Sequence record: SRR20825015_191
Length of the DNA stretch: 64,000 nucleotides
Reading direction: 5' to 3' (one strand)
In this document: piece after piece, positions 1 through 64,000 of the stretch
How positions within the stretch are numbered: the first letter of the stretch is position 1
How the letters are laid out: the number at the start of each line of letters is the position of its first letter
Made by a program: the position numbers and the translations under genes
The notes under the pieces: model-generated
Seen by the model: only the letters and a program-made list of their open reading frames with translations
What the model was told of the DNA's origin: nothing
Databases searched by the model: none

Positions 1-25
1 GATGAAGGTGCGCTCAGGGCACGGC

Positions 26-48
26 GGCCTTGCGGAGCTCGGCCCTCC
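26..48 (-). repeat. REP-like palindrome, GGAGGG family
   Basis: Minus strand reads GGAGGGCCGAGCTCCGCAAGGCC: GGAG head plus an imperfect hairpin, same design as the copies at 8572-8630. Confidence 0.55.
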
Positions 49-86
49 GGATTGTAGCCGGTCGCGTTGAGGCCGGTCAGGAGCCC

Positions 87-575
87 TTACATCCCTTTTT
101 TCTGCAGAGCCTGACTGAGCTCCTGCATGAAGGCCTGACCGTCTTCCGGACTGGGACGATAGCCAGCCTGGGAAATTTCCGTAAATCCGGGACGGCCACT
201 GTGATCGACGATCCATTTGCCGGTCACGCCGTCACTGAAAGTCACTTCGCCGCTCGCGAGAGCGTTGGGATCAAGGGTGGCGTGGTCAACGGTTACAGTG
301 ACATTGCCGACGGGCTCCGGAGCGATCTCTTCAGCGGCGGGAGTCTCGCCTGCGGCGGGGGGAGGTGGTGGAGGAGTCTTGCTCACATCGCTGGTATCCA
401 CCTTGGGCGCGGCGTCTTTCAGAGTGAGCTCGAGATCGTCGACGAGAAAACGCACATCCATGTAGGTCATGGAAATTTCGAATTCCTCAAAAAGTTTCTT
501 TTGAACCACGGAAAGATTGTCTCCTGCGGTGACCCATTCGGCGACGGTTTGCTTTTGCTCTGGTGTAAGGCTCAT
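87..575 (-). CDS. hypothetical protein (two small domains joined by a Pro/Ala/Glu-rich linker)
   Basis: 162-aa ORF with ATG start, natural composition, PPPPPP linker; TTGAAA-16-CAAACT promoter-like motif just upstream. Confidence 0.8.
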   Translation of the reverse strand: MSLTPEQKQTVAEWVTAGDNLSVVQKKLFEEFEISMTYMDVRFLVDDLELTLKDAAPKVDTSDVSKTPPPPPPAAGETPAAEEIAPEPVGNVTVTVDHATLDPNALASGEVTFSDGVTGKWIVDHSGRPGFTEISQAGYRPSPEDGQAFMQELSQALQKKGM

Positions 576-669
576 CGAATGGGGAGTTTGGATTTCCGAT
601 CGGGGATTTCAAGCGTGCAACGAGACGTGAGTGGCTCGCGGTTCGAAAAAGCGCAGGACGAACTGAAGC

Positions 670-2052
670 TCAGCGCGAGAGCTGGTTGCGGAGAAACTCG
701 ATGCTTCCACGCATCCCGGCATCCTGTTCCATCATGTTATCCACGGCCTTGCAGGCGTGGATGACGGTGCCGTGGTCGCGCCCGCCGAAAGAATCGCCGA
801 TATCCTGCAAAGAATGCTTGGTCAGCGTGCGAGTGAGATACATCGCGATTTGACGGGGGATGGCGATATTGTTGGGCCGGCGTTTGCTGGTCATATCGCT
901 TTGGCGAATCTGAAAATGTTCGGCGACGCGTTTCTGGATCGTTTCGACAGTGAGAATATTTTGCGCCTGCTCCATGAGCACGTCCTGCAGGAGGTGTTCG
1001 GTGATCGCGAGGTCGAGGGTCTTGCCGGTGAGGGCGGCGTAGCTGCTGACTTTGATCAACGCACCTTCGAGGCGACGGATGTTCTTGGAGATATTTTGGG
1101 CGATGAAATTGATGATTTCATCAGGAATCGCGGTATTCAGGCTGGCGGCCTTGGAACGGAGAATCGCGGTGCGCGTCTCGATGTCGGGAGCCTGGATGTC
1201 GGCGGGGAGGCCCCATTCAAAACGGGAGACGAGGCGCGATTCGAGTTTTTCGATTTCGCTGGCCCGACGATCACTCGAGAGGACGATCTGTTTACCGGAT
1301 TCGAAGAGATCGTTAAAGGTGTGGAAGAATTCTTCCTGGATGCGCTCCTTGCTGGCAAGAAACTGCACGTCGTCGAGGAGCAGGATGTCGGCATTGCGGT
1401 AGCGCTGGCGGAATTTCGTCAGGCTGTTCTCCTGCAGGGCCTGAATGAATTCGTTGGTGAATTTCTCGGTGGAGAGATAACCGACGCGCGCTCCGGGGTT
1501 GGATTTGAGCATCGCGTGGCCGATGGAATGCATCAGGTGCGTCTTGCCCAAGCCGGTGTCACCGTAAAGGAAGAGGGGGTTGTAAGCCTGCGCGGGTGCC
1601 TGGGCCACGGCGAGGGCCGCGGCGTGCGCCATCTGGTTGTTTGAACCGACGACAAAGTTGTCGAACGTGTTACGGGGATTGAGCGTTCCGGTGACAGCGC
1701 CACGATCGTCGTAACGTGTCGTGCGACGGGCAGGTGTCCGGACACGCGAGGCGGGGGAGGTCTCCGGTTCGACGGATTTAACGGGCTCCGCCGGGGCATC
1801 GGTCTTACGAAGGACGACATTGACCATCCGGCCTGCATTCAGGCGCAAACGCTGGGTGATGAGGTCCAGATAGTTATCGTGGATCCAAATCGCCGCAAAG
1901 TCGTTCGGCACGCCCAGAGTGATGCTCTCCTCGCTGGATTCGAGACACATCATGGGTTCGAACCACATTTGGAAGACATCTTCCGGAAACAGCTCCTTGA
2001 AATCGCATTTTACGGTTTCCCAGACGCTGGGTGATAGGGACAAAGAAGGCAT
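670..2052 (-). CDS. dnaA: chromosomal replication initiator DnaA
   Basis: YNPLFLYGDTGLGKTHL (Walker A), LLLDDVQF, QEEFFHTFN, RLVSRFEWGL, NIRRLEGAL, and domain IV FGGRDHGTVIHA. Confidence 0.99.
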   Translation of the reverse strand: MPSLSLSPSVWETVKCDFKELFPEDVFQMWFEPMMCLESSEESITLGVPNDFAAIWIHDNYLDLITQRLRLNAGRMVNVVLRKTDAPAEPVKSVEPETSPASRVRTPARRTTRYDDRGAVTGTLNPRNTFDNFVVGSNNQMAHAAALAVAQAPAQAYNPLFLYGDTGLGKTHLMHSIGHAMLKSNPGARVGYLSTEKFTNEFIQALQENSLTKFRQRYRNADILLLDDVQFLASKERIQEEFFHTFNDLFESGKQIVLSSDRRASEIEKLESRLVSRFEWGLPADIQAPDIETRTAILRSKAASLNTAIPDEIINFIAQNISKNIRRLEGALIKVSSYAALTGKTLDLAITEHLLQDVLMEQAQNILTVETIQKRVAEHFQIRQSDMTSKRRPNNIAIPRQIAMYLTRTLTKHSLQDIGDSFGGRDHGTVIHACKAVDNMMEQDAGMRGSIEFLRNQLSR

Positions 2053-2545
2053 TATCTAGGCAAAGGTAGGGATTTATTCACATTGGTCATGAGTTGCTCT
2101 CGAAACACGCCGATGACCCTACTTGATGCCTTCTGACAGCGAAAATTTTGTGAACAGCATGCACTCGGATTGGGGGTAGGAGCTTATGGTATGTAAACCA
2201 TTGCAAACTAGGGGGTAACGTGTGGTGCCACCAGGAGGAAGGAGAGGAGTCGAAATCAACGTGGGAAAGAACAACCAGCAGAGCAGATCAAACTGGCAGG
2301 TTGTGAGTAACTGTGAACCTAAAAAGCATTTCAAGGCCAACTTCCTGACAAGTTGTTCACATTTTTTTTGAGGATAACTTTTTAGATTTTTTTGTTGCGT
2401 GGGATTGTCAGGTTTGGATCGGCCGAGCGATGCGAATGGTGTAGTTTTTTAGTGATTACGCGCTGAATCTGAGGTGTTCCATAGGTTACAATAGGGTAAC
2501 AAACTAGTGACGGCGTGAAATTCTGAATACGCTTTATGTGACGAT
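2053..2545. promoter_or_regulatory. dnaA upstream region with DnaA-box-like 9-mers; candidate oriC or dnaA autoregulatory region
   Basis: TTATTCACA 2074-2082, TGTGAACAG 2149-2157, TGTGAGTAA 2302-2310, TTGTTCACA 2353-2361, TGAGGATAA 2369-2377; T-rich tracts at ~2362-2396; 493 bp with no credible ORF. Confidence 0.65.
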
Positions 2546-4573
2546 TTAAACCGGCACAGGTTCGGTCCATTTCCCGTGTTCCTTGATCAAATCGATGAGC
2601 CGATCGTCGGCTTCGATCTGGGGAATATTATATTGGACGCACTGTTTGCCGACATAGAGGTTGATCTTGCCGGGAGCGCCGCCCACGTAACCGAAATCCG
2701 CGTCGGCCATTTCGCCGGGGCCGTTCACAATACAGCCCATGATCGCGAGCTTCACTCCTTTGAGGTGACCGGTCTTTTCGCGAATCCGTTGGGTGGTCGT
2801 TTGCAGATCGAAGAGTGTGCGGCCGCAGCTCGGACAGGCGACGAATTCCGTCTTCGAGGTGCGCGCTCCCGCGCCTTGCAGGACGTTGTAGGCGAGTTTT
2901 ACCGAACGCACCGGGTCGGCTTCGGTCTCGATGCTGATGAGATCGCCCGCGCCATCGCAGAGGAGACTGCCGGAGAGAAACGAGGCTTCGAGCAATCTCG
3001 AAAGGAAACTCGCGTCACTTTGCACAGCAGTGTGTGTCGTGTTGCGAATCCAAACCGGCGCGCGTGAGCCGATGCGAGTGAGTTGTTCGACGAGGTTGCG
3101 ATAGGCGCCGACGGCGTGCCCGGAGTCGAGATCGGTATCGGCTACGGTGAAAATGAAACCGATGTCGCCGAGTTCACGGAGCTTGTCTCCGAGTGAGGCA
3201 AAATCAGTCGCGGCGATTTGGGCGGCGATGAGATATTGATGTTCGCGTGTCCACTGAGTAAAGGAAGCGAGTTTGTCGCTGTCATCGGCGGAGAATGATC
3301 GCGCCAGCACGGTGCCCGCGGGGAGTTGAGTCGCATGGTCAGCCAGAGTTTCCAGCGTGATCGCGTCAGCCAACTCCAGCACAAGGAAGGTGTCGGCATT
3401 CGACGTGAGCAAGGCGAGGTCATCTGCACTGGTGATGGGCACGGCGATCCCTTCCACCGGAGTATCGATCAACCTCGCTACGGCGATCTGGTCACGCACG
3501 GTGGCGAGATCAGCGGCTGATGGAGCCCTTGCGATGACGGCCGGTGGCTGTTCGGGCCCAACGGTGATCTTCTCTCCGAGATGCACGAGATTGGTTTCGC
3601 GACGATTGAAATGATAGGGATCGATAGAATCCTCCTTCGTTCCGCGTGGCGGAACTTCGGAGGACAGGTCCGATTTCCGGGATGGGGACCAGAGGCTCAT
3701 TGCCTTGTCGGCGATGGTGCGGGCCACAGGCACTTCGTAAACGGAGTCTTCAGTCAGGGAGACGCGGATCGTATCGCCGAGCCCATCGAGGAGGAGTGAA
3801 CCGATGCCAATCGCGCTTTTGATCCGACCGTCCTCACCATCGCCCGCCTCGGTCACGCCGAGGTGGAGCGGATAGTGCATGTCTTCAGCCGCCATCCGTT
3901 GCACGAGCAGGCGGTAGGCTTGGATCATGACCTTCGGATTGGAGGCCTTCATCGAGAGCACGGTTTGCTTGAAACCGTGCGATTCGGCGATGCGGAGAAA
4001 TTCCAGGGCGCTTTCGACCATTCCGAGAGGCGTGTCGCCGTAACGGTTCATGATGCGATCACTCAGCGAGCCATGATTCGTGCCGATCCGCAGGGCGCGA
4101 CCGAGCTCTTTCGAACGCAACACCAGCGGCGAAAACGAATCGTGGAGGCGCTGGAGCTCACGCTCGTATTCCGCATCGGTATATTCCTGAACGGCGAATT
4201 TCTTTTTATCGGCGTAATTGCCGGGATTCACGCGCACTTTCTCGACATGCTCGACTGCTTCCATCGCGGCCGAGGGGAGAAAATGAATATCCGCGACCAG
4301 CGGGATGTTCTCAAATCCCGCGGCGGTGAACTGCTGGCGAATCGGCGCGAGGCATTTGGCGGCCGTTACGTTGGGAGCCGTCACGCGCACGATTTCGCAA
4401 CCCACCTCGGCGAGCGCGATACATTGTTTCACGGTCGCGGCGACATCCTGGGTGTCGCTCGTGGTCATCGACTGGATGCGCACGGGGTTTTGTCCGCCGA
4501 CCCCCACTCCTCCGACGACGACTTCGTGAGTGGGACGGCGAACGGTATGAAAACGTGAAGCGCAATAGGACAT
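2546..4573 (-). CDS. ispG: (E)-4-hydroxy-3-methylbut-2-enyl-diphosphate synthase, long (three-domain) form
   Basis: RIQSMTT, PLVADIHF, RVNPGN, RIGTNHGSL, YPLHLGVTEAG, GDTIRVSLT, CPSCGR and MGCIVNGPGE; large internal insertion brings it to 675 aa. Confidence 0.98.
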   Translation of the reverse strand: MSYCASRFHTVRRPTHEVVVGGVGVGGQNPVRIQSMTTSDTQDVAATVKQCIALAEVGCEIVRVTAPNVTAAKCLAPIRQQFTAAGFENIPLVADIHFLPSAAMEAVEHVEKVRVNPGNYADKKKFAVQEYTDAEYERELQRLHDSFSPLVLRSKELGRALRIGTNHGSLSDRIMNRYGDTPLGMVESALEFLRIAESHGFKQTVLSMKASNPKVMIQAYRLLVQRMAAEDMHYPLHLGVTEAGDGEDGRIKSAIGIGSLLLDGLGDTIRVSLTEDSVYEVPVARTIADKAMSLWSPSRKSDLSSEVPPRGTKEDSIDPYHFNRRETNLVHLGEKITVGPEQPPAVIARAPSAADLATVRDQIAVARLIDTPVEGIAVPITSADDLALLTSNADTFLVLELADAITLETLADHATQLPAGTVLARSFSADDSDKLASFTQWTREHQYLIAAQIAATDFASLGDKLRELGDIGFIFTVADTDLDSGHAVGAYRNLVEQLTRIGSRAPVWIRNTTHTAVQSDASFLSRLLEASFLSGSLLCDGAGDLISIETEADPVRSVKLAYNVLQGAGARTSKTEFVACPSCGRTLFDLQTTTQRIREKTGHLKGVKLAIMGCIVNGPGEMADADFGYVGGAPGKINLYVGKQCVQYNIPQIEADDRLIDLIKEHGKWTEPVPV

Positions 4574-4581
4574 GGCGGGAA

Positions 4582-4629
4582 AGACTGAAAAACTGAAAGG
4601 CTGAAGAGCTGAAAATTAGAAAGCCTGAC
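4582..4629. repeat. degenerate 8-bp tandem repeat (nnnCTGAA) x6
   Basis: agactgaa aaactgaa aggctgaa gagctgaa aattagaa agcctgac, directly upstream of the ispG start. Confidence 0.6.
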
Positions 4630-4722
4630 AGGCGACTAAAAACGCTCTGCGGAATCAATCTGTGGATGACAACTTGTCACGGATGACGTGACACGTTGGA
4701 AGCGCTCTGAAGTGGGAGAGGG

Positions 4723-6144
4723 TTACTCGACGGCCTTTTCCTTCGGAGCGGGATCGTCGGGCAGATTGTCGCGCACAATGCGGCGCACATCAAAGAAGCT
4801 CACGTAGAGGATCATCGAGAACAGCAGGATCACGAACGTGCTTTGCGTCGCCATGATGAAGTTCACCGGGAGGGCCTTCCCCCGAAGTTTTGCGATCGTG
4901 GCGAAAAGCATCTGACCGCCGTCGAGCACGGGAATCGGCAGGAGATTGAAGATCGCCAGGTTCACGTTTACCAAAATCGTGAACATTAGGATCGTGAGGA
5001 TGCCGGCTTCGGCAGCACTGTGAAAGATGCGGAAAATCCCGACCGGACCGGAAACTTTGGAGAGTCCGATATCCGAACTCGGGTGGATCAGACTGCCCAG
5101 CGTGCGCACGGTCATGACCGCGTGATTGGCGATTTGTTTAAAGGGAGAGGGATAGGTGCGGGTGAAACCGGTGGTCAGGCCAATGCCCAGCGGAGCCTTG
5201 ATCGCGTCGCCGGTGCGTTCGGGGATTGTGAGGGTGGTTGATTGGCCGTCACGCAGGACGACGGCAGTGATCGCGGCTCCCTTGGAGTCGGCGATGATAT
5301 TTTGATACACCCCGGCGTTGATGACCAGTTGGCCATTGAGGGTGCGGATCTCGTCCTTGGCTTGGAAACCGGCTTTTTCGGCGATGCTTCCTTGGGTGAC
5401 CCCCGTTACGAGGAGTTCGTAACCGGCGTCGATCCCGACCCGGCGAAATTCTTCATCACCGGAGAGGCGCGGATAAACCGAAATGGTGAGAGTCTCTCCG
5501 GCTCGATCGACCGTGAACACTGTTTTGGGGTTACCGGTCGCCGTGCGATCAGAACCGGTGACGATCGTCTGCACGATATCCATCCATTCTTTGACGGGTT
5601 GGCCGTCGATCGCGAGGATGGTGTCGCCGATTTGCAACCCGGCTTCGGCGGCGGGCGAAACGACTTGGCGGTCATCGGGGAGGGTGAGTGTCGGACTCAC
5701 GTAGCCGATTCGCGTGCTGGCGCTCATGCTGCTGGCCGGTTGGCCGACGAACCAGATGATGGTGGCGAGGCCGAGTGCGAAGAGAATATTGAAGGCGGCC
5801 CCGGCGACGAAGACCAACATCTTCGTGCCATAGGTGATCGGAGGCATCTTCTCCACATCGACATCGCTGTCGCCCTCGATTCCACGCAGATCGGCGAGTT
5901 GCGGGAGGGTCACATAGCCGCCCAGCGGCAACCAGGAGATGCGATATTCAACGCCATCCTTACCTTTCCACGAAAAGATTTTGGGTCCGAAACCAATCGA
6001 AAAGCGTTCCACATGCACCCCGCGACGTCGCGCGGCCAGAAAATGGCCCAGCTCGTGAACAAAGATTGAGCCACCGAAAAACAGCACGACCAGAAAGATC
6101 GACCAGACGTTGGAGAGAAGCGTGGGAAGGAGGTCAGGTGACAC
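4723..6144 (-). CDS. rseP: RIP metalloprotease RseP (site-2 protease with PDZ domains)
   Basis: HELGH zinc motif, FSIGFGP, LPLGGYV, PDZ-like SPAAEAGLQIGD, NLLPIPVLDGG; lies between dxr and ispG. Confidence 0.97.
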   Translation of the reverse strand: MSPDLLPTLLSNVWSIFLVVLFFGGSIFVHELGHFLAARRRGVHVERFSIGFGPKIFSWKGKDGVEYRISWLPLGGYVTLPQLADLRGIEGDSDVDVEKMPPITYGTKMLVFVAGAAFNILFALGLATIIWFVGQPASSMSASTRIGYVSPTLTLPDDRQVVSPAAEAGLQIGDTILAIDGQPVKEWMDIVQTIVTGSDRTATGNPKTVFTVDRAGETLTISVYPRLSGDEEFRRVGIDAGYELLVTGVTQGSIAEKAGFQAKDEIRTLNGQLVINAGVYQNIIADSKGAAITAVVLRDGQSTTLTIPERTGDAIKAPLGIGLTTGFTRTYPSPFKQIANHAVMTVRTLGSLIHPSSDIGLSKVSGPVGIFRIFHSAAEAGILTILMFTILVNVNLAIFNLLPIPVLDGGQMLFATIAKLRGKALPVNFIMATQSTFVILLFSMILYVSFFDVRRIVRDNLPDDPAPKEKAVE

Positions 6145-6150
6145 AGGTTA

Positions 6151-7341
6151 TTATGAGGATGAGAGGGTGGGAATGATCGCCGAGGCGATGCGCCGGGCTT
6201 CGGCATCAATCGCCAAGACCTCAGTGAGGTCGGCAGGTTCACAAATACTTAGCTTTTCCAACGTGTTATCGACAAGTCGCGGAATCGCAAGAAAGGGAAT
6301 TTGTTCGTCGAGGAAGGCCGCGACGGCGATTTCGTTGGCCGCATTGAAGATCGCCGGGGCGCATCCCCCGGCTTTCATCGTTTCCTTGGCCAATCGCAGC
6401 ATCGGGAAGCGCGCTTCGTCCACCGGACGAAACTCGAGCGAGAGCAGCTGGGTGAAATCGAGGGAGGGCTCCACCCCCGCGGCGCGATCCGGATAGAGCA
6501 GCGCGTGTTGAATCGCAAACGTCATCGAGGGTGGGCAGAGCTGCGCGAGCATCGCGCCATCCTGATATTCGACGAGACAGTGGACGATGCTCTGCGGATG
6601 CAGCACGGCATCGCATTGCTCGGGTTTCAGGTCGAAAAGACATTGGGCTTCGATCAGTTCGAGGCCCTTGTTGGCGAGGGTCGCGGAATCGACCGTGATT
6701 TTCGGGCCCATCGCCCAATTGGGATGCTTGAGCGCATCGGCGACGGTGACCTCCTTGAGCTTTTCGGCCGGCCAATCGCGAAAGGCACCACCGCTGGCCG
6801 TGAGCATGATCCGGCGCACGTCTGCTTGGGAATGGCCTTCGAGGCACTGAAACACCGCATTGTGCTCGCTATCCACCGGTAGGAGTTGCACGTCGTGCTG
6901 CTTGGCCGCAGCCATCACAAACTTACCGGCGAGCACGAGGATCTCCTTCGACGCGAGCGCGATGGTCTTTTTCGCGCTGATCGCCGCCAGAGTCGGCTCC
7001 AGTGCGGTGGTGCCAACGACGGCGACGAGCACGATGTCGGCCTCGGTGAGTTGCGCGAGTTCGATCAGGCCGGGCATCCCGGCGTGAAATTGGGTGCCCA
7101 TTGCGAAGCGACCCGATTTCTGCGCGGTGTCGCAGGCAGCTTCGTCGAAGAGGCCGACGTGCGGCACCTCATGCTGTTGGGCGATTTCCGCGAGCTTTTC
7201 CCAACCGGTGCGGGCGGCGATGCCGACGAGCTCGAGCTTGTCGGGATGCGCAGTGATCACGCGCAGGGCATTTTCACCGATCGAGCCGGTGGCGCCGAGC
7301 AGAACGACGCGTTTGCGGGTATGTGTAGGAGTTGCAGCCAC
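6151..7341 (-). CDS. dxr: 1-deoxy-D-xylulose-5-phosphate reductoisomerase
   Basis: LGATGSIG, LPVDSEHNA, LTASGGAF, HPNWAMGPKITVDSATLANKGLELIEA, HPQSIVH, NAANEIAV. Confidence 0.99.
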   Translation of the reverse strand: MAATPTHTRKRVVLLGATGSIGENALRVITAHPDKLELVGIAARTGWEKLAEIAQQHEVPHVGLFDEAACDTAQKSGRFAMGTQFHAGMPGLIELAQLTEADIVLVAVVGTTALEPTLAAISAKKTIALASKEILVLAGKFVMAAAKQHDVQLLPVDSEHNAVFQCLEGHSQADVRRIMLTASGGAFRDWPAEKLKEVTVADALKHPNWAMGPKITVDSATLANKGLELIEAQCLFDLKPEQCDAVLHPQSIVHCLVEYQDGAMLAQLCPPSMTFAIQHALLYPDRAAGVEPSLDFTQLLSLEFRPVDEARFPMLRLAKETMKAGGCAPAIFNAANEIAVAAFLDEQIPFLAIPRLVDNTLEKLSICEPADLTEVLAIDAEARRIASAIIPTLSSS

Positions 7342-7464
7342 GAAAATGGGAAGCTTGCCGGAGCTAGGCTATCTTCGGCAAGTGTTTGTCTAATCGGTGA
7401 TCCGCTAAGCGACGACTTTACTGGGGTTATTGTGCGTGGGAGGAAGAGTCTGCGCCGCTGGAGG

Positions 7465-7490
7465 GTAGGGCGAACCGTCCCGGTGAGCCG
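7465..7490 (+). repeat. REP-like palindrome, GTAG family
   Basis: GTAGGGCGAACCGTCCCGGTGAGCCG: GTAG tetranucleotide followed by an imperfect hairpin, intergenic. Confidence 0.5.
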
Positions 7491-7585
7491 CTCGCTCGCG
7501 CCAGGGTGGTTACACGCGAGTTAGCTCGCGGTCTACGTTTGGCGTCTCAAGAAAGGTCGTTTGCTTGATGGGTTTGCTGGAATGA

Positions 7586-8458
7586 TCAGCTGATGATGAA
7601 CGGCTGGGTCCAGGCGGCTTTGAGACCGTGACCAAGGCACTCGAAGCGCACGTATTTGGATTTCTCCGTGACTTCGATTTCGAGTGAAGTGCCCTCGATA
7701 TGCGTGATTTCGCGTCCCACATGGTGAAAAGCGATGATGCGATCGGCATTGGCGGCTTCGACTTTGATCCGGTTCCCAGTCACGGTGATGCTATCAATCG
7801 TCACCCCGGTCGAGCCGTAGAAACAACCGCGTCGAAACGCATCCATGATCCCGGCGACGCTGCGGTCGGTCGTGCAAACCATATTCCAACCCACGTTAAC
7901 ATCCTCGCTGAGGAGATGGCTGTCGTCGTTGGCGAAACCCCAGACACGACGGCCGGAGGAGAGCAGACGATCCCATTTATCGGTGGCGAATTGGCTGCCG
8001 TCGAGGCGGCCGATGGTCGCGTTGAAAATTTCCAGACCGAGGTAGTTCTGCCACTGAGCGAGATTCTCGAAGCTGCAGTGGTTGAAATCCTGCATCCAGT
8101 TCGGGTGATTGATGACGGCGAATCCTCCAACCTTGTTGATGTTGTCGATGATGACCTGACGGTCCTCGACCGGCTCGACAAAGGTTTCGGCGCCGACGTG
8201 AAGGAGATGCGGGCCGTTGCGGGAAACCTCGTTGCCGGGGATCAGAATCAGCCCTCGGTTGTCGATCTGGGCATAGTCTTCACCTTTGGTGACGATGTCA
8301 TGATCACTGATCATGAGAAAATCATGGCCGGCTTCGGCGTATTTATTGATGACGTCCTGAATGGGGGATTTGCCATCACTTGCGGTGGTATGGGAGTGGA
8401 GATTGCCGCGGAGTGCGGAGGCAACCGGTGCGCCCGCGTAGGGATTTTCGATATTCAT
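7586..8458 (-). CDS. PHP-domain (CehA/McbA-like) metallohydrolase
   Basis: GNLHSHTTASDG, ISDHD, GNE, NHP, EIFN and ANDDSH metal-binding motifs. Confidence 0.88.
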   Translation of the reverse strand: MNIENPYAGAPVASALRGNLHSHTTASDGKSPIQDVINKYAEAGHDFLMISDHDIVTKGEDYAQIDNRGLILIPGNEVSRNGPHLLHVGAETFVEPVEDRQVIIDNINKVGGFAVINHPNWMQDFNHCSFENLAQWQNYLGLEIFNATIGRLDGSQFATDKWDRLLSSGRRVWGFANDDSHLLSEDVNVGWNMVCTTDRSVAGIMDAFRRGCFYGSTGVTIDSITVTGNRIKVEAANADRIIAFHHVGREITHIEGTSLEIEVTEKSKYVRFECLGHGLKAAWTQPFIIS

Positions 8459-8571
8459 CGTCCCTAGAATTGAAGGGGTTTGGGGCGTTAGGCGAGCACG
8501 AGTGAGCTCAGGATAGGAAAGTTACCTGATCGTTTCTCCTGTCGGGAATATCAGATTTCGGTGAGGGGAGT

Positions 8572-8630
8572 GGAGGGACGACCTCCGCGTCGTCCGCAGC
8601 GGAAATGGTCCGCGCGGAGGCGGACCCTCC
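8572..8630. repeat. inverted REP doublet, GGAGGG family
   Basis: GGAGGGACGACCTCCGCGTCGTCC (8572-8595) and inverted GGAGGGTCCGCCTCCGCGCGGACC (8630-8607). Confidence 0.65.
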
Positions 8631-8710
8631 CATTTGGCGCGGGATGGCGATGAGGGCATTATTCGTGAAAAGGCGTGGAATTGGTATCCACTCCTGTATA
8701 TTCGGATTCG

Positions 8711-8884
8711 ATGAAACGCCCACGTCCAGTCGCTCAAAATCTCGCCTGCAAGGGCAAGCGCCGCTACCGCACCCAAGGCGATGCACTGGATGGTGCCATG
8801 TTGGCCGGTTTCGCGCGTCAGCGAAAAGCCTATGTTTGTCCGTGGTGCGGACTATGGCATCTGACGACGATCAGCGAAGATTGA
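8711..8884 (+). CDS. small putative zinc-binding protein (57 aa)
   Basis: From ATG 8711: MKRPRPVAQNLACKGKRRYRTQGDA...AYVCPWCGLWHLTT; C...YxCPxCGxWH pattern. Confidence 0.7.
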   Translation: MKRPRPVAQNLACKGKRRYRTQGDALDGAMLAGFARQRKAYVCPWCGLWHLTTISED

Positions 8885-9551
8885 GGCGGCGCAGTGATTC
8901 GCCGATGAGTATGAACCAGGCGATCAGCCCGAATCCAAAGATGGCACCGAATAAGTCGCTGTAGGGAAATACGGTGACGATACCGGACAGCCCGACGAAC
9001 AATCCCAGAGCGCCGATCCGGCGCGGGATCATCGGGGAGGACAGACCGGCCCAACTGATCAGTGCGACCCAGAGTCCGCCGACTATTTCATTTCCGCCAC
9101 CGAGACCATTGATTACGAAGTGAAGAGGCAACCAGGCGGCGATGGCCTGTTCCGGAGCGATCGAATAGGCCGTGACGATCGCCGCCGCTCCGGCGTTGGC
9201 GACCATGCCGGTGGCGATGACCAATCCGGACCAGATCAAGCCCAAGGCCGTGGCGAGTCGACACAGGAAGGAGACGTGACGTTTCAGCGTTTCGTCGAGG
9301 ACGAGTGAGACCATGAGCAGGGCCAAACCAAAGAGCACATAGATGATCAGATACCACGCGTGGAGAAGTCCCTGATAGGCGATCAAGGTGGCGACTTGCT
9401 GGGCCGGCGGAAATTCCAACCGGCCGTAGCCGCTGGAATCCCAGATCGTGAGATAGAGCGCGAATCCGATCACCAGCGTCGCCGCCGCGACGTAGGCGGC
9501 GAGGCCTCCTGATCGCAGGAGAAAGCGGAGACTCGCGGGATTGCCTTTCAT
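8871..9551 (-). CDS. DUF4386-like membrane protein
   Basis: Several hydrophobic helices and GLGGGNEIVGGLW motif; ATG at 9551 (MKGNP) preferred because it avoids overlap with the upstream gene. Confidence 0.75.
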   Translation of the reverse strand: MKGNPASLRFLLRSGGLAAYVAAATLVIGFALYLTIWDSSGYGRLEFPPAQQVATLIAYQGLLHAWYLIIYVLFGLALLMVSLVLDETLKRHVSFLCRLATALGLIWSGLVIATGMVANAGAAAIVTAYSIAPEQAIAAWLPLHFVINGLGGGNEIVGGLWVALISWAGLSSPMIPRRIGALGLFVGLSGIVTVFPYSDLFGAIFGFGLIAWFILIGESLRRLNLR

Positions 9552-9583
9552 GGTCGGGTGACGTGGATCTTCGGCATCAGTTC

Positions 9584-10129
9584 TTAAAAGGACCAATTGA
9601 TGCCGGGCATGACCGGGGCGGCTTGATTGGGAAAATTGCGAAACCAGGTCTGGCCTTTTACGATATTGACCAAGCCGATTTGGATGCCGTGCAGATTTTC
9701 CGCGTAATTGATGATTCCGACTTGGACGCCCCGAACCTCTTTGCCGATGTTAACGTATCCGGATTGCAGGCCCATGAGGCTGCCGCGACTTAGGTTGAGC
9801 CCGGCATGCTGCCAGCCCTCAATTTGGCCGCGACTCCGAGCCACGAAACCTCCCCAGAGCACTCCGCGATAATCTTCGGCGTAAGATGCGATTAGCGAGG
9901 AGGAGAATCCCCGGCTTTTTCCACTGAGGCCATTGACGAATCCGAGGTTGAGCCCGCGGACCTCATTGAGACCCCAGAGATTCAGGGCCACCCCGCTGAC
10001 GGTTTCGCGCGGTTCGGCCCAGGCGATATCTGGCGCGAACGCCAGTTGGAATCGGGTTTTGGCGTGGAGCGATGGGCTCAGCACAGCCAGACAGAGAAAG
10101 GTGAAGAGTTTGGAGAGTGTAGTGCTCAT
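9584..10129 (-). CDS. secreted LA_2272-like Gly-rich repeat protein (probable outer-membrane/surface)
   Basis: Signal peptide; repeats GLNLGFVN / GLQSGYVN / GVQVGIIN / GIQIGLVN; C-terminal PGINWSF. Confidence 0.8.
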   Translation of the reverse strand: MSTTLSKLFTFLCLAVLSPSLHAKTRFQLAFAPDIAWAEPRETVSGVALNLWGLNEVRGLNLGFVNGLSGKSRGFSSSLIASYAEDYRGVLWGGFVARSRGQIEGWQHAGLNLSRGSLMGLQSGYVNIGKEVRGVQVGIINYAENLHGIQIGLVNIVKGQTWFRNFPNQAAPVMPGINWSF

Positions 10130-10204
10130 AGGATGGGTTGTTCGGAACCCAGATTATCGAAAACTTGCAATGTCCACAATGACACATAAACCACTAATCC
10201 TGCC

Positions 10205-11173
10205 ATGAATGTTGGTTTCTTCATTTTTCCCGGATTTCAGCTTTTGGATCTCGCCGGTCCCTTGGCGGCCTTTGAACTCGCGCAACGTTTTCAGGGCGCG
10301 TCGCACTACCGTTTGCACTACACCTCGCTCGGAGGCGGGTTGGTGGCATGTTCGAATGGGGCTCGGATGGATTCGCAGAAATTGGGCACGGTTACCTACG
10401 ACACTCTCGTGGTGATTGGCGGTGATACGATGGATACGGTCTGCCGCTGTGATCACACCCGACGCGCTTTGCTGCAGGCGACGAAAGGGGCCCGCCGCAT
10501 CGCGAGCATTTGCACGGGAGTCTATCTCCTTGCCGAAACAGGCCTGCTGAAGGGAAAGCGGGTGACGACCCATTGGCGGTTTGCGGCGGATTTTCAAAAG
10601 AAGCATCCGGATATCCGGGTGGAACCGGACCGGATCTACATGCACGATGGGCGAATTTGGAGTTCGGCGGGAATCACGGCGGGGATTGATCTCGCGCTCG
10701 CGTTGATTGAGGAGGACTGCGGGGAGGAGACGGCTCAGAAAGTCGCGCAGGATCTTGTGGTCTTTTATCGGCGACCGGGCGGACAATCGCAATATTCGGC
10801 CCTTTTGCAGGCAAAAGCACATTCGGAGCGCATCGGTAACGTATTGGGTTATGCCCGCCAAAACCTCACCGAGGAGCTTTCGATTGAAGAACTTGCGGTC
10901 GCCGCACACTTGAGCCCGCGTCAGTTTGCCCGAGTCTTCAAAGAGGAAACAGGACAGACTCCGGCGAAGGCAATTGAGCTATTGCGGATTGAGGCAGCGC
11001 GCGTGCGCATTGAGCAAAATCTTTCCGAATCGTTGGAAGAAATCGCGGCAGAGACTGGTTTTAATTCGTTGGAACGCATGCGACGTTCTTTCATCCGTTC
11101 CTGTGGCCAGGCGCCGCAGAGTCTGCGCCGCCTCGCCAATGCCCGAAACCACGCGGTTGATATGAATCGATGA
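10205..11173 (+). CDS. GlxA/FtrA-family AraC transcriptional regulator (DJ-1/PfpI + AraC HTH)
   Basis: ASICTG, TTHW, SSAGITAGIDLAL, RRPGGQSQYS and LSPRQFARVF; divergent from 9584-10129. Confidence 0.95.
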   Translation: MNVGFFIFPGFQLLDLAGPLAAFELAQRFQGASHYRLHYTSLGGGLVACSNGARMDSQKLGTVTYDTLVVIGGDTMDTVCRCDHTRRALLQATKGARRIASICTGVYLLAETGLLKGKRVTTHWRFAADFQKKHPDIRVEPDRIYMHDGRIWSSAGITAGIDLALALIEEDCGEETAQKVAQDLVVFYRRPGGQSQYSALLQAKAHSERIGNVLGYARQNLTEELSIEELAVAAHLSPRQFARVFKEETGQTPAKAIELLRIEAARVRIEQNLSESLEEIAAETGFNSLERMRRSFIRSCGQAPQSLRRLANARNHAVDMNR

Positions 11174-11262
11174 GATCCGTGACTTGGGATGTGGGGATCA
11201 CCCAAGTCTGGATCTGAAATATTCAGCCTGACTCCGTCGGCGGATTTCATTACGCTTCGTAA

Positions 11263-12621
11263 ATGTTAGAAAACGTGGCACCCATCGATCAACTCGAACA
11301 CTGCATAGAAACGCAGGATGCTACCGGTGCTACGGCATTGTTGGAGTCGTTTCCGGCGACAGATCGGTCCCGTTTGATCGATCGTCTGGATGACGATGAG
11401 CAGGAGCAGTTGATGGTGCTGATTAAACCGGAACTGGCGGCGGAGTTACTCGACAAAATGGCCCCGGCACAGGCGGTGGATATTCTTGACGGGATCGAAC
11501 CGCATATTGCGGCGGATATCGTTGAGGAAATGGATAGTGACGCGGCGGCGGATATGTTGGGCGAGTTGGAGGATGATGAAGCGGAGGCGATTCTGGTTAA
11601 GATGGAACCGGAGGAGGCCGAGGAAGCCCGGGGATTGCTGGCGTATGATGAGGATACGGCCGGTGGTCTCATGCGGTCTGAGTTTTTGGCCTATTCACTC
11701 GATGCCACGGTCAAGGATGTGACAGAGGATATGAGGTCGAATGCGGAAATCTATACGGATTACGATGTGCAATACGCCTACATCGTGGATGGCGAAGATC
11801 ATCCGGTGGGCGTTCTGCGGTTGCGTGATCTGCTCCTCTCGACGCCGTCCACACCGGTCACGAAGATCATGCTGCCGAATCCCCAGGTGGTGAACCATCT
11901 GATGGAGCAGGATGAGTTGGCGCGGTTATTCGCAGACAAGGGATTCGTGGGGCTGCCGGTGGTGGATGACGAAGGACAATTGATTGGTGTGGTCATGCGC
12001 AAATCGGTGCGGGAGGCGGCGGCCGAAGATGTGGCGGAGGATTTTCTGAAGGTCAGCGGTTTAGGCGGTAAGGAGGAGCTGCGTTCGATGCCGGTCGTGG
12101 TGAGGTCGCGCCGCCGTCTGTCCTGGTTGAGCATCAACATCGGTCTCAACGTGATGGCCGCGAGTGTGATTGCGGCGTATCAGGATACGCTGGCGCAAGT
12201 GATCGCGTTGGCGGTATTTTTACCGATCATCTCGGATATGAGCGGCTGCAGCGGGAGTCAGGCGGTGGCGGTGAGTATCCGCGAATTGGCGCTGGGTTTA
12301 GTGCGTCCGGTTGAGATGATGCGGGTGCTGGGCAAAGAGATGGCGGTGGGGTGTATCAACGGTCTGGCGCTGGGGATGCTGTTGGGCGCGGTGACGTTTT
12401 TCTGGCAGGGGAATGTGTGGCTCGGTGCGGTGGTCGGCGGCGCGCTGATGATTAACACGATCGTGGCGGTGAGTTTGGGCGGATTGATCCCACTCGCATT
12501 GAAGCGAATGGATCTGGATCCCGCTCTGGCGTCGGGACCGATTCTTACCACGGTCACCGATATGTGCGGTTTCTTCTTCGTGCTGAGCTTGGCGACCCTG
12601 GTCCTACCGCACCTGGTCTAA
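11263..12621 (+). CDS. mgtE: magnesium transporter MgtE
   Basis: Acidic N-domain, EDTAGGLM, CBS pair, RRLSWL, DPALASGPILTTVTD. Confidence 0.96.
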   Translation: MLENVAPIDQLEHCIETQDATGATALLESFPATDRSRLIDRLDDDEQEQLMVLIKPELAAELLDKMAPAQAVDILDGIEPHIAADIVEEMDSDAAADMLGELEDDEAEAILVKMEPEEAEEARGLLAYDEDTAGGLMRSEFLAYSLDATVKDVTEDMRSNAEIYTDYDVQYAYIVDGEDHPVGVLRLRDLLLSTPSTPVTKIMLPNPQVVNHLMEQDELARLFADKGFVGLPVVDDEGQLIGVVMRKSVREAAAEDVAEDFLKVSGLGGKEELRSMPVVVRSRRRLSWLSINIGLNVMAASVIAAYQDTLAQVIALAVFLPIISDMSGCSGSQAVAVSIRELALGLVRPVEMMRVLGKEMAVGCINGLALGMLLGAVTFFWQGNVWLGAVVGGALMINTIVAVSLGGLIPLALKRMDLDPALASGPILTTVTDMCGFFFVLSLATLVLPHLV

Positions 12622-12727
12622 GTGTTTCGCTGCCGCGAAACCCCATCGCCGGTCTCAAGATCAATCACGTCAACTAATCGTTGACGAAGATGTTGAAGGC
12701 TAACGGGAGAGGGAGAAGCGGGGTGGT

Positions 12728-14122
12728 TTATGCGGGGAGTTGCCAGCGCACGGTCGCGGTGGCGATGCCGCCCTTGTTGGCGCATTGCGCGTAGAGGAAG
12801 AGGGCGGAGAAATTGCGCCGCAGATGAAACTCCATGAGCTCCCGATCCTCACGCACGAAATCGTTATAGCGTGAACTGTAGGTGCTTTGCATCGAAGCGT
12901 AGTGATCGTAGGTCGCTTCATCCAGGTAGCCTTTGTTGTTGGCCAGCTCGAGGATTTCCGGATCGATCACCGGGTAGGAAAAGGGAGTCAGAAAGTGGCC
13001 GTCGCGGGTCCTGATCGTGTTGCCGAAACAACCGGCATTGCGCATCGCATCCGGAGTGCAGTCGTCGATCACGATGACATCCTTGCTCAGATCAAAATCC
13101 ATCGAGCCATCGTTTTTTTCTTCAATTACGATGGCTTGCACACCGACTTTCGGATGAATCGATCCGGTGCCTTCCGGCGGCACTTCCCGCACCGTATAGG
13201 TAAACAGCATCCGGTTGTGATCGAGTCGGAGTATCGAAGGATACATCAGCGAAGGGAAGCCCACCGCCCGAATTGGTTCCCAGGTCAGGCCTTCGTCGGT
13301 GGATTCGAACAGGACTTCGCCATCCAGATTATCAGATTCGGTTTCTTTTCCATAGGCCGGGTGGAAAGGGAGCGGCGCTTCGAAGGTGGCGAAGCTGTAG
13401 TCCACGCGACTGAGCATCATGAGCCGACCCGTGGGCGAGCGAAACGGCACCGATTCGGAAAAGAACGCGCGATTGGTATTTGGGTAATGGCAACCCGGAA
13501 GCGAAACATCGTGCATTTCCCAGGTCTGGCCATCGTCCGACGAGATCGCGGCACGGTGACGGTTGCCCACGCCGATGGCCAGATAGAGTCGCCCGTCATT
13601 CAGCGGGATGATCTCACGAGCACAATCGATGACATCGCCGTGGACGGCTCCGGTAAATTCCGCATCGATAATGAATCGCGTAAATGTGCGGCCGCCATTT
13701 TCTGATCGAGCCAACACCGCATAGACGTGATCGCGTTCCGCATAAGGATCGGGATACCCACCGGAGCCGTGGCACTGCACTTTCACGAAGAGGAGATTGC
13801 CGAACACCGAGACCGATGGTTCATGACCGCTGAGCAGCTCGCGGACGTGCCGTCCCTGTGACCAAGTTTGTCCATGATCCGTGGAGCGAAAGAGCACGAC
13901 ATGCGAGGAGAGACCGCGTTCGGAATTCGCCGCCGTGTCGCAGGTAATTTTTTCCTCGCCGTGCGAATGAGCGACAAACATCACGATCTCGCCATCGGCC
14001 AACACTCCCACGTGTGGTTTGAAATTAAAGTTGCCCTCCAACCGGGTGATCGAGCCCTCGATGGTATCGGGCAGTCGATCGGGATGGATGATTTTGAGCG
14101 GATAGGGGCGAAGGGAGTTCAT
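12728..14122 (-). CDS. sialidase-fold / BNR (Asp-box) repeat protein
   Basis: Asp-boxes STDHGQTW, SENGGRTF, SSDDGQTW and STDEGLTW. Confidence 0.8.
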   Translation of the reverse strand: MNSLRPYPLKIIHPDRLPDTIEGSITRLEGNFNFKPHVGVLADGEIVMFVAHSHGEEKITCDTAANSERGLSSHVVLFRSTDHGQTWSQGRHVRELLSGHEPSVSVFGNLLFVKVQCHGSGGYPDPYAERDHVYAVLARSENGGRTFTRFIIDAEFTGAVHGDVIDCAREIIPLNDGRLYLAIGVGNRHRAAISSDDGQTWEMHDVSLPGCHYPNTNRAFFSESVPFRSPTGRLMMLSRVDYSFATFEAPLPFHPAYGKETESDNLDGEVLFESTDEGLTWEPIRAVGFPSLMYPSILRLDHNRMLFTYTVREVPPEGTGSIHPKVGVQAIVIEEKNDGSMDFDLSKDVIVIDDCTPDAMRNAGCFGNTIRTRDGHFLTPFSYPVIDPEILELANNKGYLDEATYDHYASMQSTYSSRYNDFVREDRELMEFHLRRNFSALFLYAQCANKGGIATATVRWQLPA

Positions 14123-14149
14123 GGGGGGCTAGGAGGCGCGGGGGTGGTA

Positions 14150-15250
14150 TCAGGAGCTCTCACTGTCTTCCTTGGAATCCGCATTCTCACCTGCTTTCTC
14201 AGCGGCGACGCCCATTTTTTTAGCCCGTTCTCGCCACAAGCTCCGTGCATGTTTTTGCATATCGGCCACCTTGTCCTTCTCGTCGAGAATCTCGAATCCG
14301 AAGATCGTCTCGATCACGTCTTCGAAGCTGACCAATCCCATAATCGTGCCGAATTCATCCGCGACCAACATGATCTGAAGCCGCTCGGAAATAAAGCGCT
14401 GGAAAAGCGCATCGACCGGAGTGTCGTGGGGCGTCACCGCGATCGGGCGCACCAGCTGTTCCAAAGTCATCGTGTCATCATCGTCGTCCTTCAGATGGGC
14501 GATGAGGGCTTCTTCCCGAATAACAAATCCCGTCATCTCGTCACGGGTTGATTTGAATACCGGAATCCGGGTGAAGGGTTTCCCTTCGATCTGCTCCACA
14601 AACTCGCGCAGGGTTGTGCTCTGGGGGAGGGCGTAGATCACGGTCCGCGGAGTCATGATATCCTTTACCTTCATGCCATGCAGCTGGATCAGGTTCTCCA
14701 TGAACTGGCTCTCACGTTGTCCCAGCGAACCGGATTTGCCCGCCATGCGGGTCATGGCCAGAATCTCCTCCCGTTGCAGTTGCGGATTCTTATGGTTCTT
14801 CGGAGTAATCCAGCCGGTGATTTGCTTGGAGCACCAGACCAGCGGTTTGAGCATCACGATCAGAAATTCCAGAATGAGCGAGACGGGACCGGCCAAAGGC
14901 ACTGCAAACCTCGCGCCGAGTGTCTTGGGGATGATTTCCGTGACCACGAGAATCGCCAGAGTGAGCGCGCCAGCGAAAATCGCTTCGCCGACATTGCCGA
15001 ACAAGCGCGCATACTCCGCACCCGCACCTGCCGCGCCCATCGTATGAGCGATCGTGTTCAGGGTTAATATCGCCGAGAGCGGTCGGTCGATATCGACCTT
15101 TAATGCTTCCATCCTCTTGGCCCATTTCAGTCCCTTGTCTTTTGCTCCGGCAATCGACGCCGGCGTCACCGTTAGCAGGGCTGCTTCCAAGATGGAGCAC
15201 AGAAAGGAAACCATCAGTGCCAGCAGAATATAGAATATGAGCAGTGCCAT
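14150..15250 (-). CDS. CNNM (DUF21) + CBS domain protein
   Basis: SFLCSILEAALL, ILTLNTIAHT, EIIPKTLG, DIMTPR, TRIPV, DEFG...GLVSFEDVIE. Confidence 0.93.
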   Translation of the reverse strand: MALLIFYILLALMVSFLCSILEAALLTVTPASIAGAKDKGLKWAKRMEALKVDIDRPLSAILTLNTIAHTMGAAGAGAEYARLFGNVGEAIFAGALTLAILVVTEIIPKTLGARFAVPLAGPVSLILEFLIVMLKPLVWCSKQITGWITPKNHKNPQLQREEILAMTRMAGKSGSLGQRESQFMENLIQLHGMKVKDIMTPRTVIYALPQSTTLREFVEQIEGKPFTRIPVFKSTRDEMTGFVIREEALIAHLKDDDDDTMTLEQLVRPIAVTPHDTPVDALFQRFISERLQIMLVADEFGTIMGLVSFEDVIETIFGFEILDEKDKVADMQKHARSLWRERAKKMGVAAEKAGENADSKEDSESS

Positions 15251-15513
15251 TTATGTAAGGTCCGCGGAAGGAACGGCACTTCATACAAGAGCGCTTTTCC
15301 TGCTGATCAAGATATTCCCCCCTTTTTGCCCGTGCATCCGGTGCAAAACTCCAGCGGTGTCCGGTTAAGCTACCCAAAGGGCGGTGACACTGGAAAACAG
15401 CTCAAACGGCAAGGCGCCCTCGGGTGGCATGGTGTGAGGAATTGCGATGCCGAATCAGGCGGAGGGCGCTATTTCCGTGGCAAATGATGCTGATTATCAT
15501 AAGTGGGACTCCT

Positions 15514-16299
15514 TTACTCGACTGATGGGGATGGAGCGAGCGTCGGGGATAACTCAATCGATTCGGTGGTGATGACCTTCGGGTAGGACACCACCTGAAC
15601 TCCGGTGGAATAATGACAGATCACGTTGGAATCGATGGGGACGATTCCCGCCGCGGAAAAAAGGTTCCCCGCTTCAATCTCGGCTTCGGCGGGCTGAAGC
15701 GGCCACGGCGCGTGCTGCACCTCCACCCGTCCGACCTGGCCTTTGCGGGACTGCGAATACAGACAGTAACGCTCGGTGGCCCAGGCTTCGAAGCTGCCCT
15801 TGGCCGCGGTAAACACCTCGCCGATCGGACGGTAGCGGGCCTGAAATTTAACCTGACCTCTCCGGCGAACACTGGCGCATTCAAACCAATCTCTCCGTGC
15901 TTCGAGTTTCATGTCGGCTTTGAAGTAGGGTAGATTATAAACGCTTCTTCCTCCGAGCACGATGGGCCAATTGTCGGCATCGAGGCTGAAAAACCACACG
16001 CCCGGTTTGCCGTCGACTTCGACGTAAGTGCGCAGATTCAACTCGGGGAAGGACGGGAGCAGGGGCATCCCCGTGAAGGGTTTGCGCCCGAGACCGACCA
16101 TCCGGAAAGGCACGACCCCCACCCAGGCGGCCCCATCAAATTGCTGCAAAGTGACTTCCGGTGGGAGTAACTTGCTCACAGCACGCCGCGAAACCCGATA
16201 GTGCAAGAACGCCAAATCCAGCCACGACTGCTGCCAGCGCCAGGCCACATTCGGGAGTGGCCAGGGACGGTGGTCGATGGATTCAAAGGCCGGATGCAT
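15514..16299 (-). CDS. YqjF/DUF2071 family protein
   Basis: HRPWPLP, QSWLDLAFLHY, FPELNLRTYV, PGVWFFSLDA, TERYCLY, HAPWPLQ. Confidence 0.92.
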   Translation of the reverse strand: MHPAFESIDHRPWPLPNVAWRWQQSWLDLAFLHYRVSRRAVSKLLPPEVTLQQFDGAAWVGVVPFRMVGLGRKPFTGMPLLPSFPELNLRTYVEVDGKPGVWFFSLDADNWPIVLGGRSVYNLPYFKADMKLEARRDWFECASVRRRGQVKFQARYRPIGEVFTAAKGSFEAWATERYCLYSQSRKGQVGRVEVQHAPWPLQPAEAEIEAGNLFSAAGIVPIDSNVICHYSTGVQVVSYPKVITTESIELSPTLAPSPSVE

Positions 16300-16373
16300 T
16301 GACGAAGACCTACTCTCGGATTTTCACCACAAACCTTCCAGAGAAATTATTGGTGAGTCGCCGGAGTCAACCC

Positions 16374-16440
16374 GACGCGCAGAGGGACCTGCGCGTCCAC
16401 CTCGGATTGTAGGTGGAGGGGGCACGTCTCTGTGCCCGTC
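16374..16440. repeat. REP-like doublet, GGTGGA family
   Basis: 16401-16374 reads GGTGGACGCGCAGGTCCCTCTGCGCGTC; a degenerate partner sits at 16412-16440; a near-identical copy is at 20895-20922. Confidence 0.65.
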
Positions 16441-16595
16441 GTTCCGTGTGTGAATCGTTATCATTCACTCACGTTATTACCAGTGTTTTCTTGGGATAGG
16501 TAGCAACGGCTGAGGTCTCGCAACGATCACGACGAATTGGAAAGTCGAGGCCCTGGTTATAACGCTGAGGTTATTGAGAGCAGACGAATCGGTGA

Positions 16596-17588
16596 TCACG
16601 TATTCACATCGACGACGATGCGACCTTTGACTTGGCCTTTCAAAATGTCGGCTCCGAGTTGCGGGATGTCTTTTAGCGTGGCGGGTTGGATCATGGCGTT
16701 CAGCTTGTCCAATGGCAGGTCGCTCGCGAGACGTTGCCAAGCGATCACGCGTTGGTCGTAGGGCTGCATCACGCTGTCGATGCCGAGCAAATTGACGCCA
16801 CGGAGGAGAAACGGAATCACGGTGGCGGGCAGGCCGGCTCCGCCGGCCAACCCGACGGCGGCGACCGAAGCCCCGTATTTCATTTGGCCGAGCACGCGGG
16901 CGAGCATTTCACCGCCGACCGCATCGACACAGCCGGCCCAAGTCGCGGCTTCGAGAGGTTTCTTGGAAACGCTGTCGAGTTCGCTCCTTGGCACAATCCG
17001 GGTCGCGCCAAGGGATTTTAGGTAATCCTCCGTTTCGGGACGACCGGTGACGGCCGCGACTTCGTAACCGAGTTGGCTGAGAATAGCGGTGGCGATGGAA
17101 CCCACGCCACCGGCTGCACCGGTGACGAGCACTTCGCCTTGATCCGGTTTGAGGCCGTGATTTTCAAGCGCGAGCACCGCGAGCATCGCGGCCATGCCTG
17201 CCGTGCCAATCGCCATCGCCTGTTGCGTGGAAAGTCCGTGCGGGAGGGGGACGAGCCAATCGGCATTCACGCGCGCTTTCTGGGCAAAACCGCCCCAATG
17301 CTTTTCGCCCACGCCCCAACCGGTGAGGACGACGCGGTCACCGGATTGATAACGAGGATCGGCAGACGTTTCGACGGTGCCGGCGAAATCGATCCCAGGC
17401 ACGTGCGGATAGTGCCGCACGAGTCCGTTCTTGGGCCGCAGACAGATCCCGTCTTTGTAGTTGATCGTGGTGTGCTCGACCGTGACGGTCACATTGCCTT
17501 CGGGCAGACGGTCTTCGTTCAAAGTTTGGAGCGACGTGGTGACGTTGTCAGGTCCGTCTTGCTCGACGAGAAGGGCTTGGAAACTCAT
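16596..17588 (-). CDS. acuI: acryloyl-CoA reductase AcuI (YhdH/MDR family)
   Basis: INYKDG, VPGIDFAG, AIGTAG, VTGAAGGVGS, PFLLRGVNLLGIDSV. Confidence 0.9.
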   Translation of the reverse strand: MSFQALLVEQDGPDNVTTSLQTLNEDRLPEGNVTVTVEHTTINYKDGICLRPKNGLVRHYPHVPGIDFAGTVETSADPRYQSGDRVVLTGWGVGEKHWGGFAQKARVNADWLVPLPHGLSTQQAMAIGTAGMAAMLAVLALENHGLKPDQGEVLVTGAAGGVGSIATAILSQLGYEVAAVTGRPETEDYLKSLGATRIVPRSELDSVSKKPLEAATWAGCVDAVGGEMLARVLGQMKYGASVAAVGLAGGAGLPATVIPFLLRGVNLLGIDSVMQPYDQRVIAWQRLASDLPLDKLNAMIQPATLKDIPQLGADILKGQVKGRIVVDVNT

Positions 17589-17703
17589 GGGAGAAATAGT
17601 GTTAAGCGGTAAGGTTAAAGGGCGATACTCTCAGCGAGACCTGATGAACACTTAGAAGTGAACGGAAATCATGAGAATGGCAAAGCGATGGAGTAATGAA
17701 TGA

Positions 17704-17838
17704 GTCTCGCGACAAACGCGACGGTCAAACCACGAGCTCCGCTATCCAGCCACCGGCCAACCGTATTTTCCCGCGGATTAAGTAGAGGAGCGCGGAAATA
17801 AGGTCAGTTAGATCGCTTCGTCGCGTTTGTCGCGAGAC
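17704..17838. repeat. 135-bp element bounded by a perfect 20-bp inverted repeat (MITE-like or long stem-loop)
   Basis: GTCTCGCGACAAACGCGACG (17704-17723) and its exact reverse complement (17819-17838). Confidence 0.7.
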
Positions 17839-17854
17839 CACTTCGTGGGAAGGG

Positions 17855-18295
17855 TTATCCCACTTGCGATTTGATGAAGTGAATCGCCTGCCGGGTGACT
17901 CGCCAACCGAGAAGGGAGTCGGCGGCGATAGATTGGTGGATCAGCACGATGAACCAAAAGACGAACTGAAATGAACGCTTCGCGGTCTTATGACGGAACA
18001 CGCGCTGGGCCAAAAACGCTCCGGGCCAGCCGCCCAGTAGATCGATCAGATGCAAGGTGGATTCCGGGATTCGCCACGCATCGGCTTCCGCGCGATGCTT
18101 GTCACTGCGATAAGAAAAGAATGAAAAATGAGATAACGCCAAGGGCACGCCGACCAACATCCGCCAATCAATCCAACCCGAGAGCCGACTGAGCGCGATC
18201 GATGGAGGGATGAGCAAGACAAGGAGCATCCACAGAGCGGCTGCACTCACACCCTCACGTTTTTTGCACATAGTCGTTTGTTTCCCTCGGGCCAT
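17855..18295 (-). CDS. DUF1294 domain membrane protein
   Basis: YRSDKHRA...WRIPESTLHL..LLGGWPGA..AQRVFRHKT.K. Confidence 0.92.
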   Translation of the reverse strand: MARGKQTTMCKKREGVSAAALWMLLVLLIPPSIALSRLSGWIDWRMLVGVPLALSHFSFFSYRSDKHRAEADAWRIPESTLHLIDLLGGWPGAFLAQRVFRHKTAKRSFQFVFWFIVLIHQSIAADSLLGWRVTRQAIHFIKSQVG

Positions 18296-18377
18296 GTTTC
18301 TTGAAATTCATCGGAGGAGTGGTGAACGATCAACCACAAGACTAACACATTGACTCCTTTTGATCTTCCCAATCTGT

Positions 18378-19100
18378 CTATTTCTTACAGCGACAATACT
18401 TTCGTCCTGCATCGTTTAACTCATGACAACGTATTATCCGGGGGCCCGAATAGCAGTGGTTCTTATCTCTAGCTAAGCTGGTTGCATCATTTCTTTGGAC
18501 TTCAAATGTTTGTGGATCCGCCTCTTCAATTATTAAGTATGCCCAGTAAACATGATGCTCATCTTTGGCATATGAAGATCCCATGATGACGAGGCTGCTT
18601 CTGTCTTTTATGGGAACCTTTCGTGACTGATAGTAGTAAGAGTATTTATCAAGGGCTCTATTATGAAGGAACTCCTCAAGGATCTCAAAAGTTCCTAAAT
18701 CGTCGACCTCCAGAGGGGTCTCTCCATAATAATAATCGTGGGCATCTCTGGACCAGTTTCCCTTCAAATATTTAAAGGTCCTGCCATCAGATCCAATTAT
18801 AGGTTGGTTTGTAAAATAGCCACGATGTCGATCTACCGCATAATAATTGTTAAAGATGCGGAATGTTGCTGGATGGGCACCCTCGATTTTGATGTTCATC
18901 CAATATGCCGAATGAGCGTCCTTCCCATACCATTCAGACAGTTGCTTAAAGGTCTTTGGATCAGCTGAGGGAATGGCTTTTACTACCTTGCCATGACCTG
19001 CGTTCCAAGAGACATGCTCTACTGAATTTTGGTTAATTTTATAATGAGACGTGCAACCTGCTAGAATTATGGAAATGCATATCAATGCGGTAGTTCTCAT
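18378..19100 (-). CDS. DKNYY-repeat lipoprotein
   Basis: Lipobox LAG-C after ATG 19100; repeats ADPKTF..YGKD, AHPATF..YAVD, ADPQTFEV..ARDKNHCY; visibly AT-richer than its neighbours. Confidence 0.85.
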   Translation of the reverse strand: MRTTALICISIILAGCTSHYKINQNSVEHVSWNAGHGKVVKAIPSADPKTFKQLSEWYGKDAHSAYWMNIKIEGAHPATFRIFNNYYAVDRHRGYFTNQPIIGSDGRTFKYLKGNWSRDAHDYYYGETPLEVDDLGTFEILEEFLHNRALDKYSYYYQSRKVPIKDRSSLVIMGSSYAKDEHHVYWAYLIIEEADPQTFEVQRNDATSLARDKNHCYSGPRIIRCHELNDAGRKYCRCKK

Positions 19101-19287
19101 GCTGTTTAAAATTGCGAATAGTCGCACCCAACAGCAATCTACTTCTGCGTCTCTTCTCAGCCTCTTGGTTTCCAGATAATCATGGGCTAGGATTGTTTTC
19201 TTGGTCGTTGTCTGTTCCTACTTTCCAGCCTTCCACATTAAATCTGATTGGAATCCTGTTCTGTCCTCTGAAAGTGTTTCCTCACTT

Positions 19288-20682
19288 ATGAAACAATTTC
19301 CGAATAACTTTACTTGGGGGGCGGCGACGGCGGCGTATCAGATTGAGGGTGGTTGGAATGAGGGTGGACGGGGGCCGAGCATTTGGGATGCGTTTACGCA
19401 TACACCGGGCAAAACAAACCTGGGGCAAACCGCTGATGTGACCTGCAATCATTTTCACCGGATGGAGGAGGATGTCGCGTTGATGAAGGCGATGGGGCTA
19501 CAGGCTTATCGATTTTCGCTCTCGTGGAGCCGGATCATGCCACTCGGTCGTGGCGAGGTGAATGAGGAGGGCGTGGCATTTTACAATCAGTTGATCGATG
19601 CGCTGCTGGCCAACGGAATCACGCCATGGGTCACGCTTTATCACTGGGATTTGCCGCTGGCGCTGCAGATGGAAACGGACGGGCTGCTCAATCCTGAAGT
19701 GGCCGATCAGTTCGCGGATTATGCGGAGGTCTGTTTCACGCGATTCGGAGATCGGGTGAAACACTGGATCACTCTGAACGAACCCTGGTGCAGTGCGGTG
19801 CTCGGACACGGGATCGGCTATTTCGCGCCGGGGCGCGTGAGCACGTCGGAACCGTATCTCGCGGCGCACAATTTGATCCGCGCACATGGCAAAATCGTCG
19901 ATGTTTATCGGCGCAAGTTTCAGGCGGAGCAGCAGGGCGTGATTGGGATCACCAACAACTGCGATTGGCGCGAGCCGAAGACGGACAGCGCAGCGGATCG
20001 CGCCGCGGCACAGCGCGGGCTGGAGTTTTTTATCGGTTGGTTTGCCGATCCGATCTACCTCGGCGATTACCCTGCAGTGATGCGCGAGCGAGTGGGGGAT
20101 CGTCTGCCGTATTTTACGGAGGAGGAGAAGGCGATGCTCAAGGGCTCGAGCGATTTCTTCGGGTTGAATTTTTACGGCGGCATGTATGCGGCGGAGCCAC
20201 CGGCTGGCGAGCGGGTGACTTCGACCAAGCCAACGGGGAATGGTGGCATGTCGGAGGATCAACAGGTCGAATTATCCGATGATCCTGTATGGGAGAAAAC
20301 CGATATGGATTGGAATGTCGTGCCGGATTTCTGCCGGAAGATGCTGGGATGGATCGATGAACGCTATGGGCATCCGCCGATTTACATTACGGAAAACGGC
20401 TGCGCGTTGCCCGCGGAAGACGATGTTGACGTGGCGGTGAATGATGAACGCCGGAGTGATTTTATTAACCGCTACCTTTCATCGTGTCACGAGGCGATCA
20501 ATACGGACGGCGTGGATTTGTGCGGCTATTTCGTGTGGACGTTGATGGATAATTTCGAGTGGGCCTCCGGTTACAGCAAACGCTTCGGTCTGCACCACGT
20601 GGATTTCGCCACGGGCAAGCGCACGCCGAAAAAATCGGCGTCATGGTATGCTGGTGTGATGGCGCGGAACGGGGTGGAGTAA
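19288..20682 (+). CDS. GH1 beta-glucosidase
   Basis: FTWGAATAAYQIEGG, YRFSLSWSRI, TLYHWDLP, TLNEP (acid/base), ITENG (nucleophile), DNFEWA; ATG at 19288. Confidence 0.97.
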   Translation: MKQFPNNFTWGAATAAYQIEGGWNEGGRGPSIWDAFTHTPGKTNLGQTADVTCNHFHRMEEDVALMKAMGLQAYRFSLSWSRIMPLGRGEVNEEGVAFYNQLIDALLANGITPWVTLYHWDLPLALQMETDGLLNPEVADQFADYAEVCFTRFGDRVKHWITLNEPWCSAVLGHGIGYFAPGRVSTSEPYLAAHNLIRAHGKIVDVYRRKFQAEQQGVIGITNNCDWREPKTDSAADRAAAQRGLEFFIGWFADPIYLGDYPAVMRERVGDRLPYFTEEEKAMLKGSSDFFGLNFYGGMYAAEPPAGERVTSTKPTGNGGMSEDQQVELSDDPVWEKTDMDWNVVPDFCRKMLGWIDERYGHPPIYITENGCALPAEDDVDVAVNDERRSDFINRYLSSCHEAINTDGVDLCGYFVWTLMDNFEWASGYSKRFGLHHVDFATGKRTPKKSASWYAGVMARNGVE

Positions 20683-20800
20683 GATGGGAGTTAAAACCAC
20701 GAATTACCTCTAAAGACACGAAAGGGATCTGATGGCCGTGTGGTTGATGCGCTGGTCCCTTGCAGTTTCGACCCTGCTTGTGAATTTCTAAAAACTGACA

Positions 20801-20922
20801 AGTTGGGATCAGTCTTCCCGAACTACAGTTGATGCAACCCCCGGTCTTGGATTTGAGGTGGACCCGCACGTCCCTGTTCCGGTGTGATGTGCTCGACGTG
20901 CAGTGGGACCTGCACGTCCACC
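20801..20922. repeat. REP cluster: one GTAG-type plus an inverted GGTGGA-family doublet
   Basis: 20826-20801 GTAGTTCGGGAAGACTGATCCCAACT; 20857-20884 GGTGGACCCGCACGTCCC...; 20922-20895 GGTGGACGTGCAGGTCCCACTGCACGTC; lies between convergent genes. Confidence 0.65.
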
Positions 20923-20952
20923 TTTAGTGAGCGTAGCAAAAGGCGACAGGTA

Positions 20953-21888
20953 TTACCCACTGCCGTGCGGTGTGGTGAGATCGAGGATCGGGCCGAGCGG
21001 GACGATTCGGGTGGGATTGATATCCGTGTGGGTCGCGTAGTAGTGACGTTTGATGTGATCAAAATTCACGGTCTCGGCGATGCCGGGAAGTTGATAGAGG
21101 TCGCGCAGGTAGCCATGCAGATTCGGGTAATCGACGATCCGCCGGAGGTTGCACTTGAAGTGGCCGTGGTAAACGGAATCGAAACGCACGAGCGTGCAGA
21201 AGAGACGCCAGTCGGTTTCGATGGGTTGGTCGCCGATCAGGTAGCGTGATTGGCCGAGGCGCGTTTCGAGTGAATCGAGAGTGTCGAACAGCGCGGCAAC
21301 AGCTTTTACGTAAGCGGACTGTGTGGTGGCGAATCCAGCGCGGTATACGCCGTTGTTGACGGATTCGTATATCGTGTCGCTGAGCTTGGTCTGTTCATCG
21401 GCTAAGGCTGCGGGAAAAAGGTCAGGCGTGCCGCCGCCGGGGGTGGCGAATTCGTCATTGAACATGCGGCAGATGTCGTCCTCGGAATTGTTGACGATGG
21501 TCTTGGTCTGTTTGTCCCAGAGAACGGGGACGGTCCAGCGTCCGCGAAAGGTCGGATCGGAGGTGCGGTAGGCTTCGCTCAGAAATTGAAACCCGTTGAG
21601 GTGATCGGCGGTATGACCGTCGCCCTCGCGGAAAGCCCAACCGCGCTCGTCACGGATCGGATCGACCGCGGTGAATCCGATGATGGTATCGAGTTGCCGG
21701 AGATGGCGCACGATCAGCGTGCGGTGTGCCCAAGGGCATGCGAGACAGATGTAGAGATGATAGCGATCGGCATCGGGAGTGTAGGGGGTCGAATCATCGC
21801 GTCTCACCCAGTGGCGAAAGGCGTCCTCCTGCCGTTCGAATTCGCCGTCGGCACTGTTTTCATCGGGGAACTGGGCGGAAGAACTCAT
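20953..21888 (-). CDS. yqjG: glutathionyl-hydroquinone reductase (YqjG/ECM4, GST Xi class)
   Basis: RYHLYICLACPWAHR, TVPVLWDK, IVNNSE, NNGVYRAGFA, LVRFDSVYHGHFKCN, HIKRHYY. Confidence 0.95.
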   Translation of the reverse strand: MSSSAQFPDENSADGEFERQEDAFRHWVRRDDSTPYTPDADRYHLYICLACPWAHRTLIVRHLRQLDTIIGFTAVDPIRDERGWAFREGDGHTADHLNGFQFLSEAYRTSDPTFRGRWTVPVLWDKQTKTIVNNSEDDICRMFNDEFATPGGGTPDLFPAALADEQTKLSDTIYESVNNGVYRAGFATTQSAYVKAVAALFDTLDSLETRLGQSRYLIGDQPIETDWRLFCTLVRFDSVYHGHFKCNLRRIVDYPNLHGYLRDLYQLPGIAETVNFDHIKRHYYATHTDINPTRIVPLGPILDLTTPHGSG

Positions 21889-21989
21889 GAGAGAAAGCTG
21901 AACAGGATTCGCGGGAGGGCAAATCAGCGAGGAGAAATGTGACGTGATCGGCGATTGCTATCGGGGGTGGAAACCGCTCGTCTCCGGCG

Positions 21990-23156
21990 ATGACCGTCCG
22001 TCCCCGACTACTGACATATCTTTGTTATGCAGGCATGATGAGCCTGTCGATCGGGCTGAATCTGTTGCCGGTATTTCTGACGACTTTGAGTGAGCTCTAT
22101 GGTGGGGCGGAAGGATTAAGCGGCGAACAGCTGGGGCGTCTGGGGGCGATCTCCTTTGCGGGATTGGTGGTGGGGATTGTGATCACCGGGCCGCTGGCGG
22201 ATCGCTGGGGGGCGAAACCTTTTGCGCAACTGGGCAACGCATTCGTGGCGGTGAGTCTGGCGGTGGCGGCGTTCGCGCCGAATTACACGACGCTGGCAAT
22301 CACGGTATTTTTTCTGGGAATGGGCGCGGGCCTGCTCGACATGGTGTTGAGTCCGATCGTGGCGGCGCTCAATCCGACGCGTCGGGCGGCGGCGATGAAT
22401 TGGCTGCATTCGTTTTTCTGCGTGGGAGCGGTGGTGACGATTCTCGCGGGGACGTTGGCCTTGAAATTGGGCTACGGATGGCGGACGGCGTGCTTGATCA
22501 TGCTGCCTTTGCCGGTGGGCCTGATGGTGGCGTTTGCACCGTTGAGGTTTCCTGCTTTGAGCATCGAAGGCGGGCGGTTGGGACTGCGCGCACTGTTGAG
22601 GAAGAAGTGGTTTTTGGTGGCGATGGTCGCGATTTTTCTGGGAGGGGCGACGGAGCTGGGGATGGCGCAATGGCTGCCGGCCTATGCCGAAACATCGCTC
22701 GGTTACCCGGTGTGGGTGGGCGGTTCGGCCCTGCTGCTCTTTTCGGTGGCCATGGCGCTGGGCCGGATGGTCGTGGCGGCGGTCGGCACGCGGTGGAATC
22801 CGTTTTTGGTGATGGCGTGGGGATGCGGATTATCGGTGGTGCTGTTTATGGTCGGATCGTTTTTTCCGGTGCCTCTCGTGGCGCTGATCGCGTGTATCCT
22901 GGTGGGATTTACGGGGAGCTGTTTGTGGCCGACGATGCTGGCGGTGACGGCGGATCGTTATCCGGATGGCGGCGCAACGATGTATGGCGCGTTGGGCGCG
23001 CTGGGCAATATGGGCGGGATTTTTATGCCATGGATCGTTGGCTGGGTGGCGGACTGGCATAACCTCCACTGGGGTTTGGCAGTTTCAGCACTGGCCCCTG
23101 TTTTGATGCTGCCGCTGGTGCTGGGGATGCGGGGTCGCCAAGCGAGACGAGGCTAA
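21990..23156 (+). CDS. MFS transporter (fucose/sugar permease-like)
   Basis: ~12 hydrophobic segments, motif A GPLADRWGAK, MNWLHSFFCVG. Confidence 0.9.
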   Translation: MTVRPRLLTYLCYAGMMSLSIGLNLLPVFLTTLSELYGGAEGLSGEQLGRLGAISFAGLVVGIVITGPLADRWGAKPFAQLGNAFVAVSLAVAAFAPNYTTLAITVFFLGMGAGLLDMVLSPIVAALNPTRRAAAMNWLHSFFCVGAVVTILAGTLALKLGYGWRTACLIMLPLPVGLMVAFAPLRFPALSIEGGRLGLRALLRKKWFLVAMVAIFLGGATELGMAQWLPAYAETSLGYPVWVGGSALLLFSVAMALGRMVVAAVGTRWNPFLVMAWGCGLSVVLFMVGSFFPVPLVALIACILVGFTGSCLWPTMLAVTADRYPDGGATMYGALGALGNMGGIFMPWIVGWVADWHNLHWGLAVSALAPVLMLPLVLGMRGRQARRG

Positions 23157-23197
23157 ACTTTACTTGTCAGGAGTGACAGTCTTGACTTACTGCGGAA

Positions 23198-23848
23198 ATG
23201 TTTATCGGTCATTTCGGGGCGGGTTTGGTGGCGAAGAAGTATGCTACGCGCGTTTCTTTGGGGACCTTGTTTTTGGCGGCGCAGTTAATCGATTTGATCT
23301 GGCCGACTTTGCTCTTGCTCGGTTGGGAGCGCGTGCGGATTGAGCCGGGACTCACGCCGGGGGTGCCGCTCGTATTTGAGCATTATCCGATTTCGCACAG
23401 TTTGCTGGCGGTGCTGTTGTGGGCGTTGGGCTTGGGGGTGGCTTACTACTTTTTGAAAAAGCAGCTACGAGGGGCGGTGGTGATCAGCTTGGCGGTAATC
23501 AGTCACTGGGTGCTCGATCTGGTGGTGCACGTGCCCGATTTGCCGTTGTATCCGGGGGACGCCCCCTTGTTGGGTTTGGGGCTGTGGAACTCGGTGATGT
23601 GGACCCAGGTGGTCGAGCTGAGCTTGCTTGCTCTCGGAGTGCTTTTTTACACTCGTGTCACCAAGTCCACGAATGGAAAAGGTCTCTGGGGCTTCGTGGG
23701 GCTGATCATCTTTCTACTCGTGATCCACGCAGGGAATGTGATGGGACCACCGCCGCCAAGCGTGACGGCGATTGCGTGGGTGGGGCAGGCACAGTGGTTA
23801 TTGGTGTTGTGGGCTTACTGGGTTGATCGTCACCGGGAAGTTCGTTAG
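23198..23848 (+). CDS. membrane-bound metal-dependent hydrolase (YdjM-like)
   Basis: MFIGH, QLIDLIWP, PISHSL, SHWVLDLVVH.PDL. Confidence 0.85.
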   Translation: MFIGHFGAGLVAKKYATRVSLGTLFLAAQLIDLIWPTLLLLGWERVRIEPGLTPGVPLVFEHYPISHSLLAVLLWALGLGVAYYFLKKQLRGAVVISLAVISHWVLDLVVHVPDLPLYPGDAPLLGLGLWNSVMWTQVVELSLLALGVLFYTRVTKSTNGKGLWGFVGLIIFLLVIHAGNVMGPPPPSVTAIAWVGQAQWLLVLWAYWVDRHREVR

Positions 23849-23856
23849 AAAGGCGG

Positions 23857-25902
23857 ATGCGTTCGCTGAAATTAGATAAATGTCGCCTGTCACTCCCTGC
23901 CGGATCGGAGTCGATTACTCTGCACTTGGTTGCGAGTGCCGCCGATGGCGAATGGTCTGAACTCCCATTGAGCGCAGGTGGCGCTGATCGTTATGCATTC
24001 GATGGCAAGGGGGTGCGCGGTCATCTTGCATGGATTACGGTGACTGAGGAACGGCGCGATTATGAACTGGCGTTCACGTCGGACGAGCCGGTGCGACTGC
24101 GATTGGGATTTAGTTGGAGTGGCAACAAGCAGGGTTTTCATCTCATCCCTGCTTGTATGTTCGGGGATAACAATCACGAGCTGGTGCGGCCGAATGAATT
24201 CCCGACCTTGCACGAACCGGTTGAAGGCAATCTGGCAGCGGCGCCATTGTGGGAATTTCGGGCGGATCGCGCGGCGTGTCCGGTCTCGATGTTGTGCACG
24301 GAAGCGGGCGTGGTGGGATTGTCGATCGATCCGTATTCAGATGACGAAAAGGCGACGGAGGGATTCATTCGCAACGGAGTATATTCGGCGTTGCCCAATG
24401 ATGGCGGCGTCAGTCTGGGCTACGGCAATGATCCTCTGACTTACGTGAACAAGATTATGTTTCGCGAGCCGACCGCCCATCGTTCGCTCGAGGCGAAGGC
24501 GTCGGGATCGTTTTACTGGTTGGCTGGAGCGGACAGGCTGGGCGCACACCGCATTGTTCGTGATCTCTATGAGCGGATGCGCGAAATCCCGCAGCATCAG
24601 CGGAGTCATGAAGAAGCTGCCCGCGCGTTGGCCGAAGGATTCATTCAACCGAACTGGAGCGAGGAGTTTGGCAACTATACCAATATGGCATGTCGGGTGC
24701 CGACGGATCCGGTGTTGAAAGCGTGGCGTCCGGTTTCGGAGATCGGTTGGACCGGTGGCGGGGTGTTTGCCTATCCGATGTTGATGGCGCAGGCGCGGAT
24801 GCCGGATCTGGTTTTCCCAAAAACCGCAGAGCAGATTCTCGATGAGATCATCGGCACGTGGAATGAGAAAAGCGGATTTTTCAATGATGTCGCGGGCCCG
24901 AGTCTGGTTGGCGTGCCCGGAGAAGGAGGGGTGATCAAAGAGGGCGAGATTAACGGTTGGTGGTCCGGTTTCATGCCGCACACGATGAACCGACACACGG
25001 CTTACACGAATGGTCATGCCACTTACTATTTGATGAAGTGTTCACGCTTGATGCGACGGGCTGGTGGCGATCCGACTGGGTGGGAAGACGCGGCGCTCAA
25101 CGTCTGCGATGCGGTGATCGAGATGCAGCGTCCCGATGGCGCGTTCGGTTATTTGTTTAGCGCTGGTCATCGGAAAGTGGTCGATTGGGACGGCTTTGCG
25201 GGTTGCTGGTTTGCAGCCGCGCTGCCGATCGCCTACGCCATGACGAAGAACGATTTCTATCTGAAAGCCGCCCGACGGGCGCTGCGTTACTACGGTCATG
25301 CAGTGACCAATCTGAACTGTTACGGCACGCCGATGGATACGTATAAGAGCGTCGATCAGGAAGGCATTCTCGCTTTCGTGCAGGCGGCACGATTGATGCA
25401 TGAAGTGACCGGAGAGGAAGAGTGGTTGCAGTATTTGCAGGCTGGAGCGGATTACGAATTGCTGTGGCGTTATGCCTATAAGGCGCGGCCGGAATACGCG
25501 CCGCTCAAGGGCACTGATTGGAATTCATGCGGCGGTTCGGTGACGTCGGTCTCCAATCCGCACATCCATCCGATGGGCCTCGTGATCACGGAGCCGCTGC
25601 TCTATCTGGCCGATCAACTGGGTGACGAGTATTACCGTGAGCGCGCGGAAGATGGCGTCGCGTGGGCGTTGCAGACCTTGGAGCTCTATCCGGAAGTGTC
25701 GGGCTACGGTCCGTATGGCGTGATGACCGAGCGGTATTGTCCGAGTGACGGACTCACGATTGAAACTTTCGAAGACACCGGTGAACCCGCGAGCATGTGG
25801 TGGAGTTACAATGCCTGGGCCGCGGCCAATGTGCTGGAGGGCTTGCTCGATTCGATGAATCTCACCGACGCTTCAAAAGCAAACGCATCACCTGATAGTT
25901 GA
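23857..25902 (+). CDS. hypothetical protein, probable (alpha/alpha)6-barrel glycosidase-like
   Basis: 681-aa ORF, Trp/Tyr/Gly-rich C-terminal half with helix-repeat patterns (MQRPDGAF, TKNDFYLKAA, TGEEEWLQY, LGDEYYRERA). Confidence 0.65.
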   Translation: MRSLKLDKCRLSLPAGSESITLHLVASAADGEWSELPLSAGGADRYAFDGKGVRGHLAWITVTEERRDYELAFTSDEPVRLRLGFSWSGNKQGFHLIPACMFGDNNHELVRPNEFPTLHEPVEGNLAAAPLWEFRADRAACPVSMLCTEAGVVGLSIDPYSDDEKATEGFIRNGVYSALPNDGGVSLGYGNDPLTYVNKIMFREPTAHRSLEAKASGSFYWLAGADRLGAHRIVRDLYERMREIPQHQRSHEEAARALAEGFIQPNWSEEFGNYTNMACRVPTDPVLKAWRPVSEIGWTGGGVFAYPMLMAQARMPDLVFPKTAEQILDEIIGTWNEKSGFFNDVAGPSLVGVPGEGGVIKEGEINGWWSGFMPHTMNRHTAYTNGHATYYLMKCSRLMRRAGGDPTGWEDAALNVCDAVIEMQRPDGAFGYLFSAGHRKVVDWDGFAGCWFAAALPIAYAMTKNDFYLKAARRALRYYGHAVTNLNCYGTPMDTYKSVDQEGILAFVQAARLMHEVTGEEEWLQYLQAGADYELLWRYAYKARPEYAPLKGTDWNSCGGSVTSVSNPHIHPMGLVITEPLLYLADQLGDEYYRERAEDGVAWALQTLELYPEVSGYGPYGVMTERYCPSDGLTIETFEDTGEPASMWWSYNAWAAANVLEGLLDSMNLTDASKANASPDS

Positions 25903-25932
25903 CGTGCTTGCTCGGGGGATTTTTGGGAAAAT

Positions 25933-26112
25933 TGCAGGGCGGGGATTCCGTTCCCCGCCTGCGATTATCCACAGACTTTCAAGGCGGGTTTCGGAGATCC
26001 CGCCCTGCAGTTGTAGTGTATCTCTATGCTTGGATCCGGTAGGCGGCCTGTTTGCAGGCGCTGGTGTGAATCGGCGTTGGCATGATTTTGCGCGAGCGAG
26101 CTCGCGGCCTAC
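25933..26112. repeat. two inverted REP doublets (GCAG/GTAG family)
   Basis: TGCAGGGCGGGGATTCCGTTCCCCGCCT (25933-25960) with inverted partner 25982-26009; GTAGGCGGCCTGTTTGCAGGCG (26039-26060) with inverted GTAGGCCGCGAGCTCGCTCGCG (26112-26091). Confidence 0.65.
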
Positions 26113-27336
26113 TCAGTCCTGAGCTTTGCCCGGTTCGAGATTCGGCAGCAAGGCGGTGAGTAGGCCGATCAAGGGGAGGAAGCTGCAGAGGTGGAAGACG
26201 TGGGCGATGCTGGTCTGATCGGCCATCCAGCCGAGGACGGCTGAACCGATGCCGGCGACACCGAAGGCGAACCCAAAGAAGATCCCACTGATCAATCCGA
26301 CTTTCCCCGGCATGAGTTCCTGCGCGTAGACCAGGATGGCCGAAAATGCGGACGCGAGGACCACGCCGATAATTACGGAGAGCACGGCGGTGCCCATCAA
26401 CCCCATCGAAGGTAGCAACAGCGTGAAGGGCGCAGTGCCGAGAATGGAAACCCAGATGACTTTTTTACGTCCGTAACGATCGCCAATTGGTCCGCCGAGA
26501 ATCGTGCCGGCGGCGACGGCGAAGAGGAACAGAAAGAGGTAGAGTTGGGATTGGGTGGCGGAGATCCCGAAGCGATCGATCAGATAAAACGTATAGTAGC
26601 TCGTGAGACTGACGAGGTAGATGTATTTGGAGAAGATGAGCAGGGCCAAAACCGAGAGAGCGAGGATGAGGCGATTGTGCGGCTGAGGCGGGAGGATGTC
26701 CGGAGTCGTGGCGGGTCGGGTGCGTTTGAGATGCGCGAGCTTTTCACGATACCAGCGACCGACCCGCGTAAGCACGCCGATACCGAGGAAGGCGAGGAGC
26801 GCAAACCAGAGGACGTGGATTTGGCCCCGCGTCATGATGACGGCGGCGGCGAGGAGCGGGCCGAGGGCACTGCCGAAATTACCGCCGACTTGAAAGAGCG
26901 ATTGAGCGAAGCCGTGTTTGCCGCCCGACGCGAGCCGGGCGAGCCGCGACGCTTCGGGATGAAAAATCGAGGAACCTGCGCCGATGAGTGCGGCGGAAAG
27001 CAGAATAACGGTGTAGCTTGGCGCCAGCGCGAGCATGACGAGACCGCCGAGGGTCAGGGTCATGCCGACGGGCAACGAGAAGGGCATCGGGCGGCGATCC
27101 GTGTAATTGCCGACGAGGGGTTGGAGCAACGAGGCGGTGCATTGGAACACCAGCGTGATCAGTCCGATCTGCGTAAAACTGAGGGCAAACTCGGTTTTCA
27201 GGAGAGGATAGATCGAGGGCACAATCGCCTGAATAATGTCGTTGAGCATGTGTGAAATGCTCAGCGCCACGAGCACCTTCATGGCGGTGCGGGGGGCTTC
27301 CTGATTTATATGGCCAGTGCGATCATCGGCAGACAT
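26113..27336 (-). CDS. fsr: Fsr-family MFS transporter (fosmidomycin resistance protein-like)
   Basis: SHMLND, ASLLQPLVG.YTDRRP, FHPEASRLARLASGGKHGFAQSLFQVGGNFGSALGPL, GGPIGDRYGRK, VYAQELMPG. Confidence 0.88.
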   Translation of the reverse strand: MSADDRTGHINQEAPRTAMKVLVALSISHMLNDIIQAIVPSIYPLLKTEFALSFTQIGLITLVFQCTASLLQPLVGNYTDRRPMPFSLPVGMTLTLGGLVMLALAPSYTVILLSAALIGAGSSIFHPEASRLARLASGGKHGFAQSLFQVGGNFGSALGPLLAAAVIMTRGQIHVLWFALLAFLGIGVLTRVGRWYREKLAHLKRTRPATTPDILPPQPHNRLILALSVLALLIFSKYIYLVSLTSYYTFYLIDRFGISATQSQLYLFLFLFAVAAGTILGGPIGDRYGRKKVIWVSILGTAPFTLLLPSMGLMGTAVLSVIIGVVLASAFSAILVYAQELMPGKVGLISGIFFGFAFGVAGIGSAVLGWMADQTSIAHVFHLCSFLPLIGLLTALLPNLEPGKAQD

Positions 27337-27490
27337 CCGGCCAAGGTGAAGTGAAACCGTCCCACGGCAATCTAAGCGTATTAATATATGTCAACTAATA
27401 GTTGACGTGTGCCGTATTTGTTTTTTGAGGGGTGGCTGGGTAATGAGGCTTCCATTTTATTTTTCCCACTCAAGTGTCGCTCGACTATCT

Positions 27491-29617
27491 ATGAGTAAAC
27501 CTATCCGGTTTCAGCGCGCTACCCCTGTCTGGAATGAATCCCTGACCGGACAAATGAATGTCCTTTTGAGTTTCCATGCACGGGTCGAAAACTTCGCGGC
27601 TGATCAGGGGGCTCTCAGGATCGCGGCGGCCCAGGTCTACCGTGTTCACGCCAATGGTGAGTTGATTGGCCGCGGGCCGGCGCGCACCGCCCATGGTCAT
27701 GCCCGGATTGATGAATGGCCAGTGACGGCAAATGGATCACCCACGCTGGAACTGGTAATCGAGGTATTGGGTTACGGGGTGCCGACCTTTTGCGCGACTG
27801 ATGAAGCGGCATTTCTCTGTGCGGAACTGGTGATGGGGAGCAAGGTCGTGGCGTGGACCGCGAGCCGGGGAGGTGGATTTGCGGCTGAGCGGCGTGATGA
27901 GTTCAGGCAGCGATCGGAGCGATTCAGTTATCAGCGCGCTTTTGTGGAATGTTACCGGATAGGCCGAAAGGGATGCGACTGGCTGGCGTCGGGATATTCG
28001 CCGTTCCGGCCATTGAAGCTGACGAAGGTCCGTGCGAAACCCAAGTGGTTGGCGCGAGGGATTGGGTTGCCCGATTTGACTGTGATCAAACCCCGGAACG
28101 CGGCGATGCGGGGGCGGTCATCGCATAGTGTCCGTCGGGCGAGCCAGGCGTCGCAGCATCGATTCCTCACGGAGGTGCCCAAGACATCGATCGGCTATCC
28201 GCTGAAGCGGGTGGAGTGGTCACTTTTTCAGGAGTTGGCGGGACTGAAGTTTGCCGATTCGAAACAGTTGAGGATTCGAGCTAAGACTCCCGAGAAACTT
28301 GCGGCGCGACAATGGTTACGCGTGGATCTCGGGAAAGTTTTCACCGGATTTCCGCAACTGCGTTTGCGAGCTGATCGACCAGCGCGCGTCGTGCTGATTT
28401 TTGATGAGATCCTGGTAAACGGACAATTGTCTTTTGATCGCTCGACCTGCGTGAATGCGGTCGGCTTGGATCTGGCGGGTGGAGAGGCGTTTGATTTTGA
28501 AAGTTTCGAACCCTATACGTTGCAGCATTTGCAGGTGTTGGTGACGGAGGGAGTTGTCGAGGTGAGTGGAATCGGGTTGCGCCGTTTTATCAACGCGAGC
28601 CCGATATTGGCTGCACCGAAGACAATGCGGCCGGCGGTGGTGAAAGTGCGGGAGGCGGCCGTGGCGTCTTTTCGTCAGAACGCGCTGGATGTCTTCATGG
28701 ACTGTCCGTCGCGGGAACGGGCGGGTTGGTTGTGTGACAGTTTATTCACGGCTCGAGCGGAGTGGCATTTATGCGGAGACAATCCGGTTGAGCGGGCGTT
28801 TTTAGAAAACTATCTGCTCCCGGGAAAATTCACCGGTCTGCCTGATGGGATGGTGCCGATGTGTTATCCGGCCGAGGCCTTGCAACAACAGTTCATTCCG
28901 AATTGGGCGATGTTTTTGGTCCTGCAATTGGATGAGGCAGTGCGGCAACGGCGTGTGCCACCGGAGTGGGAGCCTCTGATCACGCGCCGGGTCCGGGGAC
29001 TTTTGAACTATTTCCAACGCTTCGAAAATGAGTTCAGTCTGCTCGAGAACTTGGAGAGTTGGGTTTTCGTGGAATGGTCGAAGGCGAATGACTTTGTGCA
29101 GGATGTGAATTTCCCCTCGAACATGCTCTATGCGGCGATGCTGCGGTCGGCCGGCCGTTTGTTGCACGAGCCCGGGTTGGCGCAAAAGGCCAAGCGTTTG
29201 GAATCGACGATTCGACAGTGGGCTTGGCGGGAAGGCAGGTATGTGGATCACGCGTTGCGCGATCCTTCGGGTAAGTTGGTGGTGATGGAGGATGCGAGTG
29301 AAGTCTGCCAATACTATGCGTTTTCCTACGGCCTGATTACTCCGCGTCGCCAGTCCGCGCTGTGGCGTAAGTTAGTGCGAGAGGAGTATGCGAATCTTCA
29401 TCCGGCGAATGCGTTTATCGGTAAACTGCTGCGCTTGGAATTGCTCATCAAACACGGAGAGTTGGCCGCGGCACGTCGGGAGCTCATGCAAAATTTCGCC
29501 CCGATGGCGCGGAGAACGGGCACGTTGTGGGAGCACCTCGATGAGAGCGCCAGTTGCAATCACGGGTTCGCTGCTTACATCGCAGTCTTGATTGATCGAC
29601 TGGAAAAGGGAAAATGA
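27491..29617 (+). CDS. alpha-L-rhamnosidase-like (GH78-related) six-hairpin glycosidase
   Basis: GRGPAR, FMDCPSRERAGWLCD, FVEW, GTLWE, SCNHGF; ATG at 27491. Confidence 0.85.
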   Translation: MSKPIRFQRATPVWNESLTGQMNVLLSFHARVENFAADQGALRIAAAQVYRVHANGELIGRGPARTAHGHARIDEWPVTANGSPTLELVIEVLGYGVPTFCATDEAAFLCAELVMGSKVVAWTASRGGGFAAERRDEFRQRSERFSYQRAFVECYRIGRKGCDWLASGYSPFRPLKLTKVRAKPKWLARGIGLPDLTVIKPRNAAMRGRSSHSVRRASQASQHRFLTEVPKTSIGYPLKRVEWSLFQELAGLKFADSKQLRIRAKTPEKLAARQWLRVDLGKVFTGFPQLRLRADRPARVVLIFDEILVNGQLSFDRSTCVNAVGLDLAGGEAFDFESFEPYTLQHLQVLVTEGVVEVSGIGLRRFINASPILAAPKTMRPAVVKVREAAVASFRQNALDVFMDCPSRERAGWLCDSLFTARAEWHLCGDNPVERAFLENYLLPGKFTGLPDGMVPMCYPAEALQQQFIPNWAMFLVLQLDEAVRQRRVPPEWEPLITRRVRGLLNYFQRFENEFSLLENLESWVFVEWSKANDFVQDVNFPSNMLYAAMLRSAGRLLHEPGLAQKAKRLESTIRQWAWREGRYVDHALRDPSGKLVVMEDASEVCQYYAFSYGLITPRRQSALWRKLVREEYANLHPANAFIGKLLRLELLIKHGELAAARRELMQNFAPMARRTGTLWEHLDESASCNHGFAAYIAVLIDRLEKGK

Positions 29618-29621
29618 ACTT

Positions 29622-30437
29622 ATGTCGAAAACCTCGAACCTCCATCTTTACGCGACTGCTTGGTCGCTGCGTGAATATCCGTCCAAGGCCGATGAATGGT
29701 CGTGGGCGCGGAAATTTGATGCGATTCGGGCCGCGGGATTCACGGGAGTGATGTCACCTCCACGCGAGGAACTCGCCGGGCGGGGGGATCTGGATTACTG
29801 GGCAATTGGCAGCCTGGGGGTCGGCCATGATTTGGCGGCGTATTTTGACCAGATCAAAGGACTTGGCGCGACCCATACGACGATCCAACCGTGCGATGTG
29901 GATACTCCGCTGGCAGATGCGATTGATGTGGTGATCGGGATTCTCGCGGCGGCGAAGGAAGTCGGCATCGAGGTGACGATCGAATCTCACCGCGATACGT
30001 TTACCGAGACCCCCGATCGCATGTGGGCGTTGTATGATGGCTTTCGGGCAAAGACCGGCGAATTGATGCCGGTGTGCTTTGATCATTCGCACTTCGCAGT
30101 GGTGCGGCATTTTGCTGCTCCGTATTGGCCGAAGTTGAATGAGCGTCCGGATATCCTCACCGGCACGCCGCGCTTTCACATGCGTCCGTTCAACGGACAT
30201 CATTGTCAGATTCCGGCGACTTTTGATGGCGTGAAACGCACCCCAGAATACGAGGATTGGAGTGACTATGCGAAGTCATTGATCGGGTATTTAAAAGCAG
30301 AAGGCACGGTGGAGGAGATTCACATGGTGCCGGAACTGGGTAATGCCGCACCGGCCTACGGGTTGTCGTGTTTTCCCGATGTGTGGGAAGATGCGAAGGT
30401 GATCGGTGCCGATCTGCGGCGTTGGTGGGGCGAATAG
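29622..30437 (+). CDS. xylose-isomerase-like TIM-barrel protein (sugar phosphate isomerase/epimerase)
   Basis: IESHRDTFTE, FDHSHF, FHMRPFNGH, PELG; starts 4 nt after the GH78-like stop. Confidence 0.8.
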   Translation: MSKTSNLHLYATAWSLREYPSKADEWSWARKFDAIRAAGFTGVMSPPREELAGRGDLDYWAIGSLGVGHDLAAYFDQIKGLGATHTTIQPCDVDTPLADAIDVVIGILAAAKEVGIEVTIESHRDTFTETPDRMWALYDGFRAKTGELMPVCFDHSHFAVVRHFAAPYWPKLNERPDILTGTPRFHMRPFNGHHCQIPATFDGVKRTPEYEDWSDYAKSLIGYLKAEGTVEEIHMVPELGNAAPAYGLSCFPDVWEDAKVIGADLRRWWGE

Positions 30438-30440
30438 CGC

Positions 30441-32021
30441 TTAGCCGGAGCTTTGCCCGTGGGGGGATTCTGTTTCTTCCGCAGCGTGCAGATGATAGGC
30501 TGCCCGCCAGAGGTGATTAGCCGAGATATCGATCCACCGCAACAGGCTCAACAGTTCGTCCGTCATTTTCGGAGAGAGCCGCGTTTCGGAAGTTTCCAGG
30601 AGCAGCGCATGCCGCCCGGTTCGGCGAATTTCGGAGAGTTCTGCAGCGAGTTGCTCTGCCCGTTGCAGATTTTCCGGTCGAGCTTCCTGATGTAAAATCG
30701 GTAGGACCTCGTTGAGGAGATCACGGAGCTTTTCCTGTGCCATGAGGATGTTTTTCGTCGGGTCATTCACGGTTTTCGTCGGAGCGTTGTCGAGTTCTCG
30801 AATCAGTTGATCCAAATGATCAAGGGCGTGAACCAGCGAGAGACGGGTGGTGGCGATGCCGGTGGTAGATGAAATCGCAGGAATACTGGCGAGAAACGTG
30901 TAGCACTCGGTCAGACTTTCACGGACGGAATTTAACGGGATGCTATTTCCGGTATATTCGGGATCAATCCGGTTGCGGGTGTAGGACGTCAAGGCGACGG
31001 CACAATCGGCCAGAGCCCGGCGCAGGGCTTCGATGGCGACTTCCGGAACCTGAACCAATGAGGGATCAAGATGCCGGGTGAACCTGGGGCCTTTATCCGG
31101 GATCAACCGTGTGACGACACGCGAGAAGCGGGGCACACTGGGTAAAACGATGATGGCCCCGAGCACATGAAACGCGGTGTGAAAGAGGGCCAGACTCCAC
31201 GCTCCACTGTGATCTGTCCGGGTGATCGCCCAGACATAAAGTGGTAAGAGAATAAAACCGAGCAGAGCGGCGAAACTGTTGAATAGCACATGCACCAACG
31301 CCGTGCGCTTGGCGGGCACACTGGCGCCAATCGCTGCAAATCCGGCGGTGACGGTGGTGCCGATACTGGCCCCGATGATCAGGGACAGAGCCTGTTCGAT
31401 ATTCAAAGTGCCGGCATGATAGGCCGTGATGGTGGTAGCGACAGCCGCACTTGAAGACTGCATGATCACGGTCAGCGCGATGCCGATCAGCACTAACAAA
31501 ACCCGACCGAGCAAGGTGGGGTCGGGAAGTGATTCGGGCTGAATGTAGGCTGCCATGCCATCCATGCCCTGTTGCAATCCTTCGATGCCGACAAAGATGA
31601 GACCGAAACCGCCGAGAGCTAATCCCAAGGCAGCGATTCGTCCTTTTAACAGGAGTCTCATTAATGCACCGATTCCGATCAGAGGCATGGCGATCGTGCT
31701 CATGCTCAATTTCAATCCGAGTAATGAAACGATCCAACCGGTCGTCGTGGTGCCAACGCTTCCCCCAATACTAATACCGATTGCCTGGGTAAAAGTGAGG
31801 AGGCCGGCACTCACGAAACCGATCGTCGCGAGGGTGGTGGCGCTCGAGGACTGCACCATTGCCGTGATCGTGAGGCCGGAGAAAAAAGCCGAAGTGGTTC
31901 TTCCGGTGAATCGGGTGAGGATACGTCGCAAGGCTTCTCCCGCTGCGGCTTTCAGGCCGTCGGTGAGTAAAAGCATGCCGAGCAGGAAGAGCCCGAGTCC
32001 ACCCAGTATCTGCGAGATCAT
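30441..32021 (-). CDS. Na/Pi cotransporter family protein
   Basis: GGLGLFLLGM; duplicated QSSSATT / QSSSAAV motifs; PhoU-like helical C-terminus. Confidence 0.93.
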   Translation of the reverse strand: MISQILGGLGLFLLGMLLLTDGLKAAAGEALRRILTRFTGRTTSAFFSGLTITAMVQSSSATTLATIGFVSAGLLTFTQAIGISIGGSVGTTTTGWIVSLLGLKLSMSTIAMPLIGIGALMRLLLKGRIAALGLALGGFGLIFVGIEGLQQGMDGMAAYIQPESLPDPTLLGRVLLVLIGIALTVIMQSSSAAVATTITAYHAGTLNIEQALSLIIGASIGTTVTAGFAAIGASVPAKRTALVHVLFNSFAALLGFILLPLYVWAITRTDHSGAWSLALFHTAFHVLGAIIVLPSVPRFSRVVTRLIPDKGPRFTRHLDPSLVQVPEVAIEALRRALADCAVALTSYTRNRIDPEYTGNSIPLNSVRESLTECYTFLASIPAISSTTGIATTRLSLVHALDHLDQLIRELDNAPTKTVNDPTKNILMAQEKLRDLLNEVLPILHQEARPENLQRAEQLAAELSEIRRTGRHALLLETSETRLSPKMTDELLSLLRWIDISANHLWRAAYHLHAAEETESPHGQSSG

Positions 32022-32123
32022 GTCGTGAACGTGCCCAGGGAGTGGGATGAAGGCAATGGAACGATTCTCGCCCGAGGGAAATTGATTCGTGTTTTTTGCG
32101 CTGAGTTTATCTAGGCTTCGCGC

Positions 32124-32822
32124 ATGACGGAAAAAGACTGGGATCGTCTGGCCACTGTGTATTCACAGGAAGTGTGCGATATTTTTGTGAGGGATCGACG
32201 GCAGGTGATCGGGGATTGGCTCGAGCAACGCAAATTACTCGATCGTGATCACACGGTGCTGGATGTGGGGTGTGGAATTGGATCGTTTTTTAAGAAATAC
32301 GGACATCGGTTCGGCGAAAAGGTCGGCACGGATCATTCGCAGAAAATGTTGGAAATTGCGGCACGGCTCTGTCGTCAACAGAAGTCGGTGGAATGGCAGC
32401 AGGCGGATGTGAAGGCACTGCCCGAGACGTTGCATCACCGCGGGGATCTCGTGGTGTGTTCCAACGTGATCACGTTTGTTTCACCGGAGGATTGCCGTCG
32501 GGCGATGGATCAAGTGGCGGGCTGTGCACAGAGCGGAGGTCGCGTGATGTTGGTGCAACCCGCGCTCGAAAGTCATGATCGGGTGGCGCGTTTGGAAAAA
32601 CGGCGCGCCCCGGTGCGACGGGGCGATTCGGCGGTGGTGCGGCGTGATAATCGTCGCCAACGATTTTTCCGGGAAGCGGGAGCGGCGCAGTTGGCCGAGC
32701 GTGCAGGGCTGCGCTCGGTGAAAGTGAGGAAGGTCTGGTATCCGTGGATCGATGAGGGCGTGGTGGCTCCGCCCCGGGGTGAGGAACCGCCGTGGGATTG
32801 GCTGGTTACAGGGCGTCGTTAA
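32124..32822 (+). CDS. class I SAM-dependent methyltransferase
   Basis: VLDVGCGIG, GTDHSQKML, DLVVCSNVI. Confidence 0.88.
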   Translation: MTEKDWDRLATVYSQEVCDIFVRDRRQVIGDWLEQRKLLDRDHTVLDVGCGIGSFFKKYGHRFGEKVGTDHSQKMLEIAARLCRQQKSVEWQQADVKALPETLHHRGDLVVCSNVITFVSPEDCRRAMDQVAGCAQSGGRVMLVQPALESHDRVARLEKRRAPVRRGDSAVVRRDNRRQRFFREAGAAQLAERAGLRSVKVRKVWYPWIDEGVVAPPRGEEPPWDWLVTGRR

Positions 32823-32882
32823 TTTTCCAATTACTCCGAGTGCACTTGACGGTCGGTGACGGGTGTTTGCTGATGGAGCCCT

Positions 32883-33188
32883 ATGCAATGGATCAAGACC
32901 AGTCTCGGGCGTTTGCGGGTGATCGGCTTTTGGGAAGGCGTTTCCTTTCTCGTGCTGCTCCTGATTGCGATGCCCCTCAAATATATGGCGGGATACCCGC
33001 AGGCAGTGAGTGTGGTCGGCATGGCGCACGGGGTGCTGTTTATGCTCTACCTGTGGGCGGCGATTCAGGCGGCGTGGGAGCATGATTGGACGTGGAAACG
33101 CACGCTGTTGGTCATGGTCGCGAGTGTGTTGCCGGCCGGCCCGTTTGTGGTCGATGCGAAGATTCTGAAAGAATACGAAACGCGATGA
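32883..33188 (+). CDS. DUF3817 membrane protein
   Basis: EGVSFLVLLLIAMPLKY, GMAHGVLF, ASVLPAGPF. Confidence 0.92.
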   Translation: MQWIKTSLGRLRVIGFWEGVSFLVLLLIAMPLKYMAGYPQAVSVVGMAHGVLFMLYLWAAIQAAWEHDWTWKRTLLVMVASVLPAGPFVVDAKILKEYETR

Positions 33189-34147
33189 GCCGGAATTATC
33201 CACAGGTGATCGCGCATCGCGGGGCTTCCGGTTACCTGCCTGAAAATACGCTCGCATCGGTGGAGCTGGCGCATCGTCAAGGGGCTGATTGGATCGAGTG
33301 CGATGTCGTGATCACGAAGGATAACCAAGTGCTGGTGTCGCATGATGTGGAATTGGATTTGGTGACCGATGTCGCCGTGAAATATCCGGATCGGGCACGT
33401 GGGGACGGACGCTACTACGCGCTGGACTTTACGATGGAAGAGATCCGGACGCTGCGTAGTCGTGTGCGGTTGAATGGCGATTTGAGTGCCGAACTCTATG
33501 CCGGTCGTTTTGCGACGCTGCCCGAACCGCAACCGTTGGTCACCTTGGGAGAATGGATTGAAGCGATCCAAAAACTGAATCGTGAATCGGGACGCGAGGC
33601 AGGAATTTGCGTGGAGTTGAAGGGACCGGTTTATCACGCGAAGGCAGGGCGCGACTTGCCTCGGAAGGTTGGTGATATCCTTGATAAATACGGCTGTAAT
33701 CAAACGAAGGCGCGTTGCCTGGTGATGAGTTTTGAGCCATCGGTGTTGCAGTGGATGCGGCGTGAATTGAACTGGCAGTCGCCGATGCTGCAGCTGATTG
33801 GGCAACCGGAATGGGGAGAGAGCGATTTCGATTATGCGCATTTATTGACGCCGTTAGGCCTCGAAGAAATCGCGCAATACGCGACGTGGATTGGCACGCA
33901 TCTGCCGCAGGTGATTAGCTTGGAGGCGAACCAGCCTCCGCGTTCAACGGGGTTGCTCGAGTTGGCCCAGGAATGCGGGTTGCGCGTGGCGTCCTATACC
34001 TTTCAGCACGAAGGTTTGCCGGAAGGGCATACGTTGCCGGCTTTGCTCGATTACGCGGTTGGTCCCTTGGGGATGGAAATGCCGATCTGCGATTTTCCGG
34101 ATGTGGCGATCGCGGCGGTGAAACGCCAACGGTTGCAGACGGATTGA
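33185..34147 (+). CDS. glpQ: glycerophosphodiester phosphodiesterase
   Basis: IAHRGASGYLPENT, IECDVVITKD, SHD, ELK, CDFPD; ATGA overlap with the upstream stop. Confidence 0.9.
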   Translation: MSRNYPQVIAHRGASGYLPENTLASVELAHRQGADWIECDVVITKDNQVLVSHDVELDLVTDVAVKYPDRARGDGRYYALDFTMEEIRTLRSRVRLNGDLSAELYAGRFATLPEPQPLVTLGEWIEAIQKLNRESGREAGICVELKGPVYHAKAGRDLPRKVGDILDKYGCNQTKARCLVMSFEPSVLQWMRRELNWQSPMLQLIGQPEWGESDFDYAHLLTPLGLEEIAQYATWIGTHLPQVISLEANQPPRSTGLLELAQECGLRVASYTFQHEGLPEGHTLPALLDYAVGPLGMEMPICDFPDVAIAAVKRQRLQTD

Positions 34148-34190
34148 GAACTCGATTGGCGTGAAGGCACAAAGGAGTCAATTTGCGGTC

Positions 34191-35093
34191 ATGAGAAAGA
34201 TGCTGTTTAGAATTGGTATCGGATTATTGTTTCTGGGGGTGCTGGGAAATGCGGAAGAGGCGAAGGATGCCGAGTATCACTCGGAGATCGAAACATGGCG
34301 GGCGGATCGCCTGGCTCGTCTGACCACCGATAATGGGTGGCTGTCCTTGATCGGCCTGCATTTTCTCGAAGAAGGAGACAATACCGTCGGGAGTGCGGAT
34401 GATAACGATATCGTGTTGGCGGCGGGTCCGGAGCATCTCGGCACTCTGCATTTGGACAAATATGCCCGGGTGAAAATTCAAGTGAATCCGGGAGTCGAAG
34501 TTAAAGTGGATGGGGTGGAAATGCTTTCAGCGGATCTGGCCGATGGCCGTCGCAATAAGCCGACGTTGGTGACTTGCGGGACAATGAGCTTTTATGTGAT
34601 CGAGCGCGGGGGGAGGAAAGCGTTGCGGGTGAAGGACAGTGCCTCCGCACGGCGAAGCAATTTTGAGGGAATCGATTATTTCCCGATCGATCCGACTTGG
34701 CGGATCGAGGCGAGCTGGGTGCCTTTTGATACGGCGAAACGGGTGCCGATTAAGAACATCACCGGGCAGGAGTCGATGGCGATGATCCTGGGCAAAGTCG
34801 TGTTTGAACGTGCGGGGAAAACTTATGAATTGCTGCCGTTACAGGATTCGCTGGGGGCGCCTTTGTTTCTGATCATCGCGGACGAAACCTCCGGCGAGGA
34901 GACCTACGGCGCGGCCCGGTTTGTTTATGCGGATGCCCCCAAGGATGGGGTTGTCGTGATCGATTTTAACAAGGCGCTCAATCCACCCTGTGCGTTTACC
35001 CCCTTTGCAACCTGCCCGCTGCCGCCGGCAGAAAATGTGCTGCCGATCGCCGTGAGGGCTGGAGAAAAGGATTATCGCGGTTCGCACGACTGA
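34191..35093 (+). CDS. DUF1684 domain exported protein
   Basis: Signal peptide, GWLSLIGL, DETSGEETYGAARF, DFNKALNPPCAFTPFATCPLPP. Confidence 0.92.
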   Translation: MRKMLFRIGIGLLFLGVLGNAEEAKDAEYHSEIETWRADRLARLTTDNGWLSLIGLHFLEEGDNTVGSADDNDIVLAAGPEHLGTLHLDKYARVKIQVNPGVEVKVDGVEMLSADLADGRRNKPTLVTCGTMSFYVIERGGRKALRVKDSASARRSNFEGIDYFPIDPTWRIEASWVPFDTAKRVPIKNITGQESMAMILGKVVFERAGKTYELLPLQDSLGAPLFLIIADETSGEETYGAARFVYADAPKDGVVVIDFNKALNPPCAFTPFATCPLPPAENVLPIAVRAGEKDYRGSHD

Positions 35094-35131
35094 TTTTTCG
35101 GAATAATAACACCCTCAACCCACTCAGACTT

Positions 35132-35764
35132 ATGATGAAACTTACTTTAACGCTCCTTTCCTGTGTGCTCGCGCTCCCCGTGATGCACGCGGCGACCCCT
35201 GCTGATTCCGCTGAAGCGGCCAAACCGCTCGCGATTGGGGCGGAAGCCCCACAGGTAACACTTTTGACCAACGAGGGGGAATCTTTCGACCTCGGCGCGG
35301 CCGTCCGCGAACAGCCGACGGTCCTGATCTTTTACCGGGGCGGCTGGTGCCCGTATTGTAACCGTCACCTCATGGCGCTGCAGGAAATTGAGGGCGATTT
35401 GAGGGAGATGGGCTATCAGATTATCGCGGTAAGTCCGGACAAGCCTGCCGCTTTGCAACCGACGACCGATAAGAACGAACTCCATTATCAATTGCTCTCA
35501 GACCGAGAAATGAAAGCGGCCTCGGCCTACGGAGTCGCCTTCCGCCTCTCGGATGAAATCGTGACGAAATATAACAAGTGGGGATTTGACCTCGCTGCCG
35601 TGCCCGGCGATCCAGAAGCGCGTTGGTTGCCCGTGCCAGCTGTATTCATGATCAACGAAGATGGGGTCGTGCGTTATGTGCACACGAATCCCGACTACAA
35701 GGTGCGGTTGGATCCGGATGACTTGCTGGAGGCTGCCGAAGAAGCTTTGGGCTCGGACGACTAG
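35132..35764 (+). CDS. exported peroxiredoxin-like (AhpC/TSA, PRX-like2) protein
   Basis: Signal peptide, FYRGGWCPYC, AVSPD, LPVPAVF, PDYKVR. Confidence 0.92.
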   Translation: MMKLTLTLLSCVLALPVMHAATPADSAEAAKPLAIGAEAPQVTLLTNEGESFDLGAAVREQPTVLIFYRGGWCPYCNRHLMALQEIEGDLREMGYQIIAVSPDKPAALQPTTDKNELHYQLLSDREMKAASAYGVAFRLSDEIVTKYNKWGFDLAAVPGDPEARWLPVPAVFMINEDGVVRYVHTNPDYKVRLDPDDLLEAAEEALGSDD

Positions 35765-35830
35765 ACTTATGCGCTTCAATGGCGGGGAGTGCATCGTGAT
35801 GCATTTCCCGTCTCCTCAGGGTTTCGTCAT

Positions 35831-35876
35831 GTGTCATTGCGAGAAGGCCGCGTCGCTCCGCGACTCGCAATGACAC
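35831..35876. repeat. 13-bp inverted repeat hairpin between convergent genes
   Basis: GTGTCATTGCGAG-(20 nt)-CTCGCAATGACAC. Confidence 0.7.
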
Positions 35877-35886
35877 TGGGCTGATT

Positions 35887-36081
35887 TTAGGAAACAGACT
35901 CGACCGCTTCGATTAAATCGGCGCGAAGATTGGGCACGAGAAAATCGTGGAAAGCTTCCGGCGTGCTCACTGGTTTCGGGGATTCAGCTTGTGGCTGAGT
36001 AGTCCGGCGTGAAGGCGCCTGTGTTTTGATTCTCTTCGTCCGGCGATGGCGGTGAGGAGGTTCGGCGAGGATGGGATGCAT
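35887..36081 (-). CDS. small hypothetical protein (64 aa) downstream of the attenuator
   Basis: ATG at 36081, ~45 nt after the terminator U-tract: MHPILAEPPHRHRRTKRIKT...FHDFLVPNLRADLIEAVESVS. Confidence 0.55.
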   Translation of the reverse strand: MHPILAEPPHRHRRTKRIKTQAPSRRTTQPQAESPKPVSTPEAFHDFLVPNLRADLIEAVESVS

Positions 36082-36125
36082 GGTATGTGGTGGTTTGGAC
36101 CACTCCACTGCCGACACCGGGGAAT

Positions 36126-36154
36126 AAAAAACCCTCCGGTGTGGCACCGGAGGG
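36126..36154 (-). terminator. intrinsic terminator of the attenuator
   Basis: Minus strand CCCTCCGGTG-CCA-CACCGGAGGG-TTTTTT: perfect 10-bp stem plus U6. Confidence 0.9.
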
Positions 36155-36178
36155 GAAAGATTCGAGATTAAGTTACGA

Positions 36179-36280
36179 TCAATACCCTCGCGGTGCGGTG
36201 ATAACGGAAATGGCGGAGACGACGGCCACGGAGACGTGGACGGAAGCAACTGCCAGAAGCGATTTACCGGAGAGGATCAT
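36179..36280 (-). CDS. attenuator leader peptide (33 aa, Val/Ile/Leu-rich)
   Basis: Hand translation MILSGKSLLAVASVHVSVAVVSAISVITAPRGY*: 7 Val, 3 Ile, 3 Leu; absent from the supplied ORF track (shorter than any ORF listed). Confidence 0.75.
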   Translation of the reverse strand: MILSGKSLLAVASVHVSVAVVSAISVITAPRGY

Positions 36281-36343
36281 GTAACGATTTGAGAAAAGGG
36301 CGAAGAGGACTGGCTCTGTCAAGAATCGGATTCGAAATCCTCG

Positions 36344-36634
36344 TTACGATTGAGCGAGTAGGTCCTGAAACTCCTGATGGCGCTCAATGAATGTGGCGAC
36401 ATAGGAACACTGTGGCACGACCTGAAGTTTAGCTTCGCGGGCGTCGGCGAGGGCAGTCCTTACCAATTTCTCCGCGATGCCCTGACCTCGAAATTCAACC
36501 GGCACGTAGGTGTGATCGAAAACGATACGGGACTCGTCGCGCTGATAAGAAAGCACCGCGCGCGCGTCGCCCTGACGTAGTTCATAGCACTGTTCTTTGG
36601 GCAGGTGTTGAACGGCGGGTTCCGATGAGCTCAT
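36344..36634 (-). CDS. small GNAT-family acetyltransferase (YjdJ-like)
   Basis: FDHTYVPVEFRGQGIAEKLV, VVPQCSYV. Confidence 0.92.
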   Translation of the reverse strand: MSSSEPAVQHLPKEQCYELRQGDARAVLSYQRDESRIVFDHTYVPVEFRGQGIAEKLVRTALADAREAKLQVVPQCSYVATFIERHQEFQDLLAQS

Positions 36635-36640
36635 GGGCGG

Positions 36641-37747
36641 TTACTTATCGAGCACGTTGTCGGGCAATTTTGGCACCAGCAGCTTGGGGCGAGCCGCGGG
36701 TGTCTTGATGGTGACGTGACGTCCGCTGTGGGAAGACTTTTCGAAAGCGGCCATGACTTCGACGACGTGGGTCACCAGTTCGCCATTACAACGGTATTTG
36801 CGGCGACGGCGAAGAATTGAATAAGCCATGTCGGCCACCCCGGTGCCACGCAGGCGTTGATCCGAGTGAGTGAGGGGATGATCGGTGAATTCGTCCTCGC
36901 CCATCCGCTTGATGCTGACAGGACCCTCGAAGGTATTGGGATTCGGCACGAGCATCGTGCCTTCGCTGCCGTAAAGCGTGATGAAGGAGCGGTCCTTGGC
37001 GGGGAGAACATCAAAGCTCATGATGATGGTCACGATGGCTCCGTTGGCGAATTCCATCGTGCCGGCATAATGGGTGGGCACTTCCACTTTCACCTTTTTA
37101 CCCGCCAGAGGTTTGCTGGTGATCGTGCGATGTTTGAAGGAGGCCTTGGTCGAACCACTGACCCGTTTAACCGGACCCAACAGATTGACGAGAGCGGTGA
37201 TGTAATAAGGGCCCATATCGAACATCGGACCGCCGCCTTGCTGGTAATAAAACTCCGGGGCGGGATGCCAGGATTCATGGCCGCGCCCCATGCAGTAAGC
37301 CGTGCCGGCGACGGGTTTACCGATCAAACCGTCGTCGAGTAATTGACGTGATGTTTGACTCCCTCCACCGAGGAAGGTATCGGGTGCTCCGCCGACGAGG
37401 AGATTCTTGCGTTTGGCGAGTGCGAGCACGCGTTTGGCCTCCTTTACATTGAGGCCGAAGGGTTTTTCCACATAGGCGTGCTTGCCGGCGTTAAGGATCT
37501 GTTCGTTGACCGAGGCATGGGCTTGAGGAATCGTGAGATTGACGATGATCTCGACCTCGGGGTCGACGAGCAACTCATCCACGGTGCAGGCGCGCACGCC
37601 GTATTCCTTGGCTTTTTCCTGAGCGCGCTTGAGATCGAGATCAGCACAGGCGACCAGATCGAGGACGTCGTAATTTTTGCAGCCGGTGAAATAGGCTTTG
37701 CTGATATTGCCGCAGCCGATGAGACCGATTTTAACCTGACGGGACAT
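36641..37747 (-). CDS. Gfo/Idh/MocA family oxidoreductase
   Basis: IGLIGCGNIS, NLTIPQAH, GKHAYVEKP, APDTFLG, GGGPMFDMGPYY; true start ATG 37747 (MSRQVK). Confidence 0.95.
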   Translation of the reverse strand: MSRQVKIGLIGCGNISKAYFTGCKNYDVLDLVACADLDLKRAQEKAKEYGVRACTVDELLVDPEVEIIVNLTIPQAHASVNEQILNAGKHAYVEKPFGLNVKEAKRVLALAKRKNLLVGGAPDTFLGGGSQTSRQLLDDGLIGKPVAGTAYCMGRGHESWHPAPEFYYQQGGGPMFDMGPYYITALVNLLGPVKRVSGSTKASFKHRTITSKPLAGKKVKVEVPTHYAGTMEFANGAIVTIIMSFDVLPAKDRSFITLYGSEGTMLVPNPNTFEGPVSIKRMGEDEFTDHPLTHSDQRLRGTGVADMAYSILRRRRKYRCNGELVTHVVEVMAAFEKSSHSGRHVTIKTPAARPKLLVPKLPDNVLDK

Positions 37748-37785
37748 AGAGATAGGAGGGGATTTGAGGGTGAAAGTGACCGCGA

Positions 37786-38457
37786 TTACTTTGTGGGCAT
37801 GGGCCCGAACTGATCGTTGAAAGTGTGGTAGCCTTGGGCGTCTGTGAGCATGGTGTCGAGAGTGTTGACCAGGGTTTCGCGATTTATGACGCCGGAAAAC
37901 ACCGCTTGGTCGCCAATCGAACTGGCAATGATGAAGGCGGGACGCTGGGTGAGTTGATGGGCGTGGAATTCGGCGGTGCTGGCGGCGATGCGCTCGCGCA
38001 CGGCGGCAGAGGTCGCGGCAGCACGAAGTTGGTCCGCATTGAGCGAAAATTCGCGGGAAGCGATGGCGAGTGAGATTTCGATATCCCCTACTTTTTGGCC
38101 TTCCTGCAAGGCGGCACGGGCGAGCGCGCGGCGGAGGGAATCGTCGGTGCATCCGAAATCGCGGCCGGCTTCGGCTACGAGTAGCGGGGCTTCATAGTTG
38201 CCCCGGCGTTCCTCTTCAAACCAGTCGGGGGTCAATCGGGGTGCCTGGGGTTGGAGAGAACCGCTTCGTTGGTAGAGCCAGGCGCATTGTCGGTTTGAAA
38301 CCGGAAAATCCTCGCGATTCATCTGGGCAATTTTCCATCCAAAATCGACATGTCCGTCGTAACGTTGTTGGAGATCATCCCAAACCGGCTCCACATAAGT
38401 GCACCAGGAGGACATGAGATCGAGATAGTAGGTGATCTGTAGTAGGGGAGCGCTCAT
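37786..38457 (-). CDS. DsbA/FrnE-like thioredoxin-fold protein (SxxC variant)
   Basis: ITYYLDLMSSWC at the usual CxxC position; QRPAFII cis-Pro-like loop. Confidence 0.8.
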   Translation of the reverse strand: MSAPLLQITYYLDLMSSWCTYVEPVWDDLQQRYDGHVDFGWKIAQMNREDFPVSNRQCAWLYQRSGSLQPQAPRLTPDWFEEERRGNYEAPLLVAEAGRDFGCTDDSLRRALARAALQEGQKVGDIEISLAIASREFSLNADQLRAAATSAAVRERIAASTAEFHAHQLTQRPAFIIASSIGDQAVFSGVINRETLVNTLDTMLTDAQGYHTFNDQFGPMPTK

Positions 38458-38555
38458 GAGGTAAGAATTGGAGCTGTGGAATGTGGGTCAATGCGGGGTT
38501 GGCCAATGATTTCAGAAACTTGCATCTTTGGTGAGAGGAGCAAGAATGGGTCGCA

Positions 38556-39275
38556 ATGGACGTCAGTTTAACGACTCTTGCGACGGCAGTTGAATCGGAT
38601 GTCGCACCGGGATTTGCCGGGGTATGGTTTGTATTGGTCGTGGCGTCGGTCGCAGTGTCACTCTATCTGTGGCGAAGATTGGAAGGGGATCGCACCTATC
38701 TGTATTATGCGGGCTATGTGGGTATGGTGGGAGTGATGAGTTTGATCAATCACGTGTGGGAACCGTTGTTTGCGGAGATGTGGGGAGACAAATTCGTGGA
38801 TCTGAATAACTTCATGCACTTGCCCTATGCGTTTTCCTACCTGCTGTTTGTAAAATGCTATTTCAGGGTTGGGACGCTCGGGGTGGGCTGGGCCCGGTTT
38901 TTATCCGGGATGCAATGGGCTTATGGGGTGGCTTTTTTGTGGTGGGCTGTGGGTTTTTTGATCAACGACACCCTCGGAAGCGAATGGGGGATTTTGTCGT
39001 GTAATTTAGTAAACTTGATCAGCTCGATTATCCTTGCGGGGGTGGCGACGAATGATGAACGCGCCGGGGCCAGGGAATTTCTCTATGCCAGTCTGCCCTT
39101 AATGGTGTGTGGTCTGGTGTTGGTCGCGCAGTTTTTGTCCGATGGGGGACCGATGGGTCCGGGGTTACTCGCTTTTCGCGCGGGATTCATCATGCATGTG
39201 ATGATTTTCCTGATCGCGCTCAGTGTGCGTTATCGAGATCTGCGGACTCTGGGGGACAGTAACCGGCCCTTTTAG
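38556..39275 (+). CDS. stand-alone 7TM (7TMR-DISM-like) membrane protein
   Basis: Seven hydrophobic segments; DRTYLYYAGY, GAREFLYA and C-terminal IALSVRYRDL resemble 7TMR-DISM_7TM. Confidence 0.7.
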   Translation: MDVSLTTLATAVESDVAPGFAGVWFVLVVASVAVSLYLWRRLEGDRTYLYYAGYVGMVGVMSLINHVWEPLFAEMWGDKFVDLNNFMHLPYAFSYLLFVKCYFRVGTLGVGWARFLSGMQWAYGVAFLWWAVGFLINDTLGSEWGILSCNLVNLISSIILAGVATNDERAGAREFLYASLPLMVCGLVLVAQFLSDGGPMGPGLLAFRAGFIMHVMIFLIALSVRYRDLRTLGDSNRPF

Positions 39276-39294
39276 GCGGATAAGAAAAGGGCGT

Positions 39295-40044
39295 TTATTT
39301 ACCAAAGAGTTTCTTGATGCCTTCGCCGGTCTTTTTGACGGCATCCCCGGCGGTATTGGCCGCACCGGCACCGATGGTTCCGCCGGCTTTGAGGGCGGCT
39401 TTGCCGGTTGCACCGACGATATCGGCGAGCACGCTTCTCATGACGACTCCGGCCAATTGATCTGGCGTAATGCCATTTTCTTTTACTCCCAGATCGTCGA
39501 GAGAAATTGGGGGTAAGGGGACGGGAATCGCGGCGGGACCAGCGCCCAGTTTGGCGATGCCGTTGGTGAGACGGAATTTTTTGACAATGAATTTGATGGG
39601 TTCACCGCTTTCGGTGGTGGGATTTTCTCCGTCTTGATCTCCGTTGGCGAACGCCTCGATGTTTTCCAGGAGAGCCTTGATGTTGCTCGAAACGATTTTC
39701 GTTTCGTAAACGAATTCCGGCTGATCGATGACAATTTCCTCGATGACAATGTGGTCTCCGAAAATCGAAAACGGCTCCACGTTGATATGGATTTTACCGA
39801 GATAAAATGCGTTGCGATCGCTCCAGCCATCGGGATTGCCGACGGCGAGACCTTTGAGTGTTCCCGAACCGGTAAATGGCGAAACATGCGCGCTGGAGAG
39901 TTGAACCGTCGTCTGGGTGAGTTTGGGGGCGAAAGTGGTGACACCGGCCTTCACGACCGAACCGAGAAAGAAGCTTAGCCCGATGTAGACGACAATACTG
40001 AGGGCGACGATGGCACCGAGACTGATCTTAAATTTCTTTTTCAT
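39295..40044 (-). CDS. AsmA-like / DUF748-like protein
   Basis: N-terminal anchor, GLAVGNPDGW, beta-rich body, ends GIKKLFGK. Confidence 0.75.
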   Translation of the reverse strand: MKKKFKISLGAIVALSIVVYIGLSFFLGSVVKAGVTTFAPKLTQTTVQLSSAHVSPFTGSGTLKGLAVGNPDGWSDRNAFYLGKIHINVEPFSIFGDHIVIEEIVIDQPEFVYETKIVSSNIKALLENIEAFANGDQDGENPTTESGEPIKFIVKKFRLTNGIAKLGAGPAAIPVPLPPISLDDLGVKENGITPDQLAGVVMRSVLADIVGATGKAALKAGGTIGAGAANTAGDAVKKTGEGIKKLFGK

Positions 40045-40180
40045 GGGCTAACTATTGCGGAACTTCCGGGAAATCGGCAAGCTCCTCAAAGGACCATCCT
40101 GGATCTCTGTTTACGGATTCTAAACCTGAAATTTTCTGAACTCTCACCCCGTAGCTGTCTCCCAAAATTCTGATACCATT

Positions 40181-41611
40181 ATGCGCAAACCGGATATTCT
40201 TCTCATCATGACCGATCAGCAGCGGGGCGACTGCCTGAGTATCGAAGATCATCCGGTGTTGATGACGCCGACCATGGACAGCCTTGGAGGAAGTGGCGTG
40301 CGGTTTCGGCGGGCCTATAGCACCTGTCCCGTCTGCATCCCCGCGCGACGTTCGTTGATGTCGGGTCAATTTCCCTCAACTCACGGGGTGGTGGGTTATC
40401 AGGATGGGCAGGAATGGGATGCGACCCGGAGTTTGCCCAACGTGTTGCGGAATGCGGGGTATCACACTTATTTGGCGGGGCGCGACATGCACCAGTATCC
40501 CGTGCGTAAGCGTTACGGATACGACCACATGGTGGTGTTGAATGATTATCGCCGTTGGTTGGAGCGTCAGGTGCCGGTTGATACCTTTCAGCCCGAGGGT
40601 GGGATGATGGGCGATTACTACGCGACCGGCGTGATGAACAATGATTGGACGGCACGACCGTGGCATCTCGACGAATCACTGCATCATACGAATTGGACCG
40701 TGAGCGAATCGCTGAAGTTTTTGCAGACGCGCGATCCTTCGTGTCCCTATTTTTTAACGGTTTCCTTTCTCGCGCCGCATCCGCCACTGGTGCCGCCAGC
40801 CTGTTATCTGGATCGCTACTTGCGAGAGGAATTGCCGTCGCCGGCGATCGGAGATTGGGCCGAAGCTCCCGAGCACGATGGCAAAGGGAATGATCCCGAG
40901 AGCTATCGTGTGAATCTGCAGGGACTCGCGTTAAAGACGGCGCGGGCCGCCTACTACGGCATGATCAACCATATCGACGATCAGATGCGACGCCTGCTCA
41001 ATCCGATCAATGGCGTGGATCGCGACAACACGATCATCATCTTTGTGAGCGATCACGGCGAAATGCTCGGCGATCATTACCGCTGGCGTAAGGCCGCCCC
41101 TTTTGAAGGTTCGGCGCGAATCCCTTTTCTCATTAGCGCGCCGGAACGGTTCGGCTTGAAAAAACGTCTCGTGGTCGATCAACCCGTTTGCCTCGAAGAT
41201 CTGATGCCCACCTTACTTGAGATGATCGGTGAAGAGCCGGTGGAGGGCGTGGATGGTCGCAGTGTTTGGCCATTGATGCGGGGGGAGGAGACTCCGTGGC
41301 GCGAGCACCTGCATATCGAGCATTCCGAATTGGAAGGCCAAGAGGGCATTGGGCACCACGCGCTGACCGACGGGAAAGAAAAATATATCTGGTTCACCCA
41401 AGACGGCCGTGAGCACCTCTTTGATTTGCGAGCCGATCCGCTGGAACTGCGCGATTTGGCGTCCGATCCAGCCTGCGCTGACCGGGTGAGCACGTGGCGT
41501 GAGCGGTTGATTACCGAACTGACTGATCGCCCGGAAGGCTTCACGGACGGGGAAAAGTTAATCGCCGGGCGCCCTTATCCGACGGTAATGAAGGATAAGG
41601 CTGGTCAGTGA
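40181..41611 (+). CDS. Cys-type (formylglycine) sulfatase
   Basis: IMTDQQRGD, CIPARRSLMSG (CxPxR), PHPP, SDHGEMLGDH. Confidence 0.95.
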   Translation: MRKPDILLIMTDQQRGDCLSIEDHPVLMTPTMDSLGGSGVRFRRAYSTCPVCIPARRSLMSGQFPSTHGVVGYQDGQEWDATRSLPNVLRNAGYHTYLAGRDMHQYPVRKRYGYDHMVVLNDYRRWLERQVPVDTFQPEGGMMGDYYATGVMNNDWTARPWHLDESLHHTNWTVSESLKFLQTRDPSCPYFLTVSFLAPHPPLVPPACYLDRYLREELPSPAIGDWAEAPEHDGKGNDPESYRVNLQGLALKTARAAYYGMINHIDDQMRRLLNPINGVDRDNTIIIFVSDHGEMLGDHYRWRKAAPFEGSARIPFLISAPERFGLKKRLVVDQPVCLEDLMPTLLEMIGEEPVEGVDGRSVWPLMRGEETPWREHLHIEHSELEGQEGIGHHALTDGKEKYIWFTQDGREHLFDLRADPLELRDLASDPACADRVSTWRERLITELTDRPEGFTDGEKLIAGRPYPTVMKDKAGQ

Positions 41612-41681
41612 AGCTCGACCAATTTCATAGTCTCCCCTTCCTTCCCTGAACTGAACCGCTTTTACGTATTCCGACACCTAC

Positions 41682-43523
41682 ATGGGCACAGCATATACCG
41701 AATCCAGCATTAAAACCCTCTCTTCCACGGATCACATTCGCCTGCGACCGGGGATGTATATCGGGCGGCTGGGAAACGGAACCCATGCTGAAGATGGCAT
41801 CTATGTGCTGATTAAGGAAACGATCGACAACTCCATCGATGAATTCGCGATGGGGAACGGCAAGCGGATCGAAATACACATCCACGAGCGCACGGTCGTG
41901 GTGCGCGATTACGGTCGCGGCATCCCCTTGGGCAGACTTGCTGAATGTGTCTCGGTGATTAATACCGGTGCGAAATACGATAATAACGCGTTTCAAAAAG
42001 CCGTTGGTCTGAACGGAGTCGGCCAAAAGGCGGTCAATGCCCTTTCGCTTGAATACCGCGCCCAATCCGTGCGGGAAGGTAAAACCAAGGTAGTCGAATT
42101 CAGCCAGGGCAAGCTCGCGACGGATCACAATATCGTGAAATCCACGGAGCGCGATGGCACGATCATCGAGTTTACGCCGGACGAATCGCTCTTCGGAAAA
42201 GATTTCCGGTTCCGGATGGAATACATCGAGGACATGTTGTGGAACTACGCGTTTCTCAATCGCGGCCTCACCCTGAGCCTCAACGGTAAACCCTTCAAAT
42301 CGACCAACGGATTAAAGGATCTCCTCGAGAAAAATCTCACGGGAGACACGCTCTATCCCATCGTTCATCTCGAAGGTGAGGATATCGAAATTGCGCTGAC
42401 CCACGGGGCGCATTACGGTGAGGAATACTTTTCCTTTGTGAATGGCCAACACACCACGATGGGTGGGACGCACCAGCTCGCGTTTCGCGAGGCCTTCGTG
42501 AAGACCGTGCGCAATTTCTATAAAAAGGATTTCGATGCGGCCGATATCCGCCAGTCGATTATCGCGGCGATTTCCATTCGGGTGCAGGAGCCGGTGTTTG
42601 AATCGCAGACCAAGACGAAGCTGGGTTCGAGCGAGGTCGGTCCGAACGGCCCGACAATCAAGGAATTTATCGGTAAATTTGTGCAGCAGGAACTCGATGT
42701 TTACCTGCACAAGAACAAAGAGTCAGCCGACGCGTTACTCTCGCGCATCCAGGAGAGCGAACGCGAACGCAAGGATCTCGTCGGCATTCGTAAACTCGCG
42801 AAGGACCGCGCCAAAAAGGCCAATCTGCATAATCGCAAGCTGCGCGACTGCCGGCAGCATCTCGGTCAGAAGGGGAGCCGGAATGAGGAAAGCTCCCTCT
42901 TTATCGTGGAGGGTGATTCCGCGGCGGGATCGCTCACCAGTTGCCGCGACGTGCAGACCCAAGCGGTGTTCGCATTGAAGGGAAAGCCGCTCAATACCTT
43001 CGGACTGAAGAAAAAAGTCATCTACGAGAACGAAGAATTCCACCTCCTCCAATCCGCGTTGAACATCGAGGATGGGTTGGACGGGTTGCGGTATAATAAA
43101 GTGATTATCGCGACCGATGCCGACGTGGACGGGATGCACATTCGCCTGTTGTTGCTCTCATTCTTTGTGAAGTTTTTTCCTGACCTGATCACCCGGGGGC
43201 ACCTTTCGATTCTCGAAACGCCCTTGTTCCGCGTGCGGAGCAAGAAAGTCACCCATTACTGTTACTCCGATGAAGAGAGAAGGGATGCGATGGCGAAAAT
43301 CGGAAAGGCTGCGGAGGTGACCCGCTTTAAGGGTCTCGGGGAGATTTCCGCCGGAGAATTCAAAGATTTTATCGGCGAGAATATTCGCCTCGAACCCGTC
43401 TCTTTGAGTCATCTGCAAGACAGCGACGAGCTGCTCTCCTTCTACATGGGGAAGAACACGATGGAGCGACAGAAATTCATTATTGATAACCTTTACGTCG
43501 AGAAAGACGTCATCGAAGCCTAA
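41682..43523 (+). CDS. parE: type IIA topoisomerase subunit B (topoisomerase IV ParE-like)
   Basis: [56 protein letters not shown]. Confidence 0.9.
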
Positions 43524-43541
43524 CCCTTTTTAATCGCCTCA

Positions 43542-45647
43542 ATGGCCAAACGAAACTCTTCCGATAATTCCGATCAACCTGAACTCCCTCTCGATCCAGA
43601 GGAAAGCACCGCCGCGGAATCCGATTCCGAGGTGGGGGAGGTCGCTCCTGGGAACGACGCACTGCAAGTTGACGACGATGGCGATGACACGCCGCCGACC
43701 GAAAAGACGAGTTTAGGTGAAGCTCCGCTCGCGGGGCATTACCGGAAGTGGTATCTCGAATATGCGAGTTACGTGATTCTTGATCGCGCGGTGCCCCACA
43801 TCGCCGACGGATTGAAACCCGTGCAACGGCGCGTGCTGCACACGTTGTGGGATATGGATGACGGGCGTTTCCACAAGGTGGCCAATGTGGTGGGCGCGAC
43901 GATGCGTTTTCACCCGCATGGTGATGCTTCGATCTGCGCGGCCCTTGTGGCGATTGCGCAACGCGGTTGGTTGATTGAACCTCAGGGTAATTTCGGTAAC
44001 TCGCTGACCGGTGATGATGCGGCTGCTTCGCGTTATATCGAAGCGCGTCTCACGCCTTTTGCCCGCGAGGTGCTCTTCAATCCGAAGACGACCACCTGGC
44101 AGCTCAGTTACGATGGTCGCGCCAAGGAACCAGTGACGTTACCAGCTAAATTTCCGATCACCCTGCTCGAAGGAGCTGAGGGGATCGCGGTAGGGCTTTC
44201 GACCAAGATTTTGCCGCACAACTTCAATGATTTGTGCCGTGCCTCGATCAATCACCTGCAGGGAAAAACGTTTCGGATCTTTCCGGATTTCCCCAATGGC
44301 GGTCTGGCTGATTTTTCGGAATACAATGACGGCGAGCGGGGCGGAAAGGTGAAGATCCGCGCGAAGATCGAGAAGCGATCGAAGACCCTGCTCGCAATTA
44401 CGGAACTCCCGCATGGCACGAATACGGTATCGCTGATCGAGTCGATCCTCGCGGCCAACACCAAGGGGAAAATCAAGATCAAGCACGTCGATGACAATAC
44501 GGCTGATCAGGTGGAAATTCTCGTGCACCTGCCTCCTGGCAGCAAACCGGACAAGGTGATCCAGCAGCTCTACGTTTTCACCAACTGCCAGATGAGCCTC
44601 TCGCCGGCGGCGTGCATTATCCAGGACGATAAACCGCACTTTATCGGCGTGAAAGAGATCCTCCGCCGCAGTGTGGATCGCACGGTCGCGCTCCTGAAAT
44701 CGGAGCTCGAGATCAGATTGGGTGAACTGGAACAGCAGTGGCACTGGGATTCGCTGGAACGCATCTTTATTGAGGAGCGCATCTATCGCCGCATTGAAAA
44801 ATCGAAGACCTGGGAAGAAGTCCTCAAGGAGATTCACGAAGGTTTAAAACCGTTCATCAAAGGACTGAAACGGGAGGTTACCGACGATGATGTTGTGCGG
44901 TTGACCGAGATCCGGATTAAACGGATCTCTGCTTACAACCGCTTTAAAGCTGACGAGCAGATCCAAAAAATCGAAGAAGAGATCAAGTCGGTGAAGCACG
45001 ATCTAAAGCACTTGATTGAATACGCGATCAAGTGGTTCGAAGCGATTCAAGCAAAGTATGGCAAGGGGATCAAACGCCGCACTTCCTACGACGAGATTGA
45101 ACAGATCAACGCCGCCGATGTGGTCTCCGCCAATCAGCGACTCTATGTTAATCGTAATGAGGGCTTCATCGGTCTTAACTGGCGTCAGCACGATTTCGTC
45201 AAGGAATGCACGATCATGGACAGTGTGCTGTGTATCATGAAGGACGGTTCCCTGAAGGTCAGCAAGGTGGCCGACAAGGTGTTCATGGGACGCCACATCA
45301 TCCACATCGATATTTGGCCGCAGGACGGGGACGCGAATTTTTACACGCTGGTTTATCAGGACAAGGCATCGGGAAAGGCCTTTGCCAAACGCTTCCAGAT
45401 CGGCGGGCTCTCCCGCGACAAGCTCTATCCGCTCATCAAGAGCGAGGGCTCCAAGATCGTGTTTTTCAAAGTGAGTCCGGACGAAAAATCGATGCCGCAA
45501 TCGCTGCACATCGGTCTCGATGGCCGCGGGGGCGCACGCATCCGCGAATTCGATTTCGACCTCACCAAGGTCCCCGTGAGCACGCGCAGTGCGAAAGGAC
45601 TGACCGTCACGAAGTGGAATATCAAATCGGTGAAAGTGGTCGAGTGA
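43542..45647 (+). CDS. parC: type IIA topoisomerase subunit A (topoisomerase IV ParC-like, short CTD)
   Basis: DRAVPHIADGLKPVQRR, FHPHGD, catalytic AASRYIEARL; short C-terminal domain with no evident GyrA box. Confidence 0.88.
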   Translation: MAKRNSSDNSDQPELPLDPEESTAAESDSEVGEVAPGNDALQVDDDGDDTPPTEKTSLGEAPLAGHYRKWYLEYASYVILDRAVPHIADGLKPVQRRVLHTLWDMDDGRFHKVANVVGATMRFHPHGDASICAALVAIAQRGWLIEPQGNFGNSLTGDDAAASRYIEARLTPFAREVLFNPKTTTWQLSYDGRAKEPVTLPAKFPITLLEGAEGIAVGLSTKILPHNFNDLCRASINHLQGKTFRIFPDFPNGGLADFSEYNDGERGGKVKIRAKIEKRSKTLLAITELPHGTNTVSLIESILAANTKGKIKIKHVDDNTADQVEILVHLPPGSKPDKVIQQLYVFTNCQMSLSPAACIIQDDKPHFIGVKEILRRSVDRTVALLKSELEIRLGELEQQWHWDSLERIFIEERIYRRIEKSKTWEEVLKEIHEGLKPFIKGLKREVTDDDVVRLTEIRIKRISAYNRFKADEQIQKIEEEIKSVKHDLKHLIEYAIKWFEAIQAKYGKGIKRRTSYDEIEQINAADVVSANQRLYVNRNEGFIGLNWRQHDFVKECTIMDSVLCIMKDGSLKVSKVADKVFMGRHIIHIDIWPQDGDANFYTLVYQDKASGKAFAKRFQIGGLSRDKLYPLIKSEGSKIVFFKVSPDEKSMPQSLHIGLDGRGGARIREFDFDLTKVPVSTRSAKGLTVTKWNIKSVKVVE

Positions 45648-45682
45648 GGCAGGCGTTCGTTGAACTCTGCTTCACTCAATTG

Positions 45683-46675
45683 CTATGCGGACAGGATGTT
45701 TTCAGCCTGCTCAATTTCATCATTTGTGAGCGGAGGCAGTTGCACACCGGCATGGACATCCTCGAGTTGGCTGACCTTGCTTGCGCCAATCAGCACAGTG
45801 GTGATTTCCGGTCGACGCAGTAGCCAGAGGACGGCGAATTGAGCGAGCGTGGCATTGCGTGAGGTGGCGAGCTTCTCGAGAGCCTTGATCTTCTTCACGA
45901 CGTCCGGGGTTATCCCGTTGGATTGGAGAAATCCCGTGGGCTTGGCCGCCCGTGAATCGGTGGGAATGCCGTCGAGATAGCGGTTGGTGAGCAGGCCTTG
46001 GGCAAGTGGTGAGAACGGAATGCAGCCTGCGCCGACTTCGGTAAGAGCGGGTAACAATTCGGGCTCAACCCAGCGGTTGAACATATTGTAGACCGGTTGA
46101 TGGATAAGGAGTGGCACGCCCATCTCGCGCAGGATCTTGGCGGCCTCGCGCGTGCGGTTGGCGTCATAGTTGGAGATGCCGGCATAGAGGGCCTTGCCGC
46201 TGCGCACGGCGGATACGAGCGCCCCCATGGTTTCCTCGAGTGGGGTTTCCAGATCGGGCCGATGATGATAAAAGATATCGACGTAGTCCAACTGCATACG
46301 CCGCAGGCTCTGCTCAAGCGAGGTGAGCACGTATTTGCGTGAACCCCAGTCCCCGTAGGGACCCTCCCACATGCCATATCCCGCCTTGGTCGAGATGACG
46401 AGCTCGTCGCGATAACCAGAGAAATCTTGTTGGAGAATGTTGCCGAAGTTTTCTTCGGCTGAGCCGGGAGGCGGTCCGTAATTATTGGCCAAGTCGAAAT
46501 GGGTGATGCCCAGATCGAAGGCTCGGTGCAGCAGAGCGCGTTGGTTATCCAGCGGGTCAACTCCACCGAAATTGTGCCAAAGTCCGAGTGAAATGAGTGG
46601 GAGCTTAAGACCGCTATGACCGCAACGGGCATAGGGCAGACGTTGATAGCGATCAGGTGCGGGTTGGTAGTGCAT
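45683..46675 (-). CDS. aldo/keto reductase (YghZ/Gpr, L-glyceraldehyde-3-phosphate reductase-like)
   Basis: SGLKLPLISLGLWHNFG, HFDLANNYGPPPGSAEENFG, STKAGY, DYVDIFYHHRPD, FSPLAQGLL. Confidence 0.93.
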   Translation of the reverse strand: MHYQPAPDRYQRLPYARCGHSGLKLPLISLGLWHNFGGVDPLDNQRALLHRAFDLGITHFDLANNYGPPPGSAEENFGNILQQDFSGYRDELVISTKAGYGMWEGPYGDWGSRKYVLTSLEQSLRRMQLDYVDIFYHHRPDLETPLEETMGALVSAVRSGKALYAGISNYDANRTREAAKILREMGVPLLIHQPVYNMFNRWVEPELLPALTEVGAGCIPFSPLAQGLLTNRYLDGIPTDSRAAKPTGFLQSNGITPDVVKKIKALEKLATSRNATLAQFAVLWLLRRPEITTVLIGASKVSQLEDVHAGVQLPPLTNDEIEQAENILSA

Positions 46676-47125
46676 GTCCTGATCACAGGTCGTTTAAGCA
46701 GAAACTCAAACCGTTCCTTCATCATTTCAGGCGTCATGCCGATTGTCCCCATCATCACGAGCAATCCCAAGGAACAGCCCTGACGAAATGGACCGGGAGA
46801 ACGGAGACACTTATCGATTAAGACCAGAGTGAGTGGAACGATCCCGGCCAAGGTCTCCATCCCATGCTTCCCCCGGCTATCGCTTCCAGTCACAACGATG
46901 ATCATCAAGGGGGACCGGATTGTTGAAGTGAGTCCACCCGGTGCACGGTGCTCCCTCCTCGAGAATCACGATTATTTAGGTAGAGGTGCCTCCTGCTGCT
47001 GTGTTGACCGGTGCGACCCGCAACACGGCGGCCGCGCTCAACCGATCAGATCCTCTTGGCGTGATAGTTCCCGGGAATTTATCGCGCTATCGGGTTTTAG
47101 GCCGATCGGGGATGTGTGATTAGGC

Positions 47126-48928
47126 TCACTTTTTCTGTTCGGCGATCCAGCGATTCACCGCGGCTTCAAGCACACTGAGGGGAACGGAGCCGTGGGCGAG
47201 GATTTCGTCGTGGAAGGCGCGGATATCGAAGTTGTCGCCGAGTTCCTGTTCGGCGCGAGCGCGTAGTTCACGAAGTTTGATTTCGCCGATCTTATAGCTG
47301 AGAGCCTGACCGGGGATCGCGATGTAGCGTTCGACCTCCTGAATAGCGACGCCTTCACTCTGCGGCGTGTTTTCCAGAAAGTAGGCGATGCTTTGTTCAC
47401 GCGTCCAACCCTTGGCATGAAGGCCGGTGTCGATGACGAGACGACAGGCGCGCCAGATTTCGGCGGAGAGTCGGCCGACCCATTGATAGGGATCGGTGTA
47501 GAGCCCCATTTCCTTCCCCAGCATTTCACTATAGAGTCCCCAACCTTCGCTGTAAGCCGTGGTGCCTCCGAAACGTCGGAAGGCGGGGAGATCGGTGTGT
47601 TCCTGGGCGAGGCTGATTTCGAAGTGGTGTCCGGGAATCGCTTCATGCGCAAAGAATGCCTCAGTGGTATAACGCGATCGGGTTTCGGGTTGATAAGCGT
47701 TGTAGTAGAAAATACCGGGACGAGAACCGTCGGGCAGACCGGACTGATACTGGGCTGGAGGGGCGCTGACCTCCCGGAAGTCTTCGACCGGTCTGATCTC
47801 GAATGGTGTCTTGGGGGTGCGTCCGAAGAAATGGGGAACGGCCGATAACACCCGTTCGCGCATGCCTTCATAGGCGCTTTGCATTTCGTCCCGGTTCTGG
47901 AATTTCAAGGCGGGATCTTCGTCGAGGTGACGGTAGAATTCCGCGAGTGTCCCGTCAAAGCCGACTCGATCTTTGGCTGCTTCCATCAAGGCACGGATTC
48001 GGGCGACTTCGTTAAGACCGATGTCGTGGATTTGTTCGGGGGTGAGATCGGTGGTGGTCGCGGTGCGCACTTTGAACGCATACCACGCGGCCCCGCCGGG
48101 CAGCTCACTCAATCCCACGGTATCGCGACAGGCCGGAAGGTATTCGTTTTCCATGAACTCGCGCAGCTTCTGGTAAGCAGGCACAAGGACATCGCCCACC
48201 ATCACATTGTAGGCGGCGGTGAGGCGTATTTGATCTTCTTCGGAAAAATCATCAGGGAAACGGTTCACGGGTTTCATGAACACATTCTTGGTGAGGTCGG
48301 GATTACCGATCGCGGTGAGCTGAGGAATGACGGGCTTGGCCAAGGCTTTCGGTAGCACGATTCCCTGTTCCATCCCCGTGCGCATGTCTGCGATGATCCC
48401 GTCAACGTAAGGCGCGAAATCCGCGACGCGTGCGAGCCAGTTGTCGTAGTCTTCCACGGTCTTGAAGGGTTGGACGAGTTGTCCCGAACCGAGCTGAGCG
48501 AGGATCAGATGTGCACTGGACATCTGATTGATCGGCAGCAGGTGGGAGGGATATTGGAGACTTTCGAGTTCTTCCCTGAGCTGGTAGCGCAGGAGGTCGA
48601 AGCTGATATGATCTTCGGCGGGTAAGGCCGAAGGATCCAACTCGTCGAGACGATCAAGATAGTTGACCGCCAATTTGCGGGTGACTGCCCGGGTCTCCTT
48701 CGAGGTGATCGGTCCGAACTGATCGTTAAAGCGATTATCGCCGACAAACGTGGCGCTGAGCGGGCTGGCCCGGAGGGCGTCTTCCCAATACTCGGCATAG
48801 AGTTGATTTATCTCACGGGAGGTAACCTTCGGTGCGGTCAGGAGAGTGGCGGTGAGATTAATCGTCGGGGCACCTAATAAGCAAAGACCGAGGGTGAAAT
48901 AGGGGAACTTTGGCATGTCTGACGACAT
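47126..48928 (-). CDS. DUF885 domain exported protein
   Basis: Signal-like N-terminus; HEAIPGHH, AYSEGWGLYSE, WRACRLVIDTGLH, EVERY..PGQALSYKIG; start ATG 48928 (or 48916). Confidence 0.92.
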   Translation of the reverse strand: MSSDMPKFPYFTLGLCLLGAPTINLTATLLTAPKVTSREINQLYAEYWEDALRASPLSATFVGDNRFNDQFGPITSKETRAVTRKLAVNYLDRLDELDPSALPAEDHISFDLLRYQLREELESLQYPSHLLPINQMSSAHLILAQLGSGQLVQPFKTVEDYDNWLARVADFAPYVDGIIADMRTGMEQGIVLPKALAKPVIPQLTAIGNPDLTKNVFMKPVNRFPDDFSEEDQIRLTAAYNVMVGDVLVPAYQKLREFMENEYLPACRDTVGLSELPGGAAWYAFKVRTATTTDLTPEQIHDIGLNEVARIRALMEAAKDRVGFDGTLAEFYRHLDEDPALKFQNRDEMQSAYEGMRERVLSAVPHFFGRTPKTPFEIRPVEDFREVSAPPAQYQSGLPDGSRPGIFYYNAYQPETRSRYTTEAFFAHEAIPGHHFEISLAQEHTDLPAFRRFGGTTAYSEGWGLYSEMLGKEMGLYTDPYQWVGRLSAEIWRACRLVIDTGLHAKGWTREQSIAYFLENTPQSEGVAIQEVERYIAIPGQALSYKIGEIKLRELRARAEQELGDNFDIRAFHDEILAHGSVPLSVLEAAVNRWIAEQKK

Positions 48929-49041
48929 CGTTTTAATTATGACACTACAAGCTTCGTTCCGTGAGGATCGAGTGGTGTGTGCCGACGGCCTTGTTCTAAA
49001 ACTGCTTGCGGACCAACCGTGTGAGGCGCACGTTGCGCGCA

Positions 49042-49632
49042 GTGAAAATTGGACTTTTAGGCGGGAGTTTTGATCCCGTGCATTTCGGTCATTTGATGGC
49101 GGCTCAGGATGCGTATGAGCAGCATGGGCTGGATCGTGTGATTCTGATCCCGGCGGCCCAGGCTCCGCTGAAACCGTATGAGGTGCAGTCGTCAGGTGCG
49201 GATCGATTGGCAATGTTGCGCGATGCCACCGAGTGGGATCATCGATTTGAAGTCTCTGACTACGAGGTCGCGCGGGGAGGAGTGAATTACACGATCGATT
49301 CGGTGCGACATTTTCGGGAGCTCTATCCCAACGACACGCTGTATTGGATCATTGGAGGGGACCAATTGCCGAAACTGCATCTGTGGGGAGAGATTGAAGA
49401 GCTGGCTTCCTTGATTGAATTTATCTTTCTGGAACGTCCGGGGCATGAGGAACGGGAGCACCCGGAAATTCCGGGACTGCGATTGCATCGTTGCGATGGT
49501 CATTTGCTTGCGATCAGCTCCACGGAACTCCGGAACCGGGTGCGAAATAGTTTATCGTTGGATTATTTTGTGCCACATAAGGCGATTGTGTATATCCAAG
49601 AACACTGCCTCTATCGGCGCAGTAACGCATGA
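49042..49632 (+). CDS. nadD: nicotinate-nucleotide adenylyltransferase
   Basis: GGSFDPVHFGH, YTID, IIGGD, ISSTELR; GTG start at 49042. Confidence 0.96.
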   Translation: MKIGLLGGSFDPVHFGHLMAAQDAYEQHGLDRVILIPAAQAPLKPYEVQSSGADRLAMLRDATEWDHRFEVSDYEVARGGVNYTIDSVRHFRELYPNDTLYWIIGGDQLPKLHLWGEIEELASLIEFIFLERPGHEEREHPEIPGLRLHRCDGHLLAISSTELRNRVRNSLSLDYFVPHKAIVYIQEHCLYRRSNA

Positions 49633-50141
49633 AAGCTAAAAAAACTGCCACTCTGGAGCTGATTAAAACCTGTTGTCGCGCCCTTGATGACAAAAAAGCC
49701 GAGGCCTTGCGCGTGCTTGATGTGCACGAGCAATCTTCGATTACCGATTACCTGGTGGTGGCCACGGCTACCTCTGAGCCACATTTACGTGCCTTGCGCG
49801 TCGAGATCGAAAAAGTGCTCGATGCGGCGAAGGCCGTGATCGTCGGGATGGATGCCGAACAGACCAGCGGCTGGATGGTGATCGATGCCTTCGATGTGAT
49901 GATCCATCTGTTCCTCGCGGAACACCGTAAGAACTACGGTTTGGAAAATCTTTGGAAGGACGGGAAGGAACTGTCCGTTGCTGATTTGCTCGCGCCTCCC
50001 AAGAAGGTTGCGAAGAAAAAGGCAACCACTGCTACCAAGAAGAAGACGGTTGTAAAAAAGAAAGCGGCCCCGGTTAAAAAGACGGCTACCGTGAAGAAGA
50101 AGGCAGTGGTCAAAAAGACGGCAACGGCGAAAAAAAAGTAG
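49629..50141 (+). CDS. rsfS: ribosome silencing factor with Lys/Ala-rich C-terminal tail
   Basis: DDKKAE, TDYLVVATATSEPH, WMVID.FDVMIHLF, R..YGLENLW; ATGA overlap with nadD. Confidence 0.95.
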   Translation: MKAKKTATLELIKTCCRALDDKKAEALRVLDVHEQSSITDYLVVATATSEPHLRALRVEIEKVLDAAKAVIVGMDAEQTSGWMVIDAFDVMIHLFLAEHRKNYGLENLWKDGKELSVADLLAPPKKVAKKKATTATKKKTVVKKKAAPVKKTATVKKKAVVKKTATAKKK

Positions 50142-50360
50142 CCGCGACCGTCGAGTGGTTTTAGAGACTGTAAGTTGTTTATAATCATAGTGATGACGGT
50201 TTATTGATACGAGAATCCACTGAGAGCGGATCTAAGTGGATGCGCGTGGGTTGGCCGGTATTAACAATCTTTTGACCTTGCCGTCCCCGGGCTAATGCCG
50301 TTGATTCGCAGAAGCTCACTTCTGAGCGACGTTAATCATAATATATACATACTACATACC

Positions 50361-50714
50361 ATGAAGAAGCATACTTCCAAAAAGGGTTTTACCCTCGTCG
50401 AAATCATGATCGTTGTCGTTATCATCGGCCTCTTGGCTGCGATGGCGATTCCTGCGTTCCAGAAAGTCCGTGCCAGCTCGCAAGACAAGGCTGTGTCGAA
50501 TAACCTTCGCCAGTTGAGCTCTGCTGCTGACCAATACTTCCTCGAAAACGGTGTTAGCGCGGTGACTTCCGCTCTGCTCGTTGGCACCAACAGCAGCCAA
50601 TACATCAAGCAAGTGCAGACGGTTGCCCAGGAAACCTACAGCAACCTCCAACAGGGTTCTGCTGTCACGGCTTCTGCTGTCGCTGGCGCTCGCACGATCA
50701 CTTACAGCAACTAA
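50361..50714 (+). CDS. pilA: type IV pilin (short prepilin, probable major pilin)
   Basis: MKKHTSKKG|FTLVEIMIVVVIIGLLAAMAIP class III signal with E5; 108-aa mature chain; GCT/TCT/CTC-rich codons suggest high expression; has its own terminator. Confidence 0.88.
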   Translation: MKKHTSKKGFTLVEIMIVVVIIGLLAAMAIPAFQKVRASSQDKAVSNNLRQLSSAADQYFLENGVSAVTSALLVGTNSSQYIKQVQTVAQETYSNLQQGSAVTASAVAGARTITYSN

Positions 50715-50746
50715 GCTGATCAGCTGATTTCGCTTACATCTCTGGC

Positions 50747-50778
50747 AAAAGCCGTCCATGAAAATGGACGGCTTTTTT
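50747..50778 (+). terminator. intrinsic terminator after pilin
   Basis: AAAAGCCGTCCAT-GAAA-ATGGACGGCTTTTTT. Confidence 0.9.
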
Positions 50779-50784
50779 ATACCC

Positions 50785-52653
50785 ATGATACAATTAATTC
50801 GAGATCGGCGTTTGTGGTTACTGTTGTTGTGGGGTGGCTTGGCGTTTGTGGTGGCGCGCTGGGTCGTGCCCACGGAGATGGCCGTGAACCTGGTGGTCAA
50901 AGGCGGCTATTGGATTGTTTTGGCCAACTTCATCCTGTTTGTCGCGGCGGTGTGGCGATTGGTCAGCCGCTCTGGCAAGGGTTGGGTTCTCGGAAGGGAG
51001 GAACGGTGGGCCGCGGCGCTGATTCTCGCGGTCACCGTGATGTGGCAGGCGCATGAGTCGCGGGGTTTCAAGATTTTGGCGGATGAGGTGCTCCTGCTCG
51101 GCACTTCGATGGATATGCATTTGGAACGCGAAGCGACCTATCCGATACGCGCGACCGATGTGCAGGGCCCTTTTCAGGTGCTGCAGGGGGTGCTGGATAA
51201 ACGCCCTTTGTTTTTCCCTTTCGTCGTTTCATTGGTGCACGATCTGACGGGATACCGGGCTACGAATTCATTCTACGTCAATATGGCGTTGGGCGTGATC
51301 TTCCTCGCCTTGGTTTACAGTTCGGCCCGACGAATCGGGGACAATCATTGGGCGGGAGTATTCGGAGTCCTGCTTTTTGCAGGCTTGCCCCTCATGGCGC
51401 AGCAGGTCGCGGGTGGTGGGTTTGAACTTCTGAATCTGGTGATGATTGCGATCATCCTCTGGCTCGCCTGCCGTTTTGCCGAAAATCCGGATGGGGATTC
51501 GACGGCGGCACTTTGTTTGGGCACGACATTGCTCGCGCAGACCCGCTACGAATCGGCGTTGTTCATTGTCCCGGTTGCGGGGCTGTTGATTTGGGCTTGG
51601 CTGCGAAAAGGCCGGGTGCTTTTGCCGCATTCAGTGTGGCTGCTTCCGTTGTTTCTCACGCCGTATGTGCTGCAGAATCGCCAATTTGAGACTAATGAAA
51701 GTTTGTGGGAACTGGCCGGGCAGGGCAGTGGTGCGACGAGTCCGTTTGGGTTAAGCTTTTTGCCGGATAATCTGGGGCACGCCCTGGCTTTCTTTTTCGA
51801 CACCTCCGGATTTCAGCCCAATTCGATTTACTTTGCGGTGCTCGGACTCGTGGCTTTGCCGCTGTTTGGTATCTGGCTTACGAGAGTGCTGCGGGGCTCC
51901 GAATCACCCGCGCCGACTGATATCGCTGTGGTGACAATTGGAGTGGGGCTCTTGGGAATCACCGGTTTGTTGATGGTGTATTTCTGGGGGCAGTTCGATC
52001 ATCCGGTGATTCACCGGCTCAGCTTGCCTCTGCATTTTGTGATGCTGCTGGCGATCTGCGTCGTCGTGGGGCGTATGGTGAACTGGCATTTGAAATGGAA
52101 GGCACTGAGTGCCATTTCGGTGGTGGCCTTGTTGCTGCACAGCTTGCCGGTGATGGCGAAGCGGGCCTACGAAATGGACTATCTGCCAGGACGTGAGATG
52201 GCCTGGCGACAGGAGTTTATCCAGCAGTTTCCCGATCGTGATTATCTGTTCATCGATCAGGACTCGGTGTTTTGGATTACGCATCAAGTCACCGCGACCC
52301 CGATCAAACAGGCTCAGGCTCGGAAGGAAGGCCTGATGTATCATTTGAAGAATCACAGTTTCTCCGCGATGTATGTGTTTCAGCGTTTCAAGGTGAATGA
52401 CCAAACCGGGGAACTGACTGTGGATCCCGCGGATAAACTGGACGCCGGTTTTGAGCTCGAACCTGTTTGGGAGAAGCGGGTGGCGACCTTGATTTTTGGT
52501 CGAATTAGTCGGGTCAAAGCGATTCACGATGGAGATCAGATGATCGAAGCTTCGGAATACGCCACTCCGGCACAGGGCGAGTTGCGGACTTCTCAGCAAC
52601 TGGAGAAAACCAAGACACTTTATTTCGAGAACTGGATTGAGCAGTTGCCCTGA
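50785..52653 (+). CDS. GT-C-like (PMT/GT39-type) polytopic membrane glycosyltransferase, paralog 1
   Basis: Many TM segments, early loop ILADE, LDKRPLFFPF, QTRYES, soluble C-terminal domain; ATG 50785 follows the terminator. Confidence 0.7.
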   Translation: MIQLIRDRRLWLLLLWGGLAFVVARWVVPTEMAVNLVVKGGYWIVLANFILFVAAVWRLVSRSGKGWVLGREERWAAALILAVTVMWQAHESRGFKILADEVLLLGTSMDMHLEREATYPIRATDVQGPFQVLQGVLDKRPLFFPFVVSLVHDLTGYRATNSFYVNMALGVIFLALVYSSARRIGDNHWAGVFGVLLFAGLPLMAQQVAGGGFELLNLVMIAIILWLACRFAENPDGDSTAALCLGTTLLAQTRYESALFIVPVAGLLIWAWLRKGRVLLPHSVWLLPLFLTPYVLQNRQFETNESLWELAGQGSGATSPFGLSFLPDNLGHALAFFFDTSGFQPNSIYFAVLGLVALPLFGIWLTRVLRGSESPAPTDIAVVTIGVGLLGITGLLMVYFWGQFDHPVIHRLSLPLHFVMLLAICVVVGRMVNWHLKWKALSAISVVALLLHSLPVMAKRAYEMDYLPGREMAWRQEFIQQFPDRDYLFIDQDSVFWITHQVTATPIKQAQARKEGLMYHLKNHSFSAMYVFQRFKVNDQTGELTVDPADKLDAGFELEPVWEKRVATLIFGRISRVKAIHDGDQMIEASEYATPAQGELRTSQQLEKTKTLYFENWIEQLP

Positions 52654-54494
52654 TGATGAGCGGTCCGAATGAGCCTTCCGGTCTGTCGGTCAGTAAACCT
52701 GAGAAACAGTCATTCCCGCTGCGGTTGTTGTTGTTTGGTTTGATCGTGGTGGGATCAGCTCTGTTCGGTTTTCTGGCTTTTGGGGCGAGCGAGGCTGGAG
52801 CTCTGGTGCAGCGATTCGGATACTATACGATTTTGTTGACCTTTATCTGGGCGGTGGTCGCGGTTGCCCGGGTGGCGCCCGACTGGAGGCGCAGTTGGCC
52901 AAAACTTTCCCGCAGGGAAGTTTGCACCGTAGTGGGGGTGATTGGGGGACTCACCCTGATCGCGATCGTGACCGTGCCCTATACCTACAAAGTGCTCTAC
53001 GATGAATTTGTGCTGCAGGCCACGGCATGGTGTCTGCATGAAACGAGGGAAGTGGGAGTGCTGGTGCGTGGTTATGATATCGGTGGGGTGTTCGCCCCCT
53101 TGCAGACGTATCTGGATAAGCGTCCGTTCTTTTTCGCGTTTCTCGTCTCACTGCTGCATGACCTGACCGGCTATCGTGAAGCCAATGCTTTTGCGCTGAA
53201 CACCATGCTGATGCCGGTCTGCCTCGGACTGATTTATCTGATGGCCCGAAAGGTCAGCTCACATCTCGGTGCGATGGCGGCGGTCGTGGCGCTGGGCGGG
53301 TTCTCGTTGCTGGCCCAAAACGCTACGGGATCCGGCATGGAGATGATCAATTTGGTGATGCTGCTGCTGGTGATGCATTTGGGATTGGGCTATCTGGAAA
53401 ATCCCAATGGTAAGCGATTAAGTGCCCTCGTGCTTTGCACCGTGCTGCTCGCGCAGTCACGTTACGAATCGGGCTTATATGTAGCCCCGGCAGCACTTGT
53501 TATTTTGGAAGGGTGGCGCCGGGCGGGTAAGTTGATTCTGCCGCCGGCCGCGATCCTCGCTCCGGCGCTTCTGATCCCCTATGCGTTGCACAATACCTAT
53601 CTCTCCGGCACCCCTCTTTTATGGGAGCTGCGGGACGGAGATTCGGCTCGGTTCGGAGCGCAATATCTGGCGGACAATCTCTATCATGCGCTGCTGTTTT
53701 TCTTCAATTTTTCGGGACGATTAACCAATTCGTGGTGGCTGGGAGTAGCCGGGATCCCCGTATTGATTTGGGCGGGTTGGGCCGCCGCCCGAGCGATTCC
53801 GCGATGGAAGCATGCGGCGCCCGCGAATGTGCTGCTCATCATCTTTGGAGGCGCCATCACGGCGAATCTGGGCCTGTTGATGTTTTATTACTGGGGGCAG
53901 TTGGATGATGCGATTGTGTCGAGGCTGAGCCTGCCCTTCTCAGCATTGTTGGTGATTTGTCTCGCTTGGGCGGTGATGCAGTTCCGTCAGCGTTGGCAAC
54001 GTCCGGCCGCTCTGGTGGCTTTGAGCGGAGCGTTATTCTCTTATCTGGTTTCCGGCTTGGTCGGCAACGCGACACATTGGACCCTGAATCAACAGGCGCG
54101 GGAAATTGCGTGGGAAGTCGATCAGGTTAAGGCACTGCCGCCGGCTTCCCGTCTGATTTTGACAAATAAGTCCGCCTTGATCTGGCTGACCAATCGCATC
54201 TCCGCCTTGCAGATCGTGCGCGCGAGGGTGCGGGGTGAGCAGATCCAGTTTCACCTCGATCATCATACTTTTCAGGAGGTGTTGGTGATGCAAACCTACC
54301 GGCCGGTCGGTCCTCAGGGGGGCTTTCAATTGGAACCATTGGATCGATTGCCGGATAACTTTATCCTGGAGCCGATGATTGAACGTCGGGTGGGCACGCA
54401 CGCCGCCCGGATCAGTCGATTAGTGCGCATTGATCCAGAGAAAGAAATCGAAACGACACCCGGGAGAGTTGAGGGGGAGGACTCCGATGAGTGA
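52653..54494 (+). CDS. GT-C-like (PMT/GT39-type) polytopic membrane glycosyltransferase, paralog 2
   Basis: VLYDE, LDKRPFFFAF, HDLTGYR, QSRYES, WGQLD..RLSLP are collinear with paralog 1; TGATG coupling. Confidence 0.7.
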   Translation: MMSGPNEPSGLSVSKPEKQSFPLRLLLFGLIVVGSALFGFLAFGASEAGALVQRFGYYTILLTFIWAVVAVARVAPDWRRSWPKLSRREVCTVVGVIGGLTLIAIVTVPYTYKVLYDEFVLQATAWCLHETREVGVLVRGYDIGGVFAPLQTYLDKRPFFFAFLVSLLHDLTGYREANAFALNTMLMPVCLGLIYLMARKVSSHLGAMAAVVALGGFSLLAQNATGSGMEMINLVMLLLVMHLGLGYLENPNGKRLSALVLCTVLLAQSRYESGLYVAPAALVILEGWRRAGKLILPPAAILAPALLIPYALHNTYLSGTPLLWELRDGDSARFGAQYLADNLYHALLFFFNFSGRLTNSWWLGVAGIPVLIWAGWAAARAIPRWKHAAPANVLLIIFGGAITANLGLLMFYYWGQLDDAIVSRLSLPFSALLVICLAWAVMQFRQRWQRPAALVALSGALFSYLVSGLVGNATHWTLNQQAREIAWEVDQVKALPPASRLILTNKSALIWLTNRISALQIVRARVRGEQIQFHLDHHTFQEVLVMQTYRPVGPQGGFQLEPLDRLPDNFILEPMIERRVGTHAARISRLVRIDPEKEIETTPGRVEGEDSDE

Positions 54495-55737
54495 CCCTTC
54501 GATCGGTTGGAATCGGTGGCGCTGGATCTGCCTGACGATCAGCACGGTGATCCTCGTTTTGGTCGGCGGGATTGCTTTTCCTCCGGTCTTTACGGCGTTG
54601 GGGGTGAATGCGATCTCGCCGATCTTCTCCGATCTAATCGCGATTTTGGCTGCCGGCGAAGCCCAGCAATTGGGTCGTGATGCCTATGCGCATAATCCGC
54701 TGGACCCGTTTAACCGTCCGCATGTTTACGGTCCGTGGTGGTTGCTAACCGGTGATCTTGGATTGGTGCGCAGTGATGCGAGATGGCTGGGACCCTTGCT
54801 CGCGGTGATCTTTGTGATAGCGGCCGTTTGGATCCTTCGCCCAATGACGATGAAGAGTTGTCTGGGAGCGATCCTCCTGCTCGCTTCGCCACCCGTCTTG
54901 CTGGCGATGGAGCGAGGCAATAACGATTTGGTGATCTTTGCGATTCTGGTTCTCGCGAGTTGCGGGATTGCGGCCAATTCGTGGCTACGGCAGTTCGTCG
55001 CAGGTTTGCTCATCGTGTTGGCGTCGGCATTGAAACTCTACCCAATCGCCACCTTGCCTTTGTTGTTAACCAATGCCCAAGGCAATAAGCGGACCGGTGG
55101 GATCCTCCTTGTGACGACCGTGTTGGTGATCACGGCGCTGGCGAGTTCCTGGGGTGTGTATCGGCAAGTGATGGCGATGGCTCCGGAGCCGATGACGATA
55201 TTCGGTTACGGTTTAAAACTGAGCTATTACGTTTTTCTGACTTTGCCGGAGCATCGGGTCTGGTTGTGTGCGGGGGCGTTGCCAATTATTCTAGGAGTGG
55301 GATATCTGCTGTGGCGTTGGCGTCAGGAATTTTGGTCCATGGTTCCGACGACAGGATTCATCTCGGCCTGTTATGTTTCGGGAGCTCTGGCATGGGGAGT
55401 ATGCTACGCCACAACGATTAGCTTTCCGTATCGATTGATCCTTTTGTTGCTGCCGGCCGCGTTATGTTTTCAGAGGGGCGATACGGGTCGGATGGGACAC
55501 GCGCTTCGTCTTCAAAGTATCGGCATCGGTTTGTTGATGTGGAGCCTTTGGACGAAGGAGCATCTGCTGGTGCTGAGTGCGGATGAAAGCCTCTTTACCG
55601 GACCGCCCCTGGCATGGATTGCCTTGGGGATGGAGCATGCACTGGCATTTGTCGTGAGCGCGAGTTTGGGGCTGGCACTACTCGGCTGGGGCACTCGTCG
55701 GTGGGAGAAATTTCAAAGTGACTCCCAAGGCGCATAG
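54487..55737 (+). CDS. GT87/DUF2029-like GT-C membrane glycosyltransferase
   Basis: FSDL, YGPWW, ERGNNDL and LKLYP motifs; ~11 TM segments; ATG 54487 overlaps the upstream stop. Confidence 0.7.
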   Translation: MSDPSIGWNRWRWICLTISTVILVLVGGIAFPPVFTALGVNAISPIFSDLIAILAAGEAQQLGRDAYAHNPLDPFNRPHVYGPWWLLTGDLGLVRSDARWLGPLLAVIFVIAAVWILRPMTMKSCLGAILLLASPPVLLAMERGNNDLVIFAILVLASCGIAANSWLRQFVAGLLIVLASALKLYPIATLPLLLTNAQGNKRTGGILLVTTVLVITALASSWGVYRQVMAMAPEPMTIFGYGLKLSYYVFLTLPEHRVWLCAGALPIILGVGYLLWRWRQEFWSMVPTTGFISACYVSGALAWGVCYATTISFPYRLILLLLPAALCFQRGDTGRMGHALRLQSIGIGLLMWSLWTKEHLLVLSADESLFTGPPLAWIALGMEHALAFVVSASLGLALLGWGTRRWEKFQSDSQGA

Positions 55738-57659
55738 AGCGCTTGTTCGAGTTCCGCGTCACTCAAACGATAAATGAAGAAGGTGGGCTCGACCCATTCA
55801 TCCGGTGCGCGACGTTCCAAATAATGGCAGAGGCGACCGAAGCGGAGTTGGGCGAAGGTCTGCAGCTGTTCCGGTGAGGCCGAGGTCGTGGCGATGATCT
55901 TGGCGAACTGATGATAGGCATTTTCATATTCCGCCGACCAAGGTCCGCGGACTTGGGTGTAAACACGATGCAGCATCGTCGCGCTGAAACAGTAGATACC
56001 CGCCTTGAGCTCTGGTAAAATTTGGCGATTGGAAAAATCGAAATAGAGATCACCGATGCGGGTCGCATTGAGTGGAAAACGTTGCGGATCGTCGGAACCG
56101 AAGGACGAGAGGTAGAGCGGTTCGCCGTGATGATTCTGCTGCAACCAGGCATGTAACTCGGGAAGACCCTGTCCCCAGTCGAGTGAGCTATCGACGAAGT
56201 AGCGATGTCCGCCCGAAGCTCCGCCGGCGAACTGATTAAAATAGGTCAGATAATGTGGGCGGGCCCGCACGGATTCGCCCGTGTGCCAGAGTAGCAAAAT
56301 AGCGATGAAGATGATCCCGAGTGGCCGGTAGCTGAAACGGCCCATCATCCCCACACAGATAAACAGCGCCGGATAGATCGGGAGAAGGTGGCGGTGTCCG
56401 ATATTCAGGTGACTCGTGATGGCGAAGAGCCCATAGCACCCAATGAAGATCAGCAGAGGGGCCTGCCGATAGAGAAGCCGGGCCCTGATCTTGGAATCGG
56501 TGCGGACCAGACCAATCAGAGCGAAGCCCATCAGGAGCAGAGCCGGTATGGTCGTCTTAAGGGAGAAGGCGACCGGAAAAAAATCCCACCAGCCGGTCTC
56601 GCGGTATTCACCCGCGAAATAAGCGAGACGACCTCTTGAATGCAGATCGGTGAACGCGAGCCCATAGAGATAAGCCTCGGGCAGCAGTTGGTAATCCCGA
56701 GCCAATTTGACGAAAGATTGCACGACACCGGGCTCGAGGTGAACGGGGTCCGCCCGTGGTTTTCCGTCGGCCATCAGAGAGCCGGCAATCTTCGGTTTCT
56801 CGATCAACACTTCCGACCACGGTTTGGCGAAATGCGGTTCAGCTTGATCGCTCGTGTTGTAGCGAAATCCATAAGCGCTCCAGATGATTACCACCGCGAT
56901 CACCACTGAGATGATGCTTGATCCTCCCAAGGCAATGGGGATTCCCAGTCCGGTTACCCGACCACGGTATTTCCCGATTTTCCAGATGAGGGGAGTGCGT
57001 TTGAGCGCGCGTGTGAGTAAAATCAGCACGGCGATGGGCGCGAAGAGGGCGGCGGAATATTTGGCCAGCGCGAGAAACCCTGCCGCAGCCCCCAAGGCGA
57101 TGATTCTAACCGGGGTGATCCGGTGACAGAGTTTCCACCAGGCGCCGACGGCGAGTAGGAATCCCAAGGCTGCGGCGATATCTGACGTGATCAGCGCGGA
57201 GTGGGCGAGGAGGTGAGGGCAAAAAACCAGCAGCACCAAGGTGATCGAACCGCCGAGCAGTCCGAATAGTTGGCGCGACCAAGTGGCAGCCAAGGCAACG
57301 AGGGCGATCCCGAACAGGACGATCATGGCGCGTCCTTTGAAGAGCAGCGCGTCGGTGTGATTGCCGATTCCGAAAAAGAATTCCCGGCCGAGGAACCAGA
57401 CATCGTAGGGTTCGCCGGACGCCGATTCGGTTTTGGGAAAAGGTGTTTTACTGAGCACCAGGGGCAGGGCGGCCCAGCGTTGGGGGAAATTTCCGTTTTC
57501 CGGTTGGAGGCGATAATCACCGGTCGACCAATACGAATAACCCGCCGTGAGATGCGCGGTTTCATCGGCCGTGACGCCCACTCGCGATGAGTCTCCCAGC
57601 GCCATCCAGCCAAAGAGGAGCAGTAAAACGAGTGTAACGATGCGGGGCAGAGTTAACAT
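55713..57659 (-). CDS. GT39/ArnT-like lipid-carrier-dependent glycosyltransferase
   Basis: TADETAHLTAGYSY, PHLLAHSALITSD, LAKYS, NIGHRHLLP, YLTYFN, DSSLDWGQ; ATG 57659. Confidence 0.85.
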   Translation of the reverse strand: MLTLPRIVTLVLLLLFGWMALGDSSRVGVTADETAHLTAGYSYWSTGDYRLQPENGNFPQRWAALPLVLSKTPFPKTESASGEPYDVWFLGREFFFGIGNHTDALLFKGRAMIVLFGIALVALAATWSRQLFGLLGGSITLVLLVFCPHLLAHSALITSDIAAALGFLLAVGAWWKLCHRITPVRIIALGAAAGFLALAKYSAALFAPIAVLILLTRALKRTPLIWKIGKYRGRVTGLGIPIALGGSSIISVVIAVVIIWSAYGFRYNTSDQAEPHFAKPWSEVLIEKPKIAGSLMADGKPRADPVHLEPGVVQSFVKLARDYQLLPEAYLYGLAFTDLHSRGRLAYFAGEYRETGWWDFFPVAFSLKTTIPALLLMGFALIGLVRTDSKIRARLLYRQAPLLIFIGCYGLFAITSHLNIGHRHLLPIYPALFICVGMMGRFSYRPLGIIFIAILLLWHTGESVRARPHYLTYFNQFAGGASGGHRYFVDSSLDWGQGLPELHAWLQQNHHGEPLYLSSFGSDDPQRFPLNATRIGDLYFDFSNRQILPELKAGIYCFSATMLHRVYTQVRGPWSAEYENAYHQFAKIIATTSASPEQLQTFAQLRFGRLCHYLERRAPDEWVEPTFFIYRLSDAELEQALYAPWESL

Positions 57660-57710
57660 TGGCGTGGACACAGCTTCGGGGCAGCGCAACTTTCGTCAAC
57701 ACGCAGTCGT

Positions 57711-58448
57711 ATGGATGCCGCCGAATACACGAATCTAAAACGAGTCGAAGGAACGCACTGGTATTACGCGGGTAAACGCGAGCTGGTGCGACGGTGGTTG
57801 CAAAAGGTGGGGGTGCTCAAAGCGGAGAATACCTTGCTCGATTGCGGTGCCGGCACGGGGCGATTTGCGGCTGAGATGGAGGCACATTGCAAAGTGTTGG
57901 TTCTCGACGATCACGAAGAATCACTGGAGTTGCTCCGCGAGCAGTTCACTCCTGAACAGGTGCTCGCCTTAGGTGAAGACGGAATTCCACTACCGGATGA
58001 ATCGGTGGAGGCGATCACCGCTTTGGATGTGCTTGAGCATGTCGAACACGATGGTCCGGCGGTGGAAGGTTTTCATCGTGCCCTCAAACCCGATGGAATT
58101 GCGCTGGTCACGGTTCCGGCCAGTATGGCGCTGTGGAGCGACTGGGATGTTTCCCTGCATCATTATCGTCGTTACTCGCGTAAGGGATTGAAGGAAATTT
58201 TCCCCGAATCGCAGTGGGAGATTCTCTACGTCAATTATACCAATATTCCGGCCTATCCGATTGCCTGGTTGCTGAGAAAACTGCGTAAACAAAAGCCGGC
58301 GGGTGATACTGAGAACCGGATGGAGGATCGGATTCCGGCCGCCTGGCTGAATGGGCTCTTGCGGCGGATCTTCGTGGGAATGGCCTTCTGGAGAATCCCC
58401 TTTCCGATTGGGTTGAGCCTGATTCTGGTGGCGCGGAAACGCGGCTAG
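57711..58448 (+). CDS. class I SAM-dependent methyltransferase
   Basis: E.THWYY, LLDCGAGTG, ALDVLEHVEHD, VTVPA..LWS..D...HHYRRY. Confidence 0.92.
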   Translation: MDAAEYTNLKRVEGTHWYYAGKRELVRRWLQKVGVLKAENTLLDCGAGTGRFAAEMEAHCKVLVLDDHEESLELLREQFTPEQVLALGEDGIPLPDESVEAITALDVLEHVEHDGPAVEGFHRALKPDGIALVTVPASMALWSDWDVSLHHYRRYSRKGLKEIFPESQWEILYVNYTNIPAYPIAWLLRKLRKQKPAGDTENRMEDRIPAAWLNGLLRRIFVGMAFWRIPFPIGLSLILVARKRG

Positions 58449-58459
58449 GATCTAGCGAT

Positions 58460-60703
58460 TCAGTTCGCGAACTGGAGTGAATCAAGCGTCTCACCCTGTT
58501 CATCCTTCAATTCGATTTTCAGGATGTCCAGTGGAGGGAGATCCTGTGTCTGAGCGAGCGGAATCTTGATCAAGGTGAGTCCCTGCAGTGACGTTGCCTT
58601 TGAGATAGTCACAGTCTCACCCCGTGGCGAGTTGTCCGGATTGATCGGCGTGATTGTCCAAGGGAATTCCGGCGTGGGGCTGGCGGATCCCACGCGATTA
58701 AACGGGTGGAAGAGGCCCCGCAATTCGAGGGTGGCGACCATGCCCTGCGCGTCGGTGACGAGCTGAAGGATCGAATCACCATCTTGTTCGTTGGTGAATA
58801 GCCCGGCGGTGGAGATCGGTGCGATGGCCCGCCCTTTTTTGGCCCAAAATTGAAACGTATCGATACTGAACACCGCGTGATAGTTCTCGACGATATAGCG
58901 CTGCAGTTCACTGCGGGGAGCGAAGCCATAGTGAACCAGATAGTTGATCAGATAACTTTGCACCACGATCACCGAGCGATCCTCAGCCCTGAGGTTTTCC
59001 AAAATGGCGTGTTGCTGAGAATCGCTCAGGAGTGAAAACCAATGGGTGACGTTATGCGCCGTGGGAGTGGGGCGTTCGGTCCAGATGTTCAGACTATAGA
59101 GACCCGGATAACTGAAAAGCATGTCGCCATGCATCCGAATGTTCTTGTTCAGAATCCGATAGACCGAGGTCGTATCATCGGTGAGGCGCATCGACCGGGC
59201 TCCATGGAGATTCAGAGGTTCGCCGATCTGGAATCGTTGATAACTGGGATAGCCCAAATCGGAGAGAATCGAGGCGATGGACACCAGGGCGGCGAGCACG
59301 CTGACCGTCTTGATGGCCCGTGCGTATTTAGCAAAGTGGTCACGACTGTAGAGGATCGCTTCATGGATTCCCGTCATCGCCAGCGGTATCCACAGAAAGG
59401 CACCCCAACCCATCTGGCTGCCCGCGACCGGATAGGCATGGAGGGTTTGCCAAACCAAGACCCAGGCCAGCCAGAGGCGCGCTGTCGTCAGAGGATACCT
59501 CGTGCGATTCCCAAGTGGGACGGCCATGAGCCAGGCGAAGGGTAATCCGAATTTGAAACTGAAAAAGGTCAGGCTGTTGTCGATACTGCTGAACGTCAGA
59601 ATCAGGAGACAAACCCCCACCACGATGCGGATGATCGCAATGGTAGGGTTAATCCAGACGTATTTTCGGGAATGCGTCATCAGGGCAATCACGAACATGA
59701 TCGCAATCACGATCGGCATGACCCCGGGCCACACCACCGCATGTGCATAAGCCACGGGTTGATTGAGGGGAGACACGACAATGCCGTGCCAAAGGGCGGC
59801 CAGATCGGTGCCGCGCATCCAGATGGATCCGAGGATGATCACGGCTAAACCTACCGTGCTGCTGATAAAGATGAGGACATCAGATCGCCGGATGTTCTGA
59901 CGGTGCTGTTCTTTAACAAGGAGGAGAAGCGCCAGGGCCGCACAGGTGAAACTCAGAGCGAATAGGGCGACCCAAGGTTCCGGCCACAGTTTATTCATCA
60001 GCCAGAAAGGCAGCAGAATACTGCCTCCCGCCGTGAACCACAATAAGGCGCGGGCTTTCGCGGTGTTCACCCAATGGATCGCACCCCAACTGGCGGCGGC
60101 GATCAGGAAGAAGGCGCCGACGTTTATTTTCGTGAGGACCATCGCGGCTCCGCACACGCCACAGATGATGGCGAAGGTGCGGTAGCGATTCTTTTCCAAG
60201 GCCACGGCTCCGCCGACCCCCGCCACGGCGGTGAGCATCGCCAGGAGGCCCCCCGGATGGATGGGTTCGTTGATCATCACCAGCAGCGCTCCAAAACTGA
60301 AGGCCGTCGCGGTGAGTGATGTCAGACTGTGGCGAGTTTGTCTCCAGACGAATACTCCGGCCAATCCGGCGCTGATCAACCAGTAGCCCAGGGTGAAGTA
60401 GCGTCCCGTTTCATTGTCGAAAGCGATGCCGAAGACCGAATGGATACAGTCATACAACGCATACAGAAATGGTCCGTATTGACTGTAAACCTCGGTGTAG
60501 AGTCCTCCGATTTGGAAGTAATTGTGAAGCGACCAGAGCACATAACCTTCGTCGTCGTAGGCCATGAACTGCGTAAAAAGAAGCCAGTAACCGCAGGCTC
60601 CCAAGGCGAGGAGCAGCGAAGCGAATAGGCAGACTTGCAACGGCCTTTTATTCAAAACCGATGCGAGTTTTGATGATGTAGTTGGGACGTCGTTTCGCTT
60701 CAT
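58460..60703 (-). CDS. GT-C-like polytopic membrane protein with soluble C-terminal domain
   Basis: AYDDEGY, LYTEVYSQYGP, TKINVG; many TM segments. Start uncertain: ATG 60703 or TTG 60655 coupled to the upstream stop. Confidence 0.65.
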   Translation of the reverse strand: MKRNDVPTTSSKLASVLNKRPLQVCLFASLLLALGACGYWLLFTQFMAYDDEGYVLWSLHNYFQIGGLYTEVYSQYGPFLYALYDCIHSVFGIAFDNETGRYFTLGYWLISAGLAGVFVWRQTRHSLTSLTATAFSFGALLVMINEPIHPGGLLAMLTAVAGVGGAVALEKNRYRTFAIICGVCGAAMVLTKINVGAFFLIAAASWGAIHWVNTAKARALLWFTAGGSILLPFWLMNKLWPEPWVALFALSFTCAALALLLLVKEQHRQNIRRSDVLIFISSTVGLAVIILGSIWMRGTDLAALWHGIVVSPLNQPVAYAHAVVWPGVMPIVIAIMFVIALMTHSRKYVWINPTIAIIRIVVGVCLLILTFSSIDNSLTFFSFKFGLPFAWLMAVPLGNRTRYPLTTARLWLAWVLVWQTLHAYPVAGSQMGWGAFLWIPLAMTGIHEAILYSRDHFAKYARAIKTVSVLAALVSIASILSDLGYPSYQRFQIGEPLNLHGARSMRLTDDTTSVYRILNKNIRMHGDMLFSYPGLYSLNIWTERPTPTAHNVTHWFSLLSDSQQHAILENLRAEDRSVIVVQSYLINYLVHYGFAPRSELQRYIVENYHAVFSIDTFQFWAKKGRAIAPISTAGLFTNEQDGDSILQLVTDAQGMVATLELRGLFHPFNRVGSASPTPEFPWTITPINPDNSPRGETVTISKATSLQGLTLIKIPLAQTQDLPPLDILKIELKDEQGETLDSLQFAN

Positions 60704-61589
60704 CGTAAACGCGTCCCAGATACTCACCCAGCACGCCGATGCCGATCAGTTGCATACCTCCGAGAAATAACACCAGCGTGGCCAGGGTGGTGAAACCCAC
60801 TTGGGCGATTTCAATCCCCATCAGGCGACGCACGATAAAAAACACGCCGACGGCGAATCCCATGCCCGCGATGAAGACTCCGCAGATCGTGAGTAATCGC
60901 AGGGGCAGCCGGGAAAAACTGAAGATGCCATCAAACGCATAGCGGCAGAGCCGACGAAGATTTTGGGCGGGTTCCCCGGCGGCGCGTTCCTGACGATCGT
61001 AAATGACATCGCGCCGGGTGAATCCGAGCCACGAGCGGAGACCGGGAAAGAACCGGTGAGATTCGGGCAAGCGTGCAAACGCGGCCACGGCGGCTTGGTT
61101 GAGGAGTCCGAACGTGCCGGTATTGCTTTCCATCGGGATATCCACAAGACGACCAAAGCAGCGATGGAAGAGGTTAAAACCCAGGCGACGCAATCCGGTT
61201 TCTTGTCGTGAACGACGCACCGCCAGGACAACTTCCGCGCCGTCCTGCCAGGTTTTGACGATTTCGGGAATGATTTCGGGAGGATCTTGTAAATCGGCGT
61301 CCATCGTGATGACTGCGTCGAATTCCGTGCTGTGATCGAGGCCGGCCATCAGAGCGGCTTGAAACCCAAAGTTGCGGGACAACGCGAGCATGCGAAAACG
61401 CTGATCCAGCGCGCATTGGTTTTTGAGCATCGTGGCGGTGTCATCGCGACTGCCGTCGTCGATCAGTATAGCCGTCCAGAGAACCTGAGTGTTTTGATCG
61501 AAGATCGACGTGAGCCTGCGAAACAACTCCGGCAGAACCGGGGTTTCATTGTAGGCGGGGATGACGAGGGCTACTTGGGGAAGGCTCAA
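60648..61589 (-). CDS. GT2 polyprenol-phosphate glycosyltransferase (GtrB/ArnC-like, two C-terminal TMs)
   Basis: VIPAYNE, DDGSRD, LSRNFG.QAA, MDADLQDPPE, GEYLGRVYDE.KRRP.YI. Confidence 0.95.
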   Translation of the reverse strand: MSLPQVALVIPAYNETPVLPELFRRLTSIFDQNTQVLWTAILIDDGSRDDTATMLKNQCALDQRFRMLALSRNFGFQAALMAGLDHSTEFDAVITMDADLQDPPEIIPEIVKTWQDGAEVVLAVRRSRQETGLRRLGFNLFHRCFGRLVDIPMESNTGTFGLLNQAAVAAFARLPESHRFFPGLRSWLGFTRRDVIYDRQERAAGEPAQNLRRLCRYAFDGIFSFSRLPLRLLTICGVFIAGMGFAVGVFFIVRRLMGIEIAQVGFTTLATLVLFLGGMQLIGIGVLGEYLGRVYDEAKRRPNYIIKTRIGFE

Positions 61590-61645
61590 GGTAGGTCAGA
61601 GTGAGTAAAAAGCAGTCTCACGAAAAGATTCTAATTCAACCAAGA

Positions 61646-63061
61646 TCACTGCTCGGTCCAATCGACGAACCACCAACCGGCTTCATCTCGAGTGATCGCA
61701 TTGGCCGGGGCGAGCTTGGCGGACAGGCCCCACTGCAGGTTTTTGTGGGGAAAAGCGATGAGCCTCAGATCGTCTGGTAAGTGGGCATTGGCCTGATTCA
61801 GGGTGACGGGATGACCGGTGATGAAGCGCACATAAATCCCGTCTTCCGAGTGGTAAAATTGATCTTCGGCGAAATAGGAAACCAAGGGATTCCAAGGCAG
61901 CCAGAGCTGATAGGGATGCTCCTGGTGGAGGGCGTTGGCGGTTTCCACATTGCGAAGATTCGGAATGATCGGCGCCTGATCGGCGTGGAGGATCCGTAGG
62001 GAAAAAATTCCCACGATAAAAGCACACGTCAAAGGACGGTAAAAATGGTTCAGTGGCCGAATGCCGTGATGCAATACGATCAGTAGCAGCGGAATGGCGA
62101 GCAAATGGAGGCCATGAAGATTGTTGAGACTTCCTCCGGTGGAGAGCAGGCCGATGATTCCAAGCGGAAAACTGAACAAGAACGCTAAGAACGGGAGCCG
62201 TAGCGGATGCGATGAGAGCAGGAGTCTTTTTCCGATCACGAGATAAGCCGCGAGTGGCAGCCCCCAGTGCACAAGGAGCTGTGGGGCGATATCAAGTAGC
62301 CGTAGAGTTGGGTCAGCCACCCAGGGGAGCTGACCCGCGATGGTGACCACCCCGAACCACAGCTCGGCGAAGCCAAATTGAAAAATGGCGAAACTCGCGA
62401 GAACAGCACCAATCAACACCGTGCGCACGAGAAACACTCCGGCGGTTCGTCGATCACATTCCATGGCGAGCCACAGAGTTTGGGCGCCGAGAATGCCGAG
62501 TGAGTTTTGCTTACATCCCAGCGCGATTGCTGTCGTGGCGGCGACAATCCAGAGGCGGCGGTTTCTGTTCTGCGTTGAGGAGGTGACGAGCAGGAGGTTG
62601 CCGAGCAGGGCGCAGGCGATCGCGAGGTTATCGGCTTGGAGGAAACGGAAGGTGTGGTCGGGCCAGATCGCGATGACTCCGGCGAAGGCGAGCCAACGAG
62701 TTGCTTTTGAGATGTTCGCGATCGGCCAATAGGCGCAGGTCAATGCGATGACCAAGATGGATATCCCGATGTTGACCGCATCGGCGATCAGCAGAGCGGA
62801 GATCGCGCTGTTGCCCCAGAGGGCCGGGCTCCAGAGCCACATCGGAAGGGGGCCATACATCCAGGTCGTGAGCACACCGGAACCCGGCAAGGTGTAAACA
62901 GGTTCCCCGACTGCGGCCATGAAGACGGGCAGCAATCGGATATCGTTCCAAGCGTAATTGGGAAAGCGGCAGAAGTTGATCCAGAGCCAACCCATGCTCA
63001 TGACCAGAGTGCATGCGATCCAGACTCGGGTCATGGGATGCGAGTCGGAGGGGGAAGTCAT
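61646..63061 (-). CDS. GT-C-like polytopic membrane protein
   Basis: WNDIRL, WMYGPLP, QADN, CKQN; ~11 TM segments; lies between two GT2 genes. Confidence 0.6.
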   Translation of the reverse strand: MTSPSDSHPMTRVWIACTLVMSMGWLWINFCRFPNYAWNDIRLLPVFMAAVGEPVYTLPGSGVLTTWMYGPLPMWLWSPALWGNSAISALLIADAVNIGISILVIALTCAYWPIANISKATRWLAFAGVIAIWPDHTFRFLQADNLAIACALLGNLLLVTSSTQNRNRRLWIVAATTAIALGCKQNSLGILGAQTLWLAMECDRRTAGVFLVRTVLIGAVLASFAIFQFGFAELWFGVVTIAGQLPWVADPTLRLLDIAPQLLVHWGLPLAAYLVIGKRLLLSSHPLRLPFLAFLFSFPLGIIGLLSTGGSLNNLHGLHLLAIPLLLIVLHHGIRPLNHFYRPLTCAFIVGIFSLRILHADQAPIIPNLRNVETANALHQEHPYQLWLPWNPLVSYFAEDQFYHSEDGIYVRFITGHPVTLNQANAHLPDDLRLIAFPHKNLQWGLSAKLAPANAITRDEAGWWFVDWTEQ

Positions 63062-63064
63062 CGA

Positions 63065-63754
63065 TTATCGAAACAAATTATATTTGATGATCGCGTAAAG
63101 GGCCCGGAACCCGTCGCGCCAGCCGATCTTTTTGCCTTCGTCGTAAGTGCGGCCGTAGTAACTGATGCCGACTTCGTAGATCGCCACGTTGAGGCGGGAA
63201 ATCTTGGCGGTGATCTCGGGTTCGAAACCGAAACGATTCTCTTCAATCGTAATCTTCTGCAGCACCTCACGACGGAACAGCTTATAGCAGGTCTCCATAT
63301 CCGTGAGATTTAAATTGGTGAACATGTTCGAACAGAGCGTAAGAAACTTGTTGCCGATCATGTGCCAGAAATAGACCACACGGTGCGCATCGCCCCCGGT
63401 GAAACGTGATCCAAAGACCACGTCGGCCTTTCCTTCGAGCAGAGGTTTCAGAAGCTTGGGGTATTCGTCGGGATCGTATTCGAGATCGGCATCCTGGATG
63501 ATGACCGCATCGCCCGTCGCGGCGTTGAATCCGGTGCGCAGGGCGGCCCCTTTGCCCTGATTGGTTTCGTGGTGGATAACCTTGTCCACGAGTGGGGCGA
63601 TTTCCGCATCGAGCACCTCGCGGGTGCCATCGGTTGAGCAATCGTTCACGATAATGATTTCCTTGTTCTCGACCGGAGCGGCGCGCACGCGTTCGACCAG
63701 CATCTTGATGGTTTTAGCTTCGTTATAACAAGGGATCACGATGGATAACTTCAT
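63065..63754 (-). CDS. GT2 DPM1-like polyprenol-phosphate glycosyltransferase
   Basis: [66 protein letters not shown]. Confidence 0.96.
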
Positions 63755-63908
63755 ACGCGTAGGGGCACCGTAGTTTACGACGGGGCGAACGGAAGTCTTT
63801 TTCCTGACGACCTGACCATAGGGGCATCGTCCTGTTCTTCATAACGACGGCTGAAGGCAGACCAGTGTGTGATTGACGGCTAGGAAGCGGGGTGGGCATC
63901 GTGACGCC

Positions 63909-64000
63909 ATGAGTGAGCCCATGCCTCGTGAGAAAATGCAGATGCTGATTAAGCTGACCGTCCTTGGAGTCATCATCGTGATGGCCGCGATTTTCGCGCT
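63909..64000 (+). CDS. partial ORF, N-terminal hydrophobic segment (runs off the window)
   Basis: MSEPMPREKMQMLIKLTVLGVIIVMAAIFA..., open to the window end. Confidence 0.45.
   Translation, partial: MSEPMPREKMQMLIKLTVLGVIIVMAAIFA

Follow-up and report, generated by a model that had tools for sequence, protein, structure and literature searches.

The stretch of DNA analysed in this work (64 kb, hereafter the window) carries on its minus strand an element that we read, with a probability of about 75%, as a ribosome-mediated attenuator that senses charged tRNA-Val. This attenuator would be shared by many Opitutaceae, and in the window it would control only one gene, which encodes a conserved and probably disordered microprotein of 64 aa. 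The attenuator elements and the 64-codon ORF that had been listed in an earlier note on this DNA (TTGACA, the leader, GCACCG-C-GAGGG, the terminator, and the ORF) were all recovered by reading the sequence directly, on the minus strand and at the positions first described. The features of the locus are as follows.

36317-36322, minus strand: −35-like hexamer TTGACA of the putative leader promoter, read from the sequence.
36291-36299, minus strand: T-rich motif CCTTTTCTC at the place expected for a −10 element, with a putative role, from conserved upstream columns.
36179-36280, minus strand: leader ORF of 33 codons plus TGA (ATG at 36280, TGA at 36181-36179), which encodes MILSGKSLLAVASVHVSVAVVSAISVITAPRGY.
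36226-36239, minus strand: hairpin within the leader ORF, CCACG-TCTC-CGTGG, from the minimum-energy fold.
36185-36196, minus strand: antiterminator 5' strand GCACCG-C-GAGGG, which is leader codons 29-32 (A-P-R-G; GCA CCG CGA GGG) and pairs with the terminator 5' arm.
36126-36154, minus strand: intrinsic terminator, CCCTCCGGTG, loop CCA, CACCGGAGGG, and T6, with a 10-bp stem (8 GC pairs) and a 3-nt loop.
36115-36122, minus strand: partial copy of the terminator 5' arm, CCCCGGTG, past the U-run; in read-through RNA it is a possible pairing partner of the freed 3' arm.
36087-36108, minus strand: hairpin between a GGAG-like stretch and the small-ORF start codon, with a putative role, from its energy against shuffles.
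35887-36081, minus strand: gene of the 64-aa microprotein, the sole gene that follows the attenuator in the window.
35914-35949, minus strand: conserved motif HDFLVPNLRADL, residues 45-56 of the microprotein, from 76 unique sequences.
35831-35876, no strand assigned: 13-bp inverted repeat in the gap that separates the small ORF from the convergent AhpC gene (2 arms found against 0.12 expected by chance).
35132-35764, plus strand: convergent AhpC/TSA gene, the next gene 3' of the 64-codon ORF.

The upstream side of the locus carries a GFO/IDH/MocA oxidoreductase gene and a gene for a 96-aa GNAT protein (PF14542). The GNAT gene ends 22 nt before TTGACA, and this gap contains no terminator. The downstream side carries the convergent AhpC/TSA gene and a DUF1684 gene. 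The inverted repeat in front of the AhpC gene is likely a two-way terminator or a repeat element. Homologues of AHAS and of the aminotransferase were searched within the 64-kb window and none was found. A second copy of the attenuator was also not found within the window. The DNA of the window is present as contigs in four sequencing runs. A 367-nt contig of run X4 spans 35833-36159 and has adaptor-like loose ends, although contigs cannot reveal transcript ends.

The relatives of the locus were reached through the GNAT protein, which led to MAGs of Cephaloticoccus (Opitutaceae, Verrucomicrobiota). In a DNA search, the window matched 191 of the 401 sampled genomes of this family at E ≤ 0.01, where the weakest matches span only the hairpin. 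The best 90 loci of the 191 matching genomes, one per genome, were combined with the window into a set of 91 loci. The full arrangement of leader ORF, hairpin, and U-run recurs in all 91 loci. The best conserved DNA of the locus is a segment of about 120 nt that extends from mid-leader to the terminator. One locus (L001) exhibits the same gene order as the window; the leader-to-terminator DNA of the two is 78% identical and their GNAT proteins are 60% identical. The neighbouring genes were identified by tblastn of reference proteins. Antisense shadow ORFs swamp all-against-all BLAST clustering of neighbouring ORFs in GC-rich genomes. The gene neighbourhoods are varied, with GNAT upstream of the element in only 6 of the 91 loci. 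A convergent DUF1684 gene is found downstream in 18 loci including the window, and it lies behind the AhpC gene in the window and in some of the others.

A homologous leader ORF of 29-39 codons is present in 91/91 loci, with its frame, start, and stop kept. The start codon is ATG in 88 loci, GTG in two, and TTG in one. The C-terminus of the leader peptide follows the pattern (A/T)-P-R-G-x-stop, and its N-terminal half varies freely. The leader of the window consists of 7 Val, 6 Ser, 5 Ala, 3 Ile, and 3 Leu besides other residues. Its Val codons (11, 14, 16, 18, 20, 21, and 26) are scattered, and the longest run is two. Across the family, valine is the commonest residue of the leader (20.6%), followed by alanine (15.4%), serine (15.2%), leucine (7.5%), and isoleucine (4.3%). 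The leader had first been described as a Val/Ile/Leu type. The valine part of this description stands, whereas neither isoleucine nor leucine exhibits a conserved enrichment.

The Val codons of the leaders are free at the wobble position (GTC 315, GTT 107, GTG 100, and GTA 74; n = 596), which is the pattern expected if the decoding of valine is what matters. Of these 596 codons, 181 (30%) are the rare GTT or GTA, whose share of the Val codons in the IlvB genes of the loci is 3%. The Ser codons of the leaders are 77% TCC. Valine sensing offers no explanation for this bias or for the richness of the leaders in serine and alanine. The pairwise differences between leader ORFs at codon positions 1, 2, and 3 are 94, 104, and 100. 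Without a third-position excess, the leader fits a putative regulatory ORF and gives no positive evidence of translation.

Of the 89 unique upstream regions, 80 contain TTGAC, which may serve as the −35 element of the leader promoter; its distance to the leader start is 40-43 nt in 65 of these 80. A promoter scan of the window did not find a sigma-70 −10 box (TATAAT-like) that matches TTGACA. When the upstream sequences are anchored at TTGAC, positions 23-28 read CTTTTT, with the best columns conserved at 81-86%; the T-rich motif of the window may take the place of the −10 element. The upstream sequences were also inspected by eye, and no clear Shine-Dalgarno sequence was seen before the leader ATG. 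With neither a canonical −10 box nor a clear Shine-Dalgarno sequence, the translation of the leader is putative.

The terminators of the 91 loci consist of a GC-rich stem of 8-13 bp and a U-run, and they begin 14-27 nt past the leader stop. RNAalifold returned the terminator alone from an 89-row alignment, with a consensus of nine pairs that are nearly invariant, and tests of covariation therefore have low power. The last codons of the leader are fixed even at synonymous sites, with CCG in 76/87 and GGG in 74/87 leaders. The background frequency of GGG is 12%, and the IlvB genes use GGC for 75% of their glycines. The Arg codon near the 3' end is CGA, AGA, or CGG in 83/87 leaders, and the usual codon CGC is absent; CGA itself is found in 57/87 leaders against a background of 4%. 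The first base of this Arg codon, which is bulged in the antiterminator helix, varies between C and A.

The duplex between the leader 3' end and the terminator 5' arm has a mean energy of −19.6 kcal/mol, compared with −7.7 kcal/mol for the best other leader window and −11.6 kcal/mol for shuffles. The leader 3' end is the strongest partner of the terminator 5' arm in 89/89 unique sequences. The 186-nt leader of the window folds at −55.2 kcal/mol (shuffle mean −40.7 kcal/mol, z = −4.15, 0/200 shuffles as good). This minimum-energy fold includes the proposed antiterminator pairing, which is to say that the ribosome-free fold favours the antiterminator, and the earlier claim that the end of the leader pairs with the terminator arm is upheld. 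The mean hairpin energies of the terminator (−25.1 kcal/mol) and of the competing antiterminator (−22.5 kcal/mol) are close. In alignment A3, 95.7% of the 978 cells of the antiterminator helix are paired, compared with 43-60% when the partner columns are slid. Both sides of the helix have changed in only 2 of the 978 cells, and the helix is conserved rather than covarying. The competing structures that the earlier note had asked for are supported by their energies and by the synonymous-site constraint, and the covariation is minimal.

The hairpin within the leader ORF has the sequence CCACGYCTCCGTGG, which is conserved in most rows of alignment A3, and it is possibly an RNA polymerase pause hairpin. 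This hairpin (36239-36226) does not pair with 36196-36185, and no segment that pairs with the antiterminator strand, as in the textbook 1:2 pairing, was found. As no antiterminator-masking segment was found, termination would depend on the ribosome reaching the leader stop. A small conserved hairpin is located immediately after that stop. Beyond the U-run, the pairing of the terminator 3' arm with the downstream copy of the 5' arm has a mean energy of −18.6 kcal/mol against −13.7 kcal/mol for shuffles, with z below −1.5 in 55/83 sequences. The hairpin before the small-ORF start codon has a mean energy of −12.0 kcal/mol against −9.0 kcal/mol for shuffles (z below −1.5 in 31/83), and its stem sequence differs between lineages. 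A search of Rfam 15, including its leader and T-box families, gave nothing at the gathering threshold; the best match, anti-hemB, scored 19.9 bits where 49.5 would be required (E = 0.19).

The mechanism that we propose is as follows. Transcription would start a few bases 5' of the leader ATG, and a ribosome would translate the 33-codon leader. With ample valine, the ribosome would reach the TGA stop and cover codons 29-32 (GCA CCG CGA GGG), the terminator at 36154-36126 would form, and transcription would end at the U-run. When Val-tRNA is scarce, the ribosome would stall at the Val codons between 11 and 21. Codons 29-32 would then be free to pair with the terminator 5' arm as the antiterminator, the freed 3' arm would pair with the downstream copy of the 5' arm, and RNA polymerase would read through into the microprotein gene.

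At least 77 loci, among them the window, have an ORF of 60-113 aa with the motif HDFLVxNxRPDL after the leader. The pattern used to call this ORF was H-D-[FLM]-L-[VLIM]-x-N-x-[RH]-P-D-L. The script called 77 of the 79 loci that are not of the ilv type and are uncut; L173 was added by eye to make 78, and only the first codons of L154 were viewed. Another two loci (L106 and L156) are cut by contig ends. Among the 76 unique sequences, the Asp of the motif is invariant (76/76; GAT 42, GAC 34), and so is the Leu (76/76), which is encoded by four codons. The His is kept in 68 sequences and the Pro in 62, and the codons of His, Phe, and Pro likewise vary under the kept residues. The differences between small ORFs at codon positions 1, 2, and 3 are 331, 281, and 537 (24 pairs, 1623 aligned codons). 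The third-position excess is also exhibited by pairs of stand-alone ORFs, for example window/L091 and L093/L094. Judged by the invariant residues over varying codons, the third-position excess, and the recurrence in at least 77 loci, the small ORF is a real and fast-evolving microprotein gene under protein-level selection, with one conserved linear motif. Linkage to the leader and selection on the ORF had both been proposed earlier as checks, and both were seen. The HDFLV codons were also considered as an RNA hairpin, as they form the palindrome CACGA-TTTTC-TCGTG in the window. This candidate was rejected because the codons vary synonymously across the family.

The family profile of the microprotein, run against 1.84 billion proteins, finds 126 representatives of 47-133 aa. 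Its named database relatives are annotated only as 'hypothetical protein', and one of them comes from an Opitutaceae MAG. Pfam-A and NCBIfam assigned no family to the window ORF, nor to any of six homologues in all (0/4 in NCBIfam and 0/6 in Pfam), and the ESM Atlas gave no usable match. AlphaFold2 run on the family alignment did not produce a fold (pLDDT 72.9, pTM 0.22) and placed a single helix at residues 54-60. The microprotein is probably disordered.

Nine loci exhibit a different arrangement. Their leader and terminator stand directly before two genes, of which the first encodes a biosynthetic AHAS large subunit (TIGR00118; 667.9 bits, cutoff 538) and the second is small-subunit-like. 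The longest Val runs of these nine ilvBN-type leaders are 4-8 codons, compared with 1-4 in the others. In locus L132, an AHAS small-subunit-like ORF follows the leader. The predicted attenuator of the window is homologous to the ilvBN attenuator of the same bacterial family. These nine loci agree with the earlier assignment of the element to the layout of ribosome-stalling attenuators. A credible small ORF was found in none of the five ilvBN-type genomes examined. The small-ORF and ilvBN types were not found together in any of the 8 genomes examined, which are few and some of which may be incomplete.

A class I/II aminotransferase gene is found 3' of the small ORF in 15/90 loci. Its start overlaps the stop of the small ORF by 4 nt in 11 of the 13 linked loci that were checked, and the small ORFs linked to it end in a conserved ...IDLP or IDFP. 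The linked aminotransferases are 57-95% identical to one another. The closest relatives of the window (G185, G134, and G001) have no orthologue of this enzyme, their best match being 28-30% identical, and each has a single AHAS without a leader that is 42-43% identical to the leader-linked type. The microprotein is the only known target of the putative attenuator in these three genomes. The earlier claim that the attenuator controls only the 64-aa microprotein is therefore valid for the window, but not for the family.

The aminotransferase-linked loci raise the question of whether the small ORF is a cis-acting translated spacer, or second uORF, that feeds ribosomes to the aminotransferase and is a functionless leftover wherever that gene is missing, the window included. 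The 15 linked loci, the 4-nt overlap, and the conserved end of the linked ORFs would suit such a role. We consider it unlikely, as about 60 loci without the aminotransferase keep the ORF intact with its motif and its synonymous variation, the stand-alone pairs also show the third-position excess, and the low identity of the best aminotransferase in the relatives of the window (28-30%) is set against 57-95% among the linked enzymes. It is equally improbable that the main product is the terminated short transcript, acting in trans as an sRNA, or the hydrophobic peptide of 33 aa, with attenuation secondary. The segment of about 120 nt is indeed the best conserved DNA and is closer between the window and L001 than the GNAT protein is, and the available part of PMC7298713 describes a precedent in rnTrpL and peTrpL of Sinorhizobium. 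Against this, the conservation is explained by the Val codons and the two competing helices, the N-terminal half of the peptide is free to vary without a third-position excess, and the same leader controls ilvBN in nine loci. A role of the RNA or peptide would be compatible with attenuation.

The earlier note had offered as its alternative an orphan attenuator left behind by the deletion of an ilv gene, in which the 64-aa ORF would be a chance frame or a remnant of ilvB. Homologous leaders do stand before ilvBN elsewhere, and the two types were not found together: 5/5 ilvBN-type genomes are without the small ORF and 3/3 close relatives of the window are without a leader-linked AHAS. HDFLV of the motif is also similar to the KHNFLV of IlvB, and it is exactly there that the two families align in the profile comparison. 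However, this hhalign match has a probability of 0.8% and E = 0.072 over 11 columns, which gives no support for homology or for the ORF as an IlvB remnant. The ORF is intact in all 77 called loci, with invariant residues over varying codons and with differences concentrated at the third codon position. The reading of the 64-aa ORF as a deletion scar is rejected, as it is a conserved and real gene. The deletion had been expected to show itself in relatives by a leader directly before ilvB and an unconserved 64-aa ORF, of which the former was found and the latter was not. The orphan explanation is therefore largely refuted by the conservation of the ORF, and we regard it as very improbable. The least probable explanation, to which we give hardly any weight, is that the hairpin is the ordinary terminator of an operon with the upstream GNAT gene and that the 33-codon frame is a chance ORF. 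The short distance from GNAT to TTGACA without a terminator and the missing −10 box would agree with it. However, the element occurs in many neighbourhoods with GNAT upstream in so few of them, the frame, start, and stop of the leader are kept in every locus, and TTGAC is conserved in most of the upstream regions.

Under the preferred reading of a valine attenuator that controls a microprotein gene, the most likely mode of action of the microprotein is that its HDFLVxNxRPDL motif binds a partner, in a process tied to the supply of valine. The leads to its function are this link to valine supply and the aminotransferase in some genomes, and there is no other. The element suggests an undescribed response to valine shortage. 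We tentatively propose, at somewhat below even odds, that the microprotein is a dedicated effector of valine starvation, which would be a disordered regulator that is made only upon stalling at Val codons and that binds and retunes a conserved partner. Such a partner could be, among others, a metabolic enzyme or a regulator in the branched-chain amino-acid or pyruvate pathways. If this proposal is true, Opitutaceae have turned a classical attenuator into the sensor of small-protein signalling, which replaces an attenuator-controlled ilvBN isozyme or follows its loss.

Leader-peptide attenuators are textbook switches. To our knowledge, their known outputs are biosynthetic operons and aminoacyl-tRNA synthetase genes. 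The findings in this work point to a valine attenuator that is common to a large part of a verrucomicrobial family and is mostly devoted to a microprotein that belongs to no family. Should the anatomy of the switch reflect how it works, the microprotein would be made specifically under valine shortage. The function of an unannotated small protein could then be approached directly, as could a starvation response that goes beyond enzyme synthesis alone. The nine ilvBN-type loci would add Verrucomicrobiota to the phyla with ilvBN-type attenuation, and about 90 natural variants are on hand for studies of attenuator tuning by codon number, spacing, and rarity. Literature searches on leader-peptide and ilvB attenuation gave no mention of Verrucomicrobia among the matches listed, and those on Opitutaceae with attenuators found nothing.

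Among the known systems, the ivbL-ilvBN attenuator of Escherichia coli controls the AHAS I operon and has a leader rich in Val and Leu. The attenuator described here is similar to it in the short leader ORF rich in Val codons, the terminator with a U-run, and the antiterminator that overlaps the leader 3' end, and the nine ilvBN-type loci of Opitutaceae likewise control an AHAS large-subunit gene with a small-subunit-like gene behind it. It differs from ivbL-ilvBN in having no sequence or Rfam relationship, in its output in the window (a 64-aa protein of no known family), in the antiterminator-masking segment, which was not found here, and in the extra pairing of the terminator 3' arm with the downstream copy of the 5' arm. 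The lack of a segment seen to pair with the antiterminator strand also sets it apart from the textbook trp and ilv models, and the ribosome-free fold here forms the antiterminator. The ilvL-ilvGMEDA attenuator of enterobacteria has a leader of 32-33 residues, in which valine is mixed with other small or hydrophobic residues. The leader described here is similar in size and in this mixture, but without conserved enrichment of isoleucine and leucine and with a different output. The leader ORF, the enrichment in Val codons, the predicted intrinsic terminator, and the predicted antiterminator helix that excludes it are all features of the ivbL/ilvL type. A further feature of this type, control of genes for the synthesis of the sensed amino acid or for the charging of its tRNA, is absent from the window and present in the nine ilvBN loci.

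The ilvB-II motif of Corynebacterium, a uORF upstream of ilvBNC, also exhibits conserved uORF-based control of ilvB outside the proteobacteria, as described in the available part of PMC10272879. It belongs to another phylum, has no detected sequence similarity to the element in this work, and, in that part of the source, controls biosynthetic genes only. The trpL attenuator of Sinorhizobium meliloti produces the trans-acting RNA rnTrpL and the peptide peTrpL (PMC7298713; bioRxiv 10.1101/606483, in the parts available). Both trpL and the element described here are amino-acid attenuators whose products reach past a biosynthetic operon. The extra actors of trpL are the leader RNA and the leader peptide, whereas the extra actor here would be a separate downstream microprotein gene. 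As far as the accessible parts of these sources go, the S. meliloti trpL attenuator is the nearest precedent for attenuator products that act beyond their operon.

The leader, a Val-rich ORF of 33 codons, and its homologues in the related loci are biased in their serine codons. TCC accounts for 77% of the leader Ser codons across all loci (332/430), compared to 49% in the IlvB genes. Val alternates with Ser and Ala in the leaders of the small-ORF type, which precede a microprotein gene, and this alternation is absent from the ilvBN-type leaders, which directly precede the AHAS large subunit gene. Neither the TCC bias nor the Ser/Ala alternation is explained by valine sensing alone.

A variant leader (MIRSAVKSASVASVHVSVVVVAVCAGAPGGS) was identified at one related locus, L132 (G142:C15). 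The terminator arm is altered at this locus and the 3' end of the leader has changed to match it, with GCCAG facing CTGGC. The ORF downstream of this variant leader is AHAS small-subunit-like and no large subunit adjoins it.

Two microprotein subfamilies have C-terminal motifs of their own. A second conserved motif, DPDSMFW-P...GDAA, is found in one subfamily (L119, L127, L129, L137, L148, L158, L167, and L179). The other subfamily, which is aminotransferase-linked, ends in F-x-N-I-D-[FL]-P.

The following features flank the small ORF and the leader:

35831-35876, perfect 13-bp inverted repeat (GTGTCATTGCGAG ... CTCGCAATGACAC), in the interval separating the small ORF from the convergent AhpC gene
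36641-38152, minus strand, 503-aa ORF, GFO/IDH/MocA oxidoreductase, over-extended as listed

Parts of the inverted repeat also occur on a second contig of the sequencing run X2, and the inverted repeat may therefore be a dispersed repeat, one that doubles as a two-way terminator. The stretch from terminator to inverted repeat (35833-36159) is spanned exactly by a 367-nt contig of another run, X4, which is public and unlabelled. This contig has adaptor-like loose ends on both sides and is not taken as evidence of a transcript because the library type of the run is not given.

The oxidoreductase domains of the 503-aa ORF start near residue 141 (MSRQVKIGLIGCGN...). A DSBA-like gene (37786-38457) overlaps the upstream part of the ORF. 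The ORF call is over-extended.

A conserved promoter-like signal precedes the leader in the window (36291-36322) and in the upstream regions of related loci. It consists of TTGACA, a spacer of 17-18 nt, and a T-rich CTTTTT. The CTTTTT at the -10 place is not TATAAT-like. With this signal the 5' UTR ahead of the leader ATG would be only about 5-7 nt long, a hint of another type of -10 element, or of near-leaderless translation, in this family.
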